Sequence record: MT533174.1
Length of the DNA stretch: 64,000 nt
Direction: 5' to 3' (one strand)
Source of the DNA: Escherichia phage CJ20
The notes under the pieces are model-generated. The model was not told where the DNA came from and did not search any database. It saw nothing but the letters and a program-made list of their open reading frames with translations. This document shows positions 1 to 64,000 of this stretch, piece by piece; within the stretch, counting starts at the first letter, position 1, and each line of letters starts with the position of its first letter. Position numbers and translations under genes: made by a program.

Positions 1-995
1 TTTTCTCCGATAACAACATGAACACCTGTCATGTCATCACGCAACGTTTTTAGACGACCATTAATGGAAGTCGGTTTGGCATCAGTACCAATATCTGTTT
101 CAACTTTCGACAATCTTGTATTCATACCAGAAGTGGTATTTTCTAAATTTGTTGCCTTGGTTTCCAGAGTCCCGACACGGTTTGCGATACTTTGACCTTG
201 GCCAAAACCAATTGCGGTTTTGATATTCCCTATATCAGTTTCATTAGTTCCGGCTTTAGCTTCGACTGCAGTTAAACGAGTATAAACAGGAGATTTACCA
301 ATACCTTCAGTGCGAGGACCAAGTTCTTCGCGCATCTCATTTAATTTAATCGCGAGGCCACCAACATCCGAATCATTATAATTATCTTCGAGAATAGTAA
401 GACGACGTTGCGTGGTTGCAATTGCCGTACTATTATCGATGATAATACGTTTCATCCCGGTGGCATCATTGGTTTCGCCTTCAGGCAACGGGTCGCCATT
501 GATATCTTGGTTTGCATAATGACCCATTTCACGCTTAATACGGTTAATATTGGCACGAACGGTCAAATATGGTCCATCTTCCAGTGGGTTATAATAACCA
601 ACATCTTCCTGTAATTCACCGAGATTTGTGCTGGTATCAAGTAAAGCAATATCAGTTTCGGCTAAACCAGTCTGGAGGCTTACAATATTAATACGGTTAG
701 TTTCAATCTGTTGAATAACGCTTGCATCTGTAGAAATATCCAGAGCTTCTTTAATCTGGTTAACGCTATCGACAATTTCGTTTACTTTGTCTTTAGTGGT
801 CGCGTCATTCTTTTCCAGAGTTTCAACGTTGGTCTGTACACCCAAAGCTGCAGCATTAAGGGCACCATCGTGCCCATATTTGGTAGTGGCTGCAGTTAAG
901 CAATCACCATTGCGAATCCATTCAATTCGTTTTTGGTTAGCTTCTGGCACACCATCGACAAACGGAAGATTCACTAATTCTAATTTGTTAATCAT
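1..995 (-). CDS. wac: fibritin (whisker/neck protein), 3' end of gene lies outside window
   Basis: Minus-strand ORF open to the window edge, ATG at 995 immediately after gp12 stop; translation begins MINKLELVNLPFVDG and has fibritin-like repetitive segments; synteny 12-wac as in T4. Not in the ORF track because no stop lies inside the window. Confidence 0.75.
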   Translation of the reverse strand, partial: MINKLELVNLPFVDGVPEANQKRIEWIRNGDCLTAATTKYGHDGALNAAALGVQTNVETLEKNDATTKDKVNEIVDSVNQIKEALDISTDASVIQQIETNRINIVSLQTGLAETDIALLDTSTNLGELQEDVGYYNPLEDGPYLTVRANINRIKREMGHYANQDINGDPLPEGETNDATGMKRIIIDNSTAIATTQRRLTILEDNYNDSDVGGLAIKLNEMREELGPRTEGIGKSPVYTRLTAVEAKAGTNETDIGNIKTAIGFGQGQSIANRVGTLETKATNLENTTSGMNTRLSKVETDIGTDAKPTSINGRLKTLRDDMTGVHVVIGE

Positions 996-1004
996 TTTTA
1001 TTCC

Positions 1005-2540
1005 TTATCTGACCTTAATAATAAAAAGAATAGACATGGACCATGGGCGGCTTTCATTACCTATCAGACCTTCGCTGTTTAATGTAGTTCGAGAATCACG
1101 ACTGCCATCGCCATCGACTTCATAACCTTCGTTCGTAAAATAAGAACGGTTATCCCAGTCCAAACCTTTACGAGTGCCTGCATAGTTTGAACGAGCTGTG
1201 TTACCAAATGCACCAGCATTATCATGTTCACCAAAACCACCGGCGTGCTTGTGGAAACGGAGTTGTTGTGCCTGTACTGTACCGTGACCATATGAACCAA
1301 CACCTTGACCCAATTTAGGTTTTTGTTTGGAATCATTTCCTTTGGCGTTTCTTATATTAATGTTTGTTTCCCATTCCTTCATAGCACCATCGTTAGAGCT
1401 GTTGGAACCACGAGGAAACAATCCACGAAAATCTGGCTTATTACCAGTTGCGCCCCATTTACCACCAACGACATTTCGGAAACCAGCATCACCGACATTA
1501 CCGCCGTCACAAATTTCCCAACCAGAAGGAATATTACCAGTTTGACCGCCCCACATAATAATAGTTCCGATTGGCACACTATCTTTTAGTTCGTTACGGG
1601 TTACAACATCCTGACCATTTCTGCGTAAAGTTCCATTAACGTTAAGAGTTCCATTAATTGTACCGCCCCCAGTCGAAATGACGTTTGCATTATATGCAAG
1701 AGCTGTATTACCATCACCTGAGCCAACGGTAGTTGTTAATTTAACAACACCAAGGCGACCAGTTGTGCCAGTTCTGGATAAAAGAGTGGACGGAGATAAT
1801 GCAATATTCGAGTTACTTCCCGCAGCTGCCTCGGACGGAGTTGCCAGACGAATAAGACCATTTTGGCTTTGCGTAGAAACGAGTTGTTTCAAGCCAAGCG
1901 GAGAAACTGCAACGCCATCATTCATTGTCCCCTGCTGAACTTCCGCCGGAGTTGCAATTTTAACAATCCCTTGAACAGTGGTTGTTGCGGTGCTATAAGT
2001 TGGAAGTGCAGCCGTGGCTTTACCGATTGCTAATGAAACCTTCAGAGGAGTCATAGCTGTTGTATCATCAGTTCCGGCTAGCGCAGCCGGTTGGGTTGAA
2101 ATCTTAATTACACCATTGCGGTCTTCAGTAGAAGTGCGAGTATTAAATGTATTATCAATGGATGCTTTAAGACTTGACGGGACAATAGCTGCATCGGTTA
2201 CTGTACCATCAATAGCTTCTGCATTGGTTGCGTAACGGGTAATACCAACATATGTTTCGGTAGCTTGTGTCGGGATAGTCAGTCGAGCTTTAAGAGTTTC
2301 TGGAGTTACTGCTGTATTATTACCGAGACCATCAATAACTTCTTGTTCAGTTGCCAGTCGAATAATACCTGGGACTGCAACAGTTGCTTCTGGGATAAAT
2401 CCATCAATAGCAATAGGAGCCAAAGCCCCTAATGCATCTTGAACGTTTGTTACTGTCGGCGAGAATGAAGTTCCCGCCGGGTCAAATGTTTTATATTCGG
2501 ATTTATCGCTAATATGTTTTAGCGTGTTAGTCGTTGTCAT
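1005..2540 (-). CDS. 12: short tail fibre protein gp12
   Basis: 511-aa ORF; C-terminal region closely matches T4 gp12 as I recall it (HKHAGGFGE, NTRRSN-VGTRKGLDWDNRSYFTN, IIKV C-terminus); position between gp11 and wac. Confidence 0.9.
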   Translation of the reverse strand: MTTTNTLKHISDKSEYKTFDPAGTSFSPTVTNVQDALGALAPIAIDGFIPEATVAVPGIIRLATEQEVIDGLGNNTAVTPETLKARLTIPTQATETYVGITRYATNAEAIDGTVTDAAIVPSSLKASIDNTFNTRTSTEDRNGVIKISTQPAALAGTDDTTAMTPLKVSLAIGKATAALPTYSTATTTVQGIVKIATPAEVQQGTMNDGVAVSPLGLKQLVSTQSQNGLIRLATPSEAAAGSNSNIALSPSTLLSRTGTTGRLGVVKLTTTVGSGDGNTALAYNANVISTGGGTINGTLNVNGTLRRNGQDVVTRNELKDSVPIGTIIMWGGQTGNIPSGWEICDGGNVGDAGFRNVVGGKWGATGNKPDFRGLFPRGSNSSNDGAMKEWETNINIRNAKGNDSKQKPKLGQGVGSYGHGTVQAQQLRFHKHAGGFGEHDNAGAFGNTARSNYAGTRKGLDWDNRSYFTNEGYEVDGDGSRDSRTTLNSEGLIGNESRPWSMSILFIIKVR

Positions 2541-3205
2541 TAGTAGACTCGCTTATAGTGATAAAGAGATGTTGGACCATTAACCGAACCACCTTGCAAT
2601 ACTACATCTTGTGCGCCAAGATATTCCCATTGGCCATAACCAGAGCGGGGTTGCTGAACAATAGTCTGTTCCATAACACATCCATATTGGGTCGTAGGAG
2701 CAAAGATGTGATTCTGATAGTCGTTATATGTAATATTTAATATAGACTGGTCCAGTGCATCGATAGCAGTCGCAGAAATAATCATTCCCTGGGAAATTGC
2801 AGTCAAAAGAACGTCATTGACTTTCGATGCAACCAGCACGCTCGAGTCGCCGACAATAACTTCTACCGGGAAACCGAATACTTTAATAAGAACCGTTTCG
2901 CCAAGGTTTTCGCCAGAAATAGACCCAGTGAACTTAATTTTATCAGACTGACTAATAAATCCAGGGGCGGTATTCTCATGACGAGTAATTATCGAACCAA
3001 CAGGAAGTTCTGCACGAAATGCAATATCATCAATTGCACTTTGGACTGTTGGATAGAATACACCATCATTTGTCTGGTTAGCAGACGGGCCACCGATATA
3101 GCGGTTACCCGCTACAGCAGTGGAATCAGTAGTTGTATAATCAAACTGGAGGTAACCAGCATGGCGGGATATTACACCCGCCTTTTTATTTGTCAACGTA
3201 GTCAT
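2540..3205 (-). CDS. 11: baseplate wedge protein gp11 (short tail fibre attachment)
   Basis: About 221 aa from the ATG at 3205 (1-nt TAATG overlap with gp10 stop); NKKAGVISR N-terminal motif resembles T4 gp11; synteny 10-11-12. Confidence 0.8.
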   Translation of the reverse strand: MTTLTNKKAGVISRHAGYLQFDYTTTDSTAVAGNRYIGGPSANQTNDGVFYPTVQSAIDDIAFRAELPVGSIITRHENTAPGFISQSDKIKFTGSISGENLGETVLIKVFGFPVEVIVGDSSVLVASKVNDVLLTAISQGMIISATAIDALDQSILNITYNDYQNHIFAPTTQYGCVMEQTIVQQPRSGYGQWEYLGAQDVVLQGGSVNGPTSLYHYKRVY

Positions 3206-5016
3206 TATGCAATCCTTACCCAACGGTAAACAATCAAATATGGAGGAAGCGTATCTATTGGCTGTGCCAGCGGGTCAAGAGCTTCGTTAATAGTCGCATA
3301 ATCTTCACGATAGTTTGTATAAGCAGGACCTTGCGCATCTGGGTCAACCTGGCAACCACCAACAATAATTGGACCAGTTGCATCAGCTACCAATACTTTT
3401 TCATCGGTCTGAATTTTAGGAATATTGTTTGATTTAATATGAATCTGTACATTACCACCAGTTCCGCCCGCAGTTGCCTGAGGAGCACCAGAAGAATCAA
3501 GGTCGTTATTGTTCGTATGGAAGTTCGAGGCTGGGTCAGCAGACCAACCAATCAAAACACGTTCTTCAAGGCGCTTCCATGTTCCCATACCCATATATGT
3601 TGCAGGGTTATTCGGGTTAGTCGTGTTCTCGTAAATTGTGCCAATTGGATGGAACATATTAAAGAGAATCGAAACAGCAGATGGTTTAATTTCGCTTGGG
3701 TCAACCGGTTCCAGGTTAGGAGCAAACGGATTATCGTAATCCGTAATTCTTATATCGCCGGTGATTGAAACTTCTGGACCCTGGGAAACATAGATGTTAT
3801 TTGTTTCATCTGTAATTTCATCAAGAGTCATTGTGGTGCCGATATCGTTATTATACCAAACGATAGACAGAATATCGCCATCTTCAAATGTGCGAGCAAA
3901 CTCAAAAGATTCAATACGGTTGTCTTCATCAAAGGTTGTTATATAGTCTTCTTTTGATTTAGCCCATTGACCACCATTATCTGTACACTCTTCTGCAGTG
4001 TCACCATCAGCACCTTCGCATGTATAAGCTGGATAGTTTGCAGTTCCTGCTTCGTGTTGTAATATGCTGTTGATATAAACTTCACATGCGTTCGGGTTAA
4101 TTGGACTGCTAGGAGATACCGCTAGTTCAGTAACCATAAATGTGTGTTTAGTAGATAAATCAGCTACAACCAAAGAGCCTTCGACAGGGGTTTCAAGAGT
4201 AAATTTCGAATCACGGATTTGAACATCTCGACGGTTATAAGAACTACGATACTGAGCAATACCATCGTTGAATGTTCTGACAATAACTGTGTCACCAGCT
4301 GCACAAGGCATACGTAAACGAATATTGCGACCGTCAAGGGTTACAATTTCACCAGGCGCAGCACCAGGCGAACCGAATTCAGCATTAACCGGGTCGAAAA
4401 TATCATCTTTGCCATAAAACAGGTCGTTACCACGATGTTTAACTTCGAGGCTTGCAATGTTATAAGGACGACCATTAAACACATCCAGGAAGTCCGTTTG
4501 ACCTTCTGTTGCGATGAATTGCTGGGTCTCAACAGTTGCCACGTCGTTATTTGAAATCTTGTCAATCTGTTTGTTGTCAATGTATTCCCAACGACCTGGA
4601 GAGCAATAAACCAGTTCGATATCTGCCAGGTTACGACGGATAACAACAGGGTCAGGAGAGCCTTTCATTGTGTCACCGACAGCCGGAACAATCGTCACCG
4701 GGGAGACTTGCCATGTTGCAAACACATCACGCAAACGAATAACGTAATTATATTCGGCTGGTGTCCCTTTAGGTAGTTTAACAGTAATCATACCATTTGA
4801 AGTATTCACTGCATAGCTACGACCCATAACGGCTTCCAGAGTTGTACCGTCGGCTACTGACCATGTTTTCCATGCACCAGCAGCATGAGGATTTTCTCCA
4901 TCGCCGAGCTGGTAGTAAAGGTCATCAAAGTTATTATTAATTTTTTGGCCGCCGAGACGAAGATAATCGCCGGTACCATCATCGACCATCACGCCTATTT
5001 TTAAATTTTGTTTCAT
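3205..5016 (-). CDS. 10: baseplate wedge protein gp10
   Basis: 603 aa (T4 gp10 is about 602 aa); N-terminus MKQNLKIGVMVDDGTGDYLR matches the T4 gp10 N-terminus. Confidence 0.9.
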   Translation of the reverse strand: MKQNLKIGVMVDDGTGDYLRLGGQKINNNFDDLYYQLGDGENPHAAGAWKTWSVADGTTLEAVMGRSYAVNTSNGMITVKLPKGTPAEYNYVIRLRDVFATWQVSPVTIVPAVGDTMKGSPDPVVIRRNLADIELVYCSPGRWEYIDNKQIDKISNNDVATVETQQFIATEGQTDFLDVFNGRPYNIASLEVKHRGNDLFYGKDDIFDPVNAEFGSPGAAPGEIVTLDGRNIRLRMPCAAGDTVIVRTFNDGIAQYRSSYNRRDVQIRDSKFTLETPVEGSLVVADLSTKHTFMVTELAVSPSSPINPNACEVYINSILQHEAGTANYPAYTCEGADGDTAEECTDNGGQWAKSKEDYITTFDEDNRIESFEFARTFEDGDILSIVWYNNDIGTTMTLDEITDETNNIYVSQGPEVSITGDIRITDYDNPFAPNLEPVDPSEIKPSAVSILFNMFHPIGTIYENTTNPNNPATYMGMGTWKRLEERVLIGWSADPASNFHTNNNDLDSSGAPQATAGGTGGNVQIHIKSNNIPKIQTDEKVLVADATGPIIVGGCQVDPDAQGPAYTNYREDYATINEALDPLAQPIDTLPPYLIVYRWVRIA

Positions 5017-5885
5017 TAGATTGCTACCCCAATGGTTTGTGTCTCGGCTACCTTAATGGCGAGCTTCATGGAGACTGGTGCGCTTACGGTCGCCGTAACG
5101 AAGTTGTCAGCGCCTATTTTAAAGTTAATGGTATATAACTCATCATCGTCATCCACGTGACCACGACGCAATACACCGTATTCTGTGCTATACACTTGGT
5201 TAGCTTGAGTGTCTACAAAGAGCATGACCTCTGATGCTTTGTATTTAGTTTCATCAGTAGATATAGCGGTTAACAAAAGTTTCATTGTTTTGAAATCACT
5301 GCGCAATGCAATCGGAATATCTCTTGCGTTCAGGCCAATATTATAAGTTCGGTCCAAAGGAATGTGTTTTACACCAAACATATTTTCGATTGAATAATCC
5401 CAGGTACCGACGCCGTTTGCATCATCGATACACCAAAGAGTAATCTTTGTATAAGGGCTGGTGAAGCGAATTTTGTTAGTCGGTGCCGAAACGAAAGTAT
5501 CTGTGCCTTGTAGTTCGATTTCCAGAGATTGAGTCGGTGATAAAGTCCCGTTAGAGTTAATGAAGATAATACCTTCACCCATTTTACCGCGGGCAATCCT
5601 GGCAGTAACAACACCCTTGGAGGTATCAACGTCACGGAGAGAACCGAGCGCAACAGGAGTGTTCCATTCGATTATGTTTGTTGCTTTTTGATAATAACCA
5701 GTAGCATGCAAGACTTGGGATTTCTGACCGTTATCGATTGAATAAAGACGTTGGTCACCGAAGGTATTATAGACGTTATCAAAATCTTCGTTAATTTTAC
5801 GACCACCATCATATAAGATATCGCCGGTGCTGGCGTTACCAATTTCGCCGACATCTATTAGAAGTTTTGGGGTTTGATTAATCAT
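5016..5885 (-). CDS. 9: baseplate wedge protein gp9 (long tail fibre socket)
   Basis: 289 aa (T4 gp9 about 288 aa); N-terminus PKLLIDVGEIGNASTGDILYDGG matches T4 gp9. Confidence 0.9.
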   Translation of the reverse strand: MINQTPKLLIDVGEIGNASTGDILYDGGRKINEDFDNVYNTFGDQRLYSIDNGQKSQVLHATGYYQKATNIIEWNTPVALGSLRDVDTSKGVVTARIARGKMGEGIIFINSNGTLSPTQSLEIELQGTDTFVSAPTNKIRFTSPYTKITLWCIDDANGVGTWDYSIENMFGVKHIPLDRTYNIGLNARDIPIALRSDFKTMKLLLTAISTDETKYKASEVMLFVDTQANQVYSTEYGVLRRGHVDDDDELYTINFKIGADNFVTATVSAPVSMKLAIKVAETQTIGVAI

Positions 5886-5912
5886 AGGTAAGCCTCATTA
5901 TTGATATAGCTA

Positions 5913-5920
5913 TATTTATA
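5913..5920 (-). promoter_or_regulatory. T4-type late promoter (TATAAATA) upstream of gene 9
   Basis: Plus-strand TATTTATA is TATAAATA on the minus strand, about 28 nt upstream of the gp9 ATG, directly after a terminator hairpin. Confidence 0.55.
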
Positions 5921-5946
5921 AAATAAAAAAGGGACCCGAAGGTCCC
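5921..5946 (-). terminator. rho-independent terminator-like hairpin after gene 8
   Basis: Minus-strand reading: GGGACC-UUCG-GGUCCC stem-loop followed by a U-run, between gp8 stop and the gp9 late promoter. Confidence 0.55.
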
Positions 5947-5949
5947 TAG

Positions 5950-6954
5950 TTAGAATTCAAAAATAATATTTACTTCTTCGGTTTGGTCCATTGCACGATA
6001 AACAGGTGGCCTGTTTTCCATGTAAATCATTTCACCAGAATGTCGACTCAAATCAATAGCATCATAATATTCCTTTGTTGCTTTGATGTTTGGGTCATTA
6101 GGAGCAGCTTTAATTTCCAGAGGGTTAGCGACAATTGAAATCTGTCTAAAACCTTTGTTACCTGGAAGACTGAACTGAGGAAAATAAATCGAATCCATGA
6201 AAGCCTTGAAACGAATTGTATTACCCTTGATACGATAGATTAAACCATAATCATTTTGCTGCCATGTCAGGTTATCTTTGTACCCCCAACGTTCTGGGTC
6301 TTCTGCAATTTCTTCTGGCCATGGAACAACGATATATTCGTTTGTGCAGCGGTTAATGGATACGTCAGGTGGAATCTCATAGAGATATTCCCAGAGATAG
6401 CCATCACCCATATCAACACGTCCTTCAGTATCGCCAGTCCCTGATGGAGCCCGGCTGGAAGCATAGTCTGAAGTCCATTTACCACCAAGCTTAAGACATT
6501 CTTGCTTATTAGTGATGGAATAAATCGAACAAGTACCAGATTCAGGAACATCCACACAACGATAAACCATCCAACCTTTACCAACATCAGTTCGGTTATA
6601 TGGTGCGGTATTACTTACGACAATTTCGCCAATCTGGAAGTTCAGCGGGTTAGGATAACGAACATCACCCCAATCCTTACGAGGAACCACGCAGTCAAGC
6701 ATGGATTTATACACCTTGACTGCTCCCATCATATTAGTCCAAACATCTTCAACACCTTGAGCATCATCAACCGGATAAGGTGGAGCAAACCCCGGGTCGT
6801 TCTCGTTTGCAGCCCATGGTTCTGCACGACCGAACGTGACATACATTGTATTTTCAGTGGCGCTATCCCCGATAGCGCCGTAAAAGTTATACATTTTTTC
6901 CGTTCTGAATTTTGATGTAACAATCGAACGGTAAACTACGGTAGAGTTATTCAT
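5950..6954 (-). CDS. 8: baseplate wedge protein gp8
   Basis: 334 aa, identical in length to T4 gp8; position between gp7 and gp9. Confidence 0.85.
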   Translation of the reverse strand: MNNSTVVYRSIVTSKFRTEKMYNFYGAIGDSATENTMYVTFGRAEPWAANENDPGFAPPYPVDDAQGVEDVWTNMMGAVKVYKSMLDCVVPRKDWGDVRYPNPLNFQIGEIVVSNTAPYNRTDVGKGWMVYRCVDVPESGTCSIYSITNKQECLKLGGKWTSDYASSRAPSGTGDTEGRVDMGDGYLWEYLYEIPPDVSINRCTNEYIVVPWPEEIAEDPERWGYKDNLTWQQNDYGLIYRIKGNTIRFKAFMDSIYFPQFSLPGNKGFRQISIVANPLEIKAAPNDPNIKATKEYYDAIDLSRHSGEMIYMENRPPVYRAMDQTEEVNIIFEF

Positions 6955-9900
6955 TTACATTTACCTGTGTAGGATTAACCGGGTCTCTTGGATTACCAAT
7001 ATCATCTTTAAGACGTTGGTCAACTAATGCTCTCCAATTCGAGAATGTAACAGCAGACTGGTCAAACAGTGGACTATATTTTCCACGACGTTGTGACGGT
7101 AACAACCCATAGAACATAGAGAAATCATTCTCGGCATCATAATCCGCAGGTAACGGGAAAGGTTGACCAGCATTAGGAGCGATGTTATATATTGCTTCGC
7201 CTGTGGTAGGGTTTTTCTCAATAGCACCATCAACACCAATCACCGCAACTCGGTCATTCCATTCGGACGGAATACCAGAAGACCATCTATAGTTACTTAA
7301 TTTATTAATGATTGTCTCGGTGTGTTTAAGAGTCAAACCAACGTTAACAAACATTGTCAGCAACGTAATACCGATGAATCCAAATCCAACCGGGTGAACG
7401 AATCTTAAAACGTCATTACGATAACGGGAGGTCGGAAGGTTTGACTTAATTGTCATTACGTAATAAGAGCGATTACGGTTAATATAATCGATGTTGTTAC
7501 TCAACAACTCTTTACCACGAACACCTTGTACAATCATCCCCTCGAATGAGGTTCTTTCTGATTTAATTTCTTGTCCAGCAATAAAACGACCCAGGAGATT
7601 ATGAATCGTGATGCGCCATCTTAATTTACCATCTTTATAATCGCGCTCCATATAAGTCACATTACTGCGCCCGGTAGCGGTATAAATGGTTTGGCCTACA
7701 ATGTCTTCACTGATATTATCAGATTCAACTACGATATCATACTCGGTTCCGTTCTTGGATTCGATGTCAATTTCAACATCTTCATTATATAACAATTTGA
7801 ACAGGAATTTATAAGATGCTTCTGTGCCTTTTGTTGCCCAAAAATCAGACTGTCTGGCTTGGAAGAATCGAACAGCTTCGTCACGTTTTTCCTTGGAAAG
7901 ATAAATGTTGCGTTTGTACATTTCGCTCCAGAGATATTCCCATGCATCTTCCTCTCGCGGATATTGGTTGCGAATAAGATTCAAAAGGTTATTATAGTAT
8001 GTACCGGAACCATCACTGATGAACTGCAAATAGTATTCACAGAATTTTTCAAATTTGCTATCCTGTAAAAGATAACTATCCGGGACCATTTTCGTTAACA
8101 GTGGCTGCAAGTCAGGGTCTTTTTCCTTGTTCTCATTTTCCGGAGTCCATGGAATATCGTGTTCCTGGTTTTGCAGTTCAGCCATAAGCATAATTTCTTT
8201 TGGCTTCCAGATGATGCGCACTTCATCACGCACGCGATAGTCAAACTCAAAATAGCCAATTAATTCCCCGGTATTTTTATGAAGCATAATCCCGGAGGCA
8301 TATTTTTTAAAGCTATTGAATTCGATGTTAGGTGCAGTAATCGTTACTTGACCTTTGTTCCAATATTCATGCACGATACGTTCCGGGGAAGTTCCACCAA
8401 ATGTATCGATGATATATTGATAAAGAACATCATTATAGACGACCATTGCTCGGTCTGAAGTCGTAATCCAACAACGAGTATCGTCACGTCTTGACCAGTT
8501 AAAGAACGGCTCTGCATAGTAAGTCATACGACCTGGTTTGAACTCTTCGAAATCAGAATCTTCACCAGCTCTGAAGCTCATCATCAGGTAATGCTTATCA
8601 TGTATCCATTGCTCATCGTAAACGTATTTGACTGCTTCATTAACTTCATCAGGATATTTAAGAGGTAGTTCAGTATCAGGCTCAACCGAATATTTGAAGT
8701 TACTGGAGCTAAAGAACACTTCGATGCCATCAGTTGACATGCTCGCATAACCGTGTTCGATTCGACGACGTTCTTCTTCTGTATTACCAAAAACTCTCGT
8801 CCATGTATCAGTAGCGGGGTCTAATTTATAAACACCTTTATCCAGAGAGTCAACAACGTTTTCAGGTTTAGTTGGGTCTTGTCTTTCTTCTTTAACTTCA
8901 CCCGTAATTAATGCAAATGTATGACCTTGAACCGAATCCATTTTATAGCAAACTGCTTTAGGGTTCGCCGTAATTGTACTGTAACCAGTTTCAAATAGTT
9001 TTTCACCGAAGGTTGGAGACCCTGGAGTTGTATCAATCGGGGCATCGGAGGTTTTTGCTTTATACACACGACCGCGCGCCGCAACATAAATGAACTCATC
9101 CGAAACCGTAATAGCTTCTGCTATTTGCGAAATATAGGCCGGAAGTCTTGCATAGTTACCGAAGATTTCAATATCAAATCCAAGGTTAATATCCGAACCG
9201 ACTTTAGCAAATGTAATATCTTCAGAACTGAATCGAACATCATCTGCAGACCATCTTATGTCACTTGACTGACGACCATAGAATATGCGGTCATACCCAA
9301 GAACATAAGTTGTGGTATCAGTCTGGTAATACACAGTTCTTGACACAGGGTTACCGATACGCTCATTAAAGAGTCTTATGTAATACCAGTTCTGACCTTT
9401 GTCATTGGAGACTTTAACCATCGGCTGAAAGCGTTCGAACAGATAAAGCACGCCACCAAGTTCAGCAAGCATCGTACGGTTTTGGTCAACACAAACTGCT
9501 TGAATCGGTCCCTGGATTTCGTGATATTGGTCTTCTTGTAAAACATAGTTCGAGATTGAAGACAAATGAGAATATGCAGAGGTCCATGTAAAGTCTTCGG
9601 ACATCAATGAGGCCATAATAGCATCATTGTTAAAGTTGATATATCTCTGATTGTTATTGGTGAATTTTTCTTCAATGAACTTATTGGCCAAGCTAAATTC
9701 GCGCATATGTTCAAAAGTATATGCGTTCGTGGCGAAGGTTTCAAATTCCTCGGTGTATTCCCAATCAGACCGTTCGAAGCCCATTGCCGCAACAGACACG
9801 CGCATCTGATAACTTGTTAACGGACGAATATATTCCTGCTCAAACCATTCATTGTCTGCGGTATAACCAAGGTCACGCCAAATTAAATCTCTAGTTGGGA

Positions 9901-10042
9901 TGTGTACTCCATTTTCTGTGATTTGTGCAATCTCCACAAAATAGTAAAAGTTGGAGCCTACATCATCCCATTTAATACTAACCTGGTTGGCAGATAGTTT
10001 ATCAATCCGCAAGCTAGTAACAGAAGGGGCTTTAACAGTCAT
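6947..10042 (-). CDS. 7: baseplate wedge protein gp7
   Basis: 1031 aa (T4 gp7 about 1032 aa); position between gp6 and gp8; 8-nt overlap with gp8 start. Confidence 0.9.
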   Translation of the reverse strand: MTVKAPSVTSLRIDKLSANQVSIKWDDVGSNFYYFVEIAQITENGVHIPTRDLIWRDLGYTADNEWFEQEYIRPLTSYQMRVSVAAMGFERSDWEYTEEFETFATNAYTFEHMREFSLANKFIEEKFTNNNQRYINFNNDAIMASLMSEDFTWTSAYSHLSSISNYVLQEDQYHEIQGPIQAVCVDQNRTMLAELGGVLYLFERFQPMVKVSNDKGQNWYYIRLFNERIGNPVSRTVYYQTDTTTYVLGYDRIFYGRQSSDIRWSADDVRFSSEDITFAKVGSDINLGFDIEIFGNYARLPAYISQIAEAITVSDEFIYVAARGRVYKAKTSDAPIDTTPGSPTFGEKLFETGYSTITANPKAVCYKMDSVQGHTFALITGEVKEERQDPTKPENVVDSLDKGVYKLDPATDTWTRVFGNTEEERRRIEHGYASMSTDGIEVFFSSSNFKYSVEPDTELPLKYPDEVNEAVKYVYDEQWIHDKHYLMMSFRAGEDSDFEEFKPGRMTYYAEPFFNWSRRDDTRCWITTSDRAMVVYNDVLYQYIIDTFGGTSPERIVHEYWNKGQVTITAPNIEFNSFKKYASGIMLHKNTGELIGYFEFDYRVRDEVRIIWKPKEIMLMAELQNQEHDIPWTPENENKEKDPDLQPLLTKMVPDSYLLQDSKFEKFCEYYLQFISDGSGTYYNNLLNLIRNQYPREEDAWEYLWSEMYKRNIYLSKEKRDEAVRFFQARQSDFWATKGTEASYKFLFKLLYNEDVEIDIESKNGTEYDIVVESDNISEDIVGQTIYTATGRSNVTYMERDYKDGKLRWRITIHNLLGRFIAGQEIKSERTSFEGMIVQGVRGKELLSNNIDYINRNRSYYVMTIKSNLPTSRYRNDVLRFVHPVGFGFIGITLLTMFVNVGLTLKHTETIINKLSNYRWSSGIPSEWNDRVAVIGVDGAIEKNPTTGEAIYNIAPNAGQPFPLPADYDAENDFSMFYGLLPSQRRGKYSPLFDQSAVTFSNWRALVDQRLKDDIGNPRDPVNPTQVNVNE

Positions 10043-10054
10043 TAAGATTCCTTA

Positions 10055-10072
10055 AAGCCTCCGAAGAGGCTT
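10055..10072 (-). other. intercistronic UUCG-tetraloop hairpin at the gp6/gp7 junction
   Basis: Minus strand AAGCCUC-UUCG-GAGGCUU; the stem includes the gp6 stop codon and lies just upstream of the gp7 ribosome-binding site. Confidence 0.5.
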
Positions 10073-12029
10073 ATAATGTAATTGGTTCTAAATTAATAGT
10101 CGTATAATGTGGACGAAGGTCATTTTCGAATACGATAAGCGAACCGTCTTTTGTGTAGATGTTGTCCTGGTCTGGACCCGCATACAGTTCGATTGATTGC
10201 ACTTCAAAACGGTCCGAAGTCAAACCAATCGCGGCAATGTCCCAGAAGATATAATCAGACCAATAATCGATTTCACCGATTACAAAGTATTGAGTCTGGT
10301 CAGCTGGTGCAACCATCTTATTAAAGTCATTACCTGTATAAGGTTGAATATTCGCATTAAGCTGAACATCACCTGGACGGAACGGACCAATGACCATTTT
10401 ACCATCGCCAGAAGAGTTGCGGTCAGTCGCTACAATACGGACGTTATATGAGGTAATGGTATCGCTTTGGTTTGTTGGAACGAATTCGAATTCGCTTGAT
10501 TCCACCGACCTATTAGTATATTGATTATAATATTTAATGCCGGATTCTGGAGTCTTAAAGAAGTTCAAGACCTCGCGAACCATTGTCACCGTTGCAGACG
10601 AACCCAAAATACTATGGTCAGTATTATCCACATAAGTGAGCATTTTCGATTTAGCAAAACTGTGGTTAAACAATTCAACTTCATCAATATAATAGCGGTC
10701 AATCTGGTTAATGATTTGTGCTTGCAACCACTGTTCAGATTCCTGTAATTTATTCAGCGCATAAGACACTTTGATATTGTGTTTAAGGAACAAATAATCA
10801 GGAGAAATAACTGATGGTGTAATTGTCGATACGTTGAACTCACTAAGGTAGTTTTTGATGTCCTCACGCTGCACTGCGGTGAGATACAAGCCCGATTTAG
10901 GTTTAACTGATATAAACGCATACCCAGGTTTATTTGCGTCCGTAAACGTCTGTACGGCTTGTACGATTGAGCCGAATCTTTCTGATACGAAGGTATCATA
11001 ATCGGTCCCGGTGACAGCACGCATCTGCGCTTCACGTTTAACTACAGCCAGTTCACGGATTCGTTCAATATCTTCCGGGTCACCGCCACCATCAGCTCCA
11101 ACGTAATCTTTATCGTTATTGTAGTTTTCGGTAATCTTGTCAACAGTGATATAAGTCAAGGAGTCTGCATAGCTGAAATCAACTGCACCATTTGCATCAG
11201 CCCCTGATGTGCGAAGATATTCGATAACAATTGTCGAATCCTGCACAGGTTTCAATCCACCAATATAGTTGGCTTCCAATACGCCACCGGCAACCGATTT
11301 GGTCGATTCCCCTTCACCAAAGAAGAATTCAGTATTACCATCAACAGTTTCACGCATATAGAAAATGGTGGATGTTGAGCCAGCATGAACCATTGATTTG
11401 TTTGTCCAGTCAGTCCACTCGATACCGTTCACAAAAAGCTTAACTTCTTTTCGGTCAATATCCGGGTCACGAATAAGAATAGGTTGTTTCGGGTCATACA
11501 AAAGTTCGGTACGAATAATGCGGCCTTGTGCAAGGGATACAATCGGCAGATATTGGTTGTTAATGTCTTTTACCGCGATTACATTATCCGTTGTGACAAA
11601 CATATAAGGGTCAGCTGATGTATCACGAGCATAAGCCAGGAACTTAGTCCCGCGCGGGATTTCAATATTCGATGGTTGGAGAGCGTGAGAACATGTCAGC
11701 ATAACCGAAGTCTTTGCGGCTGAACGTGAAGATGGAAGATAACCATTATCCTGTGCAGCTTGAACAACCGAAGACCTTAGGTTTGCAGTTCCGATAAATG
11801 ATTCATAAACTGCCGTATTAGCAAACTGCTGCATATACAATGTATTATATGCAAGCATATCAATCAGGATATTCATTCGCGAACCTACGAAATCATAATC
11901 CTTAAATTCATCCTGGCTTGATAACCAGTCAATGATGTTCTTTTTAATTTCTTCAAACGTAGCTCCCACAAATACTTTTGGGATAGCGTTAACGGTTCTT
12001 GTTAATTGGTAATTCGTAGGAGTAGCCAT
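10071..12029 (-). CDS. 6: baseplate wedge protein gp6
   Basis: 652 aa; high identity over the whole length to the T4 gp6 sequence as I recall it (for example YQLTRT-NAIP, VYESF, ANLRSSVVQ, GADGGGDPEDIERIREL, C-terminal SLIVFENDLRP). Confidence 0.92.
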   Translation of the reverse strand: MATPTNYQLTRTVNAIPKVFVGATFEEIKKNIIDWLSSQDEFKDYDFVGSRMNILIDMLAYNTLYMQQFANTAVYESFIGTANLRSSVVQAAQDNGYLPSSRSAAKTSVMLTCSHALQPSNIEIPRGTKFLAYARDTSADPYMFVTTDNVIAVKDINNQYLPIVSLAQGRIIRTELLYDPKQPILIRDPDIDRKEVKLFVNGIEWTDWTNKSMVHAGSTSTIFYMRETVDGNTEFFFGEGESTKSVAGGVLEANYIGGLKPVQDSTIVIEYLRTSGADANGAVDFSYADSLTYITVDKITENYNNDKDYVGADGGGDPEDIERIRELAVVKREAQMRAVTGTDYDTFVSERFGSIVQAVQTFTDANKPGYAFISVKPKSGLYLTAVQREDIKNYLSEFNVSTITPSVISPDYLFLKHNIKVSYALNKLQESEQWLQAQIINQIDRYYIDEVELFNHSFAKSKMLTYVDNTDHSILGSSATVTMVREVLNFFKTPESGIKYYNQYTNRSVESSEFEFVPTNQSDTITSYNVRIVATDRNSSGDGKMVIGPFRPGDVQLNANIQPYTGNDFNKMVAPADQTQYFVIGEIDYWSDYIFWDIAAIGLTSDRFEVQSIELYAGPDQDNIYTKDGSLIVFENDLRPHYTTINLEPITL

Positions 12030-12030
12030 T

Positions 12031-14094
12031 TTATTTCCTAGTAGGAGATTCTAAACAAGGTATGCAAATGGAAAGGGATGGAAATGCAATCGTTAAACCG
12101 AATATTCCCAGCATCTTATTAATCCATTGTACCACCTTACTTAATGATAATGTTGATATTTGGTTATACATTGATTTGCACAAGTCTTTCATTGACCTGG
12201 AACCATCAGTAAATTCGTGATATAAAGATTTTGCTTTAGTTACTGAGTTCTCGTATATAACCATGATATCATCTACAGTAGCTCCGAGCATACCGAGAAG
12301 TTCTTCCATTTGAGTCACAATAGGAAGCTTTTTGAATTCTTCTAAAGCCATATCTAATACATCAGAAACGGAGGTTTGACTTTCGGTAATAGAGTTCTTA
12401 ATCTGATTATATTTATTCTTTAAAAGTTCAAGTGCAGCTTCAGCTTGTGCTAATGCGGCTTCCTTCTGAGCAGTTAGCTCGTCTGTAACTTTTTCGTACA
12501 TTCCTGAAAGATATTGTTTAAATTCAATAGCTTGTTTTTGTACTTCTTGCTTTTTGAGCTTAATCTCATTCCACAGATTGAGTGCCTGGGTTTTAAGAGC
12601 CTCAATCATTGCATAAGCTTCGTCTATTTTCTGGTCTACCTTTTCCATAACCATTTGATAAACATCTGATGCTGTGAATCCTGGAAAGTTACCGCTCATT
12701 ATCATGTCCAGTGGTTTAACTTGCTTCATCATTTCCTTGACCGCAGTAATAACGCTCCAAACTGGGTTCGGAACTATAGGAGGCATACTCCATATTTGAG
12801 CGAGGTCTACACACAGTTTTGATAATGCAACACCAGCCATAAGCAATTGAGACCAGGCCCAGTCATACAAGTCTGTAATTGCATCAATAAGGTCACGCGA
12901 ATACATCTTGACGCGTTCAACCGAATAATCGTATGCCGACCCAATGGCAGAATAAATCGATTGGATGGTTTCTTCTAAATTAAAGTTTTTCCATGCTTCT
13001 TTTAATTTCTGTACACCATCACCTGAAGTGCAGAGGTCTTCCAGGTCAATAGTCATGCCCATAATAGTAATCGAGGGTAAAAAGCTTTTAAGTAAGTCCC
13101 ACCCACCGCCAACAATATTCAAGACCTGTGATATGGCATCTTTAAATGCAAGAAAAGCCATTTGCTGAACATATTGACACATAGCAACAGCTGAGTTGCC
13201 TAGCTCTTCCATTGCGACCGATAGCTTACTATAACCAGAATCGAAGAATTTTTCCCAATCGGTTCCACCAGATGATGGCCATCCAGGGAGCATATCCCAA
13301 TATAATTTGAATGAATTCCTAGATGTATTCCATGAAGCCATAATCGCATTGGTCAATCCGTTGTAAGGGAATTCCGCTGTAAAAGGAACACAGCTTATTG
13401 CCCTGGCTCGCCCGGTTATTTCTGGCGGTAAAGACCCGATGGATACCGGTCCCGGAATCGGAGTTCCTGGGATACTCATATCAACATCTAGATTTAATAT
13501 CAGTCCAACATAAGTACAAGGTTTTGTCTCATAGTACTTCAAATAAGCCCTGCGGGAGTCACCAAGGCCGTTAAAGTTGACATACATATGATAATCAGCC
13601 GTAACTGCAATCATCGTCCTGGGGTCCATTCTGGGGCCTTGTGACGTCCATACACCGCCACAGTTTTCGATGCGATACATATCATATTCAATAGATGTTT
13701 TATACAATACAGATTTTGATAAATCGGCGCCGTACCAATCATTACCGGACAAAAGAGTTGCACCAATCGATTCTACATAATTTTCTAAATCCAATTGCGT
13801 AATAAAGAATATTCCGAGTTTAGCACACCAGATACCTTGACTTGTTCCATCTTCCGGCGGGGGAGGTGCAGGAAAAGTTTCGGACTTATTACCAAATGGA
13901 TTTTGTGTGTATAAATGTGTAGCTAGTGGAATAATCTCGGTATCCCATTCAACGCCATTCCCAGGTTGAATAAAAGCACCTGTTGGGTTATATAATTCCC
14001 ATTTAACCCGGCGATATTCACCGGGTCCTACTGCGTCATCACAGGGACTTGTTACAGTCCCTACCACTTCATCAACTTTATTGTAGTAATTCAT
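12031..14094 (-). CDS. hypothetical 687-aa protein embedded in the baseplate operon (central coiled coil, hydrophobic Cys-containing C-terminus)
   Basis: Long uninterrupted ORF; ATG at 14094 lies 1 nt after the gp5 stop and its own stop lies 1 nt before the gp6 ATG; I recognise no homolog; occupies the slot where T4 has genes 5.1 to 5.4. Confidence 0.7.
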   Translation of the reverse strand: MNYYNKVDEVVGTVTSPCDDAVGPGEYRRVKWELYNPTGAFIQPGNGVEWDTEIIPLATHLYTQNPFGNKSETFPAPPPPEDGTSQGIWCAKLGIFFITQLDLENYVESIGATLLSGNDWYGADLSKSVLYKTSIEYDMYRIENCGGVWTSQGPRMDPRTMIAVTADYHMYVNFNGLGDSRRAYLKYYETKPCTYVGLILNLDVDMSIPGTPIPGPVSIGSLPPEITGRARAISCVPFTAEFPYNGLTNAIMASWNTSRNSFKLYWDMLPGWPSSGGTDWEKFFDSGYSKLSVAMEELGNSAVAMCQYVQQMAFLAFKDAISQVLNIVGGGWDLLKSFLPSITIMGMTIDLEDLCTSGDGVQKLKEAWKNFNLEETIQSIYSAIGSAYDYSVERVKMYSRDLIDAITDLYDWAWSQLLMAGVALSKLCVDLAQIWSMPPIVPNPVWSVITAVKEMMKQVKPLDMIMSGNFPGFTASDVYQMVMEKVDQKIDEAYAMIEALKTQALNLWNEIKLKKQEVQKQAIEFKQYLSGMYEKVTDELTAQKEAALAQAEAALELLKNKYNQIKNSITESQTSVSDVLDMALEEFKKLPIVTQMEELLGMLGATVDDIMVIYENSVTKAKSLYHEFTDGSRSMKDLCKSMYNQISTLSLSKVVQWINKMLGIFGLTIAFPSLSICIPCLESPTRK

Positions 14095-14095
14095 A

Positions 14096-15883
14096 TTAAC
14101 CGACCTGTACGTTGCCACCAGATACTTTAGCTAATGAACCGCCATCCATATGCACAGTATTTGATGCGTTTAAATTAATGTTCGTCGCTGCAAAATTTAA
14201 ATCTTGTTCGACATTTACATCCATATTTTGAGCATTGATTGTGGCCTTTTGTTTAACGCTTATATCTGCATTCTGGTTGACATTAACTGTTGTATCTTTT
14301 TCAACCGTAATATATGCTTCTTGTTCAACAGTTATATCAGCAGTACCCATAATAACTATTTTAACATTTCCTTTAACAAGCAGAGTTCCATTACCTTCTA
14401 CAGTTTTGGTTTCATTCCCTCTGATATGAATACTTTCGTTTCCATCGGTCTGACGACGAACGTTAGCCATATTATAATAGGTTTCATCACCACCAACGTT
14501 GACTTTATTATTACCGCCAACGTAAGTACTCGAATCGCCCTGGGTCATATAATAACCATCAGCCACTGTCTTCGAAGTCTTACGACCATCTGGCGCAACT
14601 TCCTCATAGGAACCGGTCGGATGAATCAGTCGATAACGTTCTTGACCTGGGGTGTTATCGAATTCCTGTACATGCCCGCCTTCGGTTTGCATTGTCTGCA
14701 CATAAGGATATTCGCCCTTGTAACTTGATTCTGGCTCTTTAAATAGAATCCTTGTATCTTCTGGAGTCCACGGGTCGGCTGGGTCAGAATTTGTAGGGGC
14801 CACAAAGGTTTGAATCATCCTATACGAACGCCCTTTAAATTCTATTTCTTTTGGGGCCATAATACCGTATGATTCCATATTACCTGTAAGGATAATCATT
14901 GATACCCTTGATGCACGCCCTTTAGTTTGGTTAAACCATACTGAATTACGAGCTTCCTCAAATGCCTTTTTATAATCACCTACTAACATTGCGCTAAGCA
15001 TTCCACGGAATTTAGTTAATCCGCCTAATCCCATTTGGAAAGCCATGTTTTCAAGAGCCATTTGTCTCGAACGGTTTTCTTTATTATAAACCGGACCAAC
15101 AACACTGTGTTTGCCTATATCATTTTGAACTTTTTTAAGGTCTTCTTGGAATAACTTAGAAGCCTCGTCCATTGATATTGCACCAGGGTTACCTTTAACT
15201 TCACGGCCTATTTGATTAGATAATATTTTGTTTATCTGATTCATATCTCTAATAGGTTGTGGTGCAATTAAGTGGCCTATACCTATAGTTGGATATCCTT
15301 CGGTGTCCCAATATACCTTCAGTCGAAGACCTTCATCACGGTGAAGCATATTTTCAATTGTGAAATTAGGGTTATCATCTGGTTTAACCTGACTCAAATC
15401 AAGACCATCAGGGTTAATACCAAGGTCAAGGTTTGCATCCTGAATTACGTTCGAAGTTGCATCATAACCGACTTCACCGCCACGGTTAAGCGCCGCCGCA
15501 TCATTACCAACATAAAGTGGGTATTGCCCTGTGGGGTCAGAGAAACCTTCGTTAGGATTTGCTTTTTGTCTTGAGGCTGAACCATACGTACCAATAACAA
15601 GACCGTTGAGCTTCCACTTGTCTAAAAAGTGACCATATACTTGAGTACCTGGGACCATACCAGTCATGGCAGTTTGAATCCCAGAAACTGATGCAGATGA
15701 TGTTGGCATCAATACAGACATCCAAGGAAGGTCTTCGGTTCTGATACCTTTAACAGGCCCTTGTGCTTTCTCATATGGATGCATACCCCATACACGAACA
15801 CGAACACGACCTTGCTGAAGTGGGTCCATTCGGTCTTCGACAACCCCGACGAACCAACTTACATTATCTGACATGTTAATCAT
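14096..15883 (-). CDS. 5: baseplate hub and tail lysozyme gp5
   Basis: 595 aa; N-terminus WFVGVVED-MDP...GRVRVRV and internal T4-lysozyme-like motif DEGLRLKVYWDTEGYPTIGIGHL. Confidence 0.92.
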   Translation of the reverse strand: MINMSDNVSWFVGVVEDRMDPLQQGRVRVRVWGMHPYEKAQGPVKGIRTEDLPWMSVLMPTSSASVSGIQTAMTGMVPGTQVYGHFLDKWKLNGLVIGTYGSASRQKANPNEGFSDPTGQYPLYVGNDAAALNRGGEVGYDATSNVIQDANLDLGINPDGLDLSQVKPDDNPNFTIENMLHRDEGLRLKVYWDTEGYPTIGIGHLIAPQPIRDMNQINKILSNQIGREVKGNPGAISMDEASKLFQEDLKKVQNDIGKHSVVGPVYNKENRSRQMALENMAFQMGLGGLTKFRGMLSAMLVGDYKKAFEEARNSVWFNQTKGRASRVSMIILTGNMESYGIMAPKEIEFKGRSYRMIQTFVAPTNSDPADPWTPEDTRILFKEPESSYKGEYPYVQTMQTEGGHVQEFDNTPGQERYRLIHPTGSYEEVAPDGRKTSKTVADGYYMTQGDSSTYVGGNNKVNVGGDETYYNMANVRRQTDGNESIHIRGNETKTVEGNGTLLVKGNVKIVIMGTADITVEQEAYITVEKDTTVNVNQNADISVKQKATINAQNMDVNVEQDLNFAATNINLNASNTVHMDGGSLAKVSGGNVQVG

Positions 15884-16482
15884 AGAGCCTTCTCCATTTC
15901 ACGGATAAGCGCAGAAATAAATGACTCAATATCTTCTGGGTCAATTATTTTTATTTCGCGTTTGTATTCATTTTTACGAATAGCATCTTCATAGATATCC
16001 ACTGCAGCCAATGGGCCTTCGTATTGTGGATATAATTTGTTCTTATCACCTTTATCGTACCAGGTGTATGGATTATCAGGATAAGAAACAAGATTCCAGA
16101 ATTTTTCACCATCTTCATTCACATGATAAAGGACCTGGTTACCACCTATATTCGAATAGCGTTGAATTGATGCCTGATACGATGATTCTTGTGAACATAT
16201 CCAACCATAATAAGGGTCATAGATATTATTAAGCATAAGGAGAACCCAATAGAGTTGCGTGTTTCCATAGAGCTGGTATGCAAGTTCTTCAGGTCTCGGA
16301 GCTCCGGCGATGTAATATGTTTTTGGTGTATAATTAACCGCAACCTTATCAAAATAGGCACGATAGTTTCTGAAGATGTCAGTCATTGGGATGCTTAAGA
16401 CATCTTCTTTCGTTAATGATGCCGAGTTTTTTCTGATTGTTTTAGCATCATAATCAATTGGGTTAAAAAATGAAAAAAGCAT
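15880..16482 (-). CDS. 53: baseplate wedge protein gp53
   Basis: About 200 aa from the ATG at 16482 with GGAGG 5 nt upstream; the track's start at 16512 is a non-ATG codon; position between gp5 and the divergent gp4. Confidence 0.75.
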   Translation of the reverse strand: MLFSFFNPIDYDAKTIRKNSASLTKEDVLSIPMTDIFRNYRAYFDKVAVNYTPKTYYIAGAPRPEELAYQLYGNTQLYWVLLMLNNIYDPYYGWICSQESSYQASIQRYSNIGGNQVLYHVNEDGEKFWNLVSYPDNPYTWYDKGDKNKLYPQYEGPLAAVDIYEDAIRKNEYKREIKIIDPEDIESFISALIREMEKAL

Positions 16483-16494
16483 AAAGCCTCCATT

Positions 16495-16502
16495 TATAAA
16501 TA
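16495..16502 (+). promoter_or_regulatory. T4-type late promoter (TATAAATA) for gene 4, in the divergent 53/4 intergenic region
   Basis: Exact TATAAATA about 29 nt upstream of the gp4 ATG; the same palindromic TTTATAAA core reads TATAAATG on the minus strand toward gp53. Confidence 0.5.
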
Positions 16503-16530
16503 AGTATATCAATATTTATTAGGAGGCTAT

Positions 16531-16980
16531 ATGGCATACTCCGGGAAATTTAAGCCCACCAATATAGAAAAATATAAGGGCGACTGGAAGAAAATACAAT
16601 ACCGGTCAAGCTGGGAGGCGTGGTTGATGAGATGGCTCGACAACCATCCGAACGTTGTTCAATGGGGCTCTGAGACTGTCATTATCCCCTACTTTAGCAA
16701 TGCCGATGGTAAAAAGCGCAGATATTATATGGATTTCTGGGTTAAGTTTGATACGGGACAACAGTTCTTTTTCGAAGTTAAGCCATTAAAAGAAACAAGA
16801 CCTCCAACCAAACCGGCCAATAATACCACTGCGAGTAAAAAGAGATTTATTAATGAGATGTACACCTGGAGCGTTAACTCTGACAAATGGAAAGCTGCGC
16901 AAGCTACCGCTGATAAGATGGGTATAACGTTCAGGATAATCACTGAAAACTCACTGAAAAAATTAGGATGGAAAGGATGA
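16531..16980 (+). CDS. 4: head completion protein gp4
   Basis: 149 aa; synteny 53 / 4-2-3-1 as in T4; GGAGG ribosome-binding site. Confidence 0.8.
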
Positions 16981-17801
16981 GTATTTTTACATTTATCAAT
17001 GAATCTGCAGATAAACCAGGTCCGAAACCCAGTAAATCCGAACAACAATGGGTTGAAATAGGGGTTGAATTTTATACAGCAAAAGAAAAGGGAATGACCT
17101 CGAAGAAGTTTGCTGAAGAGAAAGGAATCAATTATTCGACCTTTACCAAAAGCATGTCAAGATACCATTCGAGAATTCAGACTGCTTATAAAGTATCCAA
17201 GCTCAAAAAGAAACCTGCTGGTAAACTTACGAAGGCTGAACGCCAGCTGATAATGGTGAATAGTTTTAGGAAGAGCATAAGAGATAAGATTGCTAACGAA
17301 GGTGCAGCAAGCAACACCAAATCTGCCAGATGGTTTGCTGAGACAATTAAGAAATCAGTTCGCGGTCACGTAACGGCTAAACCTCAACCAGGTAAGATTT
17401 ATGCTTATATCTATGATGCAAAGCATAAGGATACTCTTCCGTACTGGGACAAATACCCGTTAATCATTTATCTTGGGCTAGGTAAGCATAATTTGATGTA
17501 TGGTTTGAACTTGCACTATATTCCACCGAAGGCACGCCAAGAGTTCCTTGAGGAACTTCTTAAGCAATATGCTAATACTCCTACGATTACGAACAAGACT
17601 CATCTGAAGATTGATTGGTCAAAGGTGAAGGGATTTAAAGGGGCTGACCAGATGATTAAAGCATATATACCTGGCAATATAAAAGGTACTATCACTGAAA
17701 TCAAGCCCAGCGACTGGGCAAACGTTGTTATGCTTCCGTTGCAAGCTTTTTACAGCAAAGGCAAAAAATTCTCTGCACAAAAAGTTTGGAGAAATTCATA
17801 A
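16977..17801 (+). CDS. 2: DNA end protector protein gp2
   Basis: 274 aa from the ATG at 16977 (ATGA overlap with gp4 stop), the same length as T4 gp2; synteny. Confidence 0.8.
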
Positions 17802-17886
17802 TCTATTATCGGTCAGTGTTATTGGTAAGGACAAAAGGTCTAGAACCATTATAACACTGATTGGTTTAAAGCAAACAAGGTGCACT

Positions 17887-18486
17887 ATGTCAGGTTTATA
17901 TAATCAAACTAACACGACTAACTTTATATTAGAGGTAAGCGATTCAAACCTCACACAGACTTTTAAACTCAACGTTCAAGACGTTACCCTCCCAGGGGTT
18001 CACATTCCTGTGACGGATGTCCCCGGCGGAACGCAAGGTATAAATCGCTCCAGTCTTCCTGGTAGTACAATAGAATTCGACCCGCTGATTGTTAACTTTC
18101 TGTGTGACAAAGACCTAAGAGCATGGCTTGACATCTATAAATGGATGCTCTCGCTCAACAACTACATCACACACGAATCAAAAGCATGGCATCCAAAGGG
18201 TCGTCCTGAAGCGGTCACGCTTCATATCTTAGATAACAACAAGGACAAAATTGTCATGTCAATCCATTACTATGGAGCATGGCCGTCCGACCTGTCAGAG
18301 ATTCAGTATTCATATAAAGAAGATTCTGACCCGGCTATCAACGCAACAGCAACTTTTAACTTTAAGTCTTTTGCTGTAGAAATTGATGGTATAATAATAG
18401 AAGGTAGACCACAGATTGATAGTAATGCAGCAATGCAACAGGAAATCAGGTCTAAGTCAATGCATCCATCTATGAGAAACGTATGA
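17887..18486 (+). CDS. 3: putative tail completion / sheath stabiliser gp3
   Basis: 199-aa ORF from the internal ATG at 17887, between gp2 and gp1; assigned by synteny only, and longer than T4 gp3. Confidence 0.55.
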   Translation: MSGLYNQTNTTNFILEVSDSNLTQTFKLNVQDVTLPGVHIPVTDVPGGTQGINRSSLPGSTIEFDPLIVNFLCDKDLRAWLDIYKWMLSLNNYITHESKAWHPKGRPEAVTLHILDNNKDKIVMSIHYYGAWPSDLSEIQYSYKEDSDPAINATATFNFKSFAVEIDGIIIEGRPQIDSNAAMQQEIRSKSMHPSMRNV

Positions 18487-19159
18487 AATTAATTGCGATT
18501 GTGGGTAAAAAACGCAGTGGTAAAGATACGACTGCTGATTATGTTATTAGTCAAAACGGAACAAAGTGGCAGCTTGCAGGTCCGATTAAAGAAGCGCTTT
18601 ATAAAGCGTGGATTCGTCAAGACCTGCCACACAATTTGACCCTGGAAAATTTTGATGGGCAAGGTTATGACCGTGAAAAAACCTTGATAATGAACAACAC
18701 CGAAGCTTATATTCTTCTGGTTGATGCTCTTGAATGGTTAAAACAACAATATAATCTTGACCTTCCGAATCCAGATATGGTTCGTAAAATTATTGAATTT
18801 CACACACTAAATAATGTTGAGCCCTGGACGGTTAGACGTTTCATGCAGACCCTTGGAACTGACATCGTTTGTACAGAGTTCGACAGCATGTTTTGGATTA
18901 AAACTTTTGCATGCGATTATCTTGACAACCTCTATTCTGGATATAAATATTACGTTGTCCCGGATGTTCGCCAAAAGAACGAACTTGATTCGCTTCGGGC
19001 GATGGGTGCTACAATAATCTTTGTAGAACGCGATGAAGCAAATCATTCTACTGATACACACATTACGGAAGCTGGACTTCCACCACTAGCTAGTGACATT
19101 GTTATTAAAAACGATGGCACACTCGATGAACTTTTTGATAAAATTAATAAGGTAATATA

Positions 19160-19160
<1 letters not shown>
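18483..19160 (+). CDS. 1: deoxynucleoside monophosphate kinase gp1
   Basis: 225 aa; N-terminal P-loop MKLIAIVGKKRSGKDTTADYV resembles T4 gp1. Confidence 0.88.
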
Positions 19161-19844
<684 letters not shown>

Positions 19845-19845
<1 letters not shown>

Positions 19846-19874
19846 TGTACAAATGAGTGTAGGTGCAGTATTAT
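19845..19874 (+). promoter_or_regulatory. early-promoter-like element (GTGTAC -35, TATTAT -10) inside an inverted repeat
   Basis: AGTAGTGTAC followed 18 bp later by TATTAT; the -10 sits in the palindrome GTGTAGG...CCTACAC. Confidence 0.4.
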
Positions 19875-19905
19875 GCTCCTACACCAACGAACAAACGGAG
19901 TTAAA

Positions 19906-20238
19906 ATGAACATAAAGACTTACAACGAGTTTTTAGCCGAATCCGCCATCAATGAGACCAAATCAATTGATGATAGTGAAGGCTCTCTGAAATTTGGTTT
20001 AACCAAAAATGCAGATGGTGTTTTCTTTCAGATTGGTAATGAACGTTTTCAAACGTCCAAATATTCCAAAGCTGCAGTTGAAGCTGTCCTGAAATCTGGT
20101 GGCAAGTGGAAAGGCAAAGAAGGTACTAAAGAAATTGGCATCGCTGTTGACGGTGGTATGGCTTATTTTAAAATTGGCGATGAACAATTTATTATGTCTG
20201 CTCGCGGACGTAAAGAACTGGCAAAACTTTATAAATAA
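19906..20238 (+). CDS. internal-protein-like small protein with capsid-targeting-type N-terminus (MNIKTYNEFLAES)
   Basis: N-terminus resembles the T4 internal protein targeting sequence MKTYQEFIAEA with Glu at the protease-site position; located at the T4 ipI locus next to 57B. Confidence 0.6.
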   Translation: MNIKTYNEFLAESAINETKSIDDSEGSLKFGLTKNADGVFFQIGNERFQTSKYSKAAVEAVLKSGGKWKGKEGTKEIGIAVDGGMAYFKIGDEQFIMSARGRKELAKLYK

Positions 20239-20246
20239 GGTTTCTT

Positions 20247-20519
20247 ATGAAAACTTTCAATGAATTTTTCAACGAGTCCCAACTGAATGAAGAAGTAAAA
20301 ATTAGTAAAGCAGTCAAAGCTATGATTGACAATATCAATCACCTGTACAGCATTGACTTGACTGACCATATAACAATTGGTAACAAACGCAACTTTTTCG
20401 CGTTTGACATCTCTGAACTTGACCAGAACCAAATTAATAACATTGAGCGTTTTGCCAATGACAAGGGTCTCCGCCATGAGACAGCTGGTTATAAAAAATA
20501 TGCAATTTATCTAAAATAG
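20247..20519 (+). CDS. internal-protein-like small protein (MKTFNEFFNES)
   Basis: Capsid-targeting-like N-terminus; tandem with neighbours. Confidence 0.6.
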   Translation: MKTFNEFFNESQLNEEVKISKAVKAMIDNINHLYSIDLTDHITIGNKRNFFAFDISELDQNQINNIERFANDKGLRHETAGYKKYAIYLK

Positions 20520-20527
20520 GATTTCAA

Positions 20528-20827
20528 ATGCAAACTTTTCATGAATTTTTGGTAGAAAACAATTACCTGGCGGAAGCAAAAACCTGGCCTCTGGGTCTTC
20601 AGAAGAAAAACACCTATAAATGGGTTGACTTCAAAGGTAAAGGCGACGCTGAAGACTTTGACCAGCTGCGTAAAAATGGTTATACCTTCCTTGACTCTAA
20701 CTATAACAAAATTACCTCTTTTAGTCAGAAGTCAAGCATTGCCTTCATTGAAACTGGTAAGAACTCTCCTAAAGATATTTCTGACGACTTCGCCGCTTAT
20801 GGTGTAATTCGTGGTTCAAAAATGTAA
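20528..20827 (+). CDS. internal-protein-like small protein (MQTFHEFLVEN)
   Basis: Capsid-targeting-like N-terminus; GDAEDF...NGY-F motif shared with the ORF at 34591. Confidence 0.55.
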   Translation: MQTFHEFLVENNYLAEAKTWPLGLQKKNTYKWVDFKGKGDAEDFDQLRKNGYTFLDSNYNKITSFSQKSSIAFIETGKNSPKDISDDFAAYGVIRGSKM

Positions 20828-20856
20828 TGTACATGATGGGATAGTTGCAGTATAAT
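20828..20856 (+). promoter_or_regulatory. early-promoter-like element with -10 inside the palindrome GGGATAGTTGCAGTATAATTATCCC
   Basis: TGTACA then 17 bp then TATAAT; palindromic -10 region; followed by the leader CCATCAACTACTGGAG. Confidence 0.45.
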
Positions 20857-20882
20857 TATCCCATCAACTACTGGAGCTACTA

Positions 20883-21161
20883 ATGAAAACTTATCAAGAA
20901 TTTATTAACGAATCAATTAGTCACCCGGATATGCTGGAAGACCTGAAAGGACATCTGATGGTTAAGGCCAAACCGGTTGATGGTGGCGCATTTGAGTTGT
21001 TTCTTGTTAAAGGCGAAAACGGTCCTGATAACAAGAAAGTTTCAGCAATGATGTTGACTAAAGGTTACAAAGTCAGTTCTTCCTGGAATGCTCCATTCAC
21101 TTACGCGGTAAGCCCTCGTGAACTGAAAAAAGTTAAAGCTGGACAATATACAAAAATTTAG
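20883..21161 (+). CDS. internal-protein-like small protein (MKTYQEFINES)
   Basis: Capsid-targeting-like N-terminus. Confidence 0.6.
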   Translation: MKTYQEFINESISHPDMLEDLKGHLMVKAKPVDGGAFELFLVKGENGPDNKKVSAMMLTKGYKVSSSWNAPFTYAVSPRELKKVKAGQYTKI

Positions 21162-21190
21162 TGTACGTGATGGGATAGTTGTAGTATGAT
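21161..21190 (+). promoter_or_regulatory. early-promoter-like element (GTGTAC, 18 bp, TATGAT)
   Basis: Same architecture as the 20828 element; followed by the leader CATCAACTACTGAGGAGAATAAAATG. Confidence 0.45.
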
Positions 21191-21218
21191 TATCTCATCA
21201 ACTACTGAGGAGAATAAA

Positions 21219-21404
21219 ATGAAACGTTGCGAATTAATTAGAAATGTTACTGCCCTTGTTGCTGTTACCACTTTTGGTTTTAGCATGTTTGCTGGCTTTA
21301 TGTTGAATATGCTTTCAACTTCTGAGAATATAATCTCTTTAGTAGTTGCATTTTTAATTGGTTCAATCTCTTTCGTTATGGATAAAATCTCTAAAGGTGA
21401 GTAA
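21219..21404 (+). CDS. small hydrophobic membrane protein
   Basis: 61 aa from the ATG after GAGGAGA; two hydrophobic segments. Confidence 0.5.
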   Translation: MKRCELIRNVTALVAVTTFGFSMFAGFMLNMLSTSENIISLVVAFLIGSISFVMDKISKGE

Positions 21405-21405
21405 A

Positions 21406-21786
21406 ATGTATAAAGTGTATGCGGATTATCAGGCAAATCCATCTGAAAAACCAGATTGCCAAATTGGGTGGGCGCATGACACCCTGCTTGAAGCGGTAGA
21501 TGAAGCTCAAAAATTAGGGTATAGTTATGTGGATATTGTTCAACCTGGTGGAACAGTTATTACTCTTGAAGAATTCAAGAATATCAAAACAAACTTTTTA
21601 CTCTTTGCTGGCGATAACTATTATCCTCGTGGCGGTTATGCTGACTTAATTGCAAAAGCGGCGACTGAAGATGAACTGCGTGATATCATTAAAGAAAACG
21701 AGAAGAAGCCTTGTTATGGTTCCAACCGTTTTGACTGGTGGCAGATTGTTAATGCCAATACACATACTATTGTTGATGAGGGCTGA
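21406..21786 (+). CDS. hypothetical protein
   Basis: 126-aa ORF starting MYKVYADY; no recognised domain. Confidence 0.55.
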   Translation: MYKVYADYQANPSEKPDCQIGWAHDTLLEAVDEAQKLGYSYVDIVQPGGTVITLEEFKNIKTNFLLFAGDNYYPRGGYADLIAKAATEDELRDIIKENEKKPCYGSNRFDWWQIVNANTHTIVDEG

Positions 21787-21788
21787 TT

Positions 21789-22265
21789 ATGAATATTAAA
21801 TTTGGTCAGACCATCCCTAAAGGTTATGTGATTGAAATTGAAACCTGGGAAAATGATGGTGACAACTATAAAACCCAAACGGTATTTGGCGTAGAAGAAC
21901 AAGAAATCCAACAGTACAAATATATCCTGGAACTTTTCCATGGTTCACATTGTAACAACCGCAATAAATGTGGTAATTCAGAATGGGATGTGGTTAAACA
22001 CTTGGTTATCGCCCACATTGCATCTGGTGTAAAATCTGGGCAGTTGACTTATGAATTTTTGGATAAAGTTCTTGGTATTGCAGATTTGGAAGCCTTGTTG
22101 AATGACGATGATGAAGAATACTACCTGAATGAAGCTCTGACTGAACTTTTAGGTATGGCTTGCGAATATGATGGCGATTTCATGCGTGTAATTTCTTATG
22201 TTAAGCTATATATAATCGAAGAAGAAATCCGAATCCCATCTGTTAAAGCGCTTGACATGCTTTAA
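21789..22265 (+). CDS. hypothetical protein
   Basis: 158-aa ORF; acidic; no recognised domain. Confidence 0.55.
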   Translation: MNIKFGQTIPKGYVIEIETWENDGDNYKTQTVFGVEEQEIQQYKYILELFHGSHCNNRNKCGNSEWDVVKHLVIAHIASGVKSGQLTYEFLDKVLGIADLEALLNDDDEEYYLNEALTELLGMACEYDGDFMRVISYVKLYIIEEEIRIPSVKALDML

Positions 22266-22303
22266 CAAAAACGCGTTATTATTAATAAGTACCCTCTATT
22301 ACC

Positions 22304-22330
22304 AAAGGTTCTTCCCTCAAAGAACCTTTC
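22304..22330 (+). other. inverted repeat / RNA stem-loop (AAAGGTTCTT...AAGAACCTTT)
   Basis: 10-bp perfect inverted repeat in the intergenic region after the 21789 gene; no U-run follows. Confidence 0.4.
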
Positions 22331-22386
22331 ATAATAGCATGTGCTATTAATCAAACTTACTTTACTTAATTTTATTTGAGGTGTTT

Positions 22387-22656
22387 ATGTTAGTATTAAA
22401 ATTAGCTTTTTATGACCCTAAAACAAAGACAACCACTACCAAACGTTGCTCTATTTCGTATGAGTGTCAATTTGGCGAAATTCAGCATCCAACAGGCGAA
22501 ACTTTTATGTCAATTGGTTGTTCAACATTCAATAAAGTCAAATTAATCCCGTTGGTTAATACGGCGGCTTATCTGGTTGCACCAGAAGAAATGACTTATC
22601 ATACAATTCAGCATATGGTTAAAGATGATAATGCTCCCGCTGGATTTGTAATTTAA
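22387..22656 (+). CDS. hypothetical protein
   Basis: ORF immediately upstream of the tRNA genes. Confidence 0.5.
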   Translation: MLVLKLAFYDPKTKTTTTKRCSISYECQFGEIQHPTGETFMSIGCSTFNKVKLIPLVNTAAYLVAPEEMTYHTIQHMVKDDNAPAGFVI

Positions 22657-22661
22657 TTTTA

Positions 22662-22735
22662 GGCCCTGTAGCTCAATTGGTTAGAGCATCCGGCTCATAA
22701 CTGGCAGGTTTCCGGTTCAAGTCCGGATGGGGCCA
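22662..22735 (+). tRNA. tRNA with CAT anticodon (Met or Ile2-type)
   Basis: Manual fold: D-arm GCTC/GAGC, anticodon loop CTCATAA, T-arm TCCGG-TTCAAGT-CCGGA, 7-bp acceptor stem with two G-U pairs; T4 encodes a CAU-anticodon tRNA-Ile. Confidence 0.7.
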
Positions 22736-22737
22736 CC

Positions 22738-22814
22738 CGGGGTGTAGCTTAATTGTATAGAGCAACGGTCTTCTAAACCGTAGGTTGTGGGTTAGAATCC
22801 CGCCACCCCGACCA
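22738..22814 (+). tRNA. tRNA-Arg (TCT anticodon)
   Basis: Manual fold: acceptor CGGGGTG/CACCCCG, anticodon stem ACGGT/ACCGT with loop CTTCTAA, T-arm GTGGG-TTAGAAT-CCCGC, encoded CCA; T4 also encodes tRNA-Arg(UCU). Confidence 0.8.
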
Positions 22815-22829
22815 ATTACTGAGGATATT

Positions 22830-23069
22830 ATGGTTATTAGTGAATCATATGCAGTTATGGATATAACCAGCAACGAGCTGGTTTATAGCTTTGATGAGTT
22901 TGATGAAAATGATAAACAAGTCCCATGGTTTGCATTAACTGCTCCACCTGAGCATAATAAATATCTAAGTTTCCCGACACGTAGATTAGCAGCAAATTTT
23001 ATGGAATTCAATGACCTTGATTCCAATTATAAGGTTGTTAAAGTCAAATTAGCTATTACAATTGAATGA
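22830..23069 (+). CDS. hypothetical protein
   Basis: 79 aa from the ATG at 22830 after GAGGA; the upstream part of the track ORF overlaps the tRNA. Confidence 0.5.
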   Translation: MVISESYAVMDITSNELVYSFDEFDENDKQVPWFALTAPPEHNKYLSFPTRRLAANFMEFNDLDSNYKVVKVKLAITIE

Positions 23070-23368
23070 GAAACCGGGTCGCTACCGGTAAGTCGTCGGA
23101 CTGATGTTCCCTGCGTAAGGACTGGTCTTAATAAATCTTTACGATTTGTTAATATCCCCTTACATCACAGCAGAAACGGCGCACAGAATTATCGATTCGA
23201 GGAAATATCTTTGCCGTAAGCCGAGTAGCGTTTTTGACGGAACGTTCGGATATGGTCGAGATATGGCCTTTTAAAAATATTGAGTAGCGTCAACTGCTTA
23301 ATAACCGGGTTCGAATCCCGGCGTTTCGTACAAACACTTGCCTTGCAGGTGGAACCCCGACAAGGTAT
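23070..23368 (+). ncRNA. possible stable small RNA(s) downstream of the tRNAs (position of T4 RNA C / RNA D)
   Basis: About 300 bp without a convincing ORF start; contains a tRNA T-arm-like CCGGGTTCGAATCCCGG; ends at a terminator hairpin; T4 has stable RNAs in the equivalent place. Confidence 0.3.
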
Positions 23369-23397
23369 AGCCCCTTCCGAAAGGTTGGGGCTTTTTT
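23369..23397 (+). terminator. rho-independent terminator
   Basis: GCCCC...GGGGC stem followed by TTTTTT. Confidence 0.6.
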
Positions 23398-23420
23398 ATA
23401 AATCAACTAAAGAGAAACGT

Positions 23421-23975
23421 ATGAAACTGTTAAAATATTTGAGTTGGATTCTGTTAGTTCCGCTGGATTTTATCTCCATGATTCTGGCCGTTATCCTGGC
23501 TCCATTTGTAGTTCCGTTCCATAATAAAAAGACTGGTAAACTTCCGTTTGGGTTTGATTGGATGATGACTTATGATAATCCGATTGATGGTGACCGGGGT
23601 CATGTCAAACGTTGGTCAAAAATCCGAAAATGGCCATTAGGTGTTTACTTCCAACGAGTAGCCTGGCTCTGGCGAAACAAAGCATACAATTTTGCTTACC
23701 ACAAGCTCGGCCGTGATTGCAATTCAGAATTCCATTATAAAGGTAATCCTGATGTCGAATCTGGTTCCCCGGATAAAGCTCATCACGGTTGGCTCTTTAT
23801 GTGGACGGACAATGCCTGGGGTGTTTTTGCTTCTGTTCCTTATCTTAAGGTCGGTGGAATCACCTTTTATCTGCGTGTTTATTGTGGCTGGAAGCTCAAG
23901 AGTCTTCTGTCCCGACCTATCCCTAAGGCTATGCTCGCCTTCCATATAAATCCGTTCCGCTTTTATAAGAACTAA
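23421..23975 (+). CDS. hypothetical membrane-anchored protein
   Basis: 184 aa from the ATG after AAAGAGAAA; N-terminal hydrophobic helix; the track ORF's 5' extension overlaps the RNA region and is rejected. Confidence 0.6.
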   Translation: MKLLKYLSWILLVPLDFISMILAVILAPFVVPFHNKKTGKLPFGFDWMMTYDNPIDGDRGHVKRWSKIRKWPLGVYFQRVAWLWRNKAYNFAYHKLGRDCNSEFHYKGNPDVESGSPDKAHHGWLFMWTDNAWGVFASVPYLKVGGITFYLRVYCGWKLKSLLSRPIPKAMLAFHINPFRFYKN

Positions 23976-23976
23976 C

Positions 23977-23999
23977 AGCCCGCATTGCGGGCTTTTTTA
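23977..23999 (+). terminator. rho-independent terminator
   Basis: AGCCCGC-ATT-GCGGGCT hairpin followed by TTTTTT. Confidence 0.7.
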
Positions 24000-24035
24000 T
24001 ACCCTGAATAAATTTGAAATTTTCTTCAAAAAGTA

Positions 24036-24065
24036 GTGTACATCCGAATTGACCGGGTGCATAAT
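24036..24065 (+). promoter_or_regulatory. early-promoter-like element (GTGTAC, 18 bp, CATAAT) with conserved leader
   Basis: Followed by the leader GATTCCATACTGAGTTA...GGAGAAATAAAATG that recurs at 24573, 24945, 25478, 44478 and 45061. Confidence 0.45.
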
Positions 24066-24116
24066 GATTCCATACTGAGTTACACACTGAATCAAACAAA
24101 ACTTTGGAGAAATAAA

Positions 24117-24542
24117 ATGAACTTTCTGACCCTGACCTCTGCATTCTCTGTTACCCGCATCACTAACAAAATGGTTGCTGACGAAGTATGTGAAATCTGC
24201 ATTCGTGAAGATGCACTTATTCATCTGACTTCAACCCAGATTGTTGCCATCGCCAAGTCCCTTAATTCTGAACTGAAGGTAAACACCAAACAGTCAAAAG
24301 AATCTATCATTGAATTAATCCAAGCTGAAATGATTGAATTTCCAATTGAAGAAGTTAAAGAAGAAAAAATCCAGTCCAAATCTGGTAACGCTCGTGACAT
24401 TTGCTTCCAGGCATTTGCAGAAATTGATATGAATGATAATGCAGCTCGCCGCGCTCTGATTGATGTTCTGGTTACCACCCATGATATCAAAAAGACTGTT
24501 GTTCAGTCATATGCATCCAACTTCCGCAAAGCTCAAAAATAA
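24117..24542 (+). CDS. hypothetical protein, paralog family A (shared C-terminal module ending SYASNFRK)
   Basis: 141 aa; C-terminal 50 residues are paralogous to the C-terminus of the 24995 ORF. Confidence 0.6.
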   Translation: MNFLTLTSAFSVTRITNKMVADEVCEICIREDALIHLTSTQIVAIAKSLNSELKVNTKQSKESIIELIQAEMIEFPIEEVKEEKIQSKSGNARDICFQAFAEIDMNDNAARRALIDVLVTTHDIKKTVVQSYASNFRKAQK

Positions 24543-24553
24543 TTGAGAAAAGT

Positions 24554-24583
24554 GTTTTACTTCCAGGTGGGATAGTGTATAAT
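24554..24583 (+). promoter_or_regulatory. early promoter-like (GTTTTAC, 17 bp, TATAAT within palindrome GGGATAGTGTATAATTATCCC)
   Basis: T4-early-type -35/-10 spacing; the palindrome occurs in reverse-complement orientation at 34868. Confidence 0.5.
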
Positions 24584-24624
24584 TATCCCATACTGAGTTA
24601 ACAAATAAAACACTGGAGAATAAA

Positions 24625-24921
24625 ATGTTCAACGCACCTGCATGGCACGCTACCCAAGCTCAAGAAGAAAACAAAGCAATCATTTCTGCTAAAATTGAAG
24701 CTCAACTGAATGAATTGTGTGAAACTGCTTCTGAAGAAGTTGTTGCAATCATCAAACAGTATCCTGCATCCAACTACTCCCTGGCATGCATCAAAACAGA
24801 AATGGTTAACTTGTGGCGTAAGAACAAGAAAACTTTCTTGGGTATGCAGTACCAAGCAATCGCGTCTGCAGTAGTAAACATGTATGACTTTGAAGTTTAT
24901 TTCCCAACTTCTGAAAATTAA
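24625..24921 (+). CDS. hypothetical protein
   Basis: 98-aa ORF behind the conserved leader. Confidence 0.55.
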   Translation: MFNAPAWHATQAQEENKAIISAKIEAQLNELCETASEEVVAIIKQYPASNYSLACIKTEMVNLWRKNKKTFLGMQYQAIASAVVNMYDFEVYFPTSEN

Positions 24922-24994
24922 TGTGTACTTTGGAATTTAACTAAGACATAATGATTCCATACTGAGTTAACAAATAAACAAACGGGATAATAAA

Positions 24995-25438
24995 ATGAAA
25001 ACTTCAAAACTGGTTAAGTATGTTAAACTGGCATTAAACAACTCTTCTGAAGCTGAAGCACAATCCGCAGCACGTATGTTCTTCAAACGTCTGACAGCTG
25101 AAGGTATTTCATTTAACCCGGCAGTATTTGGTATCACTCGTGGCGAAGCTGCTAAACTGGCAACACTGGCAGGTAAAATTTTTAAAGGTCTGAATGATGG
25201 ACAGGTTAAACCAGAAGTTAAACCTACTCCTAAGACTGAACCAAAAGCTGAACGTAAGGCACCTAAACGCTCCGGTATGAGCAACAAAGATTTATGCTAT
25301 GATATGTTCAAAACTGTTAATATGTCTAATGGTGCTGCTCGCAGAGCTGTTATTGATATGATTGTGCGTGAGTTTGGATTCAACAAAGCATCAGTTCAGT
25401 CTTATGCTTCCAACTTCCGCAAAGAATTTGAAATTTAA
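24995..25438 (+). CDS. hypothetical protein, paralog family A
   Basis: 147 aa; C-terminal module GAARRAVIDMIVREFGFNKASVQSYASNFRKEF parallels the 24117 ORF. Confidence 0.6.
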   Translation: MKTSKLVKYVKLALNNSSEAEAQSAARMFFKRLTAEGISFNPAVFGITRGEAAKLATLAGKIFKGLNDGQVKPEVKPTPKTEPKAERKAPKRSGMSNKDLCYDMFKTVNMSNGAARRAVIDMIVREFGFNKASVQSYASNFRKEFEI

Positions 25439-25522
25439 TTCAAAAAGGGGGGTATACAAGCCCCCTGCTTTAAGGCATAATGATTCCATACTGAGTTACA
25501 CAATAAAACACTGGAGAATAAA

Positions 25523-25828
25523 ATGAAATTCATCATCAACCTGGCGCTTGTTGACTTTGATAAAACTGGTAATTTCGCATCTGCTGAAAATATGATTCGT
25601 AACACCAAGTTTAAAGTGCAAGTTCAACAGGCGGTAGCAAAAGAGTTCTTTACTGATAAATTAACTAACGTTGTCAATCACCTGAATGTGCAAGTTAAAT
25701 TTACTCGTGAAGCAGAAACTACTGTTGCATTTGATTTTGACTGCCAATACCATGATGAATATGTTCGCCGTATCCTGGATATTGTGTCTGATGAACTGTA
25801 TTATGGTGTGCAGGAAAACAAAATCTAA
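25523..25828 (+). CDS. hypothetical protein
   Basis: 101-aa ORF behind the conserved leader. Confidence 0.55.
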   Translation: MKFIINLALVDFDKTGNFASAENMIRNTKFKVQVQQAVAKEFFTDKLTNVVNHLNVQVKFTREAETTVAFDFDCQYHDEYVRRILDIVSDELYYGVQENKI

Positions 25829-25904
25829 ATCAGTGTACGCTTTAATGGGAACATGATAGTATGTTCCCTGGATAATAAAACATTAACCAACTGAAGGAAA
25901 TACC

Positions 25905-26498
25905 ATGAATACTTTAAAGAAAATTGTTGAATTCATCCGCTCCAAACTGGGTACTGCAATGGCAAAAAACCTGTCTATTGAAGACCAATATACTCAAGCG
26001 GCTTCTACCCTGATTGACAAGATTACTGAGCTCCAGACTGCCCACGTTAAGTCTATTAATGAAGAAAAACGCATCCGCGAGTTGGCGAATGAAAAAGACC
26101 AACTGGCAGCTTCAAAAGAGCGTGAAATCCGCAAACTGATTGCTGATGGTGCGGATGTCCAGGTCCATGCTAAACTGGGTCTCCTGTATCGCCGCACCGC
26201 TAAACAACTTCGTAAGAAGGCAGATGATTATGTTGAAATGCGTAATGAAATTAAATTGAAAGTTAAAGAGCTGGATGACTCTCGTCAGGAACTAGCTGTT
26301 AAACTGGAATACATCCGCGAAACCCGTAAAGTATCTGCTCTGGGTATTGCGACCGCAGATGATGTTGTTGAAATCGCTGCATTGACTAAGATTGATATTG
26401 AAGACACTCTGATGCGTGTTGAAACCTTCAAAGGTCCACAGGTTGGTGTGGATACCACGTCCGCTGACATTGAAGAATACATCAATTCACTTAAGTAA
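25905..26498 (+). CDS. hypothetical coiled-coil protein
   Basis: 197 aa; heptad-like charged helices. Confidence 0.55.
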
Positions 26499-26502
26499 GA
26501 TA

Positions 26503-26520
26503 AAGGGGGCTTTGCCCCCT
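26503..26520 (+). other. GC-rich hairpin (AAGGGGGC-TTT-GCCCCCT)
   Basis: Perfect stem directly after the stop of the 25905 ORF; no clear U-run. Confidence 0.4.
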
Positions 26521-26540
26521 AATTGGGAGAGGAGAAAATT

Positions 26541-27095
26541 ATGAGCTTATATACTGACCTTATATCAAATGTAGACTGGTTTGGCGGTAGTGGTCTTGCT
26601 ACTGAAACTAATACAGTTCTTTATAGAATCCGCGGTGATTTGGGTTATTCCAATGATTTCTTAAGAAGAACGACAAGTCGCGGTGATACTACAAAATTGC
26701 CTTTTATTTTTGCTTTAGCTGAAGACCTTTCTTTTGCAGATGCCTTGGAAATTATTGATGTAAATCTGGGTATTCAACGAGTGGAATTCGCTGGACTACG
26801 TTATTCAGTATATGCTTTAAACGAGAGCGATGATTGTATACTTCTTAATATGGCAGATGATGATTACCATTTAGTATGTTATGTGACGCTAGAAAATGGT
26901 GATGTATTTGGAATGGTTGACCGCCGGCCAGCTTATACTGATATTAAAAATTATGATAAAGATGAGCTTACTATTTTGGCTAATGAGTACACATTAGAGA
27001 GTCGTAAACGGAAACGTAAGCTTAATCGTTTTATTGCTGAATGTCGTGAATATGCTAAAGGGGTTCATAATGCGAACGTTATATCTGCCAAGTAA
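26541..27095 (+). CDS. hypothetical protein with C-terminal FIAECR tail
   Basis: 184 aa from the ATG after GGGAGAGGAG. Confidence 0.55.
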   Translation: MSLYTDLISNVDWFGGSGLATETNTVLYRIRGDLGYSNDFLRRTTSRGDTTKLPFIFALAEDLSFADALEIIDVNLGIQRVEFAGLRYSVYALNESDDCILLNMADDDYHLVCYVTLENGDVFGMVDRRPAYTDIKNYDKDELTILANEYTLESRKRKRKLNRFIAECREYAKGVHNANVISAK

Positions 27096-27429
27096 ACCAG
27101 AAAAATTTGTATACGCAGACAAGATTGATAAAGACCTTATGCCTCCATTTGGAGCTTTGTCCATGTGCATCGTTGGGGTTATAATGATGGTGCTTTGTGG
27201 GGATATGAATATCATTAGTGTTGGAGTCGCCTGGACGCTAGTAATTGCAGCTCCTTTTATTACAGTCCTGTGTATGGTATTGATAAATGTGTGGCATCAA
27301 AATCATATGAATAAAGGTTATCGTGGGCGAGTTAAAGCGTGGGAACAAAAATGTGTTTCCCTGCAAGAAGAGCACAAAATTAAATGTGCCGAAGAATTTA
27401 TTAAGGAGGTTCGTAATGGAACGGCCTAG
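27070..27429 (+). CDS. small membrane protein (C-terminal FIKEVR)
   Basis: 119 aa from the ATG at 27070; two hydrophobic helices. Confidence 0.5.
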   Translation: MRTLYLPSKPEKFVYADKIDKDLMPPFGALSMCIVGVIMMVLCGDMNIISVGVAWTLVIAAPFITVLCMVLINVWHQNHMNKGYRGRVKAWEQKCVSLQEEHKIKCAEEFIKEVRNGTA

Positions 27430-27769
27430 TCTTGCATCACATGTTTATCAATTGGTTGAATATGATATTGGTGCCAATTTATTATTAGGGATTGTCACTG
27501 CCATGCTTGGTGGTTTGGTTGGTCTGGTAATGACCACGGTTATGGCTGCAATCGAGGGAGTCATGCCCATTGAGATGGGTTTCTTTATGATAATCGCTCC
27601 GGCTGTTGTGTCTTATTTTATCCCTGTTGTGTATGATATCTGTCACACAAATGCCGTGAATGCTCCTAGTCGGAAGAGATACGCTTCAGCAATGGCTGAG
27701 TATAATAAGTTCCTAGACAAAACAAAACGTAATGACCTTGAAACCTTTATTAAGGAATGTAAATCATGA
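27416..27769 (+). CDS. small membrane protein (C-terminal FIKECKS)
   Basis: 117 aa from the ATG after AAGGAGG; two or three hydrophobic helices. Confidence 0.55.
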   Translation: MERPSLASHVYQLVEYDIGANLLLGIVTAMLGGLVGLVMTTVMAAIEGVMPIEMGFFMIIAPAVVSYFIPVVYDICHTNAVNAPSRKRYASAMAEYNKFLDKTKRNDLETFIKECKS

Positions 27770-28056
27770 ATAAAATTGAAATTGCTATCCCCAAGTATTA
27801 TGATGAGAAATCTGCAGAAAAAGCCATCTATTCTCTTCTAAATAAGACCTCTGAAATTGAAAAACACTGTGAAGAAATCGCAGATGAATATGGTATCCAA
27901 TTCGGTACCGGTGATTATGGTTCAGGCCGCACATATTATCCTGTCGGTTATGAATGCTCCCAGTGGTTTAAAAATGAAATTGAAAACAACGGTGGTGAAG
28001 TTGAAAACGGTGTCGTTACAGTTGGTGCTTGGGTCTCCTCTTCGGCAATGTGCTAA
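27766..28056 (+). CDS. small protein, tandem paralog family B (C-terminal W-x-SS-x-x-C)
   Basis: 96 aa; ends WVSSSAMC. Confidence 0.55.
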   Translation: MNKIEIAIPKYYDEKSAEKAIYSLLNKTSEIEKHCEEIADEYGIQFGTGDYGSGRTYYPVGYECSQWFKNEIENNGGEVENGVVTVGAWVSSSAMC

Positions 28057-28065
28057 GGAAACGCT

Positions 28066-28347
28066 ATGATGAATGATTACCGTAAAAATAAAGAACTGGC
28101 TAACGCAGTAAATGACATCCATAAAGCTATTCGTCGTGCCGAGGAAATTGCAGACAAATATGAGACTCATTTTAATATATACCCTGCTCGCGGTATGGGC
28201 GGTGACTATTATTCTCCTGGCGCCTTGAAAGCTGACCTTGCCCATTGGGAAGAACATGGTCATCCTGAATGGGCTATTGTTAATACTCATGACTATACAA
28301 CTGACCTGGAAAATGGTGGTTGGGTGTCCTCCTCTTACGAATGCTAA
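28066..28347 (+). CDS. small protein, tandem paralog family B
   Basis: 93 aa; ends WVSSSYEC; EEIADKYE helix shared with the neighbour. Confidence 0.55.
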   Translation: MMNDYRKNKELANAVNDIHKAIRRAEEIADKYETHFNIYPARGMGGDYYSPGALKADLAHWEEHGHPEWAIVNTHDYTTDLENGGWVSSSYEC

Positions 28348-28356
28348 GGAAATAAA

Positions 28357-28584
28357 ATGACTGCTAAAACTGTTAAAGAAATTGAAAACCAAATCCGTGC
28401 ACTAATCTGTGAAGGTGAGCAGCTGGCCGATAAAACTGGTGAATACTTTCATGTGTATGCTGATAGTCTTCAACGATATATTCCCGCAGGTTGTCCAGAA
28501 TATGAAGAATATGACTGGATTCGCGGTGATTACGGTATCCCAGATGGTAAAGGCTTCTGGTTTAACTCCTCTATGACTTGTTAA
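28357..28584 (+). CDS. small protein, tandem paralog family B
   Basis: 75 aa; ends WFNSSMTC. Confidence 0.55.
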   Translation: MTAKTVKEIENQIRALICEGEQLADKTGEYFHVYADSLQRYIPAGCPEYEEYDWIRGDYGIPDGKGFWFNSSMTC

Positions 28585-28593
28585 GGTGATAAA

Positions 28594-28827
28594 ATGACTA
28601 CTGCTGTTGAACATGCTGAATTAGAAAAAGCTGCCCTTGAACTGGCTGCGCTGTATAAGAAAGTAAAAGATATGGCTTCTGCCCAAGATTTCGGTGTTGA
28701 GCTTGACGATTATGATGGCGAAGTCCGTCTTGAAGATTGGTTGAATAGCTCTTGTTACGGTGAAGAAGCTGGTCGTACCTTCGTTGCTCGTGCCGATGGT
28801 AAAATCTGGTACCCGAGCTCATGCTAA
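28594..28827 (+). CDS. small protein, tandem paralog family B
   Basis: 77 aa; ends WYPSSC. Confidence 0.55.
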   Translation: MTTAVEHAELEKAALELAALYKKVKDMASAQDFGVELDDYDGEVRLEDWLNSSCYGEEAGRTFVARADGKIWYPSSC

Positions 28828-29048
28828 AATTAAAGAAAAGATATATTCGTAAAATAAATGGTCTTCGTGATTATGCCAAAGGTTGGCCATTAAGTATTAT
28901 TATGGCTGATAGACATCCACGTTATAATAACGAGTTGACTTATTACAAAAAGTATGATTCGTATTGTCGGTCTAAAGCGGGTCGTTTAGATGGTTCCTAT
29001 GAAGAATATTTCGGTAAAAAACCTACTCGTATTTCGTTAGGAAAATAA
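28821..29048 (+). CDS. hypothetical basic protein
   Basis: 75-aa ORF rich in Lys/Arg/Tyr. Confidence 0.5.
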   Translation: MLKLKKRYIRKINGLRDYAKGWPLSIIMADRHPRYNNELTYYKKYDSYCRSKAGRLDGSYEEYFGKKPTRISLGK

Positions 29049-29078
29049 TTTAATCACAAGGATGTGGTAGGAGGAATT

Positions 29079-29408
29079 ATGCATAAAGATTCGGTATTCA
29101 AATATCTTTTGAAAACAGATAAAGAATTCTATATGAATGGGCAAGCCTTCTTGTTCGTTCGTGGTAAACGTGAGATGTTTTACAAATGCGACCTCTCAAT
29201 GCATCATCATATGTATCATACCCACGGTGAGCATATACTGGGGTTCTCCGGTGACGAGACTAGACATATAGCTATGTACTATGACCATTTTAAGCTTAAT
29301 GATTGTGGTGACAATGCTTTAGTCTGGAACTCATCTTGGCGCCGATGGGACGTAGTAGACAACAATAAATTATTTTTAGAATATTGTCGAAGCAGTATAC
29401 AAGTCTAA
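29079..29408 (+). CDS. hypothetical His-rich protein
   Basis: 109 aa from the ATG after GGAGGA; HHHMYHTHGEH segment suggests metal binding. Confidence 0.5.
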   Translation: MHKDSVFKYLLKTDKEFYMNGQAFLFVRGKREMFYKCDLSMHHHMYHTHGEHILGFSGDETRHIAMYYDHFKLNDCGDNALVWNSSWRRWDVVDNNKLFLEYCRSSIQV

Positions 29409-29472
29409 AAAACTGTGTTACTATACTCCTATCAACTGATGACAATCACGTTATCAGAACAGGAGAATAAAA

Positions 29473-29673
29473 ATGTCTATCGCAAACGAATTAATCAAAG
29501 TTCTGAACGAAGCCAAAGTCAACCAACTGGAGGTTAATCTCCAGGAAGTTTCTGATGGCATTAAAGTAACCATCAGTGGTGATTACGCAGGCGTCACAGA
29601 ACGTGTTTGTGATTCTCTGGAAGAAGTAGTTTCCTGCATTAAAAGAGATATTTACGCATACGGTATTATTTGA
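29473..29673 (+). CDS. hypothetical protein
   Basis: 66-aa ORF after CAGGAGAATAAAAATG. Confidence 0.5.
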   Translation: MSIANELIKVLNEAKVNQLEVNLQEVSDGIKVTISGDYAGVTERVCDSLEEVVSCIKRDIYAYGII

Positions 29674-29683
29674 GGAAAATATT

Positions 29684-29914
29684 ATGTGGTATTACGCCCC
29701 AATGGCTGATGAGCCCGTAAAAATTAGTCGTGCTAAGTTTACAAAGATTTACGGTCTCGTTTATAAGAAGTCTGATTACGGTGTTCGTTTTGAAGATGCG
29801 CACTGTATCAACGACCCTTATAATGAAGACCTCTATGGCAAATTGGTTCCTATCGTTAAGGGGTCCGCTTCTGAGATGATAGATGAATCTAATATCTCTG
29901 CTGCTGAAATTTAA
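29684..29914 (+). CDS. hypothetical protein
   Basis: 76-aa ORF. Confidence 0.5.
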   Translation: MWYYAPMADEPVKISRAKFTKIYGLVYKKSDYGVRFEDAHCINDPYNEDLYGKLVPIVKGSASEMIDESNISAAEI

Positions 29915-29932
29915 GTTACTGAGGAAAATATT

Positions 29933-30892
29933 ATGATGTTAGTTATTGGCTCTCGCGCATTGCATAACGCCGGTCTGATTGAAAGTAAGAAAATTGAAAA
30001 CTCTGATTGGGACTTTATAGCAGACCAAGGTTCCTGGAACAACTTTAAAACCCAGATGATGGGGCAGCATGTTCCTGTGGATAACCCAGATGTGCAAGCT
30101 TTTAAGTGTATGCACAACGGTAAAGAAACCTATTTTGAAGCATACATCGTCCGAGCCCTGACAAGTGTTCGTGAGCTGACTGATGAGCTACAAGAGGAAG
30201 ATTTTACTTCCAGTTATCGTCTGCTCAAATATGCGAAGGCAAATATTCAGAAAGACCGTCTATCTGGTTTTTACTGGGCGACCCCTGATATTTGTCTGGC
30301 AATTAAATTGTCTCATCGTTACCTGAAGAACAATCCATTCTTCCTGAAGACAATGAGCCATATTAATTACCTTCGTAATAAGGGTGTTGTTCTTAATGAT
30401 GAACTACAAAAAATCATGCAACAACGACAGGCAGAAACACTGTCATATAGCCACCCTAAACTAGACGTGGGCAAGAAAACTTTCTTTAATGATACAATCT
30501 ATACCCTTGACCATGACTCCATCCACGAGGCCGTGGCGCTTGCTGATAAGCCTGCATATAAGTTCTATATGAAGGATGATTCAGAAGTTATGACCTCGCG
30601 TGAAAAATTTGAAGCACTCCCTGAGATTATTAAACTGGCAGGGGTTTATGAAGAAGCATGTGTGCTCGCTCTGGAGCGTTCGCAGGTTCCTAATGAGTTC
30701 AATATTTCTCCATCCGTGAGCTTCCATATTGCACTGGAAAAAGTCTGTACCTCCATTACTTCTGGATGGTTCCGTGAGTATGCCTGGGAACATTACCAGG
30801 AAGTGGTTAATATGTACAACACCCTGGGTCACGAAGACTATGTTAAACGTTTCAAGGCTAACCAACATTTAATTCGTCCTTTCGAAAAATAA
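29933..30892 (+). CDS. hypothetical 319-aa protein
   Basis: Long ORF; N-terminal IGSRAL...SDWDFIAD is weakly reminiscent of nucleotidyltransferase-fold motifs. Confidence 0.6.
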   Translation: MMLVIGSRALHNAGLIESKKIENSDWDFIADQGSWNNFKTQMMGQHVPVDNPDVQAFKCMHNGKETYFEAYIVRALTSVRELTDELQEEDFTSSYRLLKYAKANIQKDRLSGFYWATPDICLAIKLSHRYLKNNPFFLKTMSHINYLRNKGVVLNDELQKIMQQRQAETLSYSHPKLDVGKKTFFNDTIYTLDHDSIHEAVALADKPAYKFYMKDDSEVMTSREKFEALPEIIKLAGVYEEACVLALERSQVPNEFNISPSVSFHIALEKVCTSITSGWFREYAWEHYQEVVNMYNTLGHEDYVKRFKANQHLIRPFEK

Positions 30893-30951
30893 TTGTGTAC
30901 ATCCAAGTGGGGCTATGACACAATGGTCCCACAATCAATGAGGAAAATATT

Positions 30952-31644
30952 ATGAACAGTCCAAAAACTTTTAATAGTCAAATGCGTGAAGTTGGTCAAT
31001 TTGCTCAATATGTCAGTAATGACGAAATCAAAAATGAACCGATGTTCTTTAACTGCTATCCAGAATTTGCGCATAAGCATGGTGGCCCAATCACGCGCAG
31101 TTTTCTTGATAACCTACCAAAAGAATGGACTGATGGTCCTGATAATTTGGTGTTTGACTCTCGCGTCCATATGTTGATGCCTGGTTGGTATCCTGCTATC
31201 CCTGGGTATCACCATGATGATGTACCACGTCCAGATATTCCAGCAGGACAACATTTTATTACAGCAGGACAACCTGATTATGATAACCCTCGTTACCATT
31301 CTGAACACATCCTGGGTCTGGTTAACGCTTCTGTTTGCCCTACTAATTTTGCTCTGGGAACTTCAGAATTCAGTCAGATTCCTGATGGCGAACTTATCTA
31401 TCGCCAGTGGCACCAGGAAGTTCTGGAAAAAATCAAGGCGGGTGAACTTTTAGTTCAAGAAGCTCCTGACCGCACATTATGTGAATTCAACTGGCAGACC
31501 TGGCATACTGGAACAAAAACAGTTAGTAACGGTTGGCGCTGGTTTGGTCGCGTATCTCGTAAAACAGACCGTGTTAATAAAGTTACCAATGAAATCCGCG
31601 TTAATGCTCAAGTATATCTGGAATTCCCCATGGAGGGCTGGTAA
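30952..31644 (+). CDS. hypothetical 230-aa protein
   Basis: Long ORF with GAGGAAA ribosome-binding site; His/Asp-rich segment PGYHHDDVP. Confidence 0.6.
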   Translation: MNSPKTFNSQMREVGQFAQYVSNDEIKNEPMFFNCYPEFAHKHGGPITRSFLDNLPKEWTDGPDNLVFDSRVHMLMPGWYPAIPGYHHDDVPRPDIPAGQHFITAGQPDYDNPRYHSEHILGLVNASVCPTNFALGTSEFSQIPDGELIYRQWHQEVLEKIKAGELLVQEAPDRTLCEFNWQTWHTGTKTVSNGWRWFGRVSRKTDRVNKVTNEIRVNAQVYLEFPMEGW

Positions 31645-32231
31645 TGGCCCTTTATGAACCTGGGTGTATGGGTGTTGATGTAAACTTCATCCGTCGCCCA
31701 GAAAATGCAGGAATTATTGTCTCAAGAGACGAATTTATGATTACCAAAAGATATTGGGCGGACCTTGATGATGGTGATGAAGGAATCAAGGTTGAAAACG
31801 TTGATTGGTCGCGATGCAATCGTCATGTGAAAGAGCTTTTAATTAAGGAATATAAAATGGGATATATTGTTAATGGGTATCAACCGGAACCACTCAAAGA
31901 ACAGACACCCGACCCATTAATTTCTTATAGCAAGAAATATGGATTTCGTACCTGGAAAGATGAATTTGATAAGTTAATTTGTTCCAGGTTTTATGTGTGG
32001 GCTGGAATCTTATTTTTACCAATCCTGTTGTTTTTCTTGACAGGTAAAAATGAAGCACCTGTGGCTGTAATGGGTGCGTGCATTTCTTCTGCTGCTGTTG
32101 GACTTATTGCATCATTTTTATGGACTATGGCTATTGAAGTACCTTTTCGTATTTCTAAAGTTAAAAAGGTATACGACGATATCGCTAAGAAAAATACATT
32201 AAATTCTTTTATTGAGGAATGCCGTAAATGA
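31644..32231 (+). CDS. membrane protein (C-terminal FIEECRK)
   Basis: 195 aa; two hydrophobic helices; C-terminal tail matches the family at 26541-27769. Confidence 0.55.
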   Translation: MALYEPGCMGVDVNFIRRPENAGIIVSRDEFMITKRYWADLDDGDEGIKVENVDWSRCNRHVKELLIKEYKMGYIVNGYQPEPLKEQTPDPLISYSKKYGFRTWKDEFDKLICSRFYVWAGILFLPILLFFLTGKNEAPVAVMGACISSAAVGLIASFLWTMAIEVPFRISKVKKVYDDIAKKNTLNSFIEECRK

Positions 32232-32464
32232 GTATTGCAATTTATATTAAATCTGAGTCGTGTGATTCTTATCTGTATTCCTATGACACCGGAACATCAG
32301 AAGAGAAAATCAAAGAAGATTTGGAAAGTGACTTGGATATGTTCCGGCCTATTTCCGATTATATGGTCCAAATATCTGATAGTGAAAGCCCATCAACAGA
32401 AACATGCGTTGAAATTATTATGGCCGAAATCTTTAAAAAATCTTGGGAACGTGATGATGAGTAA
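32228..32464 (+). CDS. hypothetical acidic protein
   Basis: 78-aa ORF, ATGA-coupled to the previous gene. Confidence 0.5.
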   Translation: MSIAIYIKSESCDSYLYSYDTGTSEEKIKEDLESDLDMFRPISDYMVQISDSESPSTETCVEIIMAEIFKKSWERDDE

Positions 32465-32909
32465 GAAAGTGAAGGAATTATCTGCTGGCATTATTTTCAT
32501 GACTGAAGATAAAGAGTTATTTATGGGGCGTGTGACTGGTTCTCGTAAACCAGGTATGCCTGCGCACAAATGGGACATCCCTAAGGGTCATGTTGAAGCT
32601 GGTGAATCCCCGATTGAAGCTGCTATCCGTGAAACCGAAGAAGAAACCGGGTTTACCCAATATGACCCGGCATTCTTAAAAGACCTGGGTGAGTTCCGTT
32701 ATTCAGATAACAAAAACCTTCACCTGTTTTTGTATACGGTTCCTGTCGAGCATGAACAATTCAGACATAGTAAATGCTCTGCCTATCATACCTTCCCGGA
32801 TGGCAGTTCGGTCCCAGAGTTTGATGCGTTTGCTCTGATTAAACCGAGCCAATGGCAGTACGTGATGGGCAAATCGATGTACAAGGTACTGACTCAAATT
32901 TTCGGATAA
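32454..32909 (+). CDS. nudE: Nudix hydrolase NudE
   Basis: 151 aa, the same as T4 NudE; Nudix box GHVEAGESPIEAAIRETEEETG; adjacent to gene e as in T4. Confidence 0.88.
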   Translation: MMSKKVKELSAGIIFMTEDKELFMGRVTGSRKPGMPAHKWDIPKGHVEAGESPIEAAIRETEEETGFTQYDPAFLKDLGEFRYSDNKNLHLFLYTVPVEHEQFRHSKCSAYHTFPDGSSVPEFDAFALIKPSQWQYVMGKSMYKVLTQIFG

Positions 32910-32935
32910 TAAATACCCCTATATAAGGGGGTATT

Positions 32936-33427
32936 ATGAATATATTCGAAATGTTACGCATAGATGAAGGTTGTAAGTTGGATTTGTATAAAGATACTGA
33001 AGGCTATTGGACCATTGGTATCGGGCAACTGATAACTAAGAACCCATCAAAAGATGTTGCTCGTGCCGAGCTCGACAAGCTCATGGGTCGCGTCTGTAAT
33101 GGTCGCATAACCCAGCACGAAGCTGAAACATTGTTTAACCGTTCGGTCGAAAAAGCTAAAGCCGGAATCTTGAGACACCCTGTCTTAAAACCTGTTTATG
33201 ATGTGCTAGATGAAGTTCGTCGTTGTGCACTCATTAATATGGTATTCCAGATGGGTGTTGCTGGTGTTGCTGGTTTTCCTAAGGGTATGCGATTGTTGAA
33301 GGCCAAATCGTGGGAAGCCGCCGCCAAGGAACTGGCCGACTCGAGATGGTATAAAGTCCAGACTCCGAACCGAGCCAAACGAGTTATAGAAACGTTCCGT
33401 ACCGGAACTTTTAGCGCATACAAATAA
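32936..33427 (+). CDS. e: endolysin (T4 lysozyme e)
   Basis: 163 aa; [12 protein letters not shown]...[13 protein letters not shown]...[12 protein letters not shown]...[14 protein letters not shown] closely matches T4 lysozyme with Glu11, Asp20 and Thr26 conserved. Confidence 0.95.
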
Positions 33428-33435
33428 GGTAAAAT

Positions 33436-33738
33436 ATGAAAACGTATAAAGAATTTATCACCGAAGCGCGCGTAAGTGCAGGTAAATTAGAAGCCGCTGT
33501 AAATAAAAAGGCCCATTCATTTCATGATTTACCAGATAAAGACCGTAAGAAACTTGTAAGCCTTTATATTGACAAAGAGCGTATTCTAGCTCTCCCTGGC
33601 GCTAACGAAGGTAAACAGGCCAAGCCTTTGAATTCTGTCGAAAAGAAAATTGATAACTTTGCTTCTAAGTTCGGCATGTCTATGGATGACCTTCAGCAAG
33701 CGGCTATCGAAGCAGCTAAAGCAATTAAAGGTAAATAA
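33436..33738 (+). CDS. internal protein (ipII/ipIII-like) with capsid targeting sequence [11 protein letters not shown]
   Basis: 100 aa; targeting-type N-terminus; located between e and denV, where T4 has ipIII and ipII. Confidence 0.7.
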
Positions 33739-33740
33739 CA

Positions 33741-33769
33741 GTTTACTTCCACGATACGTGTGATATAAT
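33741..33769 (+). promoter_or_regulatory. early promoter (GTTTAC, 17 bp, TATAAT) upstream of denV
   Basis: Canonical -35/-10 spacing, followed by the hairpin GTTCTCCTAC...GGAGAAC and the denV ribosome-binding site. Confidence 0.5.
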
Positions 33770-33797
33770 GTTCTCCTACAAACATAGGAGAACAAAC

Positions 33798-34214
33798 ATG
33801 ACTCGCATTAATTTAACCCTGGTATCTGAACTCGCTGACCAACATCTTATGGCTGAATATCGTGAACTTCCTCGCGTGTTTGGTGCTGTTCGTAAGCATG
33901 TGCAAAATGGTAAAAAGGTGTCTGACTTTAAAATCCCATCATCTTTTCTTTTAGGGACTGGTCATGTCACCTTCTTTTATGATAAGCTTTTGTTCCTTAA
34001 AAACCGGCATCAAGAACTTATTGCGGAATGTTTAAAGCGAGGGTTTAACATAAAAGATATTTCTACCCAAGATTTAAATGATATTCCTGATGAATGGAAG
34101 AATGATTATCAACCATCAATCTGGTCAATTGAAATCAGTCAAGCCAGACTGAATGAGAAAATTTCTCAAAAGCCTACCTGGTACAAATACTATGGGAAAG
34201 CTGTGTACGCTTAA
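33798..34214 (+). CDS. denV: endonuclease V (pyrimidine dimer DNA glycosylase)
   Basis: 138 aa; near-identical to T4 DenV over most of its length ([35 protein letters not shown]..., [12 protein letters not shown]). Confidence 0.95.
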
Positions 34215-34262
34215 CTAAAAAGGTTGTATAATGATTTTATCAACCAAACAATGGAATATAAA

Positions 34263-34577
34263 ATGAAAACTTATCAAGAATTTATTACTGAATCTACCCA
34301 AAAACGTGTTGAAGGCGGTTATGTCTGGATTGAACAATTAACCCCACCAAGTGAAACGAGCACGGGTTCGTGGAAAATTACTGTTGATGGCCCTGGTGGA
34401 AAACGTAAGACTATTAAAGAAATTAAAGGCTATTATGATGAAGCCAAATCATGGGCTGGTAGTCATGTAATGCAGATTAAAATTGCAAACCCGGATAACG
34501 TTCATGCGGCAAAAGCATTCCGTCGCATTGGTAATAAACTTTATGATGCGTTTTTGCGTGATTTCCCTAAAGAGTAA
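34263..34577 (+). CDS. internal-protein-like protein (MKTYQEFITES)
   Basis: 104 aa from the ATG at 34263; targeting-type N-terminus. Confidence 0.6.
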   Translation: MKTYQEFITESTQKRVEGGYVWIEQLTPPSETSTGSWKITVDGPGGKRKTIKEIKGYYDEAKSWAGSHVMQIKIANPDNVHAAKAFRRIGNKLYDAFLRDFPKE

Positions 34578-34590
34578 TTAAAGAGACATT

Positions 34591-34854
34591 ATGAAAACTT
34601 ATCAAGAATTTATTACTGAATCTGCTAAAGCTCCTACCGGTGCTTTTAAAGTCCGCGCCTTCGCTGGTGATGCTGAAGACTTTGGCACCATGAAGCGCAA
34701 TGGTTATTCTTTCTTTGGTGGCGATGGTAAAGAAATTGTTACCTATGCAAAACGCCGCGAAATCGCATTCGTGGTTGCTGGTAAGAAAGTTGATGTTGAC
34801 GATATTGAATGGGATTTTGATACCTTTGGTATTGTTTCTGGCGGTAAAGCATAA
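34591..34854 (+). CDS. internal-protein-like protein (MKTYQEFITES)
   Basis: 87 aa; targeting-type N-terminus; paralogous to the ORF at 20528. Confidence 0.6.
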   Translation: MKTYQEFITESAKAPTGAFKVRAFAGDAEDFGTMKRNGYSFFGGDGKEIVTYAKRREIAFVVAGKKVDVDDIEWDFDTFGIVSGGKA

Positions 34855-34857
34855 CTG

Positions 34858-34888
34858 TTTACTTTATGATGGGATAATTATACACTAT
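34858..34888 (+). promoter_or_regulatory. early promoter-like (GTTTAC) with palindrome GGGATAATTATACACTATCCC
   Basis: Reverse-complement copy of the 24573 palindrome; followed by the leader CCATCAACTTGGAGCGAATAAATG. Confidence 0.45.
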
Positions 34889-34910
34889 CCCATCAACTTG
34901 GAGCGAATAA

Positions 34911-35210
34911 ATGAAAACTTATCAAGAATTTATTACTGAAGCCAAAGCTCCTAAAGCATTTCAAATTGGGGTTCAGGGTAATTTAGACCAACAATATGTT
35001 GATGCTATTGTAGCAAGCCTCGGCAAGCAGGGTGTACAAGTGGATTTGGTTGATTTTACTAAAGGTAATACTTTTAATATTGTTACATCTAAAGGTTCTT
35101 TAGCTAAAGTTAAAAAGGCCTTTGGTGTAGCACAAGCATACGAAATCGACCATTCTGAATTAGAAAATAAAGGTCGCCAGAACACAATTAAAGGCTCTGG
35201 TTCTTTTTAA
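34911..35210 (+). CDS. internal-protein-like protein (MKTYQEFITEA)
   Basis: 99 aa; targeting-type N-terminus. Confidence 0.6.
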   Translation: MKTYQEFITEAKAPKAFQIGVQGNLDQQYVDAIVASLGKQGVQVDLVDFTKGNTFNIVTSKGSLAKVKKAFGVAQAYEIDHSELENKGRQNTIKGSGSF

Positions 35211-35372
35211 TAAAGGCAAACCGACCCTCTCCTCATGAACGTCGCGTCCTCTGAGTGATGGACCTTTCCCTACCTGTAATAAGGTCGAGCCCGAGTGCGG
35301 TAAGGGGTTTACATTCGGATACATGGATGAATTATGTGCCAAGGAACGGCCCCAACTTAAAAAGAGACAATT
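35211..35372 (+). other. atypically GC-rich intergenic segment, possible structured RNA or regulatory region
   Basis: About 160 bp with no convincing ORF, markedly higher GC than its surroundings, and a GTTTAC -35-like hexamer near its 3' end. Confidence 0.3.
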
Positions 35373-35918
35373 ATGAAAACGTTTTTAACCGGTAGTTATC
35401 TATCCCTGATGAATGCTTTTGCAAACCATTCTGATGCTAGAGTAGAGCACATTTGTAATAGTGGGTTTTATGTACCTGATTCACAAACCCTGTTTAAAGA
35501 ATGCTGCACCCTAAAACTTGATGGTGGACGCCAATCTGGTAAAACAAGGGCAGTATCCATTTTTGCGTCTGATTGGCTCGCAGGTGGTGGGACTGTAATT
35601 ATTTTGTCTAATTGCGCCGCGTATGCTAATGTTTCGGCTACTGCAATCCGAAAGGAATATTTTAATAACCATACAGAAAGTATTAAGCACCGTTTGTACA
35701 CTGATTCTGTTCGTAGTTTTATTGGTAACACTGCATGCAAATTCCGTGGATTATCACTTTCACGGGTTCTGTATATAATTGATGAGCCTGTTAAAACACC
35801 TGATATGGATAAGATTTATGATGCCCACATAAAGGTTGTGCATTATTGCTGTCGTGCATCATGTGAAGAAACCAATCAAACCACACGTCCTCTGTTCTTT
35901 GTGATAGGAATGCAATGA
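35373..35918 (+). CDS. putative small P-loop NTPase
   Basis: 181 aa; Walker A GGRQSGKT and Walker B-like VLYIIDEP. Confidence 0.55.
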   Translation: MKTFLTGSYLSLMNAFANHSDARVEHICNSGFYVPDSQTLFKECCTLKLDGGRQSGKTRAVSIFASDWLAGGGTVIILSNCAAYANVSATAIRKEYFNNHTESIKHRLYTDSVRSFIGNTACKFRGLSLSRVLYIIDEPVKTPDMDKIYDAHIKVVHYCCRASCEETNQTTRPLFFVIGMQ

Positions 35919-36211
35919 TGACTGATGAAGAACTTTTTGAGTTCTGTTATTTCTCACGTAAGGTCCGAAGAGAGGACCTTACTACAAATTTCGAATATGC
36001 TTATTTCTATCCGTTAGAATATGTATTCATGACAGGGCCCTTTAAGGGCTCTCGTTTTAGATGTCATGCACCAAGCATCCGATTAATGAAACAGGTTCCT
36101 TACTTTACTCTGGAATTTATTTCTGGGCCGTGTAAGGGTATTATCACTCGCAGTCTCTTAACTTATGACCAAGAGATTCATATGATTTCTGACTGGAAAA
36201 AATATGTCTAA
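35915..36211 (+). CDS. hypothetical protein
   Basis: 98-aa ORF, ATGA-coupled. Confidence 0.5.
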   Translation: MMTDEELFEFCYFSRKVRREDLTTNFEYAYFYPLEYVFMTGPFKGSRFRCHAPSIRLMKQVPYFTLEFISGPCKGIITRSLLTYDQEIHMISDWKKYV

Positions 36212-36418
36212 ATTGACAATTGAAGGCTCTGATGAAGCTCTGAAGATGTTTGTTGACTGGTTCCACGAACAGGGCGAACAAGGCTTTATGGAATGTTGGG
36301 ATGGTGGGCAATGGAACGGTAAAGAAATTGTTTATCCGAGCACATATATCTCTGTTCGTGGTGGATATGATGGCCTTCGTTTGGTAGAATATGATACTGC
36401 ATCTGATGAGGAAGTAAA

Positions 36419-36422
<4 letters not shown>
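36204..36422 (+). CDS. hypothetical protein
   Basis: 72-aa ORF. Confidence 0.5.
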
Positions 36423-37002
<580 letters not shown>

Positions 37003-37031
37003 TGTACAAGCAGGTTGAAATGAGTTATGAT
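37003..37031 (+). promoter_or_regulatory. early-promoter-like element (GTGTAC, 17 bp, TATGAT) upstream of regB
   Basis: Same architecture as the other repeated elements. Confidence 0.45.
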
Positions 37032-37058
37032 TATCCCATCAAACAAAAGGAGATAATC

Positions 37059-37517
37059 ATGACTACTATCGATTCAAGTGTTTACATTCGCCGCAATAAA
37101 CTTCGTCGTATTTTTGAAACGGAGTTCCTCAAAATTAATAATGCTATCAACAAGGCTTGTAAAGAAGCAGGTCTTGAAGCATTCTTCATTAAGTACAGTC
37201 CGCACCTGTTGGACCGTGCAATCCAACGTGAAATTGACGAACAATATGTTTTTGACTTGTTTGGAAAAATCACACCACATGTAAAAGAAATCGTTGAATT
37301 CCTGGAGATGAAACCACTCCCGGAAGTTGAAGCACAAATTGACCCGAGTGTGAACTACCGTCCACTTCGTCTGGAAATCACAGACAAGAACCTATGGTTA
37401 GGAATGACAGTTAACCCAGCTCTTCCTGGGAAGTCTCCAACCATGTGTTGTCGTATGGCGTTTGTTAACTCTAATCGTCTTGAAGGAAAAATTAGCACAA
37501 AAGTGATTTATATCTAA
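37059..37517 (+). CDS. regB: RegB site-specific endoribonuclease
   Basis: 152 aa; strong match to T4 RegB (FIRRNKLRR, YSPHLLDRAIQREIDE, RPLRLEITDKNLWLG, CRMA-NS-RL-GK). Confidence 0.9.
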   Translation: MTTIDSSVYIRRNKLRRIFETEFLKINNAINKACKEAGLEAFFIKYSPHLLDRAIQREIDEQYVFDLFGKITPHVKEIVEFLEMKPLPEVEAQIDPSVNYRPLRLEITDKNLWLGMTVNPALPGKSPTMCCRMAFVNSNRLEGKISTKVIYI

Positions 37518-37527
37518 TGGGGAATTC

Positions 37528-38070
37528 ATGAAAAAAGTAATAGCCACTTTACTATTGACAGTTAGTATGTCTGCCCATAGCGTAGAGCCTACTTTCAGTA
37601 ATGAACAAATGGAAAATCTTCAATATGCTTATGCGTTTGGAGAACAGTTCCAGAAAAATGGTAAGTACAAAGAAAATCCGCACCAACATAATGGTTTGGG
37701 ATATATCATGGCTGGTTTAACCTGGCAGGAATCATCTGCTGGTGTTAATACAGGATTAAATAAAGATAAGCATCATGCATATGGTATATTCCAAAATTAT
37801 CTTCCAACCGTGCGTGAGCGCGTAAAACAGGTTGGGTGGACAATGACAGATAAAGAAATAATCAAGATGATAAGCAAGAGAGAGAACAGTGCACGCTGGG
37901 CTTATATTGAGCTTTCATACTGGTTGAACATTCACAAGGGGGACATAAGAAAAACACTATCATCATATAACGCAGGGTGGAATGTGAAAGCTGGAAACAC
38001 GTATGCTTCGCAAGTCCTAGAAAAAGCTAACTACTTAAAATCACGAGGCCTATTAAAAACGGTGGATTAA
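37528..38070 (+). CDS. secreted lytic-transglycosylase-like protein (T4 vs.1 position)
   Basis: 180 aa; N-terminal signal peptide; position after regB. Confidence 0.55.
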   Translation: MKKVIATLLLTVSMSAHSVEPTFSNEQMENLQYAYAFGEQFQKNGKYKENPHQHNGLGYIMAGLTWQESSAGVNTGLNKDKHHAYGIFQNYLPTVRERVKQVGWTMTDKEIIKMISKRENSARWAYIELSYWLNIHKGDIRKTLSSYNAGWNVKAGNTYASQVLEKANYLKSRGLLKTVD

Positions 38071-38430
38071 ATGGTAAGAGTCATAACTTTAGCCATAGGG
38101 TTAGTATTTAGCACGGGAGGAATAGCTTCAGTACAGAGCGATGATAATAATAGCATCATAGAATATGCAACGAGGACGGCCAAAGATTATTGCGCATCAA
38201 GCAATGTGGATTGTGTAATCCAGTTCAGTGCCAAACTCACTGCTGCCTATAAAGACGGTCAAAATGATGTTGAACACACTCTTATGAAAAAGAGTATTTT
38301 ATCCAACAAATATGAAAAGAAACTATTTGAAATGGATTGTATTCTGTCGAGTGCCAAATATAAAGCGGCCTGTACCAGTATGGTTGACAGGTTAGTCGAT
38401 TCCTATAACAGAGGATTGAACTCTAAATGA
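38071..38430 (+). CDS. hypothetical secreted protein (T4 vs position)
   Basis: 119 aa; signal-peptide-like N-terminus; several Cys. Confidence 0.5.
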   Translation: MVRVITLAIGLVFSTGGIASVQSDDNNSIIEYATRTAKDYCASSNVDCVIQFSAKLTAAYKDGQNDVEHTLMKKSILSNKYEKKLFEMDCILSSAKYKAACTSMVDRLVDSYNRGLNSK

Positions 38431-38906
38431 TTGTTAACTATATTAAGGGCGATATAGTCGCCCTCTTTCTCGAAGGAAACATCATAGCTCATGGCTGTAA
38501 TTGTTTCCATACAATGGGTTCAGGTGTCGCTGGCCAACTGACAAAGGCTTACCCAAAAATTTTAGAAATGGATAAGACATCAACTGAATACGGTTCCCGA
38601 GAAAAACTCGGTGATATGTCTATCGTTTTTAAACATAAGCCAACTGGATTTGGTATGTGCTATAACCTTTATACCCAGTATGAACCGGGTCCAAATCTGG
38701 ATTATGGCGCTTTAGTAAATTGCATGATAGAATTAAATCTACAAGCAGAATCACTTTTGTTCAAGCCTGTGATTTATATTCCCAGGATTGGATGTGGTAT
38801 TGCAGGTGGTGATTGGGATAAGGTTTCCCGGTTAATTGATATGTTTACTCCTGATATTGATTTGGTGGTAGTTGATTATGAAAGCACATTATCCACATCC
38901 GTTTGA
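38427..38906 (+). CDS. putative macro-domain (ADP-ribose binding/processing) protein
   Basis: 159 aa; N-terminal IKGDIVAL...IIAHGCNCFHTMGSGVAGQL fits the macro-domain GDIT...AIVNAAN...GGGVxGAI pattern. Confidence 0.5.
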   Translation: MIVNYIKGDIVALFLEGNIIAHGCNCFHTMGSGVAGQLTKAYPKILEMDKTSTEYGSREKLGDMSIVFKHKPTGFGMCYNLYTQYEPGPNLDYGALVNCMIELNLQAESLLFKPVIYIPRIGCGIAGGDWDKVSRLIDMFTPDIDLVVVDYESTLSTSV

Positions 38907-39090
38907 CCCTAAAAACAAAGCTACAATTATTCGACACTGGTCCGAAACACGGGTAACCAAGTGTCCTATAAAAAGTCCTCACAATGTAGATAAGTGGTAT
39001 ATCGGCGAGTATGTTGAATATACTTTTATTGACAAAAACAAACGTAAACAGTATGTAGAAGAATACTGCTTAAAGGTACAATGGTTATGA
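38878..39090 (+). CDS. hypothetical protein
   Basis: 70 aa from the ATG at 38878. Confidence 0.45.
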   Translation: MKAHYPHPFDPKNKATIIRHWSETRVTKCPIKSPHNVDKWYIGEYVEYTFIDKNKRKQYVEEYCLKVQWL

Positions 39091-39293
39091 GCCAAGCCCG
39101 AATTCTTAAAACGGCCAAATGTGAAAAATGTGAATGGCCAGTAATCGCAGCTTTATGCAACGATGAAATGAATTGCGAATTTGATTACCGGTGGTACTGT
39201 TCTAATAAAGGATGTTCTAATCATAAGGGTGAAGGTTTTCATTCTGGCGATTGCGAACATCCTAAATTTGTGCGATATGGGGAACCGAAATGA
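39081..39293 (+). CDS. Cys-rich small protein (possible zinc binding)
   Basis: 70 aa with 9 Cys including C-x2-C pairs. Confidence 0.5.
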   Translation: MVMSQARILKTAKCEKCEWPVIAALCNDEMNCEFDYRWYCSNKGCSNHKGEGFHSGDCEHPKFVRYGEPK

Positions 39294-39475
39294 GTTTAAG
39301 CATTAGTCAGAAAAGTAGATTATTTGAGCTTATCCATGAGCTTTTGGATGAGCATACAGAAGCAAACGCTTTTTATGATGAATACGGTCCAATAGATGCC
39401 GAACATCAGGAAGAATTTGCCAATCGATTTGATGCGAAAGAAAACGAATTAATAGCTTATGTGAATACGCTTTAA
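39290..39475 (+). CDS. hypothetical protein
   Basis: 61-aa ORF. Confidence 0.45.
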   Translation: MSLSISQKSRLFELIHELLDEHTEANAFYDEYGPIDAEHQEEFANRFDAKENELIAYVNTL

Positions 39476-39484
39476 GAAGGTGAT

Positions 39485-40057
39485 ATGGCGAGTTTAATTT
39501 ATCATTACGCAGCAATGAATGCAGGCAAAACAGCTTCATTGCTGACTGCAGCTTATTCCTATAAAGAGCGTGGAATGAGTGTGCTTTTGCTAAAACCTGT
39601 TATTGATAATCGGGACTCGGAAGGCGAAATTAAATCACGCATCGGTATTAGCCAGGAAGCAAACCTGGTAACGGCCGACATGAACCTGTTTGAATTCTAT
39701 AAATGGGCCGAGTCTCAAAAGGATATCCATTGTGTCCTGGTCGATGAAGCTCAATTTTTGTTACCAGAGCAAATTGACCAGTTAGCTCAAGTGGTTGATA
39801 ATTACAATATCCCCGTTATGTGTTACGGGTTAAGAACAGATTTTCGGGGTCAATTATTTCCCGGTTCGGCCAGACTTCTGGCTATTTCGGATAAACTGGT
39901 TGAATTAAAGGGCGTCTGTCATTGCGGCCGGAAAGCAACCATGACCGCTCGAGTAATCGACGGTGCTGCTGTAAAGGACGGCGAGCAAGTGTTAGTCGGT
40001 GGGAATGAATCGTACGTATCTTTATGCAGGAAACATTGGCTCGAATTGACAAGCTGA
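39485..40057 (+). CDS. tk: thymidine kinase
   Basis: 190 aa; close match to T4 Tk (MASLIYHYAAMNAGKTASLL, KERGMSVLLLKP, DIHCVLVDEAQF, YGLRTDF, CHCGRKATMTAR, YVSLCRKHW). Confidence 0.95.
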   Translation: MASLIYHYAAMNAGKTASLLTAAYSYKERGMSVLLLKPVIDNRDSEGEIKSRIGISQEANLVTADMNLFEFYKWAESQKDIHCVLVDEAQFLLPEQIDQLAQVVDNYNIPVMCYGLRTDFRGQLFPGSARLLAISDKLVELKGVCHCGRKATMTARVIDGAAVKDGEQVLVGGNESYVSLCRKHWLELTS

Positions 40058-40064
40058 GGTTCGC

Positions 40065-40340
40065 ATGGTATACAAGGTTTGGACGTATATCTCTATTTTT
40101 GTTATTGCTGGAATTGCATTTATCCCCACACAAACAGATAGCGAGAGATATGAAAGGGAAATTGAAATAGTAGCAAGCACGTACCATTCTGTTAATAAAG
40201 AATGCCCGAATAAAAATGGAATAAATTTACAAAAATCACATTATATGCTGACTGTTACTAGTCCAGTGCAAAGAATATGGGTTGATAGACATTTTTCTGA
40301 TTTATTTGCAATGTATTGTTTCAAATTTAAAAGATTATAA
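40065..40340 (+). CDS. small membrane protein (rI.1 position)
   Basis: 91 aa; N-terminal transmembrane helix. Confidence 0.5.
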   Translation: MVYKVWTYISIFVIAGIAFIPTQTDSERYEREIEIVASTYHSVNKECPNKNGINLQKSHYMLTVTSPVQRIWVDRHFSDLFAMYCFKFKRL

Positions 40341-40414
40341 ATACAGTTACTAACTAGTATTCCGCTATGTTAAGGCTGCAAAGCGTAATCATGACCAACA
40401 ATAAGGAGTCCTTT

Positions 40415-40711
40415 ATGGACCTTATTCGAGGACTTTCTCTAAGTCTATTACTAATGGGCTGTTTGGGCCCAAACATGTCCTCTGCTACAGATGGTAAATT
40501 TACCCAGTATGCAGATAGTGCGATGCAAATCTATTCGCAATTCAAAGAACCTAGCGTCGCGCAGTCCGAACAATTTTGGGCTTTTATTAAAACTGAATGG
40601 AACAATAAGAGTCAATGTGTAAATGAAATCACATGTCAAATTGATGGCCGGGCTGCTGCAGTCGAATACGCTAAATTAATGAAGGTAAAATTGGAAGATG
40701 AAATTCGATGA
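40415..40711 (+). CDS. rI: lysis inhibition regulator RI (antiholin)
   Basis: 98 aa from the ATG after AAGGAG; signal-anchor N-terminus; SEQFWAFIKTEW and AKLMKVKLEDE match T4 RI motifs SEQFYSFMRTTY and ARIMNIKLETE; adjacent to tk as in T4. Confidence 0.75.
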   Translation: MDLIRGLSLSLLLMGCLGPNMSSATDGKFTQYADSAMQIYSQFKEPSVAQSEQFWAFIKTEWNNKSQCVNEITCQIDGRAAAVEYAKLMKVKLEDEIR

Positions 40712-41081
40712 TTTCGTAACAGGTCGTGGGTCTGAGGTGGATTCATACATTGGGTGGCTATTAGTCTCTTTGGCTTATTTTAAATCCGCCCATCTTGAAA
40801 CCAAAAGTTACGCCCGCCATAAAGCTTATGATTTCTACTTCACAGAAATCCAAGGTCCACTCGACCAGTTCAGTGAGCAATGGTTAGGTTACAGCGGGAA
40901 ACAATACAAAGCTGCATTACCGTCCGCCTCGGACTTGCCGAAAGATACAATTTTGTTTTTAGATGAAATGATTAAAAGCTCGGAAAGAGTCTATAAAGTT
41001 GTACCCAAGGCTATTCAATCGACTCTGGACGATATCGTTGGAGTTTTCTTTCAGACTAAGTATCTGTTAACATTAGAGTAA
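40698..41081 (+). CDS. hypothetical protein (rI.-1 position)
   Basis: 127-aa ORF. Confidence 0.5.
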   Translation: MKFDDFVTGRGSEVDSYIGWLLVSLAYFKSAHLETKSYARHKAYDFYFTEIQGPLDQFSEQWLGYSGKQYKAALPSASDLPKDTILFLDEMIKSSERVYKVVPKAIQSTLDDIVGVFFQTKYLLTLE

Positions 41082-41086
41082 TTCAA

Positions 41087-41114
41087 AAGGTCTGCCTTCG
41101 GGTGGACCTTTTTT
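41087..41114 (+). terminator. rho-independent terminator with UUCG loop
   Basis: GGTCTGCC-TTCG-GGTGGACC followed by TTTTTT. Confidence 0.65.
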
Positions 41115-41181
41115 CATTTAGGGGTTTACATCCTCATCAAAAGGGTGTACTATTATCCCATCAACTACTGAGGAGAACACA

Positions 41182-41385
41182 ATGAGAATTAAAAATATCA
41201 AGATTGATGCAGTTAATACTGGTGATGAGGTTGTTATCTATCTTAATGATTATGCAATCTTTATGGACAGTGCCACTGATGAAGAAGTGGTTGAACTCTT
41301 ACAGAAAGCTCCATTTGAACTGTGTGAAGAAGATGCTACCCATCTTTCATCAGCAATTTTCTCATTATCATATGTGGTGGAATAA
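41182..41385 (+). CDS. hypothetical acidic protein
   Basis: 67-aa ORF after the leader ACTACTGAGGAGAACACAATG. Confidence 0.5.
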   Translation: MRIKNIKIDAVNTGDEVVIYLNDYAIFMDSATDEEVVELLQKAPFELCEEDATHLSSAIFSLSYVVE

Positions 41386-41621
41386 TGAAACTTACAAATA
41401 CCATGGTTTCATTGGAATATGAAACCAATAATCATATTCTTGAAATTAAGATATTTGATGACAGAAGTATATTTGCTGATTACAGGGGATACAGAATCCG
41501 CCTGGAAAAGGAACAGCTTAAAGATGTTGAGCTTTTTAAAGAAACATTAAAAAGTTGTGGGTGTAAACTGAAAAATACTCAAGTCCAAGAATTAATTTCT
41601 ACCATCAACAAATACTGGTGA
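41385..41621 (+). CDS. hypothetical protein
   Basis: 78-aa ORF. Confidence 0.5.
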   Translation: MKLTNTMVSLEYETNNHILEIKIFDDRSIFADYRGYRIRLEKEQLKDVELFKETLKSCGCKLKNTQVQELISTINKYW

Positions 41622-41625
41622 TATT

Positions 41626-41808
41626 ATGTTAACTACTGAACAAATTGAAAAAATTATTAAACTCGCCTGGCATATTGAAAATGCATCTAATGACCTGGCA
41701 GTGGAATTATGTGAAGGCTATTCATATTCTGGAATAGAACAGTGTAAGCGTGATTTGAATAGTTCTAAAGCTAATTTGGTTGAGTATCTGAATGAGTTGA
41801 AAGAATAA
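41626..41808 (+). CDS. hypothetical protein
   Basis: 60-aa ORF. Confidence 0.45.
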   Translation: MLTTEQIEKIIKLAWHIENASNDLAVELCEGYSYSGIEQCKRDLNSSKANLVEYLNELKE

Positions 41809-42065
41809 TGGCTGTTGGATTTGCAAAAGATGGTGCTGAACAGTTAGAGATGGAAGCGGTTGTCCAAGCCGCTATCACCCATGCGAGAGCACAAGTTGCA
41901 GTTGAAAGGGAGTCTGCTGAATTCTGTTTTGACTGCGACGAAAAAATTCCTGAAGCGCGGAGACAAGCGATTAAAGGTGTGATATATTGTGTTGGTTGTC
42001 AATCAATGCATGATGAAATTTTTAAACGTGAGCCACGAAACTGTTGGCACAGGAGCATGAGATGA
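41808..42065 (+). CDS. DksA/TraR-type C4 zinc-finger protein
   Basis: 85 aa; CFDC then 17 residues then CVGC, matching the TraR/DksA zinc-finger spacing, preceded by a helical N-terminus. Confidence 0.55.
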   Translation: MAVGFAKDGAEQLEMEAVVQAAITHARAQVAVERESAEFCFDCDEKIPEARRQAIKGVIYCVGCQSMHDEIFKREPRNCWHRSMR

Positions 42066-42156
42066 TTTACTATCTTGAACCTTGGGCTTGGTTAACAATG
42101 GCTATAGGGCCTGTTTTAATTGGTTTATTCTTTTCATGGTTAGCGAGGAAACTGTA

Positions 42157-42372
42157 ATGTTGTATGACCCAAGTGGTAATTCTGAAAATGGTGTGATTGT
42201 TCTGGAACCTGAGCATCCAGTTGGTGACGTATACCGCCCAGTTGAAGTGTGCGAATGTAATTTTGTTAAAGGTAATACTGGTGGGATTTCCATTGAGCAA
42301 GATGATGATGTTATTTACCTGGATGCAAGCCAAGTAGAAGCGCTTTATAGTATTTTAAAACATAACCGTTGA
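42157..42372 (+). CDS. hypothetical protein
   Basis: 71 aa from the ATG after GAGGAA. Confidence 0.45.
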   Translation: MLYDPSGNSENGVIVLEPEHPVGDVYRPVEVCECNFVKGNTGGISIEQDDDVIYLDASQVEALYSILKHNR

Positions 42373-42382
42373 GGAACAGAAA

Positions 42383-42943
42383 ATGATTATTGAAACAACT
42401 GAATTGTTTGGCGAACTGACCGCTGAAGTAGTTAATAACGCAATTGAGCTTTGTCAAGAAGACGATAAAATCGTACTGACTATCGCTGATATTAAACCGC
42501 TTTATGATTTAATGGTTTTGGATAAAGATGAATATCTTAACGGTAGTTTTAGTGGTGTATTTGATATTAACGATGATGTATGCGCTCGCATTTATAAGCA
42601 CGACGCTGGGTTTAATATTGAAACAGATGAAAAATGTCTGAGCATCAGCGATTCTGATAAATTCTTTGATTGTATTTTCAAACTGTTCCAGGAAGAATGC
42701 AAGCCAGAAGTTGAATGGAAAGTCCCTGGTCAAGACGCACTGATTCGCTCTAGCGAAACGTTTGAAGGCGATGAAGAGGAATTAGATTATAATACTGAAC
42801 TGACTGTGCATCAACATAACGGCCGTGACTTGTTGTCCATTGTCCAAAGACATGACGGTGAAAGTGAAGTGGTATTTACTAAGGACGAGCTAAAAGTTTT
42901 AGTCTCTTATCTGAACTCTGTTATCCCAACTATGAACTCTTAA
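42383..42943 (+). CDS. hypothetical acidic protein
   Basis: 186-aa ORF. Confidence 0.55.
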   Translation: MIIETTELFGELTAEVVNNAIELCQEDDKIVLTIADIKPLYDLMVLDKDEYLNGSFSGVFDINDDVCARIYKHDAGFNIETDEKCLSISDSDKFFDCIFKLFQEECKPEVEWKVPGQDALIRSSETFEGDEEELDYNTELTVHQHNGRDLLSIVQRHDGESEVVFTKDELKVLVSYLNSVIPTMNS

Positions 42944-42953
42944 GGAAAATATT

Positions 42954-43406
42954 ATGATTATCAATTCAAACTCTTGGCACGTTAAATTACATGACCGTTT
43001 TTATGACCGTCATTCTCGACCACACTCTCTGTGCGCTTATTTCTGGAAAATGGTTTGGGCTTGTTTCGTTTGTGCTATTGTTGCAGGTGGTACGCTTTTT
43101 GGATTAACTGTTGCAGGAGCTAGTGTATTAGAGCATTTCTTTGTATTAAGTACTCCTGTTCTGTTGAGTCTCGGGTTTGTTTTAGGGTTGGTTGCAATAG
43201 CTCTTATTATTGCGATATCCATTGGTTTGGCCTTCGGTGCGATGAATTTACACGCGTGGTATGATTTACATAAAGAAGAAAAGGAATGGCAACGTATTAA
43301 AGCCAAACGTGAAGGAAAGGAAATTAAAGAAAACATCGTTATCCAATACATTAAAGCTCGTAAATCTAAGATGTGTCCGGTAATCCATTTTGAGGCGAAG
43401 AAATGA
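42954..43406 (+). CDS. integral membrane protein
   Basis: 150 aa; three or four hydrophobic helices; 4-nt overlap with the downstream ORF. Confidence 0.55.
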   Translation: MIINSNSWHVKLHDRFYDRHSRPHSLCAYFWKMVWACFVCAIVAGGTLFGLTVAGASVLEHFFVLSTPVLLSLGFVLGLVAIALIIAISIGLAFGAMNLHAWYDLHKEEKEWQRIKAKREGKEIKENIVIQYIKARKSKMCPVIHFEAKK

Positions 43407-44413
43407 GAACAGTTATGAAAGGCTACTTCGGTAGCCATCTTTATGGAACAAGTACTCCGGAATCTGATGTCGATTTTAAAGAAATCTTTGTTCCTCATCC
43501 GCGAGATATCCTGCTCGGGACCGCGATGAACCATACCAACCTGAACACGAATAACACGGCTACCAAAAATACAAAAGATGATGTTGACCATGAACTTTAT
43601 AGTCTGAAATATTTCTTTAAACTGGCAGCCGAAGGCGAAACCGTTGCTCTGGACATGATTCACACACCGGCTGACCTGGTTGTCAAATCCGATTTACCAG
43701 ATGTATGGAAGTTTATCCAGGATAACCGTTCACGGTTCTATACAACTAACATGAAAGCCTATTTGGGGTATGTCCGTAAGCAAGCTTCTAAGTATGGTGT
43801 TAAAGGTTCTCGATTGGCTGCACTGCGTGGTGTACTGGCAATTGTTAACCAGATTCCTGAACAGTGGGTCGATTATCAAGAAGATGGTTCTACTAAGCAA
43901 CGACGTACTAAGGTAGAAGATATCAAACACCGGCTCCCTGAAAACGAGTTCTGTGAATGGGTATTTCATAACCATGAGAAAACAGGTCCTCAAACATTCT
44001 ATACTGTTCTCGGTCGTAAATACCAAACTACCCTGTCTTTAATCGAGCTCAAGCAGTCTCTGAATAAACTTGATGCCGAATATGGTGAACGTGCTCGTAA
44101 GGCTGAAGCCAATGAAGGTATTGACTGGAAAGCTCTGAGTCATGCTTATCGTGCCGGATACCAGTTGAAGGAAATCTATCAAACTGGTGACCTCCAATAT
44201 CCTTTACGTACAGCACCGTTTATCCTTGAAATCAAACAAGGGCTTCATGCTTTTAAAGATGTACAGGCCGAACTTGAAGCTATCGTTGATGAAGTCGAAA
44301 CTAATGCCATCTGGGCCGCTAAGAATGGTATGCCTGAGAAGGTAGACATGAAGTTCTGGGACAAGTTCGTTGAAGAGGTATACCTTGACAACCACAATTC
44401 CTATTATCGTTAA
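43403..44413 (+). CDS. putative nucleotidyltransferase-fold protein
   Basis: 336 aa; N-terminal GSHLYGTSTPESDVDF matches the Pol-beta-superfamily G[GS]...D-x-D motif. Confidence 0.55.
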   Translation: MRTVMKGYFGSHLYGTSTPESDVDFKEIFVPHPRDILLGTAMNHTNLNTNNTATKNTKDDVDHELYSLKYFFKLAAEGETVALDMIHTPADLVVKSDLPDVWKFIQDNRSRFYTTNMKAYLGYVRKQASKYGVKGSRLAALRGVLAIVNQIPEQWVDYQEDGSTKQRRTKVEDIKHRLPENEFCEWVFHNHEKTGPQTFYTVLGRKYQTTLSLIELKQSLNKLDAEYGERARKAEANEGIDWKALSHAYRAGYQLKEIYQTGDLQYPLRTAPFILEIKQGLHAFKDVQAELEAIVDEVETNAIWAAKNGMPEKVDMKFWDKFVEEVYLDNHNSYYR

Positions 44414-44418
44414 ATTCT

Positions 44419-44445
44419 AAGGACCCTTCGGGGTCCTTTTTTATT
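44419..44445 (+). terminator. rho-independent terminator with UUCG loop
   Basis: GGACCC-TTCG-GGGTCC followed by TTTTTT. Confidence 0.7.
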
Positions 44446-44457
44446 TTAAAAAAAGTA

Positions 44458-44487
44458 GTGTACAACCAGATGGTCATGAGGCATAAT
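44458..44487 (+). promoter_or_regulatory. early-promoter-like element (GTGTAC, 18 bp, CATAAT) with conserved leader
   Basis: AAAGTAGTGTACA...GCATAATGATTCCATACTGAGTTA, the same cassette as at 24036. Confidence 0.45.
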
Positions 44488-44526
44488 GATTCCATACTGA
44501 GTTACCAAATAAAAACGGAGAATAAA

Positions 44527-44733
44527 ATGTTAGAATTAATCAAAGCTGCTGGTGAAAAAGGTCTGATGGTTAACACTCGTGACCCTGAACAACGTCAAGC
44601 ATTTGGCGAGTTAAAAGCCAAAGGTCTGGTTAAAGCATCCCTTGGTATTGGTAATGCTTTGCGTGTGACTTTGACCCCTGCAGGTAAAGCAATGTTCTTC
44701 CCTAAACCATTACCAAAACGTCGTCGCAAGTGA
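44527..44733 (+). CDS. hypothetical basic protein
   Basis: 68 aa from the ATG after the conserved leader. Confidence 0.5.
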   Translation: MLELIKAAGEKGLMVNTRDPEQRQAFGELKAKGLVKASLGIGNALRVTLTPAGKAMFFPKPLPKRRRK

Positions 44734-44739
44734 GGAATT

Positions 44740-45042
44740 ATGAAAAAGTATGAACTTGACATGATTGAGGCATGTCTGAAATCTGCTGACCATTTTAAGT
44801 TGAAAATGCACAAGTTAAGAGGAATGGTCAAAACTCCAGAAGAGAAGAAGCGATACGCTCTAAAGGAGAAATGTAAAGCTCTTATCATGATGGATAAGCT
44901 GCAAATGGTCGCCGCAGAAGCCCACAGGACGCGTAAAGCTGAGGCCCTTGGTGTTTATATGGCAGAGCAGCTCCATCGCGCACAGCAAGCCGTTAAGAGC
45001 GTCTGGTTCAGCGGTGAAAATACTGAAAGAACTTTTAATTAA
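44740..45042 (+). CDS. hypothetical protein
   Basis: 100-aa ORF. Confidence 0.5.
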   Translation: MKKYELDMIEACLKSADHFKLKMHKLRGMVKTPEEKKRYALKEKCKALIMMDKLQMVAAEAHRTRKAEALGVYMAEQLHRAQQAVKSVWFSGENTERTFN

Positions 45043-45045
45043 ATG

Positions 45046-45075
45046 TTGTACATAGTATGGGGATAGACGTATAAT
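45046..45075 (+). promoter_or_regulatory. early-promoter-like element (TTGTAC, 18 bp, TATAAT) with conserved leader
   Basis: Followed by GTTCCCATACTGAGTTACC...GGAGAATAAAATG. Confidence 0.45.
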
Positions 45076-45111
45076 GTTCCCATACTGAGTTACCAAATAC
45101 TGGAGAATAAA

Positions 45112-45636
45112 ATGGACGCAAAATCAATCTTTAATCTGATTAATTACAATAATGGTAATTTTAAATCAGAAGCACAAAGTAAGTTCTTTAATGATGTTGC
45201 TTGTGCGGGTGAGATTACAGTATCAGGTGGTCAAACTTATAAAAACGCCTGGAACTGGATTGTGACTGTTGATTCAGTTGGTATTGTTGATGTGTATAAA
45301 AACACCAACAAAAACCGCTCTTTGTTCTGGTCAAGAGAGACTAATGCAGAATATCAAGCGGCAAGAGCGAAGAAAAATATGCCTACTGAATCTGATGTAC
45401 AAAACATCAAATCAGATATCCAATATTATGATGGTCTGATTGCTGAACAACAAGCGGTGCTTGATAAGTTCAATGAAATCAAGGCGTGTAAAGAGATTCC
45501 TGAATTCATGAGGGAATCAGTTAATGAACAATACAATCTCACTTCAGAGCGTATTGAAACCTATACCAAACAAAGAGCAGAGCGCCAGGTACTCCTTCAG
45601 AAGTTTGAAGAGCGTTTAAAGACGGTTCTCGCATAA
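45112..45636 (+). CDS. hypothetical protein
   Basis: 174-aa ORF. Confidence 0.55.
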   Translation: MDAKSIFNLINYNNGNFKSEAQSKFFNDVACAGEITVSGGQTYKNAWNWIVTVDSVGIVDVYKNTNKNRSLFWSRETNAEYQAARAKKNMPTESDVQNIKSDIQYYDGLIAEQQAVLDKFNEIKACKEIPEFMRESVNEQYNLTSERIETYTKQRAERQVLLQKFEERLKTVLA

Positions 45637-45637
45637 A

Positions 45638-45662
45638 CGCTTTATACCAAGGATGGTATAAT
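45638..45662 (+). promoter_or_regulatory. middle-promoter-like element (MotA-box variant CGCTTTA, 12 bp, TATAAT)
   Basis: Spacing fits T4 MotA-dependent middle promoters. Confidence 0.4.
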
Positions 45663-45699
45663 GGTTCTGACCTTTGATTAATCTATTGAGGAAATTATT

Positions 45700-46545
45700 A
45701 TGTCGCAAGCAATTAATGAAATTCGTTCTGAAGTTAAAAAAGTTGTTAAATTTAACAGCATTCCAAGCACTAAAGATGTGGTTTTAAAGGTTCTATATAT
45801 GATGTGGGATAAGTTCAATGTTTGTACTAATTCTGCTGAATTCACTAAAATCTTTGAAAAGACCAAAGGCCTTCTTACATTAGAAGACCGAGTCATGAAA
45901 TCTCTTCATCGTTCAGGTATGTTGTCTCGTGCTAATGCTAAAATTCTACTTAAAAATTATAACAAAGGCTATGACCTTTATGGTCGTGCGATTAGCACCA
46001 TGACGTTTGATGAAGTGGTTAAAGACCTTTGGAAGAACCAACGACGTTTACTGGCTCTTGGTGCTCGTTTGGCAAGCGGTCAAGATAAACAAATGACCTT
46101 TAAAACCAATAATTCTTTAGATTATAAACTATTTAATGTTATTAAAGGTCAAAATGAAGGCGAATACAGTATTTCTTCTTTTAGTGGATGTCAATACGAA
46201 AACTGGAAATTCCACCTCCGTTTGGCTTTGTCTGAACTCGAACATCATGGGGTTCTTACCTTTTATGATGTTAAAACTGGAGGCGTCCAGCGTATTAAAC
46301 TATGTCAAATTAAAGACCGAGTTGAAGTCAGTCCTTCAGAACAAGCTCCTAAAATGGAACAGGTTCCAGTGCGAAGCAATGAAAAATATTCAGAGCAAAT
46401 TGAGCTTTTCACTAAACAGATTGAAGAACTTAACATCACCATCCAGCAGCAAGATGATGAAATTTTCCGCCTGACAGGATTGAACAGTGCAGCGAAAGCT
46501 GAACGTCAGAAACTGATGAACGTTATTGAATTGCTTAAGGATTAA
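45700..46545 (+). CDS. hypothetical 281-aa protein with C-terminal coiled coil
   Basis: Long ORF; no recognised domain. Confidence 0.6.
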   Translation: MSQAINEIRSEVKKVVKFNSIPSTKDVVLKVLYMMWDKFNVCTNSAEFTKIFEKTKGLLTLEDRVMKSLHRSGMLSRANAKILLKNYNKGYDLYGRAISTMTFDEVVKDLWKNQRRLLALGARLASGQDKQMTFKTNNSLDYKLFNVIKGQNEGEYSISSFSGCQYENWKFHLRLALSELEHHGVLTFYDVKTGGVQRIKLCQIKDRVEVSPSEQAPKMEQVPVRSNEKYSEQIELFTKQIEELNITIQQQDDEIFRLTGLNSAAKAERQKLMNVIELLKD

Positions 46546-46546
46546 T

Positions 46547-46762
46547 ATGACCATTTTTATTATCAGTATTATTTTTGGTTATCTTTTGACGGGATTTATT
46601 ACTACCCTATTGCTCCACAAGTTTGATAGTCCCTACGAAAGTGGGGACGAGTATGATGCAGTGTTCACTACATTTGCATGGCCTTTGTTTTGGATAATCG
46701 CTGTTATAATGTTTGTGACCTGGCCTTTTGCTAAACTCTATGAAAAATTATTTGGATTATGA
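46547..46762 (+). CDS. small membrane protein
   Basis: 71 aa; two hydrophobic helices; start overlaps the upstream stop. Confidence 0.5.
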   Translation: MTIFIISIIFGYLLTGFITTLLLHKFDSPYESGDEYDAVFTTFAWPLFWIIAVIMFVTWPFAKLYEKLFGL

Positions 46763-46763
46763 T

Positions 46764-47663
46764 ATGAAAATTAAAACTCGTGCTGAATATGCTAGTAGTT
46801 ATGAACCACATGACGGTCGTGTGACTCGTCTTATCGCAATGAATTCTTTGGTTAACTTTGGCAAAATTAAATCAGGTTCTGCCACCCAGGGGTATGGACA
46901 ACGTATTGTAAAGATTGATTCTTTGAATGATTACTGCCGCCGCCCGGCGTTTTTGTTTGGTGCCACGGTTCGTAAGAGTATCAAGGAAATTCTGGCCGGT
47001 GGATTTCGTATTCGCAAAGCTCCGGTTAACATCAAGAACTATAATTTTAACTCTGACAACTTGATTATCAATATCAAGAATGATGGTATACAGATTAAGT
47101 TCAAACCAACCACCAAGGGCGATGTTGCTCTTTGCCATAACTTTAAAGAGGTTATGGGTATTGCACTGTTTTATATGCGTCATGCTGTTGAATCTTACAC
47201 GTTTGATGAAGATACAAATTATATCCACCAAACGGAAAAATTCCTCAAAACTATAGTCATTGATATTAAATTAACTAAAGAATATCTTTTGTCTTATGCT
47301 CCTTATCAAGAGAAAAATGAACCAGAAGAGGAAAAGGAACCAGAAATGGAACGTATCCCTACCGCATCATATGGCCCAGCATTTGCAGGTCAATTTAAAT
47401 CTTATGACCAGACTAAAATTTCACCACATGACGTTAAAAATATGTACAAATGGAACGTCCAGCCAAACAGCTCTCTTGAAATCTTTAACCCACCAATGAA
47501 GCCTATTGAGAGCTATCATGCTGATGCTATCCGGGAATCAGTTAACCGCTTAAATGGTCTGATTGAAGATGAGAAAAAGGGTATCCAGGATGTTCTGAAT
47601 CGCATCAAGAATATGGAAAAACAACGCAATAAATTGCAAGCTGCAATCAAAGCATTAAAATAA
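46764..47663 (+). CDS. hypothetical 299-aa protein with C-terminal coiled coil
   Basis: Long ORF from the ATG at 46764. Confidence 0.6.
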   Translation: MKIKTRAEYASSYEPHDGRVTRLIAMNSLVNFGKIKSGSATQGYGQRIVKIDSLNDYCRRPAFLFGATVRKSIKEILAGGFRIRKAPVNIKNYNFNSDNLIINIKNDGIQIKFKPTTKGDVALCHNFKEVMGIALFYMRHAVESYTFDEDTNYIHQTEKFLKTIVIDIKLTKEYLLSYAPYQEKNEPEEEKEPEMERIPTASYGPAFAGQFKSYDQTKISPHDVKNMYKWNVQPNSSLEIFNPPMKPIESYHADAIRESVNRLNGLIEDEKKGIQDVLNRIKNMEKQRNKLQAAIKALK

Positions 47664-47664
47664 T

Positions 47665-47694
47665 GTTTACTTCCAAGGATGGAGGGAGTATAAT
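47665..47694 (+). promoter_or_regulatory. early promoter (GTTTAC, 18 bp, TATAAT)
   Basis: Followed by the leader ...TTTATGAGGAGAACACTATG. Confidence 0.5.
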
Positions 47695-47721
47695 GAATTC
47701 CTACTTTATGAGGAGAACACT

Positions 47722-48711
47722 ATGACACGTAATGAATATATCCAGGCCTTTAACACCACTATCGATGCAAAAGTAAAACCATTAACAGGTGAATCGGCTA
47801 TCCTTTCAATTATCAATTCCTGGTTAAATCAGATTGATTCGACTATTGTTGCATCTTGTCGCTTTGAAAAAGACATCGCAACTATTGCGAGTCGCGCCGG
47901 TAATGATGATATCAAGAAAACTTTTAAAGGTTCCCGAGTCCTGGCATACCTGGTTAATAAAGACCTTCTTAACAAGTTTGGTGTTGAATCCAGACGCGGT
48001 AAAGGTACAATTGGCTATCATTGGTTTGGTGATGTTGAAAAATACTATCTTGATAAACAAGGCTATACTGTTTCTGAATTCGCAAATTGCTGGGCGCGTG
48101 AATTCAGAGATAACAAAATGTCTATCATCAAATCAGCGACAAAATTGATGGATGGTGATTATCGCACTATCTCCCATTTGGCTGAGCACATGGTCAAGGT
48201 TAAAGAGTCTGGGGAAAACCAGGTAATTATTACAGTTAAGCATGAGTTCTTTACTCCAGTAGCTACCCCAGAAAATGTCAAAAAGTATTTGGATGCTGCG
48301 AGCATGCTTACTTCACAACTGCAGTGTGCCCTTAACTATATGCGTACTGTTGAAAAAATTAAAGTAGACCCTATTACCAGTACTCATGGTTGGAAAGGTT
48401 GGAAATTTGTGGTGACATTACGCGAAGTTAAATGTGCAAAGCAACCAACTGTTGCAGAAATCCATAAAAAGAAAAGTGAGGAAATTATGAATGCACCACA
48501 AGAAACCACCCTTGAAGACCTGATTGATAATCTGAATAATGAGCCAGTGGAACAAAAAGCGCCTGAAATTGTTGCTCTGGAAATGGCGTATAATAAAGCT
48601 CTTGCTGTTAATAAAAAGGCAACTGAAGACTATACCAAAGCCAAGCGACTTTGGGAAGAATCAACTAATCGTCTGGATAAACTGGAACAGGCTCTGGAGC
48701 TGCTGAAATGA
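47722..48711 (+). CDS. hypothetical 329-aa protein with C-terminal coiled coil
   Basis: Long ORF. Confidence 0.6.
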   Translation: MTRNEYIQAFNTTIDAKVKPLTGESAILSIINSWLNQIDSTIVASCRFEKDIATIASRAGNDDIKKTFKGSRVLAYLVNKDLLNKFGVESRRGKGTIGYHWFGDVEKYYLDKQGYTVSEFANCWAREFRDNKMSIIKSATKLMDGDYRTISHLAEHMVKVKESGENQVIITVKHEFFTPVATPENVKKYLDAASMLTSQLQCALNYMRTVEKIKVDPITSTHGWKGWKFVVTLREVKCAKQPTVAEIHKKKSEEIMNAPQETTLEDLIDNLNNEPVEQKAPEIVALEMAYNKALAVNKKATEDYTKAKRLWEESTNRLDKLEQALELLK

Positions 48712-49010
48712 AACAACGTTTAAGAGAAGACATTGCTTCAGCATCTAATACAGGTTTATTGAACTTTATTAAAGGAGCCGAATTGATTGGTAAGATTCAC
48801 GGTTGTGATGATTATAGCCAAGATATTCCTGATTGGAATGCGATTATTAAAATTGTCGAACGTCGTGAAAAAGCTTCTAAGAACGTTCCGAACTGTCCTG
48901 AATGCGGAACTGAACAGGTCCAATTGACTTATTGGCGTAGCTCTCCGCTTCAATATAAATGCAGACATTGTAAACACAAATTTGAGCGAGATGAAAATGG
49001 CAAAGCGTAA
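48708..49010 (+). CDS. zinc-ribbon protein
   Basis: 100 aa; C-terminal CPECG...CRHCKHKF. Confidence 0.55.
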
Positions 49011-49239
49011 AGAATATGTTGAGACCGCCGAAAGGGTGGTCCGTGAATTAACTCTGGCTTATTATAAAGAACACGGTAAACTTCCGGATAGTTATTCAGT
49101 ATTGAAATCTGCTTTAACTCGTTCATATAATAATATGCGTTCAGAAGTTTATGGTATTATGGTCAAACATAAAGAACAAACCGGTCAATACTCCGATTAT
49201 ACTGAGACCTTCAAACAAGTATTAGGAATTAAGGAATAA
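48991..49239 (+). CDS. hypothetical protein
   Basis: About 82 aa; start uncertain (TTG at 48982, ATG at 48991 or 48997). Confidence 0.45.
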
Positions 49240-49240
49240 T

Positions 49241-49504
49241 ATGTTTAAAGTATATGGTTATGATTCATCTATCCATCGCTGTGTTTTCTGTGATAATGCA
49301 AAACGTTTACTTGACGTTAAAAAACAACCTTACGAATTCATTAACGTTATGCCGGAAAAAGGTGTGTTTGATGATGAGAAGATTGCTCAACTCCTGGTTG
49401 CACTTGGTCGTGAATCCCAAATTGGTTTGACCATGCCGCAAGTATTTGCCCCTGATGGAAGTCATATTGGTGGCTTCGACCAACTGCGAGCTTATTTTAA
49501 ATGA
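49241..49504 (+). CDS. nrdC: thioredoxin/glutaredoxin NrdC
   Basis: 87 aa; near-identical to T4 NrdC (MFKVYGYDS-IH-CV-CDNAKRLL, GLTMPQVFAPDGSHIGGFDQLR-YFK). Confidence 0.95.
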   Translation: MFKVYGYDSSIHRCVFCDNAKRLLDVKKQPYEFINVMPEKGVFDDEKIAQLLVALGRESQIGLTMPQVFAPDGSHIGGFDQLRAYFK

Positions 49505-49668
49505 TTGAATTATCGTTGGGTGTTTTGTATCTTATCATCGGTATTGGTTATGCTAAGACCCTAGCTAAATTAGATGATTTCGGTGCAGGTGACTTTTGTT
49601 GGTGGCTGACGTCTATGATTTGTTGGCCTTTATTTCTGGTTGGTGCTTCATTCTGGAACTTTAAATGA
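49501..49668 (+). CDS. small membrane protein (MIELS...)
   Basis: 55 aa; ATGA overlaps on both sides; not in the track because it is under 60 aa. Confidence 0.4.
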   Translation: MIELSLGVLYLIIGIGYAKTLAKLDDFGAGDFCWWLTSMICWPLFLVGASFWNFK

Positions 49669-49973
49669 TTGAATTAAGCGGACAAACAATTTATCTGGGC
49701 GATGGCAACGAAGACGACCTGGAATATAAACTCTACGAATACATGGTCGCCCTGGCGAAAGCAGAAGGTATTGACTTTGCTGTGGCTAACCCGTATGGTG
49801 AGAACACTGTTGTAATCGGCGGCACTGCTTATGAAGTCCAATGGCAATACGTTGGGCTTGAATCTGAAGAATATGAAGAAGATAAGCATGGCGATTGGCA
49901 TCCGGTTGGTCCTTGGTACTGGGACGACGGTGAGCCTGATTTTGAAGTATCAAGCTATTGGAGTGACCAATGA
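49665..49973 (+). CDS. hypothetical acidic protein (MIELS...)
   Basis: 102-aa ORF. Confidence 0.5.
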   Translation: MIELSGQTIYLGDGNEDDLEYKLYEYMVALAKAEGIDFAVANPYGENTVVIGGTAYEVQWQYVGLESEEYEEDKHGDWHPVGPWYWDDGEPDFEVSSYWSDQ

Positions 49974-50290
49974 CTATTGAAAATGAATTAGATGTTGATG
50001 CTGTTTTAAGCGAAATCATTGAAGACCATGATGCGTTTACTGAATCATACGAGTTTGAATTTTCGGACTATCTGGTTCCGGTTGAATTAGGCGAATGGAC
50101 ACAAACCGGCAAATACCAATATCGCCAGGCAATTTATTTCAGCAAAAAACATAATGTGCATGTGGCTGTAAACGAAACTCGTACCGGCTCTTATCATACC
50201 GACTGGGACCATATGGTCCCGACTGTTGAACTGGTTAAGCCCCAAGAACGCGTCGTAACCCAAACTATCAGAGAATGGATTACGCTATAA
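49970..50290 (+). CDS. hypothetical protein
   Basis: 106-aa ORF. Confidence 0.5.
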   Translation: MTIENELDVDAVLSEIIEDHDAFTESYEFEFSDYLVPVELGEWTQTGKYQYRQAIYFSKKHNVHVAVNETRTGSYHTDWDHMVPTVELVKPQERVVTQTIREWITL

Positions 50291-50401
50291 AACCATGGTA
50301 TACCGCTCGATGGGAAACTGTCGAGCCAGAGGAACCTGTTTACATCGGTTCCGAAACAGAGTATAATGAACCTTCAAACAATGATTTAATTGATATGGAA
50401 T

Positions 50402-50581
50402 ATGGCTATGAGTACCAAAATTGAAATTGGTCGTCATAAAGGCCGTCTGATTGAACATTCGCTTTACGAGTTATCGGATTCGGGTTCTTTACCTGACCTA
50501 GAATCCGATTTGATTAAAGCTGCAGCCGATTATATTCATTGGCTTGAAGCTCAACTCCGCTTTTCCGATGAGGTCTTCTGA
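50402..50581 (+). CDS. hypothetical protein
   Basis: ORF from an internal ATG; start uncertain. Confidence 0.4.
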   Translation: MAMSTKIEIGRHKGRLIEHSLYELSDSGSLPDLESDLIKAAADYIHWLEAQLRFSDEVF

Positions 50582-50757
50582 TGAAAACTGTATTAGTCTA
50601 TACCGAAAAGTTAAACGGTGACAAGGTCTGGAAACTTCTTATCAAAGGAAGTCCTACCGACCAGTTTATGGCCACCTGTGTGGGATTGTATACTCGTCCT
50701 ACCAAAAAGATGATTCGTCAATTTAAACGGTTACATCGCTCGTTCTACGGGGTCTGA
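50581..50757 (+). CDS. hypothetical small protein
   Basis: 58 aa; ATGA overlap with the upstream stop. Confidence 0.4.
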   Translation: MKTVLVYTEKLNGDKVWKLLIKGSPTDQFMATCVGLYTRPTKKMIRQFKRLHRSFYGV

Positions 50758-50886
50758 TATGGATGCTCTTATTACGGTATTTTGGGTCGGAGTCGTTTTA
50801 TTCGGATTGTTGTTAGTGCTAAGTTGCACTGCTAAACTATTGGGATATTAATAAATACCCTTATCTAATAATGGTAAGGGTTTATT

Positions 50887-51360
50887 ATGTTGTTGACTGG
50901 CAAATTATACAAAGAAGAAAAACAAAAACTTTATGATGCACAAGCTGGTAAGTGTCCAATTTGCCACCGTGATTTGGACTCTGATGTTCAGGCCAACCAT
51001 CTTGATCATGACCACGAATTGAACGGACCAAAAGCCGGTAAGGTTCGCGGGTTACTATGCAATCTGTGCAATGGAACAGAAGGACAAATGAAGCATAAGT
51101 TCAGCCGTTCGGGTCTAAAAAGTCGCGATGTTGACTACCTGGAATGGTTAGAGAGTTTGCTTGTCTATCTGAAATCTGATTATACCGAAAACAATATTCA
51201 CCCCAATTTTGTAACAGACAAAGCCAAAGAGTTTGGCCGCCTGGGGAAAGAAGAAATGATTCGGGAAATGCTTTTGAATGGTATGACTTATAATGAATCT
51301 GACACCAAAACACAATTAATGGCTTCATTTAAGAAGCAGCTTAGAAAGAGTTTAAAATGA
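50887..51360 (+). CDS. 49: endonuclease VII (Holliday junction resolvase) gp49
   Basis: 157 aa; near-identical to T4 endo VII (MLLTGKLYKEEKQK-YDAQ, HLDHDHELNGPKAGKVRGLLCNLCN, KKQLRKSLK). Confidence 0.95.
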   Translation: MLLTGKLYKEEKQKLYDAQAGKCPICHRDLDSDVQANHLDHDHELNGPKAGKVRGLLCNLCNGTEGQMKHKFSRSGLKSRDVDYLEWLESLLVYLKSDYTENNIHPNFVTDKAKEFGRLGKEEMIREMLLNGMTYNESDTKTQLMASFKKQLRKSLK

Positions 51361-53174
51361 CAATTGAAAACGAAATTGAAGGATTGATTCATAAAACTAA
51401 TAAAGACCTTTTAAACGAGAATGCTAATAAAGATTCTCGTGTTTTTCCAACTCAACGTGACCTTATGGCTGGTATTGTATCTAAACACATTGCCAAAAAT
51501 ATGGTCGCGTCTTTTATTATGAAAGCACATGAAAGCGGAATTATTCATTTCCATGATATTGATTATTCCCCTGCTCTTCCATTTACTAATTGTTGTTTAG
51601 TAGATTTAAAAGGAATGCTTGAGAATGGATTTAAGCTCGGTAATGCGCAGATTGAAACTCCTAAATCAATTGGCGTTGCTACTGCAATTATGGCGCAAAT
51701 TACTGCACAGGTTGCTTCTCACCAATATGGCGGAACGACTTTTGCTAATGTAGACAAAGTATTTTCTCCTTATGTTAAACGCACCTATGCAAAACATATT
51801 GAGGATGCAGAAAAATGGCAAATCACTGATGCGTTGAATTATGCCCAATCTAAAACAGAAAAAGATGTATACGATGCATTCCAAGCTTATGAATATGAAG
51901 TAAACACTCTCTTTAGTTCAAACGGACAGACCCCTTTTGTGACAATTACATTTGGTACTGGAACTGATTGGACTGAACGAATGATTCAGAAAGCAATTCT
52001 GAAAAATCGTATTAAAGGTCTTGGTCGTGATGGGATAACTCCTATTTTCCCTAAGCTTGTTATGTTTGTTGAAGAAGGTGTTAATCTTTATAAAGACGAC
52101 CCGAACTATGATATTAAGCAGCTTGCTCTAGAGTGTGCAAGCAAAAGGATGTATCCTGATATTATTTCAGCTAAGAACAATAAAGCTATCACTGGTTCAT
52201 CTGTTCCTGTTTCTCCAATGGGTTGCCGTAGTTTCTTGAGCGTATGGAAAGATTCGACTGGCAATGAAATTCTTGATGGACGTAATAATCTTGGTGTTGT
52301 AACACTGAATCTTCCTCGTATTGCATTAGATTCTTATATTGGAACACAGTTCAATGAACAGAAATTTGTTGAGCTATTTAATGAACGAATGGATTTATGT
52401 TTTGAAGCTTTAATGTGTAGAATTAGTTCCTTAAAAGGAGTTAAAGCGACTGTTGCTCCTATTCTTTATCAAGAAGGTGCATTCGGGGTTCGTCTTAAAC
52501 CTGATGACGATATAATTGAGTTATTTAAAAACGGTAGAAGTTCAGTGTCTTTAGGATACATTGGTATTCACGAATTGAATATTCTTGTCGGTCGTGATAT
52601 TGGACAAGAAATTTTGACTAAAATGAATGCTCGTCTTAAGCAGTGGACTGAAAGAACCGGATTTGCTTTTAGTTTGTATTCTACTCCTGCTGAAAACCTG
52701 TGCTATCGCTTCTGTAAACTTGATACCGAAAAATATGGAAGTGTAAAAGATGTTACTGATAAAGGCTGGTACACTAATAGTTTCCACGTTTCAGTAGAAG
52801 AAAATATTACTCCGTTTGAAAAGATTTCTCGCGAAGCCCCATATCATTTCATTGCAACAGGTGGTCACATTTCTTATGTTGAACTTCCTGATATGAAAAA
52901 TAACTTAAAAGGTCTTGAGGCTGTATGGGATTATGCTGCACAACATTTAGATTATTTTGGTGTTAATATGCCAGTAGATAAATGTTTTACGTGTGGAAGT
53001 ACCCATGAAATGACTCCTACTGAAAACGGATTTGTTTGTTCTATTTGTGGAGAAACTGACCCTAAAAAGATGAACACAATAAGAAGAACATGCGGCTATT
53101 TGGGGAATCCGAACGAACGTGGATTTAATCTCGGCAAAAATAAAGAAATCATGCATAGGGTTAAACACCAATGA
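51357..53174 (+). CDS. nrdD: anaerobic ribonucleoside-triphosphate reductase NrdD
   Basis: 605 aa, the same length as the T4 NrdD protein; C-terminal glycyl-radical motif RTCGYLG and Cys cluster CFTCG...CSICG. Confidence 0.92.
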   Translation: MTIENEIEGLIHKTNKDLLNENANKDSRVFPTQRDLMAGIVSKHIAKNMVASFIMKAHESGIIHFHDIDYSPALPFTNCCLVDLKGMLENGFKLGNAQIETPKSIGVATAIMAQITAQVASHQYGGTTFANVDKVFSPYVKRTYAKHIEDAEKWQITDALNYAQSKTEKDVYDAFQAYEYEVNTLFSSNGQTPFVTITFGTGTDWTERMIQKAILKNRIKGLGRDGITPIFPKLVMFVEEGVNLYKDDPNYDIKQLALECASKRMYPDIISAKNNKAITGSSVPVSPMGCRSFLSVWKDSTGNEILDGRNNLGVVTLNLPRIALDSYIGTQFNEQKFVELFNERMDLCFEALMCRISSLKGVKATVAPILYQEGAFGVRLKPDDDIIELFKNGRSSVSLGYIGIHELNILVGRDIGQEILTKMNARLKQWTERTGFAFSLYSTPAENLCYRFCKLDTEKYGSVKDVTDKGWYTNSFHVSVEENITPFEKISREAPYHFIATGGHISYVELPDMKNNLKGLEAVWDYAAQHLDYFGVNMPVDKCFTCGSTHEMTPTENGFVCSICGETDPKKMNTIRRTCGYLGNPNERGFNLGKNKEIMHRVKHQ

Positions 53175-53641
53175 ATTATGATAGATTTTATCCTTGCGAT
53201 TTTGTGAATGGCCCTGGATGCAGGGTCGTTCTTTTCGTTACAGGTTGTTTGCATAAATGCGAAGGGTGTTATAATAAATCAACATGGAATGCTAGAAATG
53301 GTGTTCCATTTACTGGTGAAACACTAGAACAATTAATTGAATGTTTGAATAATGATTATATAGAAGGATTAACTATAACCGGAGGAGACCCTCTCTATCC
53401 TGATAACCGAGATGTTATTCACTCTGTGGTTCAAACTATTAAAAATCTTTATCCCAATAAAAGCATTTGGATGTGGACGGGATATAAGTTTGAAGATATT
53501 AAACAACTAGAAATGCTTAAATATGTTGATGTTATTATTGATGGGAAGTATGAGAAAAATCTTCCGACCAAAAAACTGTGGCGAGGGTCAGATAATCAGC
53601 GACTTTGGTCAAATACCGATGGGGTGTGGAAACATGATTAA
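53171..53641 (+). CDS. nrdG: anaerobic RNR activating protein NrdG (radical SAM)
   Basis: 156 aa; radical-SAM Cys motif CLHKCEGC; ATGA-coupled to nrdD. Confidence 0.9.
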   Translation: MNYDRFYPCDFVNGPGCRVVLFVTGCLHKCEGCYNKSTWNARNGVPFTGETLEQLIECLNNDYIEGLTITGGDPLYPDNRDVIHSVVQTIKNLYPNKSIWMWTGYKFEDIKQLEMLKYVDVIIDGKYEKNLPTKKLWRGSDNQRLWSNTDGVWKHD

Positions 53642-53755
53642 ATTGAATTACATTATGGATACTATAAATGATATGATTTTTCGTTTTGGTCCAGAATTTT
53701 ATTCGCAGTATAGTTTAGTGTTTATCAATGCTTGGTTAATCAATTAAGGGTAAAT

Positions 53756-53971
53756 ATGAATAAATTTCGTAATGCTACAGCAGATATTCTGGCAAACATA
53801 ACGCTTGTGTTGTTCATCGTTTGTCTGCTTATTCTGGCTATCCCGTTTGGTTTGCTGTTTGTTATTATCGGTTGGTTAAGCACCAATCCTGGCCTCGAAA
53901 GCTCTGAATTCAACAAAAGAATCCAGACTATTCATAGTACCATTGCAAAAATGCTGAAGGTGAAAGAATGA
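53756..53971 (+). CDS. small membrane protein
   Basis: 71 aa from the ATG after AAGGG; one long hydrophobic segment. Confidence 0.5.
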   Translation: MNKFRNATADILANITLVLFIVCLLILAIPFGLLFVIIGWLSTNPGLESSEFNKRIQTIHSTIAKMLKVKE

Positions 53972-54267
53972 AACGTTTTGAAGAATATGTAGCTACTAAT
54001 TGGACCGCATGGGACAAGTTCGGTGATGAATGGTACTTCCACGACTGTGACCTGGACCCGGAATTCTTTGTCGGTAAGGAAGAAGACCTTAAAGACATCT
54101 ATGCATTGTCTGAGATTCATGGAATCAAACCGACGGTTTATTTCTCTTTCGATGACACGGGTTTCCTTATTCAGGTTTATGTCCCGTACGCAACTGCCAG
54201 CGATGAAGAAGTTATTAAAACCTGGAACTACCAAGGAGTGATTTCCTGTGGACCAAAACTCGACTAA
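53968..54267 (+). CDS. hypothetical acidic protein
   Basis: 99-aa ORF. Confidence 0.5.
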   Translation: MKRFEEYVATNWTAWDKFGDEWYFHDCDLDPEFFVGKEEDLKDIYALSEIHGIKPTVYFSFDDTGFLIQVYVPYATASDEEVIKTWNYQGVISCGPKLD

Positions 54268-54565
54268 GATTGAAATCTATGGTATCCCCGAAGAAGTCGG
54301 TCGATGCCCAGGTTGTATGCACGTCAGGAGCCTTCTGGGCTCCTTAAACCTTCCTTATACATTCTATTCAGTCCTTAACAAACAAGGCTCTGAAATCGCT
54401 TATGACAGGCCATTAATCGTGTCTTTGGCTAAGCGTGCTGGATATCCTACCCTTAACATTCGTTACCCAGTGATTTTTGTCAATGATGAAAAAATGACAA
54501 ATATTCCTGCCTTTAAAACAAAACTGATATCCCTGGGGTATGACCAGGACTTAATTGAAGATTAA
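54248..54565 (+). CDS. nrdH: glutaredoxin-like protein (NrdH-like)
   Basis: About 105 aa with redox motif CPGC near the N-terminus; the start appears to be GTG, so the start is uncertain. Confidence 0.6.
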   Translation: MDQNSTKIEIYGIPEEVGRCPGCMHVRSLLGSLNLPYTFYSVLNKQGSEIAYDRPLIVSLAKRAGYPTLNIRYPVIFVNDEKMTNIPAFKTKLISLGYDQDLIED

Positions 54566-54571
54566 AAAGGG

Positions 54572-54601
54572 GTGTACAAGCCCCTTTGAACGGTGTATCA
54601 T
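54572..54601 (+). promoter_or_regulatory. early-promoter-like element with -35 GTGTAC inside a GGGG/CCCC stem-loop
   Basis: AAAGGGGTGTACAAGCCCCTTT stem-loop, 18 bp, TATCAT, then the leader CCATCAACTACTGATGAGGAAAAC. Confidence 0.45.
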
Positions 54602-54632
54602 TATCCCATCAACTACTGATGAGGAAAACAAA

Positions 54633-54815
54633 ATGGTTATTGAAGATAAAGAAATTAAAGCCGACCAGTATTATTCAGTAAATGGCTATCCTGTGCAAGT
54701 AACCAAAGTGACGGACCAAGATGTATGGTATCGTCCTTTGAAATGGCCTGATGCTCCGTTGATGGTGTGTGACCGTAGCTTGTTCAATACAGTTGCAAAA
54801 GGACCTAAATTATGA
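54633..54815 (+). CDS. hypothetical small protein
   Basis: 60 aa from the ATG after the conserved leader. Confidence 0.45.
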   Translation: MVIEDKEIKADQYYSVNGYPVQVTKVTDQDVWYRPLKWPDAPLMVCDRSLFNTVAKGPKL

Positions 54816-55066
54816 GCCTGAAATTACATTCAATGAAAAATGTCGCCACCCTTAATCTTGATGATGAACGTTTGATTTTTATCACCGTCACAGATAAAAA
54901 TATTGAAATTGCAAATGGTCCTAAGACTTATTGTTGCCCAGTGAAGAATTGGAAACATGTAACCTTTTTGACCCTGGGTGACCGTCTGAAAGACCTTAAG
55001 TTGGATTTAGATGTCAAAGATATTCAGTACATTAAAAATCTTATTGGATACAAACTGCTGAGGTAA
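54812..55066 (+). CDS. hypothetical protein
   Basis: 84-aa ORF. Confidence 0.5.
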   Translation: MSLKLHSMKNVATLNLDDERLIFITVTDKNIEIANGPKTYCCPVKNWKHVTFLTLGDRLKDLKLDLDVKDIQYIKNLIGYKLLR

Positions 55067-55068
55067 TT

Positions 55069-55362
55069 ATGGGTAAAACTATTCGTCGCAAAGAATTGTC
55101 TGTAAAAGATTTTTATTATTCAGGGCGTCGTCAGGCGCCTGATGGTGTAAGTCAGGAACAAGTTGAAGAAAATATCTTCCGTTCAGACAAATGGAAGCGT
55201 ATGCGTGGCGTTGATTCAGAAGTCAAGAATGAGATGAATCGTCAACTGCGTAAAGAAGTTCGTCAGTTGAAAAAAGATGTATACGTTGAGGATGATTTTG
55301 ATTATAATACTTCTCACTGTGTTGCAAAACGTAAATCAAACGAGTGCTATCGTTACAGCTGA
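55069..55362 (+). CDS. hypothetical basic protein
   Basis: 97-aa ORF. Confidence 0.5.
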   Translation: MGKTIRRKELSVKDFYYSGRRQAPDGVSQEQVEENIFRSDKWKRMRGVDSEVKNEMNRQLRKEVRQLKKDVYVEDDFDYNTSHCVAKRKSNECYRYS

Positions 55363-55369
55363 GGAAAAC

Positions 55370-55501
55370 ATGAATATCAAACGAATGCTTTTTAAACAAG
55401 GATTATACGCTTTAAATTCTGCTCCAAAAGGCGATACAACCAAGTGGTCAGTAAATGACTGGATTGAATTTATTGATGAAAACGGTAACTGGAAAATTTA
55501 A
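55370..55501 (+). CDS. hypothetical small protein
   Basis: 43 aa from the ATG after GAGGAAAAC. Confidence 0.35.
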   Translation: MNIKRMLFKQGLYALNSAPKGDTTKWSVNDWIEFIDENGNWKI

Positions 55502-55502
55502 A

Positions 55503-55700
55503 ATGAATCCACAATCTAAATTGTCACAACGTATTGCAGAAGAACGTGCCAAATTTTTCCAGAACATGAAACACTCTGGCATTGAGGATGAAGTTTTTCT
55601 GAACTGGTTTTGGAATAATAAGTATGCAGCATGTGAAGGCGCACTGCTTTTGTCCGTTGCAATGATGTATGAAGGCTGGAAAGCGGCTAAAGCGCAATAA
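55503..55700 (+). CDS. hypothetical small protein
   Basis: 65 aa from the ATG at 55503. Confidence 0.45.
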   Translation: MNPQSKLSQRIAEERAKFFQNMKHSGIEDEVFLNWFWNNKYAACEGALLLSVAMMYEGWKAAKAQ

Positions 55701-55772
55701 AAACCAACGGGGTCATGGTATAATGACCCCAGGATAATAAAATTTTAATTTAATGAGACTGAGGAATATATC

Positions 55773-56099
55773 ATGACTGCATCTATCACTAACATCATCG
55801 CTAATTTCGCATTTGCTAAAGTTAACACTCTGATGAAATCTGGTTTTGTTACTCCTGAGATTCTGGACCAGTGGGAAGGCGATGTACAGAAACTGATTAT
55901 TGCGGAAGGTCAGACAATGGGTAAAGCGCGTATTCGTGAAAGCCTTGTCCAGTATATTCTGAATGAATTTGATGTAGTAGCGTTTGGTTTACCGCTTCTG
56001 CGCGAAAACAAAGAAGTTTCTGATAAAGCTATCAAGCGTATGAAGTCCCAGCGCAAGAAAGGTTTTGTTGACCTGAAAATTATTAAGGGTGCGAAATGA
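55773..56099 (+). CDS. hypothetical protein
   Basis: 108-aa ORF. Confidence 0.55.
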   Translation: MTASITNIIANFAFAKVNTLMKSGFVTPEILDQWEGDVQKLIIAEGQTMGKARIRESLVQYILNEFDVVAFGLPLLRENKEVSDKAIKRMKSQRKKGFVDLKIIKGAK

Positions 56100-56341
56100 A
56101 TAATTTACCAGAAGGTGTATCAGCCATAATCGTCCTTAAAGCTTTATCTGGCTTCCAACGTACATCTATGATGGTTAATAGTGAAACTATTATAAAAGAG
56201 GCTAAGATGCTAAGTGGAAGTCATCGTGATTTCAGGATACTTCCTATAAGCTCTAAGACCACTTATATGCAAATGCCTGACCCTAAAATAGCCTGGGACG
56301 AAGGCATGACATTAAATGAATTTGAGGATTATCTTAAATGA
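56096..56341 (+). CDS. hypothetical protein
   Basis: 81-aa ORF. Confidence 0.5.
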   Translation: MNNLPEGVSAIIVLKALSGFQRTSMMVNSETIIKEAKMLSGSHRDFRILPISSKTTYMQMPDPKIAWDEGMTLNEFEDYLK

Positions 56342-56604
56342 TTAAAATAAAACTCTCTAATTACGATAAAAACTTGGAAATGATTACTATGAAAGAAGAA
56401 CTCCTGAATGATGTTCGCTTTACGGGTTATGCAGTTCAATTTAATGGTGATGGGGTTCTCCAGATTGAAGGTGACCACTTTATTATTGAATACGAATTCC
56501 ACCAGTATTGGTTGTATGCTAAAGATGAAGTTGGTGGGATTGATTATATTGACCAGTTTGATAAGCTTGATGATGTTTTAGAAGCTGCTCAATTGGTGTA
56601 CTGA
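56338..56604 (+). CDS. hypothetical acidic protein
   Basis: 88-aa ORF. Confidence 0.5.
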   Translation: MIKIKLSNYDKNLEMITMKEELLNDVRFTGYAVQFNGDGVLQIEGDHFIIEYEFHQYWLYAKDEVGGIDYIDQFDKLDDVLEAAQLVY

Positions 56605-56870
56605 TGCACATCAATCATACAATGATATCCATCCAGGACCTGGGAACGTTTTGGGTGGATGAATTCATGAAAATAACATTCTTCCCACACGTAGAAGGGT
56701 ATGGCTCGTGGGAGTCCCATATCGGCATGTTGAATGAAGGACAATACCGCAACGAGCATGACCGTTTGATGGAATTCATTAGTGATGCTGAGGTTATCCC
56801 TTATATTGACATCCACGAATTTAAGGCAATTATGGAGAAGGTCTTCCAGGCTTACTGTTTACTTCGCTAA
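56604..56870 (+). CDS. hypothetical protein
   Basis: 88-aa ORF. Confidence 0.5.
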   Translation: MHINHTMISIQDLGTFWVDEFMKITFFPHVEGYGSWESHIGMLNEGQYRNEHDRLMEFISDAEVIPYIDIHEFKAIMEKVFQAYCLLR

Positions 56871-56895
56871 TGCTTTGTATAAAGGATGATATAAT
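56871..56895 (+). promoter_or_regulatory. middle-promoter-like element (MotA box TGCTTTG, 12 bp, TATAAT) upstream of gene 55
   Basis: Spacing fits T4 middle promoters; a GTTTAC hexamer lies just upstream. Confidence 0.45.
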
Positions 56896-56918
56896 ATTCA
56901 TATACTAAGTGAGGCGAT

Positions 56919-57476
56919 ATGAACGAAATTAAATTAACCAAGAATAACTATGTAAATAATAAAGAGCTTTTGAAAGCTATTTCGGAGTGGAAACAGAAGC
57001 TGAATGCGAACACTGACCCGAACAAAATTATTCGCCAGAACGATGTTATTGGTCTGGCGATTATGCTTATAGCCGAAGGTCTTAGCAAACGTTTCAACTT
57101 CTCCGGATATACCCAATCCTGGAAGCAAGAAATGATTGCAGACGGAATTGAGGCCGCAATAAAAGGTCTTCACAACTTCGACGAAACAAAATACGATAAT
57201 CCACATGCTTACATAACAATGGCTTGCTTCAATGCTTTCGTTCAACGTATCAAAAAAGAACGTAAAGAAATGGCAAAGAAATATAGCTACTTCGTCCATA
57301 ACGTATACGATTCACGTGATGACGATATGGTGGCTCTGGCTGATGAAACATTTATCCAGGACATCTATGACAAAATGACACAGTACGAATCCTCCTTAGT
57401 TAAAGTGCCAGGGTCTGATAAGAGCGCCAAAGATAAAGAGGGTGATTTGGATTTTTTATATGGAACATCAATTTGA
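56919..57476 (+). CDS. 55: late sigma factor gp55
   Basis: 185 aa; near-identical to T4 gp55 through the centre ([58 protein letters not shown]). Confidence 0.95.
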
Positions 57477-57693
57477 TATTACCGATTTTTTAGATAAAAT
57501 CGAGGAAGACTTTACGGCTCTCCCATATTTCATTAAACTTTATCTGCGAGACATAAAAGGTCTTCCAATTGATATCGACCCTTTAAACGTCCGGAATCTG
57601 GAATTTACTTCACCGGATAATAACGTTGATTATCGTTATCATGTGGATAATGCTAATCTATATTTTACAATTGAGTTAACTCCCAAGGATTAA
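57460..57693 (+). CDS. hypothetical protein
   Basis: 77 aa from the ATG at 57460. Confidence 0.45.
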
Positions 57694-57694
57694 T

Positions 57695-58006
57695 ATGCAA
57701 GCTCCAGATATTTCTCAACTGACCGATAAGCAGATTGAAGAAGCACAGGAACGTCTCGAAGAAGCGAACGCACTCGAAGCAACCAGTCAAGCAGCGAAGA
57801 TTCTGAAAAAGAATGCTCGTGAAATTGCACGACTGAATAAGCATGCTCAAGGCGCAGTGCTGGAAAACAATTTTGAAGCATACAAATATGCTCTTGTTAA
57901 ACTGCGTGGGATTTACCGCCAACCCGTTACGGAAGACCTGATTAAGTTGATGTGGGATTCTACTCGCAAACAAATTTGGGAAATCGTAAATGGCATTAGT
58001 AAATAA
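57695..58006 (+). CDS. hypothetical helical protein
   Basis: 103-aa ORF. Confidence 0.5.
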   Translation: MQAPDISQLTDKQIEEAQERLEEANALEATSQAAKILKKNAREIARLNKHAQGAVLENNFEAYKYALVKLRGIYRQPVTEDLIKLMWDSTRKQIWEIVNGISK

Positions 58007-58190
58007 ACCTTTTAAACGGCTTCTTGTTGGAGCCGCTTTCAGACTTCGCTCATACGGTAATATCTGTATCAAGCAGACCGAAACCGAATACAAAATGATG
58101 GGCCAATATTCTGATGGTATTTTTAAGATTGAGCCTGTAGCCAAGGTTTGGGTCGATTCTCATCAACTTAAGAAATGGTGGCAGCGATGA
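57990..58190 (+). CDS. hypothetical protein
   Basis: 66-aa ORF. Confidence 0.45.
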   Translation: MALVNKPFKRLLVGAAFRLRSYGNICIKQTETEYKMMGQYSDGIFKIEPVAKVWVDSHQLKKWWQR

Positions 58191-58271
58191 ATATCATTTG
58201 CTTTGAAGACGAACACCCGGATTTTTAAGCTTATGAATGACGAATATGAAAAAGTTTAAGAGGCTATATGA

Positions 58272-58445
58272 ATGACGAATTCGACGGATTTTGATAAGAT
58301 TAAATCTGACAAAAATGAGATGATACTTCAATTTGAAGCCGCTCGCATTAAAGCAGAAAATGAAGGTACTATTACCTATAAGCCTATCAAGTTCAGGTCT
58401 TCTCACGAACCTCTGTACGGTGTATTAATTGGAAAGGAAGCCTAG
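58272..58445 (+). CDS. hypothetical small protein
   Basis: 57 aa; AAGAGG ribosome-binding site; followed by a terminator; not in the track because it is under 60 aa. Confidence 0.4.
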   Translation: MTNSTDFDKIKSDKNEMILQFEAARIKAENEGTITYKPIKFRSSHEPLYGVLIGKEA

Positions 58446-58458
58446 TGCTTCCTTTTTT
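58436..58458 (+). terminator. rho-independent terminator
   Basis: GGAAGC-CTAGT-GCTTCC followed by TTTTTT. Confidence 0.65.
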
Positions 58459-58502
58459 GCTTTATATTCGGGATGATAAAATGAACCAACTGAGGAGAAC
58501 AT

Positions 58503-58646
58503 ATGGAATTATTTTTAGGATATGTCGTGTTATTCATGGCATTCTACACATTCACACGAGCTTGTTGGATAGGATTCTTTTCCACTCCTGACGGGTTCAT
58601 TTCAATAATTTTATTTTGCACTGCGATAACGGCGCTTGGCTTATGA
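58503..58646 (+). CDS. small hydrophobic peptide upstream of gene 47
   Basis: 47 aa; GAGGAGA ribosome-binding site; stop overlaps the gp47 ATG. Confidence 0.35.
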   Translation: MELFLGYVVLFMAFYTFTRACWIGFFSTPDGFISIILFCTAITALGL

Positions 58647-59662
58647 AAATTTTAAATTTAGGTGATTGGCACTTAGGTGTCAAAGCTGACGACCCATGGG
58701 CTCAAAACATTCAACGCGATGGTATTTTACAGGCGATTGCATATTCCAAAGCGAATGGGATTAAAGTCTGGATTCAATATGGCGATATTTTTGACGTCCG
58801 TAAGGCCGTAACACATAAGACGATGGAATTCAGCCGTGAGATTATGGAACTCCTTCGTGAAGCAGGAATTACTATGCACACGATAGTCGGGAACCATGAC
58901 ATGAATCTGAAGAATAAGATTCATCCTAATGCTATCACTGAACTCCTGAATAAGTATGACCATGTTAAAATCTACGATAAGCCAACGACTGTTGATTTTG
59001 ACGGTTGTCAGATTGATATGATTCCATGGATGTGCGACGAGAACGCAACTGACATTCATCAACACATCAAAACTTCTGGGGCTGAATATTGCATCGGTCA
59101 CTGGGAATTAACCGGGTTTTATTTCTATAAAGGATTGAAATCCCATGGACTTGAGCCTGATTTCCTTAAGAAGTACAAGCAAGTTTGGTCTGGACACTTC
59201 CATACCATTTCAGAAGCTGCAAACGTTAAGTACATAGGAACACCATGGACATTAACAGCAGGTGATGAGAACGACCCACGCGGGTTCTGGGAATTTGATA
59301 CCGAAACCGAAGAGATGAAATTTATTCCGAATGAAACCACCTGGCATCGGAAGATTTTCTATCCAAACGAAACTATTAACTACGACGACTTCAAAGACTT
59401 ATCAGTCCGTGTTATTGTAGAAAAAGTCGATAAAGACCTGACCAAGTTCGAATCTGAATTAGAAAAGCGTGTACATGAATTGCGTGTTGTCAATAAGGTT
59501 GATAACAGTGTTGATACGACTGACTCCGAAGAAGAGTTAGACATAAAACGCTTAACTGATATGATGGCAGAATATATTGATGCATTACCTGACACCAATG
59601 AGAAAGAATCAAAAGCTCTTAAAGCATTGGCCAACAAATTATATCTTGAGGTGCAACCGTGA
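58643..59662 (+). CDS. 47: recombination endonuclease subunit gp47 (Mre11/SbcD-like)
   Basis: 339 aa from the ATG at 58643, the same as T4 gp47; metallophosphatase motifs LGDWHLG, GDIFD, GNHD. Confidence 0.9.
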   Translation: MKILNLGDWHLGVKADDPWAQNIQRDGILQAIAYSKANGIKVWIQYGDIFDVRKAVTHKTMEFSREIMELLREAGITMHTIVGNHDMNLKNKIHPNAITELLNKYDHVKIYDKPTTVDFDGCQIDMIPWMCDENATDIHQHIKTSGAEYCIGHWELTGFYFYKGLKSHGLEPDFLKKYKQVWSGHFHTISEAANVKYIGTPWTLTAGDENDPRGFWEFDTETEEMKFIPNETTWHRKIFYPNETINYDDFKDLSVRVIVEKVDKDLTKFESELEKRVHELRVVNKVDNSVDTTDSEEELDIKRLTDMMAEYIDALPDTNEKESKALKALANKLYLEVQP

Positions 59663-59922
59663 GACTTTATGATTTTAATGAAGCGGGGCTTGAGCATATC
59701 CGCGAATGTGATGTGGTTGACGACGATAATCAACCGAATATTATTAAGTATTGGTTTGAAGCTATCACTGACCGGGAAACCGGTCAACTTATCAAAGTCT
59801 ATGTAGTCACCGATTGGGTCGTAGAATTTAGTTTTAATGTAATGGAAGATGATACTCCAGAAACATTAATCCATATGGCTGAATCATGCATCAAGGATGC
59901 TTATAATGATGAAAATGTATAA
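59659..59922 (+). CDS. hypothetical protein (46.1 position)
   Basis: 87-aa ORF. Confidence 0.5.
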   Translation: MRLYDFNEAGLEHIRECDVVDDDNQPNIIKYWFEAITDRETGQLIKVYVVTDWVVEFSFNVMEDDTPETLIHMAESCIKDAYNDENV

Positions 59923-60121
59923 ACATGATTTTCATATTGGCGATGGCTGGTTCGGTAATGTAGAATGGGACGTGGATGGTTCTTGGTATACCGGAACTAT
60001 GTATGTCACTTCTGAATATTCTGAAGGTGTTTCATGGGCCATGGAACTTGACGACGTGTTTGCTTCTTCCGAAGAAATGCTAGAATATGTTGAACAAACA
60101 ATTCGTGAGAACAATACATGA
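59906..60121 (+). CDS. hypothetical protein (46.2 position)
   Basis: 71 aa from the ATG at 59906. Confidence 0.45.
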   Translation: MMKMYKHDFHIGDGWFGNVEWDVDGSWYTGTMYVTSEYSEGVSWAMELDDVFASSEEMLEYVEQTIRENNT

Positions 60122-61800
60122 AAACGTTTAAGTTAAAGAAAGTAACGTATAAAAATATTATGTCTGTAGGCCAGCAACCTATTACAATCCAACTTGATAA
60201 GGTCCAAAAGACCTTAGTCACTGGTAAAAATGGCGCTGGTAAATCGACATTCCTTGAAGCTGTTACTTTTGCTTTATTTGGTAAGCCTTTTCGTGATGTT
60301 AAGAAAGGGCAATTAATTAACTCAAGTAACAAGAAAGACCTTTTGGTCGAACTGTGGATGGAATATGATGGAAAAGAATACTATATCAAACGCGGGCAAA
60401 AACCCAATGTTTTTGAAATCTCTTGTGGCGGTAAACGTCTTGATGAATCTGCCAGCAGTAAAGACTTCCAAGCGGAATTTGAACAGCTCATCGGAATGTC
60501 CTATGCGAGCTTCAAACAGATTGTCGTACTCGGCACAGCTGGATATACCCCTTTTATGGGCCTATCCACTCCTGCAAGAAGAAAACTTGTCGAAGACCTT
60601 TTAGAGGTTTCTGTACTGGCCGATATGGATAAGCTGAACAAATCTCTTATCCGCGAAGTCAATAGCCAAATCCAGGTGATGGATGTGCAGCATGATGGTA
60701 TTGTTCAACAGATTAAAATCTATCAGGACAACGAAGACCGTCAAAGAAAATTATCAGGTGATAATCTGTTGCGGCTGCAAACGATGTATGATGAACTTGC
60801 CACAGAAGCACGTGGAATCAAGACGACTATCGAAGAAGCAACGACAAGACTGACCGAGATAATCTTGGGAGAAGACCCTGAGCATGAACTCACGAAGTTA
60901 AAGCAGGAATCATTCCTGATTAAGTCGAAGATAGACGATTACCGAAAGGTTGTTGGTCTGTACGAGAAAGGTGGTTGCTGTCAGACTTGTGCCAGTCAGT
61001 TGCATCCAGGAGACCCTATTGTCGCCAGGATTGAGTCAAAGATTGAAGAATGTAATGTATCAGCTGATAACCATAAAGCTCGCCAGAATGCTGTTCAGGA
61101 GCAATTTGATGCGTATTCTGCGGCAAGACAAAAACAACGTACAATAGCTCAAGACATTCAAACTAAGAAACAAACATTAGTCCAGACTGTTGAAAAGGCT
61201 AAAAAGGTTAAAGCATTAATCGAGCAAGCTAAGTCAGAATTCATTGACCATGCAGCAGACATTAAAATGCTTCAAGACCAGCTTGATAAAATAGTCAAAC
61301 AGAAATCCGACCTTGTGATGGAAAAATATCAGCGTGGTATCCTAACGGATATGTTGAAAGATTCTGGAATCAAGGGTGCGATTATTAAGAAATATATTCC
61401 TATCTTTAATAAGCAGATAAACGCTTACCTTAAAGTTATGGAAGCTGATTATAGCTTTACGTTAGATGAAGAGTTCAACGAAACGATTAAATCTCGTGGA
61501 CGTGAAGACTTTAGCTATGCATCATTTAGCCAGGGTGAAAAAGCTCGTATCGATATTGCATTGCTGTTTACATGGCGCGATATTGCTGCGAAAGTATCTG
61601 GTGTTAATATTAATACCTTGATTCTGGATGAAGTTTTTGACTCGGCCACTGATGTAGAGGGTGTTAAAGCAATTGCTACCATCCTGAACAAATTGGAAGA
61701 CACCAACATCTTTATTATCAGTCACCGAGACCATGACCCGGAAGCCTACGGGCAACATCTCCAGATGAAAAAAGTTGGTCGATTCACTGTTATGGAATAA
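60118..61800 (+). CDS. 46: recombination endonuclease ATPase subunit gp46 (Rad50/SbcC-like)
   Basis: 560 aa, the same as T4 gp46; Walker A GKNGAGKST, central coiled coil, zinc hook CCQTC, Walker B LILDEVFD. Confidence 0.92.
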   Translation: MKTFKLKKVTYKNIMSVGQQPITIQLDKVQKTLVTGKNGAGKSTFLEAVTFALFGKPFRDVKKGQLINSSNKKDLLVELWMEYDGKEYYIKRGQKPNVFEISCGGKRLDESASSKDFQAEFEQLIGMSYASFKQIVVLGTAGYTPFMGLSTPARRKLVEDLLEVSVLADMDKLNKSLIREVNSQIQVMDVQHDGIVQQIKIYQDNEDRQRKLSGDNLLRLQTMYDELATEARGIKTTIEEATTRLTEIILGEDPEHELTKLKQESFLIKSKIDDYRKVVGLYEKGGCCQTCASQLHPGDPIVARIESKIEECNVSADNHKARQNAVQEQFDAYSAARQKQRTIAQDIQTKKQTLVQTVEKAKKVKALIEQAKSEFIDHAADIKMLQDQLDKIVKQKSDLVMEKYQRGILTDMLKDSGIKGAIIKKYIPIFNKQINAYLKVMEADYSFTLDEEFNETIKSRGREDFSYASFSQGEKARIDIALLFTWRDIAAKVSGVNINTLILDEVFDSATDVEGVKAIATILNKLEDTNIFIISHRDHDPEAYGQHLQMKKVGRFTVME

Positions 61801-61824
61801 TGCTTTAAACAAGGATGTTATAAT
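61801..61824 (+). promoter_or_regulatory. middle promoter (MotA box TGCTTTA, 11 bp, TATAAT)
   Basis: Close match to the T4 MotA-dependent middle promoter consensus. Confidence 0.5.
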
Positions 61825-61834
61825 AGAGGCTATT

Positions 61835-62026
61835 ATGGCTGACTTCTTAACCGGGCAGCATTTACTGGCTGTCCCTGAAATTAAACGGTATGTGTTAGTT
61901 AATACCTTTTCGAAAGATGAACACCTTGTTACTGAACGTGACTTACAAAACGCTTTCGGTGAAGAATATGTTAAAATAATCGCGAACAGACACAATGCCT
62001 GGTTCGCATATGAATACTTTGATTAA
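61835..62026 (+). CDS. hypothetical protein (45.2 position)
   Basis: 63 aa from the ATG at 61835. Confidence 0.5.
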   Translation: MADFLTGQHLLAVPEIKRYVLVNTFSKDEHLVTERDLQNAFGEEYVKIIANRHNAWFAYEYFD

Positions 62027-62050
62027 TTGATAATGAATAGAGAGAATATT

Positions 62051-62458
62051 ATGAACAACGTAACTGCTAAAGATATCCAAGTTAAAACCATCCGCACCGA
62101 CGCCAACCCACATAACCAAAACCGCATCCGCAAATCCTGGGTCCTGGCATGTGATGAAGCATCTGCTACCCGTCTGCAGTCTCTGCCGCAAGAAATTAAA
62201 TTCATGCTGTACGGTGTGATTGATACTGATGTATCTGATAAGTGGATTGAACTGATGCGTAATCACTACAACGATTCACTGGCTGCTGGTGCTAAACTGG
62301 TTATCGACCGTGACGGTTCCGAACGTCTTGAAGATGATTATTGTGTTAACTCTGACGACCATCTGGTGCAAGCTGGTTCTATTATTGCTGCACAACTTCC
62401 AGAGTATATTGAATCTCTTCCAGAAGCTATCCGCAAACAAATGGCAGTTGTTGCTTAA
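62051..62458 (+). CDS. rpbA: RNA polymerase binding protein RpbA
   Basis: 135 aa from the ATG at 62051; assigned by size and synteny immediately upstream of gene 45. Confidence 0.6.
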   Translation: MNNVTAKDIQVKTIRTDANPHNQNRIRKSWVLACDEASATRLQSLPQEIKFMLYGVIDTDVSDKWIELMRNHYNDSLAAGAKLVIDRDGSERLEDDYCVNSDDHLVQAGSIIAAQLPEYIESLPEAIRKQMAVVA

Positions 62459-62488
62459 TTAATTTTGATTTGAATAAAAGGTAATTAA

Positions 62489-63184
62489 ATGAAATTCTCT
62501 AAAGACACTATCGCAGTTCTGAAAAACTTCACTTCCATTTACTCTGGCATTATGCTTAAGCCGGGTAATACCATCCTGACTCGTTCTGTAACTGGAGCGT
62601 CATATGGTGAATCTGAAATCAATGATACAATCGACTTTGAAGCTGCAATTTATGACCTGAACGGCTTCTTAAGTATCCTGGGCCTGGTAACTGACCAAGC
62701 TGAAGTATCTCTGGCTGAAGATGCATCGAATATCATTATCAAAGACCAACGTTCAACGATTCACTGGCCTGCGGCTGACCCGAGCACTATCGTGTTCCCT
62801 GCTAAGAAGATTCCTTTCCCGGTAGCTAAGGTTATCTTCGACCTGAAAGGCAGTGACCTGCAGCAGCTTCTGCGTGTGGCTGGTGGTTTGTCTCTGGATA
62901 CTTTTGCAATCACCAACAAAGACGGTAAGATTGTTATCCATGGTTATAACCAGCTCGAAGATAAAGAATTAGCACGTCCATTGTATTCCCTGGTGTGTGG
63001 TGATTATGAAGGCGATGCAGCGTTTAAATTTATCATTAACAAACTGAACATGAAAATGATTCCGGCTGATTACCGTGTTATGCTTTGGGCGAAAGACGAT
63101 AAATTTGCTACGAAGTTTGAAGGTACACAAGCAAGCTATGTGATTGCAATGGAACAAGGCTCTAGCCACGAATTCCAAGATTAA
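62489..63184 (+). CDS. 45: sliding clamp gp45
   Basis: 231 aa; close match to T4 gp45 (VIDF-AAIYDLNGFL, STI-WPAADPSTIV, DLQQLLRV, KFIIN, MLWAK). Confidence 0.93.
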   Translation: MKFSKDTIAVLKNFTSIYSGIMLKPGNTILTRSVTGASYGESEINDTIDFEAAIYDLNGFLSILGLVTDQAEVSLAEDASNIIIKDQRSTIHWPAADPSTIVFPAKKIPFPVAKVIFDLKGSDLQQLLRVAGGLSLDTFAITNKDGKIVIHGYNQLEDKELARPLYSLVCGDYEGDAAFKFIINKLNMKMIPADYRVMLWAKDDKFATKFEGTQASYVIAMEQGSSHEFQD

Positions 63185-63186
63185 TA

Positions 63187-63204
63187 AATGGGGCTTCGGC
63201 CCCA
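63187..63204 (+). other. intercistronic GGGGC-UUCG-GCCCC hairpin between genes 45 and 44
   Basis: Perfect ATGGGGCTTCGGCCCCAT palindrome; C(UUCG)G hairpins are known as exceptionally stable RNA structures. Confidence 0.65.
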
Positions 63205-63240
63205 TGGAGTACAAAGTAGAAACTAATATGAGGAAAATAT

Positions 63241-64000
63241 ATGTTAACGGTTAATGACAAAGAATTCATGTGGGAACAAAAATACCGCCCAGGTACATTA
63301 TCAGAGTGTATTCTCCCGGCTCATGATAAAGAAACATTAGAGGCGATTGTTAAAAAAGGTTTGATTCCTAACTTGATTCTGGTCAGTAGTTCCCCTGGTA
63401 CTGGTAAAACAACAGTTGCAAAAGCTATGTGCGCAGATACGAATTCTGATATGCTGTTTGTTAACGGCTCCGATTGCCGAATTGACTTTGTGCGTAATGA
63501 ATTGACTCGCTTTGCATCATCCAAATCAATCGAAGGTCGCCGCAAGGTAATCGTTATCGATGAGTTCGACCGGGCAGGTCTGGCTGAATCACAACGGCAC
63601 CTCCGTAGCTTTATGGAAGCTTATTCGAGTAACTGTTCAATCATTATGACCGCGAACAATATTGATGGCATCATTACTCCGTTGCAGTCTCGTTGTCGCG
63701 TCATTAAGTTCGGTGAAGCAACTCCGGCTGACCAGACTACCATGATGAAAGAGATGATTCATCGTGCAGTTGCGGTATGTAAAAACGAAGGCGTTGAAAT
63801 CGAAGACCTGAAAGTTGTTGCTGCTCTGGTTAAGCATAACTTCCCGGACCTGCGTAAGACAATTAACGAGCTTGACCGTTACTCTGCAAAGGGTGTTATC
63901 GATTCTGGTATTCTGAGTATCGTGACAAACAATCGCACGCCAATTGATGATGTGATTGATGCCCTTAAGGACCGTAACTTTAAAGTTCTCCGTGGTCTGG
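63241..64000 (+). CDS. 44: clamp loader large subunit gp44 (AAA+), 3' end outside window
   Basis: ORF open to the window end; EQKYRP, Walker A SPGTGKTT, VIVIDEFDRAGLAESQRHLRSFMEAYSSNCSII, QSRCRVI closely match T4 gp44; not in the track because no stop lies inside the window. Confidence 0.92.
   Translation, partial: MLTVNDKEFMWEQKYRPGTLSECILPAHDKETLEAIVKKGLIPNLILVSSSPGTGKTTVAKAMCADTNSDMLFVNGSDCRIDFVRNELTRFASSKSIEGRRKVIVIDEFDRAGLAESQRHLRSFMEAYSSNCSIIMTANNIDGIITPLQSRCRVIKFGEATPADQTTMMKEMIHRAVAVCKNEGVEIEDLKVVAALVKHNFPDLRKTINELDRYSAKGVIDSGILSIVTNNRTPIDDVIDALKDRNFKVLRGL

Follow-up and report, generated by a model that had tools for sequence, protein, structure and literature searches.

A gene for a 150-aa membrane protein that overlaps the start of a gene for a 336-aa protein with a nucleotidyltransferase (NTase) active-site motif raises two questions, namely whether the two products act as a pair and what the enzyme acts on. 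The arrangement lies in the window, by which we mean the whole 64,000-nucleotide stretch of Escherichia phage CJ20 DNA (MT533174.1) that was analysed; its source belongs among the T4-like coliphages, in the Dhakavirus/Gaprivervirus group. The original prediction had treated the two genes as a possible coupled module and had named nucleotide signalling and tRNA repair among the roles that such a module might have.

The gene pair and its transcription unit

Both genes are on the + strand, the membrane protein gene as an open reading frame at 42954..43406 (150 aa) and the NTase gene at 43403..44413 (336 aa), and the two frames overlap as the original prediction had described. Their junction (43392..43406, + strand) reads GAGGCGAAGAAATGA, in which a GAGG Shine-Dalgarno sequence at 43392-43395 stands 7 nt ahead of the NTase ATG (43403-43405), and this ATG forms an ATGA overlap with the TGA stop codon of the membrane protein gene (43404-43406). 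The start context ATGA[GA]AAC is kept in SP18, RB32, T4 and KPV15, and it is still conserved in the two of these, T4 and KPV15, in which the upstream gene is a different one. The RefSeq annotation of SP18 places the NTase start at the next ATG instead. Because the first ATG is conserved across differing upstream genes, and because, in the AF2 model of the NTase, residues 2-9 make up the first beta strand, we take the first ATG to be the better start. The stop/start overlap is real, yet routine in this genome, where crude gene calls of the window give ATGA-type overlaps at 15 of 116 same-strand junctions and 1-nt overlaps at 11 more. The same 4-nt overlap between the two genes recurs in RB32, in JS98-like loci and in others.

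The pair is part of a series of small early-region genes on the + strand, bounded by terminator-like hairpins at 41085-41112 and 44419-44438, and its neighbours in this series include genes for a DksA-like zinc-finger protein and for mobD.3-like and mobD.1-like (y05I) proteins, among others. The second hairpin (44419..44438, + strand), which is intrinsic-terminator-like by its match to the consensus, has the form AAGGACCC-TTCG-GGGTCCTT followed by a T run, begins 6 nt past the NTase stop codon and probably closes the transcription unit. A further UUCG hairpin at 43421-43436 that was returned by the terminator scan has no T run and is not kept in relatives, and we rejected it as a signal. No T4 late-promoter motif (TATAAATA) was found near the locus, and a search of both strands of 41000-46000 returned no Rfam family. 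An antisense reading frame of 208 aa at 43037..43663 has neither a PHROG family nor homologs and was treated as non-coding.

Family and fold of the nucleotidyltransferase

A tblastn search with the 336-aa protein gave homologs in 1518 phage records. Their identity to it is 99% in phages of the VR7/VR25/VR20 type, ~82% in T4-type phages including T2, and 28-52% in phages of Acinetobacter, Aeromonas, Vibrio, Caulobacter and Sinorhizobium. The protein matches phrog_388 'nucleotidyltransferase' (E 1e-132) and Pfam PF10127, RlaP, with 43.2 bits (E 4.9e-11) against a gathering score of 23, and PF10127 is present in all of the NTase homologs among the matches listed except for one truncated fragment. 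The Pfam match joins residues 8-134 of the protein to profile positions 25-142. Because Pfam reaches only the N-terminal half of the protein, we compared a profile of the NrdC.11 clade with one built from canonical RlaP of about 250 aa (Bacillus-type proteins that match PF10127 over its full length, positions 19-248). In hhalign the two profiles aligned with a probability of 99.5% (E 3.3e-23) from query position 7 to 326 and template position 15 to 246 of 255, and the sole break in this alignment was an insertion of ~95 aa. [quoted passage not shown]

The predicted catalytic core occupies 43430..43588 (+ strand), with G10-S11 encoded at 43430-43435, D22 at 43466-43468, D24 at 43472-43474 and D62 at 43586-43588. 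Across 22 sequences that reach down to 25% identity G10, S11, D24 and D62 are invariant, as are K26, D241, K243, H247 and R250, and D22 is conserved in at least 90% of them; D62 is likely the third carboxylate, a metal ligand. The motif itself, G10-S11-x10-D22-V-D24, is present as the original prediction had read it. In its loose form this pattern occurs 10 times in the 40,197 residues of stop-free stretches of the window, and in a version with hydrophobic flanks twice. Alone, a GS-x10-DxD motif is weak evidence; here it is backed by the HMM match to PF10127, by the profile alignment and by the predicted fold.

That fold was obtained as an AF2 model (pLDDT 86.8, pTM 0.72) from an alignment of 41 sequences, among them relatives at 41-45% identity. 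The model consists of an NTase core, a beta-rich inserted subdomain and a C-terminal helical bundle. Within the core D24 opens the strand 24-30, with D22 just ahead of it, and D62 opens the strand 62-67. The inserted subdomain, together with a long helix, is encoded at 43811..44116 (+ strand; residues ~137-238, as delimited by hhalign and by the gap in the multiple alignment), and comprises strands at 154-158, 164-168, 184-191, 195-202 and 205-208 and a helix at 213-235. This insertion of ~95 aa is typical of the NrdC.11 clade and is missing from canonical 250-aa RlaP; it could change the substrate of the NTase. The solved structure closest to the model is that of Hailong HalB, a likeness at superfamily level only with 13% identity, and a fold search of BFVD returned only other phage 'nucleotidyltransferases'. 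Sequence searches of the PDB, run with the NTase itself and with the profile of its clade, gave no relevant match, and the profile had only two unrelated chance matches at E<=10. The NTase assignment of the original prediction is correct; the clear match in T4 is to NrdC.11, a protein of the same predicted function, and does not refute it.

Other NTase families with which the protein had been proposed for comparison fared less well. For CD-NTases and defence systems, neither protein of the pair matched any PADLOC family at E<=0.1, in a library that predates the mechanistic work on Hailong, and the Pfam matches included neither a CD-NTase nor a SMODS family. With the model of the minimal NTase MntA (NF047752) the score was 13.3 bits, where the cut-off is 60, and with the NTP_transf_2 model PF01909 it was 14.1 bits, where the cut-off is 21. 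No PolyA_pol-type family, of the kind expected for CCA-adding enzymes and poly(A) polymerases, was found in Pfam or NCBIfam at E<=0.1.

The membrane protein and its pairing with the enzyme gene

The 150-aa protein, a small protein of the inner membrane, matches phrog_944 'membrane protein' (E 3e-55), and its family relatives include RB32ORF096c, RB69ORF104c and EpJS98_gp092. Homologs were found in 760 phage records by tblastn, and an exhaustive profile search brought the family to 1502 clusters at 50% identity, counted by their representatives. Of the 150 representatives listed, nearly all are 125-200 aa long and are matched end to end, so that among these matches there are no informative domain fusions. 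Six residues, W8, H9, C27, Y29, C141 and P142, are invariant in 38 representatives at 24-41% identity, and the family carries an N-terminal motif, SWHxKL...SLCxYFW, and a basic C-terminal motif, Y[IL]KA+KxKxCPxIxF. The several transmembrane helices of the original prediction are roughly right. Because a hydrophobic core of 73 residues, in two blocks (27-58 and 62-99), is flanked by net-positive ends (4 K/R versus 2 D/E at the N terminus, 14 versus 8 at the C terminus), the sequence suggests two, or four, membrane spans and cytoplasmic N and C termini. The protein has no family in Pfam, NCBIfam or PADLOC, and the membrane-family profile found neither HalA nor another channel among PDB sequences, its best match being a formate dehydrogenase subunit (E 0.004). 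Matches to Oleosin (E 1.5e-4, below the cut-off), SieB and other Pfam families were scattered, sub-threshold and composition-driven, and were discarded; a weak Oleosin match has been known for RB69ORF104c since 2006 (PMC1524935). No paralog of the membrane gene was found in the window or in the T4 nrdC region.

An obligatory functional module is contradicted by the distribution of both genes. In T4 the HNH homing endonuclease gene mobD takes the place of the membrane gene and overlaps nrdC.11, T2 holds only a 33-residue remnant of the membrane gene, and the NTase is intact without it in T4, T2 and RB55. VR26, which belongs to the genus of the closest relatives, has mobD inserted exactly between the two genes, both of which are intact. 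In the Klebsiella phage KPV15 the 4-nt overlap with the NTase start is made by the gene of an unrelated soluble protein; the membrane homolog is found 1.2 kb, or three genes, upstream of the NTase. One gene separates the pair in Acinetobacter phages, of which Acj61 has two tandem copies of the membrane gene. Of the 1539 phage records found by tblastn with the two proteins concatenated, only 716 have the two genes together, and about half of the NrdC.11-bearing phages have no adjacent membrane gene.

The same is seen from the side of the membrane gene. Among 62 viral loci that carry it, five have it overlapping an NTase gene and 18 have the NTase 0.3-1.2 kb downstream, whereas at the other 39 there is no NTase within 3 kb. 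Its commonest neighbours are the NTase (23 loci), rI (22) and rI.-1 (19), and none of the 62 loci gave a conserved neighbour outside the T4-like synteny block of the Straboviridae. Similarity is discordant between the two genes: relative to the pair studied here, the NTase of VR25 is 99% and its membrane protein 74% identical, and the corresponding values for RZ are 91% and 92%. No homolog of the membrane family was seen upstream of environmental genes of the NrdC.11 clade. Separately, an unrelated four-span membrane reading frame lies upstream of the clade NTase at one such locus (L014).

On this evidence the pairing reflects synteny and not dependence, and most likely the membrane protein is the product of an independent accessory gene, which the enzyme does not need as a partner. 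A weaker form of partnership can be considered, in which the membrane protein is a genuine though optional partner in the lineages that have it and would bring the RlaP enzyme to the inner membrane, or control it there, for example near a site of tRNA cleavage. The NTase is, at 23 of 62 loci, the commonest neighbour of the membrane gene; the two share a strand and a unit, with the ATGA overlap, in Dhakavirus/Gaprivervirus, in RB32-type Tequatrovirus and in others; and the membrane protein has two conserved termini, which are predicted to face the cytoplasm and so would be open to binding. The adjacency is nevertheless explained by the synteny that T4-like phages share, given that rI and rI.-1 are almost as frequent at these loci, and no conserved partner was seen at the loci outside the Straboviridae. 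The mobD insertion leaves both genes intact, the discordant similarity points to independent exchange, and this genome has ATGA overlaps at many junctions. We accordingly hold an optional partnership to be unlikely.

A stronger form of partnership is suggested by the Hailong system, in which HalB acts together with the membrane channel HalA, both encoded in one two-gene operon; the synthesis of oligo-dA by HalB is primed by a tyrosine of the enzyme itself, and this product holds the tetrameric channel closed (PMC13434031). By analogy, an oligonucleotide or nucleotide signal made by the phage NTase would bind the basic cytoplasmic tail of the membrane protein and gate a pore. Besides the partnership of the tyrosine-primed HalB with a membrane channel (PMC13434031), this proposal can draw on an invariant YY at the end of enterobacterial NrdC.11 proteins, on the conserved lysine-rich C-terminal tail of the membrane protein, and on the recurrence of the membrane-then-NTase order with its 4-nt overlap. 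Several findings stand against it. The YY is absent as a conserved feature from the wider clade, and each gene can do without the other, which would be unexpected of an enzyme whose task was to keep a toxic channel shut. The likeness to HalB is confined to the superfamily level at 13% identity, the NrdC.11/RlaP profile has no HalB match, and sequence homology to RlaP is far stronger. The membrane family, for its part, has no Pfam family and its profile matches no HalA or channel; nor is there a PADLOC match, although that library is older than the mechanistic studies. We therefore regard a nucleotide-signal pair of this kind as very improbable, and give no better odds to the uses that it might have (exclusion, lysis timing, or a decoy against host Hailong) or to the fuller scenario of a phage Hailong-type pair in which a short nucleic-acid product of the NTase, possibly protein-primed, is read by the basic tail of the membrane protein and so sets membrane permeability, and in which lineages such as T4 have lost the effector to a homing endonuclease.

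A proposed role in tRNA repair and comparison with known systems

With the membrane protein set apart as a probable accessory, the function of the enzyme can be approached through its family. [quoted passage not shown] RlaP raised the aminoacylation of a repaired tRNA that was missing a nucleotide, and T4 NrdC.11 was placed in cluster 5 of the family; the in vivo role of RlaP is, by the authors' own statement, a proposal (PMC12776372). By 2006 a match between nrdC.11 orthologs and the nucleotidyltransferase domain COG3541 had been described (PMC1524935), and a phage RlaP had been predicted earlier to restore, before ligation, the nucleotides taken by nucleases such as RloC (PMC7824862). T4 RNA ligase 1 requires a 3'-OH, which is the end that RlaP leaves (PMC12776372). 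The stretch from nrdC.11 to mobD.3 can be deleted from T4 with viability kept (PMC9825161); any role of NrdC.11 is therefore conditional, as expected of a conditional counter-defence gene.

Part of the evidence comes from gene neighbourhoods of more distant relatives. Within 4 kb of the clade NTase, RNA-repair genes are present at 4 of 12 environmental loci, and at these four the clade enzymes are 29-41% identical to the protein described here. One of these loci (L011) carries in a row Ro60, RtcB, RtcA, the clade NTase, a second and canonical RlaP, and Hen1. In two others the clade NTase is near RtcB (L009) or near a bacterial-type Pnkp (L012), and in the fourth RtcB lies directly upstream on the opposite strand (L018). 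The clade members that are flanked by RNA-repair genes also carry the ~95-aa insertion.

This last observation bears on a further alternative, that the NTase nucleotidylylates a host or phage protein, as do MntA, DrrA and GlnE, or a small molecule, as do the aminoglycoside NTases, and serves in anti-defence or in takeover of the host. The insertion specific to the clade could provide a new surface for substrate binding, and the region is rich in host-takeover genes. Structural matches to such enzymes are, however, weaker than those to HalB and to 3c18 and reflect the shared core fold, the score of NCBIfam MntA is far below its cut-off (13.3 versus 60 bits), and membership of the RlaP family is strong by sequence. 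The RlaPs that have been tested labelled RNA and not protein or DNA (PMC12776372), and RNA-repair genes flank clade members with the very same insertion. A protein or small-molecule substrate is unlikely.

We consider it most probable, at roughly 0.6, that the NrdC.11 ortholog is a template-independent enzyme that adds nucleotides to RNA 3' ends in tRNA repair, and that the membrane gene beside it is an independent accessory gene. In the putative mechanism, a host anticodon nuclease of the RloC type cuts a tRNA and removes a nucleotide. The NrdC.11 ortholog would then restore one or two nucleotides at the 3'-OH end of the 5' fragment, after which the phage enzymes PseT (polynucleotide kinase/phosphatase) and RnlA (RNA ligase 1), encoded elsewhere, would heal and seal the tRNA. 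Neither pseT nor rnlA, nor any other RNA ligase or kinase gene, was found within the window; the close relative SP18 encodes pseT and rnlA ~87 kb away. The 150-aa gene shares the transcription unit that runs from mobD.1 to nrdC.11 and most likely holds its slot by synteny. We infer the NTase activity, its substrate, the host nuclease that is countered and the functional independence of the membrane protein. As to the roles that the original prediction had listed, it is tRNA repair that the evidence favours, and a nucleotide-signalling module with the membrane protein that it does not.

The locus is one already known, the nrdC.11 of T4-like phages with a common and optional membrane-gene neighbour: public phage genomes contain the NTase gene at 99% identity, the presence of its NTase domain was reported in 2006, and T4 NrdC.11 has been named as an RlaP. 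T4 NrdC.11 (NP_049709, 336 aa, 'nucleotidyltransferase') is equal in length to the protein described here, shows 82% identity to it over the full length, has the same N terminus and the same catalytic residues, and is encoded at the equivalent position in the tk-rI-mobD-nrdC early region. The two loci differ in what lies on either side, since mobD is directly upstream of nrdC.11 in T4 where the membrane gene stands here, and nrdC.10, which is directly downstream in T4, is missing from the window. In RB32, by its own record, the membrane gene 'replaces mobD' next to nrdC.11. The RB32 homolog is 31% identical to the 150-aa protein and the JS98-type homolog 89%. The family to which these membrane proteins belong is large (~1500 clusters at 50% identity) and marked by W-H, C and C-P motifs of striking conservation, predicted to be cytoplasmic.

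HalB of Hailong (PDB 9dbh/9dbj) is 13% identical to the NTase, with no sequence or profile similarity detectable between them, and it represses a tetrameric channel, whereas the membrane protein here has no similarity to channels and its pairing with the enzyme is dispensable. The kanamycin and aminoglycoside NTases and the MNT-HEPN type VII antitoxins act on different substrates, and the NTase does not belong to their HMM families. The Pseudomonas RlaP (PMC12776372) has the same GS/DxD/D core and the same C-terminal helical domain as the NTase. Relative to the RlaP family the phage enzyme differs by its insertion of ~95 aa and by a Pfam match restricted to the N-terminal half, and in T4-like phages its gene is not beside a ligase gene. 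Bacterial RlaP genes stand beside those for RtcB, RtcA, Hen1 and Pnkp, and so do those of relatives of the NTase from the window; T4-like phages, which have a kinase and a ligase of their own, are the obvious system in which to seek a third step of phage tRNA repair.

Ancestry and boundary of the gene pair

Judged from sequence comparison, the stretch that carries the membrane gene and the NTase gene (window 42954-44413) is of mosaic ancestry. The NTase shares 99% identity with its counterparts in phages VR25 and VR7, whereas for the membrane protein beside it the identity to VR25 drops to 74%; relative to phage RZ, the two proteins show 91% (NTase) and 92% (membrane protein) identity. The relatives also differ in which sequence type they carry over the C-terminal third of this enzyme. 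The HNH homing endonuclease mobD uses the border of the membrane gene with nrdC.11, at 43403 in the window, as a landing site: it lies between the two genes in VR26 (L104 1659-2423, the VR26 locus) and occupies the place of the membrane gene in T4 (L037 10430-11209, the T4 locus).

After the first 18 nt of the NTase coding sequence comes a hairpin with a perfect 6-bp stem and a UUCG loop (GGCTAC-TTCG-GTAGCC, window 43421-43436). Sequence comparison shows no conservation of this hairpin in SP18, T4 and KPV15, so it is probably a product of chance.

Flanking genes, a related RNA-repair island and database labels

Three genes 5' of the membrane gene, and in one transcription unit with it, lies a gene for an 85-aa DksA-like C4 zinc-finger protein (window 41808-42065; phrog_54, E 2e-20); genes similar to it also lie near nrdC.11 in KPV15 and Acj61. 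On the 3' side of nrdC.11, T4, RB32 and Acj9 carry nrdC.10, which encodes a protein of ~325 aa with weak, sub-threshold matches to AAA/STAND NTPases. The window lacks nrdC.10; in its stead, the segment 44414-44740 holds a hairpin resembling a terminator, together with an ORF of 91 aa (44458-44733, phrog_6001).

An enzyme of the NrdC.11 clade with 41% identity to the window protein is encoded in a compact RNA-repair island on the uncultured Nitrosospira contig CAADGK010000054.1 (L011 555-9274, an environmental locus), together with Ro60/TROVE, RtcB, RtcA, Hen1, an AAA_5 ATPase and a canonical RlaP of 255 aa. This canonical RlaP is encoded directly 3' of the NrdC.11-clade NTase, and the adjacency of two distinct RlaP-type enzymes suggests a division of labour between them.

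The NrdC.11 protein is named 'thioredoxin' in many GenBank and UniRef entries, a label apparently derived from the gene symbol nrdC.11, and is called 'HNH homing endonuclease' and 'ArsR family regulator' in one record each. All three labels are annotation errors.

Conserved residues and the inserted domain

Six residues (W8, H9, C27, Y29, C141 and P142) are invariant in the membrane protein family (window gene 42954-43406), whose representatives share only 24-41% identity; all six fall in predicted cytoplasmic ends and might form a metal or redox site. In T2, the membrane gene is reduced to a 33-aa remnant.

The NrdC.11 proteins of enterobacterial phages share an invariant C-terminal motif, NHxxYY[KR] (window 44393-44410). 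In HalB, the enzyme half of the Hailong pair and the nearest solved fold to the NTase at superfamily level, a tyrosine serves as the primer for DNA synthesis; since the C-terminal motif is missing in the wider NrdC.11 clade, the likeness of its YY to HalB priming is only a lead. Members of the NrdC.11 clade contain a beta-rich segment of ~95 aa, inserted where the NTase core meets the helical domain (window 43811-44116), for which fold matching gave no identification. Neither canonical RlaP nor the NTase of Krischvirus phage MIZ6, a protein of 232 aa, has this insertion.

Follow-up and report, generated by a model that had tools for sequence, protein, structure and literature searches.

The closest described relatives of the genes considered here lie in the nrdC region of phage T4, where nrdC.5 alone, supplied from a plasmid, restores infection of cells carrying Dsr1 (Srikant et al., 2022; PMC9391042). 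The trigger of Dsr1 has been reported to be the major capsid protein (bioRxiv 10.64898/2026.01.04.697583). Amongst neighbouring T4-type genes, nrdC.1 of T4 counters Septu and gp49.2 of T6 counters OLD. None of the T4 genes nrdC.3 to nrdC.6 is essential, and no fitness cost is seen in the laboratory host; NrdC.6, NrdC.4 and NrdC.3 (the latter two both in phrog_1435) are conserved hypothetical proteins. No experimental phenotype or published function of these three was found in the literature searched, and a literature search by the Pfam and PHROG identifiers of the families returned nothing. What was already known of this group is a catalogue of conserved hypothetical T4-type genes and, for one T4 orthologue, an anti-Dsr1 phenotype with no mechanism.

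The window analysed in this study is a stretch of 64,000 nucleotides from Escherichia phage CJ20 (MT533174.1), with around 93% nucleotide identity to phage VR7, and the phage is Gaprivervirus-like. Three ORFs starting at 45700, 46764 and 47722, to which the original prediction had drawn attention, were confirmed on the + strand and encode 281, 299 and 329 aa. Comparison of the CJ20 ORF order with the VR7 and T4 annotations places them in the T4 nrdC accessory locus, between nrdC.8 and nrdC.2 and upstream of nrdC, gene 49 and nrdD; the order nrdC.6, ORF094c, nrdC.5, nrdC.4 and nrdC.2 is the same in VR7. Compared with T4, CJ20 lacks nrdC.3, nrdC.7 and nrdC.10 and has an extra small membrane ORF between nrdC.6 and nrdC.5. 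The three ORFs had been described as much larger than the surrounding genes, which is true of most neighbours (40-174 aa) but not of the upstream nrdC.11 (43403-44413), which is equally large at 336 aa.

The small membrane protein noted between the first two genes is indeed encoded there, by a 71-aa ORF (46547-46762, + strand) with an ATG start, two hydrophobic segments and a match to phrog_7899 (E 3e-27), the counterpart of VR7 ORF094c. It begins 1 nt past the stop of the first gene and ends 1 nt ahead of the start of the second and, judging by these gaps, the three genes are translationally coupled. At the other end of the group, the ATG of the Zn-ribbon gene nrdC.2 (48708-49010, + strand) overlaps the stop of the third gene (ATGA), an overlap with the last family member that also occurs in T4, PHB12 and PM2. 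A site read from the sequence upstream of the first gene (45638-45662, + strand; CGCTTTA, 12 nt, TATAAT) is a putative promoter that resembles the MotA-dependent middle promoters of T4, differing from the consensus at one position. The site upstream of the third gene (47665-47694, + strand; GTTTACT, 17 nt, TATAAT; a 10/12 scan match) resembles a T4 early promoter, weak evidence in a region where promoter-like sites did not exceed shuffle expectation.

The three proteins had gone unrecognised in the original prediction, but PHROG and Pfam matches and the VR7 annotation assign them as orthologues of T4 NrdC.6, NrdC.5 and NrdC.4. CJ20 NrdC.6 (45700-46545, + strand) matches phrog_2257 over its full length (E 2.4e-120, positions 1-281 against 1-303), and its VR7 orthologue is annotated as nrdC.6. 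All of its 104 homologues are T-even-type and carry PF26899, and their alignment has an invariant central motif, NYNKGYDLYGR...NQRRLLALGARLAxGxDKQMxFKTN, which is present in the CJ20 protein. CJ20 NrdC.4 (47722-48711, + strand) matches phrog_1435 over its full length (E 1.3e-138) and its homologues carry PF26897. As NrdC.4 and NrdC.3 match each other in hhalign with a probability of 98% (E 1.6e-13), this protein is assigned both as an orthologue of T4 NrdC.4 and as a paralogue of T4 NrdC.3. When 1.84 billion representative proteins were scanned in full by HMMER, the NrdC.4 profile found just eight matches and no cellular homologue. Both proteins are full-length orthologues of their T4 counterparts, with tails 62-77% identical to those of T4 and heads 45-50% identical.

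CJ20 NrdC.5 (46764-47663, + strand) starts at the ATG chosen by most homologues, with a TTG at 46728 as an alternative, and belongs to phrog_2351. It matches Pfam DUF7235 (PF23882) with 422.8 bits (E 1.1e-126) over model positions 10-307 of 307, where membership was taken to require a full-length match above the gathering score of 30 bits. T4 NrdC.5 matches the same model with 420.6 bits (E 5e-126), has the same place between nrdC.6 and nrdC.4 and the same head-linker-tail build, and ends in KLNNALNALN, an ending of the same type. The CJ20 protein is nevertheless only about 25% identical to it and 41 aa shorter, so that the anti-Dsr1 activity may not transfer. The label of uncharacterised proteins can be kept for NrdC.6 and NrdC.4 as far as the searched literature goes, but not for NrdC.5, whose T4 orthologue counters Dsr1 (PMC9391042). 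None of the three is a T4 core protein of known function; all are orthologues of non-essential T4 accessory genes.

The proteins are built alike: a head of helical and alpha/beta elements is followed by a disordered linker (about 25-70 residues) and then by a heptad helix, which takes up some 50 residues (about seven heptads) and runs to the C-terminus. Within the head, a unit of a helix followed by a beta-hairpin is repeated twice. The AF2 model of CJ20 NrdC.5 (mean pLDDT 63) is globular at residues 18-176, disordered at 179-246 and helical at 248-298, and that of NrdC.4 (mean pLDDT 79) is globular at 1-235, with one long helix at 281-328 after the disordered linker.

That the three form a family, which the original prediction supposed to share an oligomerisation or targeting helix, holds only at the level of profiles and structures. 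Pairwise BLASTP amongst them gave nothing significant, and the full-length family alignments stayed below 5% probability when compared by hhalign; they were too shallow, and wider alignments without the tails had to be used. Once the last 60 aa had been cut off, NrdC.5 matched NrdC.4 plus NrdC.3 with a probability of 94% (E 1.2e-7), and NrdC.6 matched a bridging protein, PM2_092, with a probability of 80% (E 1.4e-5). The direct tail-less comparison of NrdC.6 with NrdC.4 reached E 0.023 and that with NrdC.5 was not significant. PM2_092 itself matches the NrdC.6 PHROG, the NrdC.5 PHROG and phrog_26858, the last of which is also matched by CJ20 NrdC.5 and NrdC.4. In Foldseek searches, the AF2 model of CJ20 NrdC.5 found a NrdC.6 homologue, that of NrdC.4 found JS10 NrdC.6 and a NrdC.3-like protein, and both found the same Erwinia phage Cronus protein; reciprocal matches were confined to same-locus proteins of T4-like phages. 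A 13-sequence alignment of the families is collinear, with common motifs. Homology of the heads was thus found independently of the tails, with weak direct comparisons of NrdC.6 against NrdC.5 and NrdC.4. At profile and fold level, NrdC.6, NrdC.5 and NrdC.4, together with T4 NrdC.3, appear to be diverged tandem paralogues of one family across Straboviridae, to which NrdC.6 is tied through the bridging protein and the fold matches and not through a direct profile match. In PDB sequences, the profiles picked up nothing but designed repeat proteins and one SMC coiled coil (E >0.01), PADLOC and NCBIfam gave no matches for the three proteins, and no enzyme family was matched in Pfam, NCBIfam, PADLOC or PDB sequences.

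The C-terminal helices, which had been noticed from the letters alone, proved to be real heptad coiled coils and the best conserved part of each protein. They lie on the + strand at 46375-46542 (residues 226-281 of NrdC.6), 47502-47660 (residues 247-299 of NrdC.5) and 48562-48708 (residues 281-329 of NrdC.4). The hydrophobic contrast at the a and d positions was equalled by 18, 17 and 58 of 20,000 shuffles, respectively, and in NrdC.5 and NrdC.4 this periodicity runs along a continuous AF2 helix. Conservation in the tails exceeds that of the heads at long range: column conservation in NrdC.6 is 0.76-0.84 in the tail against 0.47-0.85 in the rest, the tail is the most conserved part of the NrdC.5 family, and a divergent NrdC.4 homologue, P0108, has a head 27% identical and a tail 82% identical to those of CJ20. 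Tail-only hhalign was not significant (E 0.015-0.06), with alignments running end to end, so that tail homology cannot rest on sequence statistics alone.

A common ending, KLxxx(I/L)x(L/A)LK, is found in all three proteins (...KLMNVIELLKD in NrdC.6 and ...KLQAAIKALK in NrdC.5). The expression [KR]L...[ILVM].[LAIV]L[KR].{0,2}$, and a second one relaxed until it covered the four T4 proteins, each matched only these three amongst 477 six-frame ORFs with 50 aa or more. The probability of such an ending is about 3e-5 per protein, or about 1e-4 with a tail-like composition, for a motif that was defined after the sequences had been seen; the shared ending is more than chance. Ending (L-x3-(I/L)-x2-L-(K)) and heptad register are alike in all of the families, the four T4 proteins included, with the heptad helix reaching the protein end.

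Two other accounts of the conserved 3' ends were rejected. Of the tail codons for residues identical in CJ20 and T4, 45-80% differ synonymously, which places the constraint on the protein and not on the DNA, and such changes are as frequent in the tails as elsewhere in the genes, which argues against a DNA element (promoter or recombination linker) or recent gene conversion. Mosaic exchange of tails does happen between closer phages. A degron or another C-terminal signal that depends on particular residues was dismissed as well, since the final position is variable (K, N, L, S, D or E).

The core of the helices differs amongst the proteins. In coiled coils of the GCN4 type, beta-branched residues at a, leucine at d and a polar layer at a are a signature of dimers. 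The a positions of NrdC.6 are N, I, I, I, I, N, R and I and its d positions Y, F, L, Q, L, A, L and L; those of NrdC.5 are A, V, I, I, I, R and I, and E, I, L, E, V, M, L and L. With beta-branched a positions, leucine-rich d positions and a polar Asn/Arg layer at a, both resemble GCN4-type parallel dimeric zippers, and this core composition suggests a dimer. In NrdC.4, by contrast, a is I, Y, N, Y, W, L and L and d is L, A, A, A, S, L and L, and this aromatic/Ala stretch (Tyr/Asn/Tyr/Trp at a, Ala/Ala/Ala/Ser at d) reads as no classical dimer core, which argues against a homodimer. All three differ from the zippers in having no basic DNA-binding region. The exposed b, c and f positions of the tails are conserved like the heads (0.74-0.81 against 0.66-0.73), beyond what a plain homodimer would need, which hints at an extra partner.

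The best explanation of these data, and one that we consider about evenly poised between right and wrong, is that these orthologues of NrdC.6, NrdC.5 and NrdC.4, as diverged paralogues, would act as dispensable, oligomeric counter-defence proteins against host immune sensors. They would be expressed early or in the middle phase and be dispensable, and the fast-diverging head would bind a host immune sensor, which in the NrdC.5 lineage would be Dsr1, a SIR2 NADase sensing the major capsid protein. Through its conserved tail the protein would become an oligomer, in the simplest form a parallel homodimer, so that at least two heads on flexible tethers could bind an oligomerising sensor with avidity before the late structural proteins appear. 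Tandem duplication and divergence of the heads would then have directed the paralogues at different sensors. The locus shows presence/absence variation, truncations and mosaicism, which are typical of arms-race genes.

A mixed coiled coil may be considered instead, in which the tails became complementary after duplication and NrdC.6, NrdC.5 and NrdC.4 (with NrdC.3 in T4) join in one multi-headed complex. The tails are equal in length (about seven heptads), in register counted from the C-terminus and in ending, and each family has its own conserved exposed surface (DDEIFR in NrdC.6, IQDVLNRIKNME in NrdC.5 and WEESTNRLD in NrdC.4). Large and small residues alternate in the NrdC.4 core, an arrangement suited to heterotypic packing, and the genes are adjacent, the first two and the membrane ORF being coupled in translation. 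Gene content, however, varies freely: T4 has nrdC.6, nrdC.5, nrdC.4 and nrdC.3, CJ20 the first three, PHB12 6/5/3, Pinarejo 5/4/3, and Manna a NrdC.6::NrdC.4 chimera plus nrdC.3. The Manna chimera was given little weight as proof of interchangeable tails, its junction being unique to one isolate. In phages of Pectobacterium, Erwinia and Acinetobacter, the nrdC locus has a single relative whose tail is of the same kind (PM2, ending KLFAALSALK; Cronus, ...KQILEAL; fHyAci03, ...TIKILSK), which favours a self-sufficient tail. Tail variants also assort independently within genomes; compared with CJ20, the NrdC.6 tail of PSD2001 is 64% identical and its NrdC.5 tail 93%, and NC-G is likewise mosaic. 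Roughly 500-700 T-even genomes carry such tails. Given also that T4 nrdC.5 rescued infection on its own, a mixed coiled coil seems unlikely.

A role outside defence has also to be weighed, with the proteins as accessory host-takeover factors or metabolic scaffolds, acting for example on transcription or on the nucleotide-synthesis machinery encoded nearby, and the effect of NrdC.5 on Dsr1 an indirect one. The single conserved copy at the same nrd-region locus in distant genera of Straboviridae could mean such a housekeeping accessory role and not an arms race, and NrdC.6 has a strictly invariant internal motif, like those of enzymatic or binding sites. Against this stand the lack of a fitness cost in the laboratory host, the frequent deletion or truncation of the genes in natural isolates, the defence-specific rescue documented for T4 nrdC.5, the proven anti-defence function of neighbouring genes and the absence of an enzyme family match in the databases searched. 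We regard this reading as rather doubtful.

The tail might also serve less for oligomerisation than as a common handle for one partner, be it from the host or from the phage, for example the coupled Zn-ribbon protein NrdC.2, thereby gathering different heads. The conservation of the exposed positions, as strong as that of the heads, the helix that always reaches a free C-terminus and the overlap of the last family member with the nrdC.2 start codon in four genera would fit such a docking function. The conserved exposed residues differ by family, which speaks against a binding surface common to all; in Cronus, no gene like nrdC.2 lies downstream, and the terminal residue is variable. Docking as the main function is accordingly improbable in our view.

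A more elaborate proposal, to which we give little credence, is that NrdC.3 to NrdC.6 are Straboviridae-wide, tandemly expanded early decoys joined by coiled coils. Their heads would imitate a fold of the tail-terminator or tail-completion type, and each paralogue would fill, without triggering it, the sensor domain of a different shape-recognising host receptor (Dsr1, other proteins with Avs7-type sensors and other Avs families); in T-even phages, the paralogues might even be linked through their tails in a single anti-immune complex with several specificities. The folds named for comparison are those of lambda gpU, DUF3168 and SPP1 gp17-like proteins. Neither membership of such a sequence family nor a virion role as tail terminator or tail completion protein was found for the three proteins.

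That three unrelated proteins each end by chance in an amphipathic helix is very hard to believe: the non-significant BLASTP, full-length and tail-only comparisons would allow it, but the tail-less profile matches, the PHROG bridging, the reciprocal Foldseek matches to same-locus proteins only, the exclusive ending and the collinear motifs all speak against it.

New in this study are the link amongst four Pfam/PHROG families now held apart, by which NrdC.3 to NrdC.6 appear to form a single family of paralogues, the modular build, with a tail more conserved than the putatively target-facing head, and the single-copy relatives in the phages of other hosts named above. If this link is right, NrdC.3, NrdC.4 and NrdC.6 would be candidate inhibitors of other immune sensors, and mechanism studies could be designed directly around tail deletions, tail swaps and head swaps. 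The locus would also be a worked example of counter-defence genes diversified by tandem duplication around a fixed oligomerisation module.

For the counter-defence reading, the nearest mechanistic parallel is DSAD1 of phage SPbeta. DSAD1 is reported to neutralise the defence-associated sirtuin DSR2 by binding this sensor in competition with its structural-protein trigger, and the NrdC.5 lineage is proposed to work in this way too. DSR2, the target of DSAD1, senses the tail tube, whereas Dsr1 senses the capsid protein; the likeness is one of mechanism only.

The window comes from a T4-like phage. Over the 6.2 kb around A, B and C (the orthologues of T4 NrdC.6, NrdC.5 and NrdC.4), nucleotide identity to Escherichia phage vB_EcoM_VR7 (Gaprivervirus) and related phages was 93%. 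A (45700-46545, 281 aa), B (46764-47663, 299 aa counted from the ATG that most homologues use) and C (47722-48711, 329 aa) are all encoded on the + strand, and the three long ORFs of the original prediction were correctly located. So was the small membrane protein placed between the first two: a 71-aa ORF with an ATG start and two hydrophobic segments (46547-46762, phrog_7899) lies 1 nt after the stop of A and 1 nt before the start of B. Promoter-like sites matching the consensus were found before A (CGCTTTA, 12 nt, TATAAT), which we take to resemble a T4 middle promoter, and before C (GTTTACT, 17 nt, TATAAT), resembling an early promoter of T4; the count of such sites across the region is not above chance.

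None of the proteins had been recognised in the original prediction, but all three proved identifiable. A matched phrog_2257 (E 2e-120), B both Pfam DUF7235 (E 1e-126) and phrog_2351, and C phrog_1435 (E 1e-138), while the VR7 orthologues are annotated nrdC.6, ORF094c, nrdC.5, nrdC.4 and nrdC.2; the three genes are known T4-type accessory genes. T4 shares both these families and their order, and has in addition nrdC.3, another member of phrog_1435. In Pfam the homologues of A, B and C fall under different accessions (PF26899, PF23882 and PF26897), and tblastn with the three families found 741, 529 and 553 phage records respectively, all three being restricted to T-even-type phages. When the NrdC.4 profile was run with HMMER against the full set of 1.84 billion representative proteins, only 8 matched. 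One protein from that search, P0218 (664 aa), is composed of repeats some 60-75 residues long (...FVQIDTKEFEDAVTWLNEERGIPMDTIKEIFKG...) and aligns weakly, in five stretches, with the helical N-terminal portion of the profile (E 5e-5).

Pairwise and profile comparison of A, B and C, as proposed with the original prediction, was negative in BLASTP (no similarity) and in hhalign with shallow full-length family alignments (probabilities below 5%), but positive once the families were broadened with T4 and Mosigvirus sequences and the last 60 residues removed. NrdC.4 then matched NrdC.3, the extra T4 paralogue (probability 98%, E 2e-13), and NrdC.5 matched NrdC.4 over 164 columns (80%, E 1e-5) and NrdC.4 and NrdC.3 combined (94%, E 1e-7). 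NrdC.6 matched PM2_092 of Pectobacterium phage PM2 (80%, E 1e-5), which itself matches the NrdC.6 and NrdC.5 PHROGs and phrog_26858, the last also matched by B and C; the direct sequence link from NrdC.6 to NrdC.5 and NrdC.4 is weak. The AF2 models of B (mean pLDDT 63; globular 18-176, disordered 179-246, helix 248-298) and C (mean pLDDT 79; globular 1-235, helix 281-328) each show two repeats of a helix leading into a beta-hairpin. Against BFVD, the B model matched an NrdC.6 homologue from phage Sf25 (E 1e-3, probability 1.0); the matches of the C model were NrdC.6 of JS10 (E 1e-5, TM 0.40/0.45) and a protein resembling NrdC.3 (E 4e-9), and one protein of Erwinia phage Cronus was matched by both models. 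A 13-sequence alignment was collinear; its sequences share an N-terminal M(K)TRxEY, the motifs (R/K)LxxGxD and LxxALxxMxxV, and the tail. The suggested family relationship is thereby upheld, and there is evidence that NrdC.3, NrdC.4, NrdC.5 and NrdC.6, so far catalogued as distinct families, belong to a single modular superfamily whose members share a conserved coiled-coil tail.

Each tail comprises about seven heptads whose a/d hydrophobic contrast was equalled in only 17-58 of 20,000 shuffles which, with the modelled helices of B and C, bears out the predicted amphipathic C-termini. All three close in the same register, KLxxx(I/L)x(L/A)LK; among 477 ORFs in six frames, only A, B and C carry this motif or a looser version that fits the four T4 proteins too. 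The motif was defined after the sequences had been seen, and its probability of arising by chance is about 3e-5 per protein. In every family the tail ranks at or near the top for conservation, and its conservation outlasts that of the head at long range: head and tail identities are 27% and 82% for NrdC.4 against P0108, 45% and 69% for NrdC.6 against the T4 type, and about 50% and 62-87% for NrdC.5 against divergent homologues. Of the tail codons that specify the same residue in the window and in T4, 45-80% differ synonymously, a frequency matching that in the rest of the genes; selection therefore acts on protein, not DNA. Exposed b/c/f positions are conserved to the same degree as the heads, and their conserved residues differ from family to family. 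The cores of A and B follow the classical parallel-dimer pattern, with Ile or Val in the 'a' positions, Leu in the 'd' positions and a single 'a' layer occupied by Asn or Arg; that of C is aromatic/Ala.

Expression of T4 nrdC.5 by itself allows a deletion mutant to plate again on cells with Dsr1 from ECOR17 (PMC9391042). Dsr1, which has a sensor in common with Avs7, is triggered by the major capsid protein of the phage (bioRxiv 10.64898/2026.01.04.697583). OLD is inhibited by T6 gp49.2 (PMC13096335). T4 nrdC.3 to nrdC.6 are all non-essential (supplement to the HIDEN-SEQ preprint, bioRxiv 10.1101/2025.11.20.689424). In the literature searched, no paper links the NrdC.3-6 families or describes their shared tail. 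The analysis establishes identity, architecture, paralogy, tail conservation and genomic context, while sensor binding, oligomeric state and any role for A and C are inferences. On the best reading, A, B and C would be early or middle, dispensable counter-defence proteins whose diverging heads may bind host immune sensors and whose tails may oligomerise them, most simply as parallel homodimers, which would allow avid sensor binding before the late structural proteins are present.

The paralogues might instead assemble with one another by way of their tails, but this is on balance unlikely. An obligate form is disfavoured by the varying gene content, the existence of single-copy relatives, the independent sorting of tail variants and the rescue obtained with nrdC.5 on its own. 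Mosigvirus PHB12 has NrdC.6-like, NrdC.5-like and NrdC.3-like genes, and phage Pinarejo retains of NrdC.6 only an unannotated tail remnant (3998-4135 of its locus). Gene 094 of Salmonella phage Manna (3131-4168 of its locus) fuses the NrdC.6 head in frame to the linker and tail of NrdC.4. The join, at a microhomology (QQYDDEI / QQKCDEI), removes nrdC.5 and most of nrdC.4 and is unique to that isolate. Truncated copies occur in SP18 and G8, and T2 has a short NrdC.4-like protein. In the NrdC.6 homologue of Shigella phage Sf25 (P0197, 378 aa), some 80 residues running from the second beta-hairpin into the beginning of the tail are duplicated internally (IRAHSTDYVNMGHHLCLAFEV...NKQIEEL), which is further evidence of ready recombination at the locus. 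In the more distant phages PM2 (ending KLFAALSALK), Cronus (...RKFKQILEAL) and Acinetobacter phage fHyAci03 (Twarogvirinae; ...TIKILSK), single-copy relatives were found at the nrdC locus, with the coiled coil running to the C-terminus; the ancestral state was therefore probably one gene with such a tail, expanded in T-even phages by tandem duplication.

For the counter-defence reading, the neighbourhood is also relevant. The orthologue of T4 nrdC.1, which inhibits the Septu defence system (2025 preprint, bioRxiv 10.1101/2025.11.20.689424), is adjacent (48982-49239), so A, B and C are immediate neighbours of a gene whose counter-defence type is proven; a role for them unrelated to defence seems quite unlikely. 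Upstream of A, the nrdC.11 orthologue (43403-44413, 336 aa) is a Pol-beta-type nucleotidyltransferase of the RlaP family (PF10127, E 4.9e-11), a family recently characterised with a potential role in RNA repair (bioRxiv 10.64898/2025.12.29.696909), and is followed 3' by a strong terminator-like hairpin with a T-run (44419-44438). The nrdC.8 orthologue (45112-45636, phrog_2274), just upstream of A, ends in a helical region (...YTKQRAERQVLLQKFEERLKTVLA) whose RAERQ echoes KAERQ of the NrdC.6 tail; its heptad periodicity is marginal (1273 of 20,000 shuffles) and its Pfam match to UvsY weak (E 0.095).

The nrdC.2 Zn-ribbon gene (48708-49010) begins with an ATG overlapping the stop codon of C. Its start likewise falls within the stop of the last family member in T4 (6383-6697 of that locus), PHB12 (7383-7688) and PM2 (11862-12074, - strand), making four genera with the window; Cronus is without this coupling. 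Such conserved translational coupling hints at a functional link, and the tail might be a docking handle, for example towards the NrdC.2 protein. Such docking is rather unlikely, and one common partner is disfavoured because the exposed tail residues are family-specific. That A, B and C are unrelated and each gained an amphipathic C-terminal helix by coincidence is hardly credible against the profile, PHROG and model matches.

With the individual genes already known, the contribution of this study is the evidence uniting four families in one coiled-coil-tailed superfamily, from which testable predictions of further counter-defence functions follow. B is only about 25% identical to T4 NrdC.5. 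Compared with T4, the 43400-49000 part of the window is without nrdC.3, nrdC.7 and nrdC.10, its small ORFs in the interval from nrdC.11 to nrdC.9 are different, and the 71-aa membrane ORF separates nrdC.6 from nrdC.5.
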